NCBI GenBank assembly: GCA_049599895.1
Contig: JBMYPC010000051.1
Coordinates: 1-19,779 of the forward strand
Length of the DNA stretch: 19,779 nucleotides
Source: Bacteriovoracaceae bacterium
GTDB lineage: Bacteria > Bdellovibrionota > Bacteriovoracia > Bacteriovoracales > Bacteriovoracaceae
Direction of reading: 5' to 3'
Part shown: positions 1-19,779 of the stretch, one piece after another
Numbering within the stretch: the stretch's first letter is position 1
Layout of the letters: each line of letters opens with the position of its first letter
Made by a program: the position numbers and the translations under genes
Notes under the pieces: generated by a model
Told to the model about the DNA's origin: nothing
Databases searched by the model: none
Seen by the model: the letters and a program-made list of their open reading frames with translations, nothing else

Positions 1-92
1 TTCATTTACAAAAGCTTTATCCTTCTAGGGTGAAAATTAGAAAAAATTAGGATAGAGTCTAGACACAAAAAAGATTAAAAAGGTGCATCTCA

Positions 93-1475
93 ATGATTAA
101 GCAGAGTCAAGTCGACAAAAGAAAACTATTTGGAACTGATGGAATTCGAGGAAAGGCCAACTCTTTTCCAATGACAGCCGAAGTTGCCATCGCATTAGGG
201 CGAGCGGTGACTCATTACTTTCAAAAAAGTGAAAATCGGCATTCAAGACCTCTCATTATAGTAGGAAAAGATACAAGACGAAGTTGTTATATGCTTGAAC
301 AAGCATTTGCGGCTGGAGTTTGTTCACAAGGGGGAGAGGCAATTCTCACTGGACCTTTGCCAACTCCAGGGGTTGCTTTTTGTACTCAGTCAATGCGTGC
401 TGATGCAGGAGTGATGATTTCAGCTTCCCATAACCCTTATGATGATAACGGAATCAAATTATTTGATGCAAACGGTTATAAACTACCTGATGAGGTTGAG
501 CTTGAAATTGAAAACTTGATTCTCGATCAGGACCTTATCCCAACAAAGTTTGACTCTGACCTTGGAAAGGCGCAAAGACTTAAGCATGTTTTTGGACGAT
601 ATGTTGTTCAAGTGAAATCGGCTCTCGATAAGAAGTATGACCTGGAAGGTATGAGAATTGTTTTAGATTGTGCAAACGGGGCTGGTTATAAAGTTGCTCC
701 TATGATCTTTGAAGAACTCGGCGCTGAAGTGATTACCAGAGGAACTGAACCAAATGGAACGAATATCAACCATGAATGTGGTTCACTTTATCCTGAGCGA
801 GCTCAAGAAATGGTGAAAAAATATCGAGCTGATCTCGGAATTTGTCTTGATGGTGATGCCGACCGATTAATTGTTATTGATGATCAGGCCAATATTATTA
901 ATGGCGATGTTCTTATTGGTCTTCTCACTAAGCTTTCTGTTTCTCAAAAGCGAATTGGAGCAAACTCTGAAATTGTAGGAACAGTGATGTCGAACCTAGG
1001 TTTAGAAAAGTATATCAAATCTTTAGGTTTAAGTTTTCACCGAACAAAAGTAGGAGATCGTTATATTGTTGAAAGAATGAGAGAGTCTGGGGCACTTATT
1101 GGTGGTGAGCCTTCTGGTCATATTGTTTTTCATGAGCTTGCGACAACTGGAGATGGATGTCTTGCAGCTCTAAAAGTGATTGAGGCGATTAAACATTTTG
1201 ATCGTAAACTTTCTCAGCTTGCGACTGAAGTAAAGCTCTTTCCACAAGTGATAAAAAATACAAAAGTCAAAAAGAAAATTCCTTTTGAGGAGCTTCCCAA
1301 CTTTCAAAAAGTGCTTGAGGCTTCCAAAGAAAAGCTTGGTGACAAAGGGCGTGTGGTCGTTCGCTATTCAGGTACCGAGTCTTTAGCAAGGGTCATGGTT
1401 GAAGCTGAAACTGATCAACTTGTCAGTGAAATAAGCGATGATTTGACGGCTTCTGTGCAAAAGGAGCTCGGGTAA
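93..1475 (+). CDS. glmM: Phosphoglucosamine mutase
   Basis: N-terminal FGTDGIRG, GKDTRRS, catalytic phosphoserine loop ISASHNP, metal-binding DGDADR, GGEPSGH and RYSGTE motifs; 460 aa. Confidence 0.97.
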   Translation: MIKQSQVDKRKLFGTDGIRGKANSFPMTAEVAIALGRAVTHYFQKSENRHSRPLIIVGKDTRRSCYMLEQAFAAGVCSQGGEAILTGPLPTPGVAFCTQSMRADAGVMISASHNPYDDNGIKLFDANGYKLPDEVELEIENLILDQDLIPTKFDSDLGKAQRLKHVFGRYVVQVKSALDKKYDLEGMRIVLDCANGAGYKVAPMIFEELGAEVITRGTEPNGTNINHECGSLYPERAQEMVKKYRADLGICLDGDADRLIVIDDQANIINGDVLIGLLTKLSVSQKRIGANSEIVGTVMSNLGLEKYIKSLGLSFHRTKVGDRYIVERMRESGALIGGEPSGHIVFHELATTGDGCLAALKVIEAIKHFDRKLSQLATEVKLFPQVIKNTKVKKKIPFEELPNFQKVLEASKEKLGDKGRVVVRYSGTESLARVMVEAETDQLVSEISDDLTASVQKELG

Positions 1476-2237
1476 ATGAATAAGGTTTATCCAAGGTTGG
1501 GAGTAAATATTGATCATGTGGCGACTCTTAGGCAAGCTCGAGGAGAGAGTTATCCTCATATTGAAAGAGCTGCTCGAGAAGTTCTTAAAGCTGGAGCAGA
1601 TCAGATTACAATTCATTTAAGAGAAGACAGAAGGCATATTCAAGATACCGATGTTGAGAAAGTGAGGGTTGAAACCAATCACGCAGGGAAGCTATTTAAC
1701 TTCGAGATGGGTTGTGACCTGGAAATTCTTGATCTGGCCTGTGCTATAAAGCCTGATTGGGTTTGTCTCGTTCCTGAAAAACGTGAGGAGCGAACGACTG
1801 AAGGTGGTCTTGATCTTCGAAATATCGACTCTCGATCAAAAATAGAAGAGACAACCACAAGACTAAAAAAGCAAGGGATCAAGGTTAGCTTATTCGTTGA
1901 AGCTGATCTTGAGATTTTGAAGCTCTCTAAAGAAATTGGAGCTGATGCTGTAGAGATCCATACTGGGGCTTACGCAATAGACTACAATAATGGTAATGAT
2001 ACATCTCATTATCTTGAAAGCTTTAAAAAAGGTTTTGAATATTGCTCAGGGAATGATCTCTCTTACCATGCTGGACATGGCCTAACCGATATCAATTTGC
2101 TTCCCTTGTTGGAGCAAGGACTGTTTAAAGAGTATAATATTGGACATTGGATAGTTGCTGAAGCAGTTTTTGTGGGACTCCCTTCAGTGGTTTCAAGTCT
2201 AAATTCAACTATTCAAAATTATCAACTTAACTATTGA
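1476..2237 (+). CDS. pdxJ: Pyridoxine 5'-phosphate synthase
   Basis: LGVNIDHVATLRQAR, ITIHLREDRRHIQ, LVPEKREERTTEGGLD, VEIHTG, HAGHGL and NIGH motifs; starts directly after the glmM stop. Confidence 0.97.
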   Translation: MNKVYPRLGVNIDHVATLRQARGESYPHIERAAREVLKAGADQITIHLREDRRHIQDTDVEKVRVETNHAGKLFNFEMGCDLEILDLACAIKPDWVCLVPEKREERTTEGGLDLRNIDSRSKIEETTTRLKKQGIKVSLFVEADLEILKLSKEIGADAVEIHTGAYAIDYNNGNDTSHYLESFKKGFEYCSGNDLSYHAGHGLTDINLLPLLEQGLFKEYNIGHWIVAEAVFVGLPSVVSSLNSTIQNYQLNY

Positions 2238-2244
2238 GGCAAGC

Positions 2245-3837
2245 ATGCGAATTGTTAATAAAACAGAAATGAAGGCCATCGAAGACCTTACGATTAATGA
2301 GTTTGGTTTTGAAGAGTCTCTCATTATTGAAAATGTGGGAGCATCAATCGCAACCTATATTTTTGAAGACGTTCTAAGCTTTAAAGATTTTGGAGAAATT
2401 CTGATCTTTTTAGGCAGAGGAAATAATGCTGCCGATGGGCTCGCTATCGGGAGACACTTAGTAAACCTTGGTGTGAATGTCAGGGCCTTTTTTCTTTTTC
2501 CCGAAGAAGATCTTTCTGAGCAGGCTAAAAAACAACGGCTCCTGGCATCAAAGTTTGGTGTAAAGTGTGCAGATATTCAAAGTATTGAAGAGCTTCGAGC
2601 TTATTTCGACCAAGCTGGGGATGAGTATTTCATTATTGATGCGATCTGTGGAACTGGTTACCGCGGTCCTCTTTCAAATTATCTTTTTGAAGTCATCAAA
2701 ACCATCAATGATTGTTCAAGCTTTACTCTTGCCCTTGATATCCCGTCTGGGATTGAAGCAGATTCAGGGGCGATTTTAAGTGAGGCCATTGATGCCGATG
2801 TGACAGCTGCGGTATGTCTTCCAAAAGTAGGATATTATTTGGGCTCAGCTCCTGCTTATGTTGGAAAAATCGAAGTTTTTCAAAGCGGATTTCCACTACA
2901 GTCTGTTCAGGGTGGAGATAAGTTTTTACTTACTGACTCAAAACTAAGCTCTTTAGAAGAGGGACGAAATAAGTTTGCTCACAAAAACACTTATGGACAC
3001 ACCCTCGTTATAGCGGGAAGTCCAGGGCTCACAGGGGCAGCTGTTCTTGCTTCAAATGGAGCATTAAGAGTAGGGGCAGGGCTTGTGACTGCTGTTACCT
3101 GGAAAGAAAGCTATTATGAACTTGTAGCGAGAATGCCTGCTGAAATTATGTGTGGGGTAATTCCTACTAATGATCAAGAGGTAGTTGAAGTCATTCGTGA
3201 TTTAGATAAATACGACACGGTTATTATTGGACCTGGCTTAGGAGTTACTGAGAAGAGCCGTGATGTGGTTCTTAAAATCCTGAACCATTTCTCAGGACCA
3301 GTTGTAGTTGATGCAGATGCTTTGAAGTTAATTGATCTTAATAAAGATAAAGAACTTTTAAAGCAAAGAAAAGGCCTTACGGTTTTAACTCCTCATATCG
3401 GAGAGTTTTCAGGAATCACTGGAATCGATAAAACCAAAGTTTTAGAGCAGCCAGTGACTCACCTTAAAGAATTCGTCGATAACGTCAACTGCGCAGTCGT
3501 TCTTAAATCCTCGAGTTCATTTATTGGATTTCCCAACGGTGAAGTTTTCGTCAATCATTTTCCTAACGATGGGATGGCAACTGGTGGTTCAGGAGATGTT
3601 CTTGCAGGTATTCTAGGCGGTATTCTGGCGCAATTTAATGGACCTGTTCCTTCGAGCGGTATCTTTGAGGACAAATCAAAGCTTTTTGAAAAGATCTGTA
3701 TGGGCGTTGGTCTTCATTCTCTAGCTGGAAAGATTGCTGCCGAACATCTTGGAGTCATGGCCATGGGGGCTGGAGATATCGTCTATAGTCTTGGAGAAGC
3801 CTTTTCACAGATTCATGGCCCAAGTGAAGATGAATAA
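2245..3837 (+). CDS. nnr: Bifunctional NAD(P)H-hydrate epimerase / ADP-dependent dehydratase (NnrE-NnrD, YjeF)
   Basis: YjeF_N motifs GRGNNAADG, IIDAICGTG and LDIPSG; carbohydrate-kinase-fold motifs HKNTYG, GSPGLTGAA, IIGPGLG, VVDADAL, LTPHIGE and GGSGDVLAG. Confidence 0.95.
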   Translation: MRIVNKTEMKAIEDLTINEFGFEESLIIENVGASIATYIFEDVLSFKDFGEILIFLGRGNNAADGLAIGRHLVNLGVNVRAFFLFPEEDLSEQAKKQRLLASKFGVKCADIQSIEELRAYFDQAGDEYFIIDAICGTGYRGPLSNYLFEVIKTINDCSSFTLALDIPSGIEADSGAILSEAIDADVTAAVCLPKVGYYLGSAPAYVGKIEVFQSGFPLQSVQGGDKFLLTDSKLSSLEEGRNKFAHKNTYGHTLVIAGSPGLTGAAVLASNGALRVGAGLVTAVTWKESYYELVARMPAEIMCGVIPTNDQEVVEVIRDLDKYDTVIIGPGLGVTEKSRDVVLKILNHFSGPVVVDADALKLIDLNKDKELLKQRKGLTVLTPHIGEFSGITGIDKTKVLEQPVTHLKEFVDNVNCAVVLKSSSSFIGFPNGEVFVNHFPNDGMATGGSGDVLAGILGGILAQFNGPVPSSGIFEDKSKLFEKICMGVGLHSLAGKIAAEHLGVMAMGAGDIVYSLGEAFSQIHGPSEDE

Positions 3838-4270
3838 ACAAGAACTAAAAATTTGGGATGATATTGGCCTTGATGACCTCCCTCGCTTAGCCAGTGAGAT
3901 TAAAGAAGAGCTTAAAAAGCCTGCAATTGTTTTTATTGAAGGGAAAGTTGGTGCAGGCAAAACAACATTTTGCCAGTCATTCTTTAAAGGAGATGTTCTA
4001 TCTCCAACTTACTCACTTATTAATGAGTTTTCAGATGGGGCCCATGCTGATCTTTATCGATTAAAAGACCCAGAAGAGTTAGTCCATTTAGAAATAGAAC
4101 TCTACCTTGAAGAGAAAGATTATTTTTTCGTGGAATGGGGCCTTCAGTTTTATGATGTTGTGGATAATGTCTTGCCTTTAGAGTTCTCTCATCACTATCT
4201 TCTCGAACTCGATGTTTCAAAGATTAAAGAAGAAAATAGAAGATCATTTAAGTTGAGTTTTATTTGTTAG
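3830..4270 (+). CDS. tsaE: tRNA t6A biosynthesis ATPase TsaE (YjeE)
   Basis: Walker A GKVGAGKTT, SPTYSL, HADLYRL and VEWG motifs. Start re-called at ATG 3830, giving 146 aa and an 8-nt overlap with nnr. The track's start at 3734 lies deep inside nnr. Confidence 0.92.
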   Translation: MNKQELKIWDDIGLDDLPRLASEIKEELKKPAIVFIEGKVGAGKTTFCQSFFKGDVLSPTYSLINEFSDGAHADLYRLKDPEELVHLEIELYLEEKDYFFVEWGLQFYDVVDNVLPLEFSHHYLLELDVSKIKEENRRSFKLSFIC

Positions 4271-4487
4271 AGATTGGTGATTTCTTTATTTGAATCTTAA
4301 AAACTAGTGTTTAATAGTCAATTTTTGCCGGGTGCTTTATTGCTCCAGTATCCTTTTGACCTTGAGACTTCCTTTGTGGATTACTTTGTAACTGATTGAA
4401 ATTAAAGAATGAAAAAATGGTTTTCTCCACAAAACGTCATTTTAAACTTTTTAAGATTTTTTAAGTACTTTTTGTCGGGAATTACAG

Positions 4488-4517
4488 TTGACTCTCGCCG
4501 AGAAATCTTGTCATACT
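4488..4517 (+). promoter_or_regulatory. Putative sigma70 promoter of the Rrf2-desulfurase operon
   Basis: TTGACT (4488-4493), an 18-nt spacer and an extended -10 TGtCATACT (4509-4517); implies a leader of about 150 nt. Confidence 0.55.
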
Positions 4518-4670
4518 ATTCACGTAGTTTGGTTGTAGGTTTTTTACACAATCAAAATACTCTCTTTAAGACAAGAAAACGGAAATATTTCAAAGCTTCA
4601 AGAGACCAAACGCTAAATTTATCAACCCACCCAAGCATCATGCTTTGATTGGATTTATGGAGGAAGACCA

Positions 4671-5225
4671 ATGAGATTAACATCTAAAGGACGTTACGCT
4701 GTTAGAGCTATGCTCGATTTAACAACTCACTCGAACGGAAACCCTGTTCGTTTGCAAGAAATTTCTACAAGACAAAACATTTCACTACACTATCTAGAGC
4801 AACTTTTTAGAAAGTTAAGAAATGGTCAAGTTGTTAAGTCTGTAAGAGGACCAGGTGGTGGATACGTTCTAGCAAGAGCGATGGATGAAATCACTATTAA
4901 AGACGTGCTTGATTGTGTTGGAGAAAACATCAATCCTGCAAAAGATATCATTGGAACAGAAGCTGAAGTTGCAAATACGGTTGAATTTGAACTTTCTAAG
5001 AACTACTTCCAAAACCTTGGTCTTATCATGAAAGAATATCTTACAACGACTTCACTTGGTGACCTCGTAAGAAAAGCAAAAGATATCGAAATCACAGCTC
5101 CAAGTGCAACTACAGAAGTAAATGCAGCACCAATCGGTGGAGTAACTACTGAAGCAACTGCAGCTCCTGCAGCGGCACCAATGGCTTCTTCTATTAGAAG
5201 TACAATTGGAGAAATTAATCAGTAG
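4671..5225 (+). CDS. iscR: Rrf2-family transcriptional regulator, IscR-like but lacking the Fe-S cluster ligands
   Basis: MRLTSKGRYAV-AMLD, ISLHYLEQLF and SVRGPGGGY closely match the IscR winged helix; strong GGAGG SD; lies upstream of a cysteine desulfurase. Confidence 0.85.
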   Translation: MRLTSKGRYAVRAMLDLTTHSNGNPVRLQEISTRQNISLHYLEQLFRKLRNGQVVKSVRGPGGGYVLARAMDEITIKDVLDCVGENINPAKDIIGTEAEVANTVEFELSKNYFQNLGLIMKEYLTTTSLGDLVRKAKDIEITAPSATTEVNAAPIGGVTTEATAAPAAAPMASSIRSTIGEINQ

Positions 5226-5277
5226 AATTTCTTTTGTTTAGCTTTTATGCTACCTAATGTTTCATAAGGTAGTAGTA

Positions 5278-6438
5278 ATGAGCAAAAACGATAGATTATA
5301 TCTTGATTATAATTCAACATCCCCACTTTCAAGTTCTGTAATACAGTACCTTGCAAGTGGGGATTTTTTTTATGGCAACCCAAGTTCTACTCATTCGAGT
5401 GGGAAAAAATCAAAAAAAGCAATTAGGGAAGTCGAGAAGTTTCTCTATAAGACCTATTCTTTAAATTCATCGGACTATCATCTTCTTTTTCATTCAGGGG
5501 CCACAGAAGGACTCAATATGATTATTCAGGGAAGCGCAAAGTGCTTTAAGCGCAAAAACGTGAAGGCCACGTACTTTATTTGTGAAGCAGATCACTCCTG
5601 TCTTTTTAATCAAAGTGAAGAGATAGAAGAGTTGGGACATGAAGTGAGATTTTATCCCTTAGACTCCCATGGACAGATTGATGAAGAATCTCTTGTAAAG
5701 AGTATTAATGAAGTCGATAGCAAAGTGGTTTTAAGCTATACCTGGGTTAATAATGAGACTGGTGTGATTAACTCTCTTGAAAAAGCGGCTTCCATAAAAA
5801 AACGAACAGGTTGTTTGATTAATGTGGATGGAGTGCAATCAGTGGGAAAAGTTCTCGATTGGCAAAATCTTGATCCCATAATCGATTCCTACACATTTTC
5901 TGGTCATAAGTTCGGTGCTTTAAAAGGAATTGGCTGGAGTTTTATAAAAGAAGACTACCCACTTGCTCCCATTTTAAGGGGAGGTGGCCAGCAGAGTGGA
6001 CTAAGGTCTGGGACAGAAAATGTTGATGGAATCTTTTCTTTAAAACTTGCGCTTAATGAGCTTCTTGAAAAGCAAGATCTTATGAAGCTTAAAGATCTTA
6101 TTGCTCAATTTGAAAAACCATTAAAAGATTTTATGGGTGAGGCCATTGAAATTGTGGGGACAGGCTCCTCTCGAAGTTTAACGACTTCTTATATCATTAT
6201 AAAAAACGAAAAAGCGGATATTGTCTTAATGGCATTTGATTTAGATAAAATCGATGTCTCTTCTGGTTCAGCTTGCTCCTCTGGAGCATTGGAACCAAGC
6301 CGGACATTACTCTCGATGGGATATAATGAAAAAGAAGCAAAGTCTGCAATAAGGTTTTCATTTGGTCATTATGATTCGATTGAGACTCAAAAAGAAGCAA
6401 TTGAAAAAGTACTTAAAGTTCTGAAAAGGTTTGTCTAA
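5278..6438 (+). CDS. iscS: PLP-dependent cysteine desulfurase (IscS/NifS group I)
   Basis: YLDYNSTSP, YGNPSS, SGATE, VNNETG, DGVQSVGK, PLP-lysine motif FSGHKFG, RSGTEN and catalytic SSGSACSS. Start re-called at ATG 5278 behind an AAGGT SD; the track start is 5257. Confidence 0.9.
   Translation: MSKNDRLYLDYNSTSPLSSSVIQYLASGDFFYGNPSSTHSSGKKSKKAIREVEKFLYKTYSLNSSDYHLLFHSGATEGLNMIIQGSAKCFKRKNVKATYFICEADHSCLFNQSEEIEELGHEVRFYPLDSHGQIDEESLVKSINEVDSKVVLSYTWVNNETGVINSLEKAASIKKRTGCLINVDGVQSVGKVLDWQNLDPIIDSYTFSGHKFGALKGIGWSFIKEDYPLAPILRGGGQQSGLRSGTENVDGIFSLKLALNELLEKQDLMKLKDLIAQFEKPLKDFMGEAIEIVGTGSSRSLTTSYIIIKNEKADIVLMAFDLDKIDVSSGSACSSGALEPSRTLLSMGYNEKEAKSAIRFSFGHYDSIETQKEAIEKVLKVLKRFV
5319..5371 (+). 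terminator. Terminator-like hairpin with T8 tract inside the desulfurase CDS
   Basis: ATCCCCACTT (5319-5328) pairs with AAGTGGGGAT (5355-5364), with inner CAAG/CTTG and CTGT/ACAG pairs, followed by a T run at 5364-5371. Confidence 0.5.
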
Positions 6439-6441
6439 GAA

Positions 6442-7350
6442 GTAACTGCTCAATATTGTGTGTTTTTTATAATGATGTTACGAGCTTGCCTAGATATGGT
6501 ATATCTTCTCGCCTGCTGATTCGATCTTCTAAATAATCCCAAAAACTAAGATTTAATTTACGGCATGTGGACATTAAAGAGAGCATCAAGTCCCAAGCTC
6601 TAACTCCATCTATCAATGACTACATCCAACTCCTTAATAAGCACCTCGTGTGCTAGTGGAAGCTTCTTGTACTTCCTAATCTCATGTACCCAGCACAATT
6701 GATGATTCCTTACTATATCCACAAAATTTGTTCCATCATCTGAGACTAAAAACCTAATCTTTTTATCTCTTCTCAAAGCACTAATCGCCGCCGCTGTCCT
6801 AACAATATCAAGCTCATCTTTTCTAATCTTAAACGTATAAACCTCAGAGAGCTTCGCCTCAAATGCATCTCGTACAAATTCTTGTCCTTTAAGTGCATAT
6901 AACTGAGCCGTTACTCTTGCTCGCTTAAGTTTGTTCGCCACAAAGCTAATCGCTTCATCGTCTATATAAAACTTTTGCTCTGTTAACAATGCTCCCACTG
7001 CTGACCAACGATTCTTCTCTAAACCTGTCACATATTCTGTAAAGTAATCATTACAAACACCGTAAGTAAAACCATTAACTCCCTTAATTCTTGCTCCTGT
7101 GTCATCGATAAAGACTCGGCTCTGCATTTTTTATCTTCTCGTCAAGAAGAGTCTCCGCCGTCTCAACTAACTTTTCTTTTAGTTTCCCCTTTTTCCAGCC
7201 CTTTATAAAGCCTCGTGTAAGATTTTTGATCTCATCAAATGCCATAACTTATTTTGACAAAAAATTTATGGATGGCCAAACAATTTAAATGACATAGGGC
7301 CTTAAATGAGAAAAAGGGGATATAAACGTAACTATCTATTGAGCAGTTAC
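6442..7350 (-). mobile_element. Non-autonomous, internally deleted IS66-family element (909 bp)
   Basis: Perfect 14-bp terminal inverted repeats GTAACTGCTCAATA (6442-6455) and TATTGAGCAGTTAC (7337-7350), starting with the IS66-typical GTAA; they enclose TnpC fragments. Confidence 0.88.
6467..7245 (-). pseudogene. tnpC: IS66 transposase remnant in three out-of-frame pieces
   Basis: N-terminal piece from ATG 7245 (MAFDEIKNL...LLDEKIKNAE). Catalytic core at 7127-6600 (IDDTGAR, LVSDD, HQLCWVHEIR). C-terminal piece at about 6607-6467 (GVRAWDLMLSLMSTCRKLNLSFWDYLEDRI...). Confidence 0.85.
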
Positions 7351-7357
7351 TACTCAA

Positions 7358-7374
7358 CTGTTACAATCCTAACG
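7358..7374. promoter_or_regulatory. Palindromic operator-like motif, copy 1
   Basis: CTGTTACAATCCTAACG, 15/17 identical to 13834-13850; ends 87 bp before the hydrolase start. Confidence 0.55.
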
Positions 7375-7460
7375 GGGTATGTAAATGTGGGTAAAAGAAA
7401 GACAGGTTTTTTTTATCGCGTATGATTGCTTGTATTTTCATTTAAGAATGCGAGGATCAC

Positions 7461-9707
7461 GTGCAAAAGTATAGAGCTTTTTCTCTTTGTTCTGTTATTT
7501 TTCTCTTGTTTTCATCATCTTTATTTGCAAGTTCATTCAATGGTTCTAGGAAACAGGTCAGTGTTGTCGTAGATAAGTTGGAGAGTGTAAAAAAAGAATC
7601 GAAGCTTCATGTATTTTTGCTTCACGGAATTAAGGGCAACAAAGAAACCTTTGGTGATCTTCCTGCAATTCTTGAAGAGACTTATCAAAATAAGCTTAAA
7701 ACGAGTTACTTAACTTATCCAACAAATCCAAATAAAAAAACAGATGTAGTAGAGAAGAGTTTAAATGCCTCCAATTTTGCTCATGTGGTTTACACAAAGA
7801 TGATTAACTACTTCGTTGAAAATGGTTTTGATTCTTCTTCAAATTATTCATTTGTTTCTCACAGTCAAGGTGGAGTTGTTGCTCTTAAGTTTATTCAGTA
7901 CTGTGTAGAGAAAATGAAGTGTAACTATGAGAAAGGTCTTGAGTATATTAGAGCGGCACAGGAAGAAAGTGTAGAGGTTTATGAGAAAAACCTAGAGCAG
8001 AAAAAGAGTACAAAGTTAGCAGGAAAGCTTAAATTTGTGATGACTCTTGGGGCTCCTTTTTGGGGATCGCCTCTTGCCTCAAGAGTTTCTGATTTTCCAC
8101 TCTTTAAGTCTTTGTTTAAAAAACAGTTTCCTGAAAAGCAGCTAGAGTCTTTAGCATCAGGTTCACTTAATCTGACTCTTAATCGCAAATATCTTCTTGG
8201 AAATCTTTATCAAGATGAGCAGTGGAGCTCACCAATTAAAAGTGATGTGAGATTTTATAACTTAAGTGGTTATGTGAACTTGAAGGAAATTAAACCTCAA
8301 GGAATTATCCAGGCCATTGTAAAAGGCCTTTCCCTTGTCTTTTATAGAAAGACTTCCGAAACAGATATCGCTGTTGAGGTTTCTGATGCGAGAATTGACT
8401 TTCATTACTTCATTGAAAAAACAAACCCCGAAAATCAAGATCAGCTTGATATTTTTCAAGGAACGACTAATTTAAGTCAAAACTATACACCTCTTCAGCT
8501 ATCTCATATTCATATCCCTCTCTTTAAGCAGTCGGGGATTTTCAACCTTGTTGATATTGATTCAAAGAATAAAGATCAGTATTCATCATGGGCCTATATG
8601 AAAAGTATCTTCGATCAAGAGTTTGGAAATGAAGGCAAAGTCTTTAGTGAAGAAGAAATTGCAAAGGTTCGAACGTTTAAAGTTGAAGTTAAGACGGAGC
8701 TTCCCATAGGTTACCACCGAAAACTTCCTATTAAAAAATCGAGCTTTCAGTTAAAAGCAGCTCCTGGTTATGAAGATGAATTCCAATACCTAAGTGCGAC
8801 GAATACAATTTTTAATAAGTTTAGTGGTATGAACACTAAGCATGACGATCAAAAGGTCAAAAACTATCAGACATTTTATCATCAAGGAAAGCTTGTTAAA
8901 GGAAACCATATGCGAGCTTCTGAAATTACTCATAGCTCATCTGTGCCAAAGTATAAAATTGATTACACTTTAGATATTCCAGGATGGGAGAAAAAAGAAT
9001 TTAGGCTCAATGTTTCTCCAACGTTTTCAAGCTATGCTGAGCTTATTATGAAACCTTATCTACCGCTTAAAAAGCGTGAAAAGAACTTTTATCTCAATGA
9101 CTTCCAATCATACCTTGTTAACGTTCTTTACTATGATGGTAGAGATATGATTGTCACAACTATCGAAGATGCCATGGGTGAGAGACCTTATACGAAGCTT
9201 AAGTTTTATAGTTCTTTAAAAGAGTTAAAAGAAGAGCTTTCAAAGACAGAGGAAGATCTTGAGAAGAGGCTTGCAACGACTTGTTTTGAAGGAAAGATGG
9301 GGGCCATTGTCAAAGGAACTCATGAAAACAAAGCTTTTGAGCTTCCTACTTCTCAAAATGATGAAGAGACTTATTCTTTAGAAGAAGGTGAAAAAGTAAC
9401 AGTTTTAGGGCGAGTTTCAACAGGTAATGAAGGTTCACTTCCAGGTGTTCAGATGGAAGCTCCAACAGATCGCTATCTTGTCACTTCATTAAATATTAGA
9501 AAAAATGATCGCATTAACAACCTTGAAAAAGCTGAGCAAGGTAAAGGTCTAAGATGGGTCAATGTTAAAGATGTTGATATTATCAAGTCTGTACGATGTC
9601 AGATGAGAAGCAGCTATCAAAAAACTCATGGGCCTAAGTCCAAGACATTCAAATCTCGAAAACAAACGACAATCAAATCCCAGGAGTTTAAGCAATTCTA
9701 TAAGTAA
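7461..9707 (+). CDS. Secreted alpha/beta hydrolase (lipase/esterase-like) with a long C-terminal extension
   Basis: Signal peptide (…FLLFSSSLFA), VFLLHG oxyanion motif, nucleophile elbow FVSHSQGG, MTLGAPFWGS, candidate Asp (ETDIAV) and His (LSHIH); GTG start with a GAGG SD. Confidence 0.75.
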   Translation: MQKYRAFSLCSVIFLLFSSSLFASSFNGSRKQVSVVVDKLESVKKESKLHVFLLHGIKGNKETFGDLPAILEETYQNKLKTSYLTYPTNPNKKTDVVEKSLNASNFAHVVYTKMINYFVENGFDSSSNYSFVSHSQGGVVALKFIQYCVEKMKCNYEKGLEYIRAAQEESVEVYEKNLEQKKSTKLAGKLKFVMTLGAPFWGSPLASRVSDFPLFKSLFKKQFPEKQLESLASGSLNLTLNRKYLLGNLYQDEQWSSPIKSDVRFYNLSGYVNLKEIKPQGIIQAIVKGLSLVFYRKTSETDIAVEVSDARIDFHYFIEKTNPENQDQLDIFQGTTNLSQNYTPLQLSHIHIPLFKQSGIFNLVDIDSKNKDQYSSWAYMKSIFDQEFGNEGKVFSEEEIAKVRTFKVEVKTELPIGYHRKLPIKKSSFQLKAAPGYEDEFQYLSATNTIFNKFSGMNTKHDDQKVKNYQTFYHQGKLVKGNHMRASEITHSSSVPKYKIDYTLDIPGWEKKEFRLNVSPTFSSYAELIMKPYLPLKKREKNFYLNDFQSYLVNVLYYDGRDMIVTTIEDAMGERPYTKLKFYSSLKELKEELSKTEEDLEKRLATTCFEGKMGAIVKGTHENKAFELPTSQNDEETYSLEEGEKVTVLGRVSTGNEGSLPGVQMEAPTDRYLVTSLNIRKNDRINNLEKAEQGKGLRWVNVKDVDIIKSVRCQMRSSYQKTHGPKSKTFKSRKQTTIKSQEFKQFYK

Positions 9708-9717
9708 CGATTAATTT

Positions 9718-9745
9718 TAAGGGAGCTGACTGATCAGCTCCCTTA
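9718..9745 (+). terminator. Strong hairpin after the hydrolase gene (probable terminator, possibly bidirectional)
   Basis: TAAGGGAGCTGA-CTGA-TCAGCTCCCTTA, a perfect 12-bp stem about 10 bp after the stop codon. Confidence 0.75.
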
Positions 9746-9784
9746 TAATCCCTTCATAAGACATTTCAATTGCTGTGACAGTCT

Positions 9785-9807
9785 AAAAAATGCCCTCGGA
9801 AGAGGGC
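9785..9807 (-). terminator. Intrinsic terminator of the candidate sRNA
   Basis: The minus strand reads GCCCTC-TTCC-GAGGGC-A-TTTTTT. Confidence 0.75.
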
Positions 9808-9955
9808 CTCTTACATCGACTTAACTTGAAGGTAGGGTTTTATGGTGAGATTGGTGAGACGATCATTCGAGCGCCGTTAATGAGGTTGGCCAAGGTGGGA
9901 CGTTTACGGACAAGATTTAAAGCGATGCCGAGGCCTTATGCTTGCCAACCAGTTG
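9785..9955 (-). ncRNA. Candidate sigma54-dependent small RNA (~170 nt)
   Basis: Bounded by a consensus sigma54 promoter and an intrinsic terminator; no credible ORF; more GC-rich than neighbouring intergenic DNA; internal stems GGTTGGCAAG/CTT(G)GCCAACC and TCATT/AATGA. Confidence 0.65.
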
Positions 9956-9964
9956 CCTGTATAT

Positions 9965-9982
9965 AAGCAATACATGTGCCAA
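9965..9982 (-). promoter_or_regulatory. Sigma54 (RpoN) -24/-12 promoter
   Basis: The minus strand reads TTGGCAC-ATGTA-TTGCTT, matching TGGCAC-N5-TTGCW exactly. Confidence 0.8.
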
Positions 9983-10007
9983 AGTTTTTGACATGCTTGA
10001 GTCGAAA

Positions 10008-10020
10008 AATCAGATACTTA
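10008..10020. promoter_or_regulatory. IHF binding site between the enhancer-like sites and the sigma54 promoter
   Basis: AATCAGATACTTA fits WATCARNNNNTTR; located at about -53 to -65. Confidence 0.6.
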
Positions 10021-10040
10021 GGAATGGCCGTTTTGATTCC

Positions 10041-10080
10041 GGTTCACTTTGAGACCATCAGAGTGTTCTCAAAAAGGGAC
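10041..10080. promoter_or_regulatory. Putative enhancer (bEBP UAS): tandem imperfect palindromes
   Basis: GGTTCACTTTGAGAC (10041-10055) and TTCTCAAAAAGGGAC (10066-10080) both approximate GTCTCA-N3-TGAGAC; centred at about -93 and -118. Confidence 0.5.
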
Positions 10081-10102
10081 TAGGTGTAAGTTTTCAGGGT
10101 GT

Positions 10103-10711
10103 TTATTCGATATCGACGTTAATTGTGACGCCTTTGATGCGCTCTTTCTCTTTTGGGATAAATTCGAATTCGATAGGGCTTAGGCCATCGAATTGCTGGT
10201 CATAAGCAATTGTGACGGTGTTTGGGCATAAGTCCTGAAGACTTGTGAGAAAGTAGTTTGGTGGCAGAGTTTCGGCTATAGTATCAGCTTCTTCATCTGA
10301 CTCATCGAGTTCCATCATAGGTCTACTATTTGTATTTTTCACAATAATAGCACCTTTGATTTTTTCTTTTGGGATCTCATTGGTTTGGTTCCAAGAGCCA
10401 ATATGGAAGAAATCAAGGTAGAAGATCGAGTTGTGATATTTTACTTTTCTTGGCAAGAGCAGTGACTGGATAAACCTTCGCGTGCTTTGGTCTTTTGAGC
10501 GCTTGGCAAGCTTGTCAGCCAGAGAACTGTCTTCAATTCTAATAATATAAGCGCCTTTGTTTTTTGTGCTGCGGTATAGCATGTACTGGAAAGCGACTGA
10601 GAAAAGGGTAAAAAGCTTTTGTTGGGGTAAGAGAAAGTGACCCACATTCTCGGACTCCTCAACCAGCTTTTTAACGCCCTGATAGAGGTGTTCTTTTGGC
10701 ATGTCACGCAT
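10103..10711 (-). CDS. Hypothetical protein (~202 aa)
   Basis: Long ORF; start re-called at ATG 10711 behind a GGAGA SD; has its own sigma70-like promoter; no family recognised. Confidence 0.7.
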   Translation of the reverse strand: MRDMPKEHLYQGVKKLVEESENVGHFLLPQQKLFTLFSVAFQYMLYRSTKNKGAYIIRIEDSSLADKLAKRSKDQSTRRFIQSLLLPRKVKYHNSIFYLDFFHIGSWNQTNEIPKEKIKGAIIVKNTNSRPMMELDESDEEADTIAETLPPNYFLTSLQDLCPNTVTIAYDQQFDGLSPIEFEFIPKEKERIKGVTINVDIE

Positions 10712-10760
10712 TGTTCGAAAATCTCCAAAACGACAAATAAAATAAATTAACCGAGGCAAA

Positions 10761-10789
10761 AAATTAAGAATTTGAACTCATCTTGTCAA
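10761..10789 (-). promoter_or_regulatory. Putative sigma70 promoter for the 10103-10711 gene
   Basis: Minus strand TTGACA, 17-nt spacer, TAATTT. Confidence 0.55.
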
Positions 10790-10856
10790 TATTAAACTTT
10801 GATAAGCTTCTGCGTCGTGAAATTAAAAAAAGCTTTAAGAGGAGGCGTTTATAATG

Positions 10857-10886
10857 TTGACGACGATAGAGGGATTCCTTTACTAT
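10857..10886 (+). promoter_or_regulatory. Putative sigma70 promoter of fusA
   Basis: TTGACG, 18-nt spacer, TACTAT, about 40 bp upstream of the start. Confidence 0.55.
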
Positions 10887-10925
10887 CCGGAGAGTTAGCA
10901 TTCATTGAAAAAGTTGGAGAAGACC

Positions 10926-13085
10926 ATGTCTAAACTTATGGCAAAGACGCGAAATATTGGTATTTCGGCGCACATCGATTCTGGGAAAACAACCCTTACT
11001 GAAAGAATTCTTTATTACTGTGACATGATCCACAAGATCGAAGACGTTCGTGGTGGTGGTGATGGTGCAAAGATGGACCATATGGAGCTTGAAAAAGAAA
11101 AAGGGATTACGATTACATCAGCAGCAACGACTGTTCATTGGAAAGGTATCGAAGGGAACGGGACGACTTTTGCTGAAGGTGTCGATAAAGATACAAGAGT
11201 TAATATTATCGATACTCCTGGTCACGTTGACTTCACCGTTGAAGTTGAAAGATCACTTAGAGTTCTTGATGGAGCGATCCTCGTTCTTTGTTCGGTTTCA
11301 GGTGTTCAGTCACAGTCAATCACTGTTGACCGTCAGATGAAGCGTTATAAAGTTCCAAGAATGTGTTTCATTAACAAAATGGATAGAATGGGGGCCAACC
11401 CACACAATGGTGTTGCTGCTCTTAGAGAAAAACTAGGTCACAATGCGGTTCTTATGCAACTTCCAATCGGAGCAGAAGAAAACTTTAAAGGTGTTGTTGA
11501 TCTTAATACAAGAAAAGCCTTCTTCTTTGATGGTGATAACGGTGAAAACGTTAGAATTGAAGACTGTCCTGCTGACATGGTAGACGAAGTTGAAGAAGCA
11601 AGAGCCGCTATGCTCGACGTGATCTCTGAATATGATGATGCGATCATGGAAAAATACCTAGAAGGTGAAGAGCTTACTGAAGAAGAAATTCATAAGTGTA
11701 TTAAAGCGGGTGTTCAATCACTTCAATTAACTCCTGTTTTCATGGGATCAGCTTTTAAGAATAAAGGTGTTCAACCTCTTCTTGAAGCCGTGACAAGATA
11801 TCTTCCTTCTCCACTTGAGAGTGCTAAGCCTACAGCTGTTAATGACGATACTGGTGAAAGACTTGAAATCGATCCAAACCCAGCTGATGATGTTCTTGCG
11901 ATGGCCTTCAAAATTACTGATGAGCAATTTGGACAGCTAAGTTATACAAGAATTTATAGAGGAACTCTTAAAAAAGGTGAGACCTATTATAACACCAGAA
12001 CGAAGAAGAAGACTCGTTTTGGACGTATGGTTCGAATGAACTCTAACGACAGAGAGAATATCGAAGAAGCCCACGCTGGAGATATTATCGCTGTTGTTGG
12101 TATCGACTGTGCTTCAGGTGATACTTTTGTTGGAAGCGATGACAATATGAACCTTTCTTGTGAGGGGATGCACGTTCCAATTCCAGTTATTGAATTCTCT
12201 ATTAAAGTTAAAGATAAAGGTGATCAGGCGAAACTTTCTAAAGGTCTGCAGAGATTTAGAAAAGAAGACCCGACATTCCACGTTTTTACAGATGAAGAGT
12301 CTGGTGAAACTCGTATCGCTGGTATGGGTGAACTTCACCTTGAGATCTATGTTGAAAGACTTAAGCGTGAGTACAAATGTGAAGTTGAAGTTGGTGCACC
12401 TCAAGTTAACTACAGAGAAACAATTAAAACTGAAGCTAAGTTTGATTACACTCATAAGAAGCAAACTGGTGGTTCTGGTCAATTTGGTCAGGTTGTTGGT
12501 GTGCTTAGGCCTCTTAGCGAAGACAATAAAGAAACCGAAGATCAAAACTTTAAATTTCATAACGAAATTAAAGGGGGATCAATTCCAAGTGAATTTATTG
12601 GAGCTTGTGAGAAAGGTTTTGGGGACGTTATGGATCAAGGTCCACTTGCAGCTTTCCCACTTATCGATTGTGAGGTTTTCCTTCAAGACGGTAAACATCA
12701 CGATGTTGACTCGTCTGATATGGCCTTTAGAATTGCTGCTCGTCAGGCGATGAGACAAGCGGTTAAAAAAGCAGATCCAGCTCTTCTTGAGCCGGTGATG
12801 AAAGTTGAAGTGACGACTCCAGATGAGTACCAAGGTTCTGTTATTGGAGATCTTTCTTCAAGAAGAGGGATGATTCAAGGTTCAGAAACTGATCCAACAG
12901 GTGAAGTTATCATTAACGCTGAAGTTCCACTTGCGGAGATGTTTGGTTATTCATCTGATCTTCGTTCAATGTCTGCTGGTAAAGCAACATACACGATGGA
13001 ATTTGCAAGATACCTTGAGTGTCCAAGCAATATTTCTGAAGCAGTTATGAAAGAGCGAGCTGAGAAGCTTGCTTCTGATGACTAA
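10926..13085 (+). CDS. fusA: Elongation factor G (spdEFG1/mtEFG1-like, outside the str operon)
   Basis: RNIGISAHIDSGKTT, GITITSAAT, IIDTPGHVDF, INKMD, GMGELHL, KKQTGGSGQF, HDVDSS and LLEPVM motifs. Start re-called at ATG 10926 behind a GGAGA SD. Confidence 0.97.
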   Translation: MSKLMAKTRNIGISAHIDSGKTTLTERILYYCDMIHKIEDVRGGGDGAKMDHMELEKEKGITITSAATTVHWKGIEGNGTTFAEGVDKDTRVNIIDTPGHVDFTVEVERSLRVLDGAILVLCSVSGVQSQSITVDRQMKRYKVPRMCFINKMDRMGANPHNGVAALREKLGHNAVLMQLPIGAEENFKGVVDLNTRKAFFFDGDNGENVRIEDCPADMVDEVEEARAAMLDVISEYDDAIMEKYLEGEELTEEEIHKCIKAGVQSLQLTPVFMGSAFKNKGVQPLLEAVTRYLPSPLESAKPTAVNDDTGERLEIDPNPADDVLAMAFKITDEQFGQLSYTRIYRGTLKKGETYYNTRTKKKTRFGRMVRMNSNDRENIEEAHAGDIIAVVGIDCASGDTFVGSDDNMNLSCEGMHVPIPVIEFSIKVKDKGDQAKLSKGLQRFRKEDPTFHVFTDEESGETRIAGMGELHLEIYVERLKREYKCEVEVGAPQVNYRETIKTEAKFDYTHKKQTGGSGQFGQVVGVLRPLSEDNKETEDQNFKFHNEIKGGSIPSEFIGACEKGFGDVMDQGPLAAFPLIDCEVFLQDGKHHDVDSSDMAFRIAARQAMRQAVKKADPALLEPVMKVEVTTPDEYQGSVIGDLSSRRGMIQGSETDPTGEVIINAEVPLAEMFGYSSDLRSMSAGKATYTMEFARYLECPSNISEAVMKERAEKLASDD

Positions 13086-13100
13086 GAACTTGGTCTTAGA

Positions 13101-13820
13101 ATGACCGAAAGTCCTAGCACTAGGCAGTCAAAAGATTTAAATCAAAAGAGACTCGATGCCGCCCTTCAATCGAAGGGCGCATCTGGGGACTCTATTCACA
13201 ACGCAGTTCTCGATTCCGTTTCAAAGCTTTATCAAAACAACTCAGATCTTTCACTTCTTGATATGGGATGTGGTTCAGGAAAACTTCTTCAAAGTATGGG
13301 AAAAAGATTCTCTGGACTTAAGCTGTTTGGTGCAGACCTTGTGGATTACAACGAGAATGAAAAAAACTACGAGTTTCTAGGACTTGATTTCAATGATGAA
13401 GAGGCTTTAAAAGAAGTCATCGCCAATAATCAATTTGATGTTGTGACCAGTGTGGAAGTTATTGAGCATTTAGAAAATCCAAGGCAATACATGCGGCTTC
13501 TTTCAAGTTTTTTAAAGCCTGGTGGAACTCTGATCGTGACCACTCCCAATCCAGAGTCCTATACTTCGATCCTTTCCTTTTTTATGAGAGGGTATCATAG
13601 TGCTTTCGGCCCAAAAGATTATCCGGCCCATATTACAGTGGTTTCAAGTTATGAAATGAACAATATGGTCTCTGAGATAGATGGGATCAATGTGCAGGGG
13701 ACTTACTTCATTCCTAACGGAAGAATTCCAAAACTATCATTCAAATGGCATTCTCTCTTTCCATTTCTGAGAGGGAAGAGGTTTAGTGATAACTACCTTG
13801 CTCTTATTCAAAAGAGCTAA
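13101..13820 (+). CDS. Class I SAM-dependent methyltransferase
   Basis: LLDMGCGSG (motif I), FGADL, FDVVTSVEVIEHL and LKPGGTLIVTTPN. Confidence 0.88.
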   Translation: MTESPSTRQSKDLNQKRLDAALQSKGASGDSIHNAVLDSVSKLYQNNSDLSLLDMGCGSGKLLQSMGKRFSGLKLFGADLVDYNENEKNYEFLGLDFNDEEALKEVIANNQFDVVTSVEVIEHLENPRQYMRLLSSFLKPGGTLIVTTPNPESYTSILSFFMRGYHSAFGPKDYPAHITVVSSYEMNNMVSEIDGINVQGTYFIPNGRIPKLSFKWHSLFPFLRGKRFSDNYLALIQKS

Positions 13821-13833
13821 ACCTTCTCAGCTC

Positions 13834-13850
13834 CTGTTAGAATTCTAACG
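13834..13850. promoter_or_regulatory. Palindromic operator-like motif, copy 2
   Basis: CTGTTAGAATTCTAACG with a perfect 14-bp palindromic core GTTAGAATTCTAAC; ends 90 bp before the 13940 start. Confidence 0.55.
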
Positions 13851-13939
13851 TCTTTGTAGATATTTCAATAACCGTATTTTTTCACAAAATTGGACTATAT
13901 AGTGAACAATATTAGAACCTTGTTTAAGAGCTTTATTTT

Positions 13940-15265
13940 ATGATTAACAAAATCATCTGTAGTCTATTTTTCTTTTTATTCCTTATCAATTCGTCTCTCG
14001 CTGATGTTTTTCAAATGGCCCCTTATAATGGCTTTGAGAATCTTCCATCGGAAGACCCTCGGTCACAAAGAATACTTAAGGCCTATCAAGAGTTTCAAAG
14101 AATCAGTAAGTATGGAGCCGATCAAATATCTCCTGCTCAGACTTCTGATTTTGTAAGGTTTGATCAAATTGACAACAGTTCTTATTACAAGGCTTACCAA
14201 GCCTTTCAAAATGGCGAAGTGATTGCCCTTGCCAGTGGCTATGGAAGTGCAACACGACTTGGAAATCCGAAGGGTGGAAAAGGAGCCGTTAAGATCGCTA
14301 ATGAGATTCATTTTCTTGATGCTAATATTATCCGACTTGCGATTGATTCTCAATTTGTGGGAAGACCTATCAAGCTTGCCTATCTTTTGAATGAAGATAA
14401 TGTCGCCATTACACAACAGCTTCTTCGAACAATGGACGAGAGGATGCAGCGAAATCCTCACCTTACTCCTGCGATAAAAAGAGCGGTCTCTGATTATCTT
14501 AAGACTAAGCCAGTTCAAATTATTGCAAAATCAATTCAGACTCCCGTTATTAATGAGAAGGGACAACTCGACGAGAGAATGTTTCGAAATGTAGGCGCTC
14601 TTGAGATTGTTGAAACACTCTTTAGTTCAGGAGCTGGAGAGTTAAGTGGCTATACGGAAAACTCAAAGGTTATCTTCTATAATATTGATAACGATGTTCG
14701 CTTTTTTGATGCAGTCGCTGCGAGTTATCAAGCAGGTTCTCCTGATCTTCTTCAGGTCCATGTTCCAACCCAGGGAACTGGTGGTTCAGCTTATCGGTTC
14801 CGACTTCCTGATGGAAGCTATAAACTTATGCCCCTTGAGGAGATTGAAGTTGAAGAAGAGATTCTTAAAAAAATTATGTCGTTAAATTCCAATACCGTTG
14901 TTCTTCAAGGAAATGCATTAGATCCAAAAACGATTGCTGATCTTCCTATTCCATTTGAGAAAAAATTCTACGAAGGACTTGGAACACTTTATCTACCAAA
15001 ACTTTCCCTTTCCGATGGTGGGAAGCATCCTAGTGTGAGTGTTGGTCTTGCGATGGGAAGTGTAAAAGACTGGTTATTTGAAGGCTCAAAAAACCTTGAA
15101 CTTCTTGATGCTCAAGGTTTGGGTGAGATTGAAAGAAGAATCAATATTTGGAATAGAAGGGCTTCGACCCCTGTTGAAAACTATATTGTGAACCAGGCAA
15201 GACCTCGGACCTCTATGTGGGTGACGGAGTTTTGTTTAGGGGAGCTTGCGAGAGCTATTCGGTAG
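13940..15265 (+). CDS. Signal-peptide protein with a divergent UDP-sugar pyrophosphorylase (UDPGP/UAP-like) fold
   Basis: Sec signal (…FFFLFLINSSLA-DV). IALASGYGSATRLGNPKGGKG resembles the LAGG-x-GTRLG…PKG nucleotide-binding loop, and IFYNIDN resembles the N(V/I)DN motif. Confidence 0.6.
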   Translation: MINKIICSLFFFLFLINSSLADVFQMAPYNGFENLPSEDPRSQRILKAYQEFQRISKYGADQISPAQTSDFVRFDQIDNSSYYKAYQAFQNGEVIALASGYGSATRLGNPKGGKGAVKIANEIHFLDANIIRLAIDSQFVGRPIKLAYLLNEDNVAITQQLLRTMDERMQRNPHLTPAIKRAVSDYLKTKPVQIIAKSIQTPVINEKGQLDERMFRNVGALEIVETLFSSGAGELSGYTENSKVIFYNIDNDVRFFDAVAASYQAGSPDLLQVHVPTQGTGGSAYRFRLPDGSYKLMPLEEIEVEEEILKKIMSLNSNTVVLQGNALDPKTIADLPIPFEKKFYEGLGTLYLPKLSLSDGGKHPSVSVGLAMGSVKDWLFEGSKNLELLDAQGLGEIERRINIWNRRASTPVENYIVNQARPRTSMWVTEFCLGELARAIR

Positions 15266-15277
15266 TTTGTTTTTCGG

Positions 15278-15381
15278 GGCTGTTTAATTCGCTTCGCTCA
15301 TTTCGGTCGCTTTATGTGCGCTAACGCTTACTCGCTTCCTTGTCCGCTTGCGCGCAAGCAGTGATCAAACTTTTGACAGCC
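15278..15381. repeat. GC-rich intergenic element with seven CGCT units and a 14-bp palindrome (REP/MITE-like)
   Basis: CGCT at 15290, 15295, 15308, 15319, 15325, 15333 and 15345; palindrome GCTTGCGCGCAAGC at 15346-15359; short flanking inverted repeat GGCTGT/ACAGCC. Confidence 0.5.
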
Positions 15382-15459
15382 GTTTTTTAGTCAGTACGGT
15401 CTCACCATTTCGTTTCTCTTTTATTTCCTGTAATTTTAATATCTTACCCGTTTTTAGTT

Positions 15460-15476
15460 TTGGCCCACTTCTTGCT
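15460..15476 (+). promoter_or_regulatory. Putative sigma54 -24/-12 promoter of the lipoprotein gene
   Basis: TTGGCCC-ACTTC-TTGCT: invariant GG and GC with correct spacing and one mismatch to consensus. Confidence 0.55.
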
Positions 15477-15552
15477 CCTAGATTAGCAGACAAAATTTTA
15501 ATGTGCGTACTGGATTACTTATTTTTCAGTACAACTTTTAAGGAGACAAAAG

Positions 15553-16158
15553 ATGAAAGTCTGGAGCATCGCTTTATTATTAATCTTAGGTTTTTCAACT
15601 TCTTGTGGAAAAAGTTCAAAAGAGAATGAAGAGACCACAAGTACTTTTTATCACCAATTCATTACCTCTCATAACGGGGTAGAGAATGGTAAAAAAGTTG
15701 TTTGGAGTGGATATGTTCCTAACCTTTATTCGGGACAATGTCAGGTTTATGGAAACCAATATACGAACTCAAGTGTGAGATTTGAACTTGAAATTGATAG
15801 TGAAGGATCATTTTTCTTTGTCACCAATGATCAAAGTGAATTTCAAGGCGGAAATGAAAATGCCAGATACGGAATCCACGGGGACTGGGAAAGAAGTAAC
15901 GGTGATTTAATTTTAAAAGGATTTGGTCGGTCGTCAACAGACAATGTTGTAAGAAGCAACGGGAGCGCATTGAGGTACTCAAACTATGATTCTTATGCTT
16001 TAGATCTTCCAAGTCGAGATGGGTGTATGATTGTAAGAACTGATCAAAATATTGAAGCGACGACCTTAGGAAACAATAACTATTATAATTCTTATTATAA
16101 CAACTACAACATTTCAATGTTTGGAAGTTGTTCACTTGAGTTTTGTATCGAAGAATAA
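15553..16158 (+). CDS. Hypothetical lipoprotein
   Basis: AAGGAG SD; signal MKVWSIALLLILGFSTS-C with a lipobox-like Cys18; Asn/Tyr-rich patch near the C-terminus. Confidence 0.8.
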   Translation: MKVWSIALLLILGFSTSCGKSSKENEETTSTFYHQFITSHNGVENGKKVVWSGYVPNLYSGQCQVYGNQYTNSSVRFELEIDSEGSFFFVTNDQSEFQGGNENARYGIHGDWERSNGDLILKGFGRSSTDNVVRSNGSALRYSNYDSYALDLPSRDGCMIVRTDQNIEATTLGNNNYYNSYYNNYNISMFGSCSLEFCIEE

Positions 16159-16188
16159 AACTTTAAAAAGTTTTAAGAAAAGCAACTG

Positions 16189-16219
16189 GGAAGGGCATAA
16201 ACTAGGGCCCTTCCTTTTT
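16189..16219 (+). terminator. Intrinsic terminator between convergent genes
   Basis: GGAAGGGC-N10-GCCCTTCC-TTTTT. Confidence 0.7.
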
Positions 16220-16225
16220 GCGTTT

Positions 16226-17200
16226 TTAGAAGATCATTTTACCTGTTAATCCAACTTTTATTGAATTCTCACTGCCATAGCTACTTGTTCTTGTTCCTGC
16301 AGTTGTTTTGATGTCTTGATCGGAAAGATAAATATAATCAAACTCGAGAATAAATTCCATTGGAGTTTGGGCCCCAGGACTTAAAAAGTCCATATCAATT
16401 CCAGCTGTAATTTGATTGCGAGTATCGTATTCTAGGACGAAGCCAGTTGCATCTGTTTGTGACCTCGTGGCGAGCTTTTTAAATTCACCCTCAAAGCCTA
16501 AGGCAAAAACATCACTTGCCAGATATTTAAATTGAGCTCCTCCATAAAAATCAAGAGTGCTATCATACTTTTCTTCGATAACAGAGCTTGTAGGGGACTC
16601 TCTTTCGATTTCTCCTGTCCACTCAATACCGCCAGTAAATTTATAGCCTAGGTGTTTGGCATTATTTTTCCCAAGGTTCACTTCAAAGTTTGCAAAGTGA
16701 CCACCTCTGGCTTTGGTTCCGTCTGTAGTCGTTTTTCCAACTTCTGAAGTTTGAAGTCCAGGAGAGAACTCCATATGGACATCCATTCTTAAGCCCAGGT
16801 TTGCCATATTGTCGGCAATCATATAATTGGCAATAACAAAGATGTCTTCAAAGCCCTTTTCGTTGACAACGTTGTTGGCCCCAGTTGAAATGACTTCAGA
16901 GTCAGTCTCATCTTTAATCCAATACTTTGCTCTAAGCCCAAGATCGACTCCACTCATAAAACCAAAGAGTAATTCGGTTGTTGCTATCATTGAGGTCGTT
17001 TCAATATCTCTTGTTCGTGTTCCATTGGAGCTAAACAGCTCTTTACTTCCTTTGTCGTATTCAAAGCTTAGGCTTCCTAAGGTTTTGCCAACAGGTGTAA
17101 TAAAAAGTGGGTTATAAAGATGAACGTTCGATGAGCTGAACGCATAGGTCGTTTGAAAGAAAAGAACGATGAGTCCACATGTTTTGATGATCTTTTTCAC
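16226..17200 (-). CDS. Putative outer-membrane beta-barrel protein
   Basis: GTG start with an AAGGAG SD, signal peptide, alternating amphipathic strands (LGSLSFEY, DLGLRAKY, YGGAQFKY, FILEFDYIY) and C-terminal VGLTGKMIF ending in Phe. Confidence 0.78.
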   Translation of the reverse strand: MKKIIKTCGLIVLFFQTTYAFSSSNVHLYNPLFITPVGKTLGSLSFEYDKGSKELFSSNGTRTRDIETTSMIATTELLFGFMSGVDLGLRAKYWIKDETDSEVISTGANNVVNEKGFEDIFVIANYMIADNMANLGLRMDVHMEFSPGLQTSEVGKTTTDGTKARGGHFANFEVNLGKNNAKHLGYKFTGGIEWTGEIERESPTSSVIEEKYDSTLDFYGGAQFKYLASDVFALGFEGEFKKLATRSQTDATGFVLEYDTRNQITAGIDMDFLSPGAQTPMEFILEFDYIYLSDQDIKTTAGTRTSSYGSENSIKVGLTGKMIF

Positions 17201-17230
17201 AAAAGTCTCCTTAAATAGTTCATTAAGCTT

Positions 17231-17259
17231 ATTCTAAGTGAACTCGAAAAAAGGCTCAA
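17231..17259 (-). promoter_or_regulatory. Putative sigma70 promoter of the beta-barrel gene
   Basis: Minus strand TTGAGC, 17-nt spacer, TAGAAT. Confidence 0.5.
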
Positions 17260-17303
17260 GCAATTGAAAATTAATGGAAAATTTAGCCGAGTTTTTAAGA
17301 TTG

Positions 17304-17777
17304 TTACTGTTGACAGTTTTTAAGTTGACTTAAAAACTCTGGCTCTGATCTTTTGATCATTTCCTTAACAGCGTTAACAACGTGGTGATTCTTTCTTAAA
17401 AGGTTCACAAGTTTACAGAAGCGCTCATCGTTAACACCTTCGGGCTTAAGAAGTTTAAACTCATCAACATCGTATTTTGTTTCCCAAAAAAGTTTAAAGA
17501 GTCTTTCTTGGTAATACAGCTTCACTGGTTCGCCAGAAACTTTCACAAGTGCTTCACCAAGGTCTTTAGAGTGAACAGAGAAGTTCCAGGTCAGCATATC
17601 GCCACTCCCAAGATCAAGCGTTCCTTCATAGGTTTTAAAGACCATGCCTTTTTTAGAAATTTTAACGAGTTTTCCTGAACGAACACCTTTTGAGTACGAA
17701 TACTTTGAGAGCCCGAAGAGGATAAGGGCGGTAAGAGTCAGTATTCCTGTGAGAATGAGAATAAGCTTTGTCTTCAT
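17304..17777 (-). CDS. Hypothetical membrane-anchored protein
   Basis: One N-terminal TM helix followed by YSKGVRSGKLVKISKKGMVFKTYEG. This resembles a conserved uncharacterised family; no function can be assigned. Confidence 0.75.
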   Translation of the reverse strand: MKTKLILILTGILTLTALILFGLSKYSYSKGVRSGKLVKISKKGMVFKTYEGTLDLGSGDMLTWNFSVHSKDLGEALVKVSGEPVKLYYQERLFKLFWETKYDVDEFKLLKPEGVNDERFCKLVNLLRKNHHVVNAVKEMIKRSEPEFLSQLKNCQQ

Positions 17778-17869
17778 ATAAAATATCTTAGTCTCTTCGA
17801 CATCATTCGCATAGCAATATCCAAGGGTTATAAAAAGTACAGATTAGGCCCTGTTTAAGCTTTACGCTC

Positions 17870-17898
17870 TTGAACATTAGTTTGAACTAATATATATT
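17870..17898 (+). promoter_or_regulatory. Sigma70 promoter upstream of the structured leader and LysR gene
   Basis: TTGAAC (17870-17875), 17-nt spacer, TATATT (17893-17898); predicted TSS near 17905. Confidence 0.6.
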
Positions 17899-17904
17899 CC
17901 TGCT

Positions 17905-18010
17905 GACTTGAGTTGCAAGTAACCAACTTCGTGAAGACTGGGCGCTGGTGCTTCCTGGTTGCCTGCGGCGCCTGAAACCTTTATCGGTTTCAGTATATAA
18001 GCACTTCTTT
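17905..18010 (+). ncRNA. Candidate structured RNA (cis-regulatory leader or sRNA), family not recognised
   Basis: GC-rich block with stems GGGCGCTG/CGGCGCCT and CTGAAACC/GGTTTCAG, plus possible pseudoknot pairings GTGCTT/AAGCAC and GTAACCA/TGGTTGC. Confidence 0.5.
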
Positions 18011-18052
18011 AAAAGCTTTATTTTACCTAAAGCCGAGACTAATAGGTTCGTC

Positions 18053-18961
18053 ATGAGCATTTTGGAAACTTCACAACTTCAGACTATTCAAACTGTCGCT
18101 TCGGCCAAGAGTTTTTCTCGCGCTGCTGAAGAGTTGGGAGTGACTCAATCAGCTGTTAGCCAGAGCATTAAAAACATTGAGCGCAAGCTTGGGATGAGCC
18201 TTTTTCGAAGAAGTGGAAAGCAGGTTCTTCTCACTGAAGAAGGTGAGAAAATTGAAAAGCTTGCAAGAGACTTTTTTAAAAGTCTTGAAAAAACACTTCA
18301 AGAAGTTAAAGAAGAGCGAGATCAAATGGTGGGGAGGATCCGTCTTGGAACCCTTACTGGAGTTGGGAAAAGCTGGCTTGCTCCAATTCTTTTAGACTTT
18401 ATGGGACTTCATCCTAATGTCGAAATTGATTTAAAGCTTGGTTTTCAGGAAGATCTTACTCGTGATTTTGAAAATGGGAAAATTGATTTTTTAGTTCTTC
18501 CTGAAGAGCACCTTCCCCTTAATGGTGAGAAAAAGTTTTTAGGTGAAGAGAAAATTACACTTATCTTACCGGAGAGTTTTAAAACTTTTTCTGAATCAGA
18601 GCTGACGCTAGAAAAAGTTCTTGAGTATCCTATGATTCTTTTTGAAGCAGAAGATAGGTTGTTTTCAAAATGGTGTGAAAGTTTATTTCAGAGAAAGCCC
18701 AAGAATATTAAACGAAAACTCGTCGTCAATTCTCATGGGCATATCCTAAGAGCTGTTCAACAGGGGATAGGAGCGGCAGTTCTTCCTCTTCACGTTGTGA
18801 CTCGTTCTCATTATCTCGATAGCCTTGTTGTCCTTGATGAAAAGTACCAGATTTCCAATGGAAGTTTCTATTTGGTGTATCATAAGACCGCATTAAGATT
18901 GCGTCGTATGCAGGAGATGATAGACTATATCGGAGATACAAAAAATCCTCTTGGAAGGTAG
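18053..18961 (+). CDS. LysR-family transcriptional regulator
   Basis: HTH SFSRAAEELGVTQSAVSQSIKNIERKLGMSLFRR, LTEEG and GRIRLG, followed by a substrate-binding domain. Start re-called at ATG 18053 (302 aa). Confidence 0.93.
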   Translation: MSILETSQLQTIQTVASAKSFSRAAEELGVTQSAVSQSIKNIERKLGMSLFRRSGKQVLLTEEGEKIEKLARDFFKSLEKTLQEVKEERDQMVGRIRLGTLTGVGKSWLAPILLDFMGLHPNVEIDLKLGFQEDLTRDFENGKIDFLVLPEEHLPLNGEKKFLGEEKITLILPESFKTFSESELTLEKVLEYPMILFEAEDRLFSKWCESLFQRKPKNIKRKLVVNSHGHILRAVQQGIGAAVLPLHVVTRSHYLDSLVVLDEKYQISNGSFYLVYHKTALRLRRMQEMIDYIGDTKNPLGR

Positions 18962-18962
18962 T

Positions 18963-19779
18963 TTGAGTCAAAATCACTCTCAGTCAAAAAGCTTTATCGA
19001 TTCGCGGATTTCTCAAGTTGAAGGAGAAGTTGGCAGACTTATAGATCAATTTTCGATACTTAAGAGTCTTTGTGATCTTGGAATCGAACTTTATATTGTC
19101 GGGGGATTTGTTCGTGACTTCTTGAGTCAAGGTGTGTTGAAAACTGATCTTGATATGGAATGGAGATTCCCTAATGGAGCAAAGGCTTCTCTTGAGTCAA
19201 AAAAACAAGAGATCGAAGATCTTTTAAAATCTCAAAAAATAAGCTTTGAAGTTTTACCTTTTCACATCCTTCGTTTTCATCAAAATGAAACTGAATTTGA
19301 ACTCGCGCCAGCTCGTCTTGAAGAGTATGGGGAGCAAGAGTCTTATTCCCATTGCGATTTTGAAGTACGATTTGATCACACTCTTGGAACAAAAAAACTT
19401 TTTGAGAGGCGAGATTTCTCTCTCAATGCTTTAGCTTTTAAACTCGAAAAAGCTGATGACAGAATAAAACTAATTCTTGAAGACCAATTTGAAGGAATTA
19501 ATTCTCTAAAAGAAGGATCCTTGTCTCCGATAGTAAAGGACTTTGAAAAAGACCCTGTAAGACTACTTCGAAGTATCCGTTTTAAGCTTCAGCATAAACT
19601 TCATTATTCAGATGAGCTGGTTTTACTGTTTTCAAAATTCAACCTTGAGAAGCTTACATCTTCTTTGTTTCTCAAAGAATGGAAGAAGAGTGAAACATTT
19701 GAATTTTTGAGTGAGTTTTTAGAAATCGTTGAAACCCATAATGTTAAAATACCAAAAGATTGGCACTTTCTTTTTTCAT
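18963..19779 (+). CDS. Class II nucleotidyltransferase (CCA-adding enzyme / poly(A) polymerase family), 3'-truncated by the window end
   Basis: Absent from the ORF track because it has no stop in the window. Translated from TTG 18963 (GAAGG SD) it gives LYIVGGFVRD…TDLDME…EFELAPARLE…RRDFSLNALA…KDPVRLLRSIRF. Confidence 0.88.
   Translation, partial: MSQNHSQSKSFIDSRISQVEGEVGRLIDQFSILKSLCDLGIELYIVGGFVRDFLSQGVLKTDLDMEWRFPNGAKASLESKKQEIEDLLKSQKISFEVLPFHILRFHQNETEFELAPARLEEYGEQESYSHCDFEVRFDHTLGTKKLFERRDFSLNALAFKLEKADDRIKLILEDQFEGINSLKEGSLSPIVKDFEKDPVRLLRSIRFKLQHKLHYSDELVLLFSKFNLEKLTSSLFLKEWKKSETFEFLSEFLEIVETHNVKIPKDWHFLFS

Follow-up and report, generated by a model that had tools for sequence, protein, structure and literature searches.

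A predicted, enhancer-controlled sigma54 non-coding RNA with covarying long-range helices and C-rich motifs in Bacteriovoracaceae

The window analysed here, a stretch of 19,779 nucleotides, comes from contig C51 of a 3.27-Mb Bacteriovoracaceae genome that is assembled in 266 contigs and 97% complete. A predicted non-coding RNA is encoded on the minus strand, with a 748-aa gene that ends at 9707 convergent to it and a 218-aa gene on its other side. The latter adjoins a divergent gene starting at 10905, which we take from its sequence to encode EF-G, and no activator gene adjoins the RNA locus. The features of the locus are as follows.

9785..9807, minus strand: predicted local intrinsic terminator (hairpin 9807-9792 and T6 tail)
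9785..9955, minus strand: predicted non-coding RNA body of about 165-170 nt (match to covariance model R2 at 9795-9956, 78.4 bits)
9805..9818, minus strand: 3' arm of helix P2, CGAUGU ... GAGGCC
9830..9858, minus strand: C/A-rich linker with two CUCACCA and C-rich motif 2, CCUACCU (9836-9830)
9858..9875, minus strand: hairpin P3, with a GAAU tetraloop at 9868-9865
9883..9890, minus strand: 3' strand of helix P1, GCCAACCU, seed-like, with predicted masking by the 5' tail
9893..9899, minus strand: C-rich motif 1, CCCACCU, mostly unpaired in the prediction (0.68)
9923..9935, minus strand: 5' arm of P2, GGCCUC core (9935-9930) and GCAUCG extension, pairing with 9818-9805
9944..9950, minus strand: 5' strand of P1 (5' tail), GGUUGGC, pairing with 9890-9884
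about 9955, minus strand: predicted transcription start, placed by promoter spacing
9966..9982, minus strand: sigma54 -24/-12 promoter, TTGGCAC-N5-TTGCT, exact consensus
10008..10020, no strand assigned: IHF-like site at about -65
10041..10055, minus strand: predicted upstream activator site, GGKYCA-N3-TGRMCC, centred at about -93 (12.4 bits)
10066..10080, minus strand: weak distal palindrome (3.8 bits)
10103..10759, minus strand: 218-aa gene, conserved in Bacteriovoracaceae and the usual neighbour of the RNA there, at most a candidate partner

The 218-aa neighbour gene was present in 108 of 121 family genomes, genera without the RNA included. Its product had no Pfam match. A structural model (pLDDT 80) gave weak matches to RecA-like/helicase-domain folds at E values of at least 0.003 and low-scoring atlas leads, and the fold search was empty at E<=0.001. 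Elsewhere in the window, an ORF on the minus strand (6600-7127) resembles a transposase fragment by eye and lies where the GC skew is reversed; it had no match in Pfam. An 85-base palindromic repeat was also noticed on about 15 contigs of the genome, among them C78 (1337), C16 (12170), C7, C100, C24, C115, C35, C53 and C90. It had no Rfam match and is probably a small mobile or REP-like element.

Plain blastn gave one weak relative in 60 genomes, so synteny, patterns and covariance models were needed to find the family. Related promoter-RNA units were seen in relatives among the sequences beside the 218-aa gene. A tight 5' pattern matched in only 2 of 237 genomes, and a pattern combining the promoter with P1 matched in 50 of the 237 family genomes, the reversed control giving a single match; two of these matches were false (L066 and L078) and one was doubtful (L076), and all three were dropped before alignment. 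In L076 (G115:C77), which model R2 does not recognise, the sigma54 unit includes a long 5' stem and a C-rich run; this is possibly another RNA. Alignment A1 used 41 of 49 sequences, seven near-duplicates being left out. The covariance model R1, which omits the promoter, matched in 62 of 150 family genomes at E<=0.05, and a sigma54 box was present in all 23 checked copies newly found by it, which constitutes an independent check on the family, as the model does not contain the promoter. A second promoter-free model, R2, matched in 73 of the 150 genomes at E<=0.1 and in 68 at E<=0.001. Fourteen weak R2 matches were read individually: the seven with E<=0.001 have the sigma54 box, and the seven others (E>=0.0017) have none and were rejected. 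One further model match, L145, proved to be an ordinary terminator.

By these models, the predicted RNA gene is present in about half of the sampled Bacteriovoracaceae genomes. Most carry one copy, and G029, G030 and G077 carry two; the long form was absent from the searched genomes of several large genera. R2 had no match in 121 genomes of the phylum outside the family, and in one other family only 2 of 131 genomes gave weak partial matches, none convincing. A scan of all species genomes returned 118 pattern matches, 32 of which were confirmed by R1. Names on the confirmed records were of Bdellovibrionota type in 28 cases, and the four that were other or vague were read as depositor labels; the named homologous records were mostly Halobacteriovorax, Bacteriovorax, Bacteriovoracaceae or Bdellovibrionales.

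The promoter reported in the preliminary description was found as an exact match on the minus strand, its extent being 9982-9966 and not 9965. Seven strict sigma54 boxes occur in the 3.27-Mb genome, against 0.86 expected genome-wide and 0.005 per window from base composition, and in 55 members P1 lies 16-23 nt from the -12 element. Two upstream palindromes had also been claimed. The proximal one (10055-10041) has two mismatches to the consensus first given for it and reaches 12.4 bits with a matrix built from the family, sites of at least 12 bits having a genome-wide frequency of 3.8e-5; for the distal one (10080-10066), no site was found at up to two mismatches, and the claim was not confirmed. 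Allowing up to two mismatches, GGKYCA-N3-TGRMCC is contained in 32 of the 61 member promoters, compared with 2.5 in shuffles; the motif came from this same promoter set, and its sites are centred at -90 to -140. The proposed IHF site has one mismatch to the IHF consensus and sits at -65, the commonest position in the family; IHF-like sites were present in 28 of 61 member promoters (shuffle mean 7, maximum 15), phased at -55/-65/-76.

RpoN and CsrA are encoded in the genome, and PF00158, the enhancer-binding ATPase domain, had 12 matches there, nine of them with E<1e-20. Hfq was not found in this 97%-complete genome. A few other sigma54 promoters of the genome share the activator site, and these lie mostly upstream of proteins with apparent signal peptides. 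The same holds for most of the intergenic sigma54 boxes in this genome, and within the window a further sigma54-like box (about 15459, plus strand) lies 94 bases upstream of a 201-aa probable lipoprotein gene at 15553. The box, the activator site and the IHF site together fit the class of sigma54/enhancer-controlled non-coding RNAs, and dependence on RpoN is predicted from them.

The predicted RNA has a median length of about 163 nt in the family. As the folding energy of the single sequence was no better than that of shuffles (z +0.28), the case for structure rests on covariation, which was assessed in alignments A1 (41 sequences) and A2 (55 sequences) and was found for three helices, P1, P2 and P3. 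In A2, pairing was seen in 87.9% of cells and change on both sides in 21 of 24 pairs, a result reached by none of 500 shuffles, controls that overstate significance given that kin share sequence; slid registers brought pairing down to 19-50%. P1 had 95.7% of its cells paired in A2, with change on both sides in 6 of 7 pairs. Four P1 positions in A1 were fixed by the search pattern, and P1 also changes on both sides in copies found without it (L128, L133 and L136). P2, whose core joins 9935-9930 to 9810-9805, changed on both sides in 10 of 12 pairs; it brings the 5' region together with the 3' end and as a rule continues as an irregular rod. All five pairs of P3 changed on both sides, and this hairpin was also recovered independently by RNAalifold.

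Through P1, the 5' tail pairs inside the large loop that P2 closes; P1 and P2 therefore cross as a pseudoknot. Two nested conformers of the window copy, at -34.8 and -33.7 kcal/mol, lie within about 1 kcal/mol of each other, and P1 and P2 may form at once or in alternation. The internal structure put forward in the preliminary description stood in part: the P1 arms GGTTGGCAAG (9950-9941) and CTTGGCCAACC (9894-9884) are present, whereas the proposed TCATT/AATGA hairpin lies 3 kcal/mol above the minimum-energy fold, the conserved hairpin being the GAAU-loop stem at 9875-9858, and both the long-range stem P2 and the pseudoknot had been missed. The terminator-like hairpin with its T6 tail was found as described. 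Its 5' arm overlaps the last three pairs of P2 in the window copy, and a U-rich run follows within 18 nt of the end of P2 in 46 of 58 members. The helices and the loop are also strongly conserved in sequence (GGUUGG, GGCCUUG and the GAAU loop), more than a mere scaffold would need, an excess that suits recognition by a protein.

Neither the window nor seven homologous loci gave an Rfam match over the RNA at E<=1, in line with the novelty that had been claimed. The negative result includes alpha-r14, RsaE, LhrC, Pxr and Qrr, for some of which Rfam may hold no model. In the literature we found no description of this RNA, nor of any small RNA for Bacteriovoracaceae; subscription papers and the supplements of RNA-motif surveys could list it. 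HDV-like ribozymes have the strand order 7-bp P1, variable joint, P2, P1 partner, hairpin, P2 partner, and their outer strand order is the same as in this RNA. Unlike those ribozymes, it shows by eye in A1 and A2 no conserved pairing equivalent to their P3 or P1.1 and no catalytic C within a nested double pseudoknot, has UC or CC and not GG after P1, and has no Rfam match; this assignment was rejected.

With 36.5% C and 5.5% G, the linkers of the family bear AUCCYACCUU-like motifs on either side of P3. Per RNA, UCCYAYC occurs 1.02 times against 0.08 expected, and CCHACC 1.61 times against 0.29. Redundant, conserved C-rich motifs in predicted unpaired regions are thus present, as in sRNAs with C-rich seeds. 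The C positions of the motif change mostly to U, which is only suggestive of pairing with G, because the site picker favoured C-to-U changes.

Four genomes that lack the long RNA were then searched by reading their sigma54 boxes, about 100 of 162 sites being covered. Short paralogues were found in G083, and none was seen in G102, G035 or G006. Such short forms (L327, L331, L471, L472, L476, L478, L480, L481 and L491), often two or three per genome, differ in their closing stem, share the GAAU hairpin, carry CCYACCU once or twice, and are without the GGUUGG tail and the pseudoknot. Most are recognised by R2, weakly, and one genome (G187) holds both long and short forms. In 35 of 46 long forms, 20-22 nt separate the start of the P1 3' strand from GAAU, and an exact, free CCYACCU stands 19-20 nt before GAAU in 6 of 9 short forms. 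As the short forms show a free motif where P1 pairs in the long ones, the 5' tail may mask one C-rich site through P1.

The locus is very probably a real non-coding RNA gene, its expression being predicted; among listed sequencing runs, no carrier of the RNA appeared. Conservation, covariation and promoter architecture, together with the lack of an Rfam match and of a conserved ORF, give good support to the central proposal of the preliminary description, that of an undescribed, enhancer-controlled sigma54 non-coding RNA. A link to life-cycle stage, which that description also suggested, is no more than conceivable. As to function, the reading with most support, at about even odds, is that the RNA acts by pairing to mRNA, through redundant C-rich seeds and probably independently of Hfq, so that ribosome loading would be blocked. 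The retention of the motif in short paralogues, despite their different closing stem, was counted for this base-pairing mechanism, and independence from Hfq is made probable by the failure to find Hfq in the genome. The core AGGAGG is not what the motif complements, and at start sites the enrichment of its 6-mer complements is only modest (AGGTAG 19 vs 3.5, AGGTGG 14 vs 6.6, GGTGGG 4 vs 4.2). Seed pairing to 2935 predicted start regions of one genome was no better than to coding controls, the 1st percentiles being equal. The best-looking candidate, rplR, was rejected when its site proved absent from all 30 other genomes; other candidates in this target work were two genes presumed, from their N-termini, to be rplD and rpsK.

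The main rival to mRNA pairing is that the RNA is a decoy or scaffold, the rod displaying two or three CCYACCU and the GAAU loop and titrating a protein that binds C-rich, G-poor single strands, as a KH-type protein or Rho would. The redundancy of the short motifs in unstructured linkers of the composition given above, the strong sequence conservation of helices and loop, and the empty target search speak for such a role, which we regard as possible and distinctly less probable than an even chance. Two particular forms of it were rejected. A CsrA sponge of the CsrB/RsmZ type is not indicated, although CsrA is encoded, since GGA occurs 1.46 times per RNA against 2.04 expected and not at all in the window copy. 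Nor is a CrcZ-type Hfq/Crc sponge, with AAnAAnAA at 0.16 against 0.25 expected and Hfq not found. The RNA might instead bind RNA polymerase like 6S or Ms1, with its closing stem, open bubble and apical hairpin imitating an open promoter; the rod-bubble-hairpin outline is similar and CCCACCU also occurs in the Rfam 6S consensus, but this RNA has a far bigger bubble and a shorter apical stem, and its motif occupies other positions. With no match to 6S (RF00013) at E<=1 and the genome's own 6S RNA, over the cut-off, located on C53, this is very unlikely. The reading as a leader, a small-peptide mRNA or a remnant without function was already largely refuted and is highly improbable: the 8-codon ORF noted earlier is indeed present at 9866-9840, and shuffles fold as well as the single sequence does, but ORFs vary in place and length across 61 members, some having none, the next gene is convergent, and the helices covary behind a conserved promoter.

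Two further readings involve RNA partners. A second sigma54 RNA, about 95 nt long and marked by a 5' GU repeat, an AAGGAU hairpin loop, UGUCUCUC and a terminator, occurs in 176 of 237 family genomes, this one included (G000:C69, about 8535-8620, minus strand; L460:3035-3124), and has no Rfam match. The first RNA could act as its sponge, in an antagonistic pair under different activators, and is unlikely to do so. The promoters of the second RNA have a different upstream site, with the activator site of the first in only 2 of 73, and 9 of 36 cognate pairs, from seven genera, were better than with shuffled RNA (z<-2), some of them with 12-16 contiguous pairs (L283, L284 and L067). Against this, whole-RNA duplexes had a median z of -0.3, and with shuffled seeds as the control the mean z was +0.47 and only 3 of 36 pairs passed, on which ground sponging as a general feature was rejected. 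The window's own pair did less well than expected by chance (z +0.9 and +1.8), and set among the 2935 leaders it would come 455th. Within this genome, the leader that pairs best with the second RNA is an AC-repeat preceding a gene that, judging by its N-terminus, is presumably SMC. Pairing with ribosomal RNA is more improbable still: complements of 8-10 bases to 23S (GAGGUUGGCU and AGGUGGGA) and 16S (AAGGUGGGG) in the rRNAs of the four relatives examined were found after the fact, the P1 strand of G079 follows its intramolecular partner and not the unchanged 23S, and a 16S variant was matched by the RNA in one of two informative genomes. It is unsupported as a general feature.

Among other sigma54 transcripts of relatives, L377, L392, L344, L326 and L391 carry one or several AGGAUG repeats resembling CsrA sites, and L377 may, from its sequence, be a CsrA-binding non-coding RNA. 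Vibrio Qrr and Pseudomonas CrcZ are activator-dependent sigma54 non-coding units that both depend on Hfq; the RNA described here differs in that Hfq was not found in its genome and CrcZ-type motifs are not enriched. CsrA control in Bdellovibrio is described as little known in one report (PMC13443453). Pxr of Myxococcus, a predator without hfq, has a predicted sigma54 promoter and an upstream enhancer region, and it forms three local stem-loops, is restricted to Cystobacterineae and has its activator gene adjacent (PMC5684412), whereas our RNA has long-range crossed helices, no adjacent activator gene and no Rfam match at E<=1. The attack-phase RNAs of Bdellovibrio bacteriovorus, a predator of the same phylum, comprise APsRNA1-7 and merRNA and are phase-regulated and intergenic; APsRNA5 is similar in length to our RNA, and the P1/P2/GAAU/CCYACCU arrangement was seen in none of the eight printed sequences when compared by eye (PMC3627812).

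The closest likeness in mode of action is to sRNAs with redundant C-rich sites. NfeR1 (alpha-r14) of rhizobia is Hfq-independent and pairs at translation starts through redundant, unpaired C-rich motifs, a redundancy shared by our RNA; it lacks a sigma54 promoter and folds into three hairpins, which bear CCUCCUCCC loops (PMC10746234). Our RNA, by contrast, carries CCYACCU in the linkers of one large loop, a pseudoknot and a sigma54-type promoter, and has no Rfam match. RsaE (PMC2790875) and LhrC (PMC4132741) likewise use repeated unpaired C-rich sites, do not need Hfq and sometimes occur in several gene copies. They are Gram-positive RNAs with UCCC motifs and other regulators and have no sequence match with ours, and their abstracts mention neither an end-to-end rod nor a 5'-tail pseudoknot. 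By this analogy, the mode of action would be that of RsaE, LhrC and NfeR1, without membership in any of these families.

In the proposed mechanism, an enhancer-binding ATPase at GGKYCA-N3-TGRMCC, brought to the promoter by an IHF-induced loop, would fire it under one condition. P2 would then join both ends as a stable rod and keep the two G-poor linkers open, and the CCYACCU motifs would pair, without Hfq, with AGGURGG-like sequences in G-rich ribosome-binding regions of mRNAs. P1 would sequester a third site, CCAACCU, such that opening or trimming of the 5' tail would raise activity. A bolder reading, which we offer as speculative and rather doubtful, is that the RNA is a self-gated switch with a tail-locked seed that, in a two-RNA toggle with the G/U-rich second RNA under another activator, sets attack versus growth phase in Bacteriovoracaceae.

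The RNA gene offers a mutable promoter, a predicted activator site, helices backed by covariation and precise motifs. If the proposed mechanism is true, an end-paired rod whose 5' tail masks its own site through a pseudoknot would be an unusual design for a bacterial sRNA. Bacteriovoracaceae are marine and freshwater predators of bacteria, and the RNA bears on the question of how they switch between hunting and growing.
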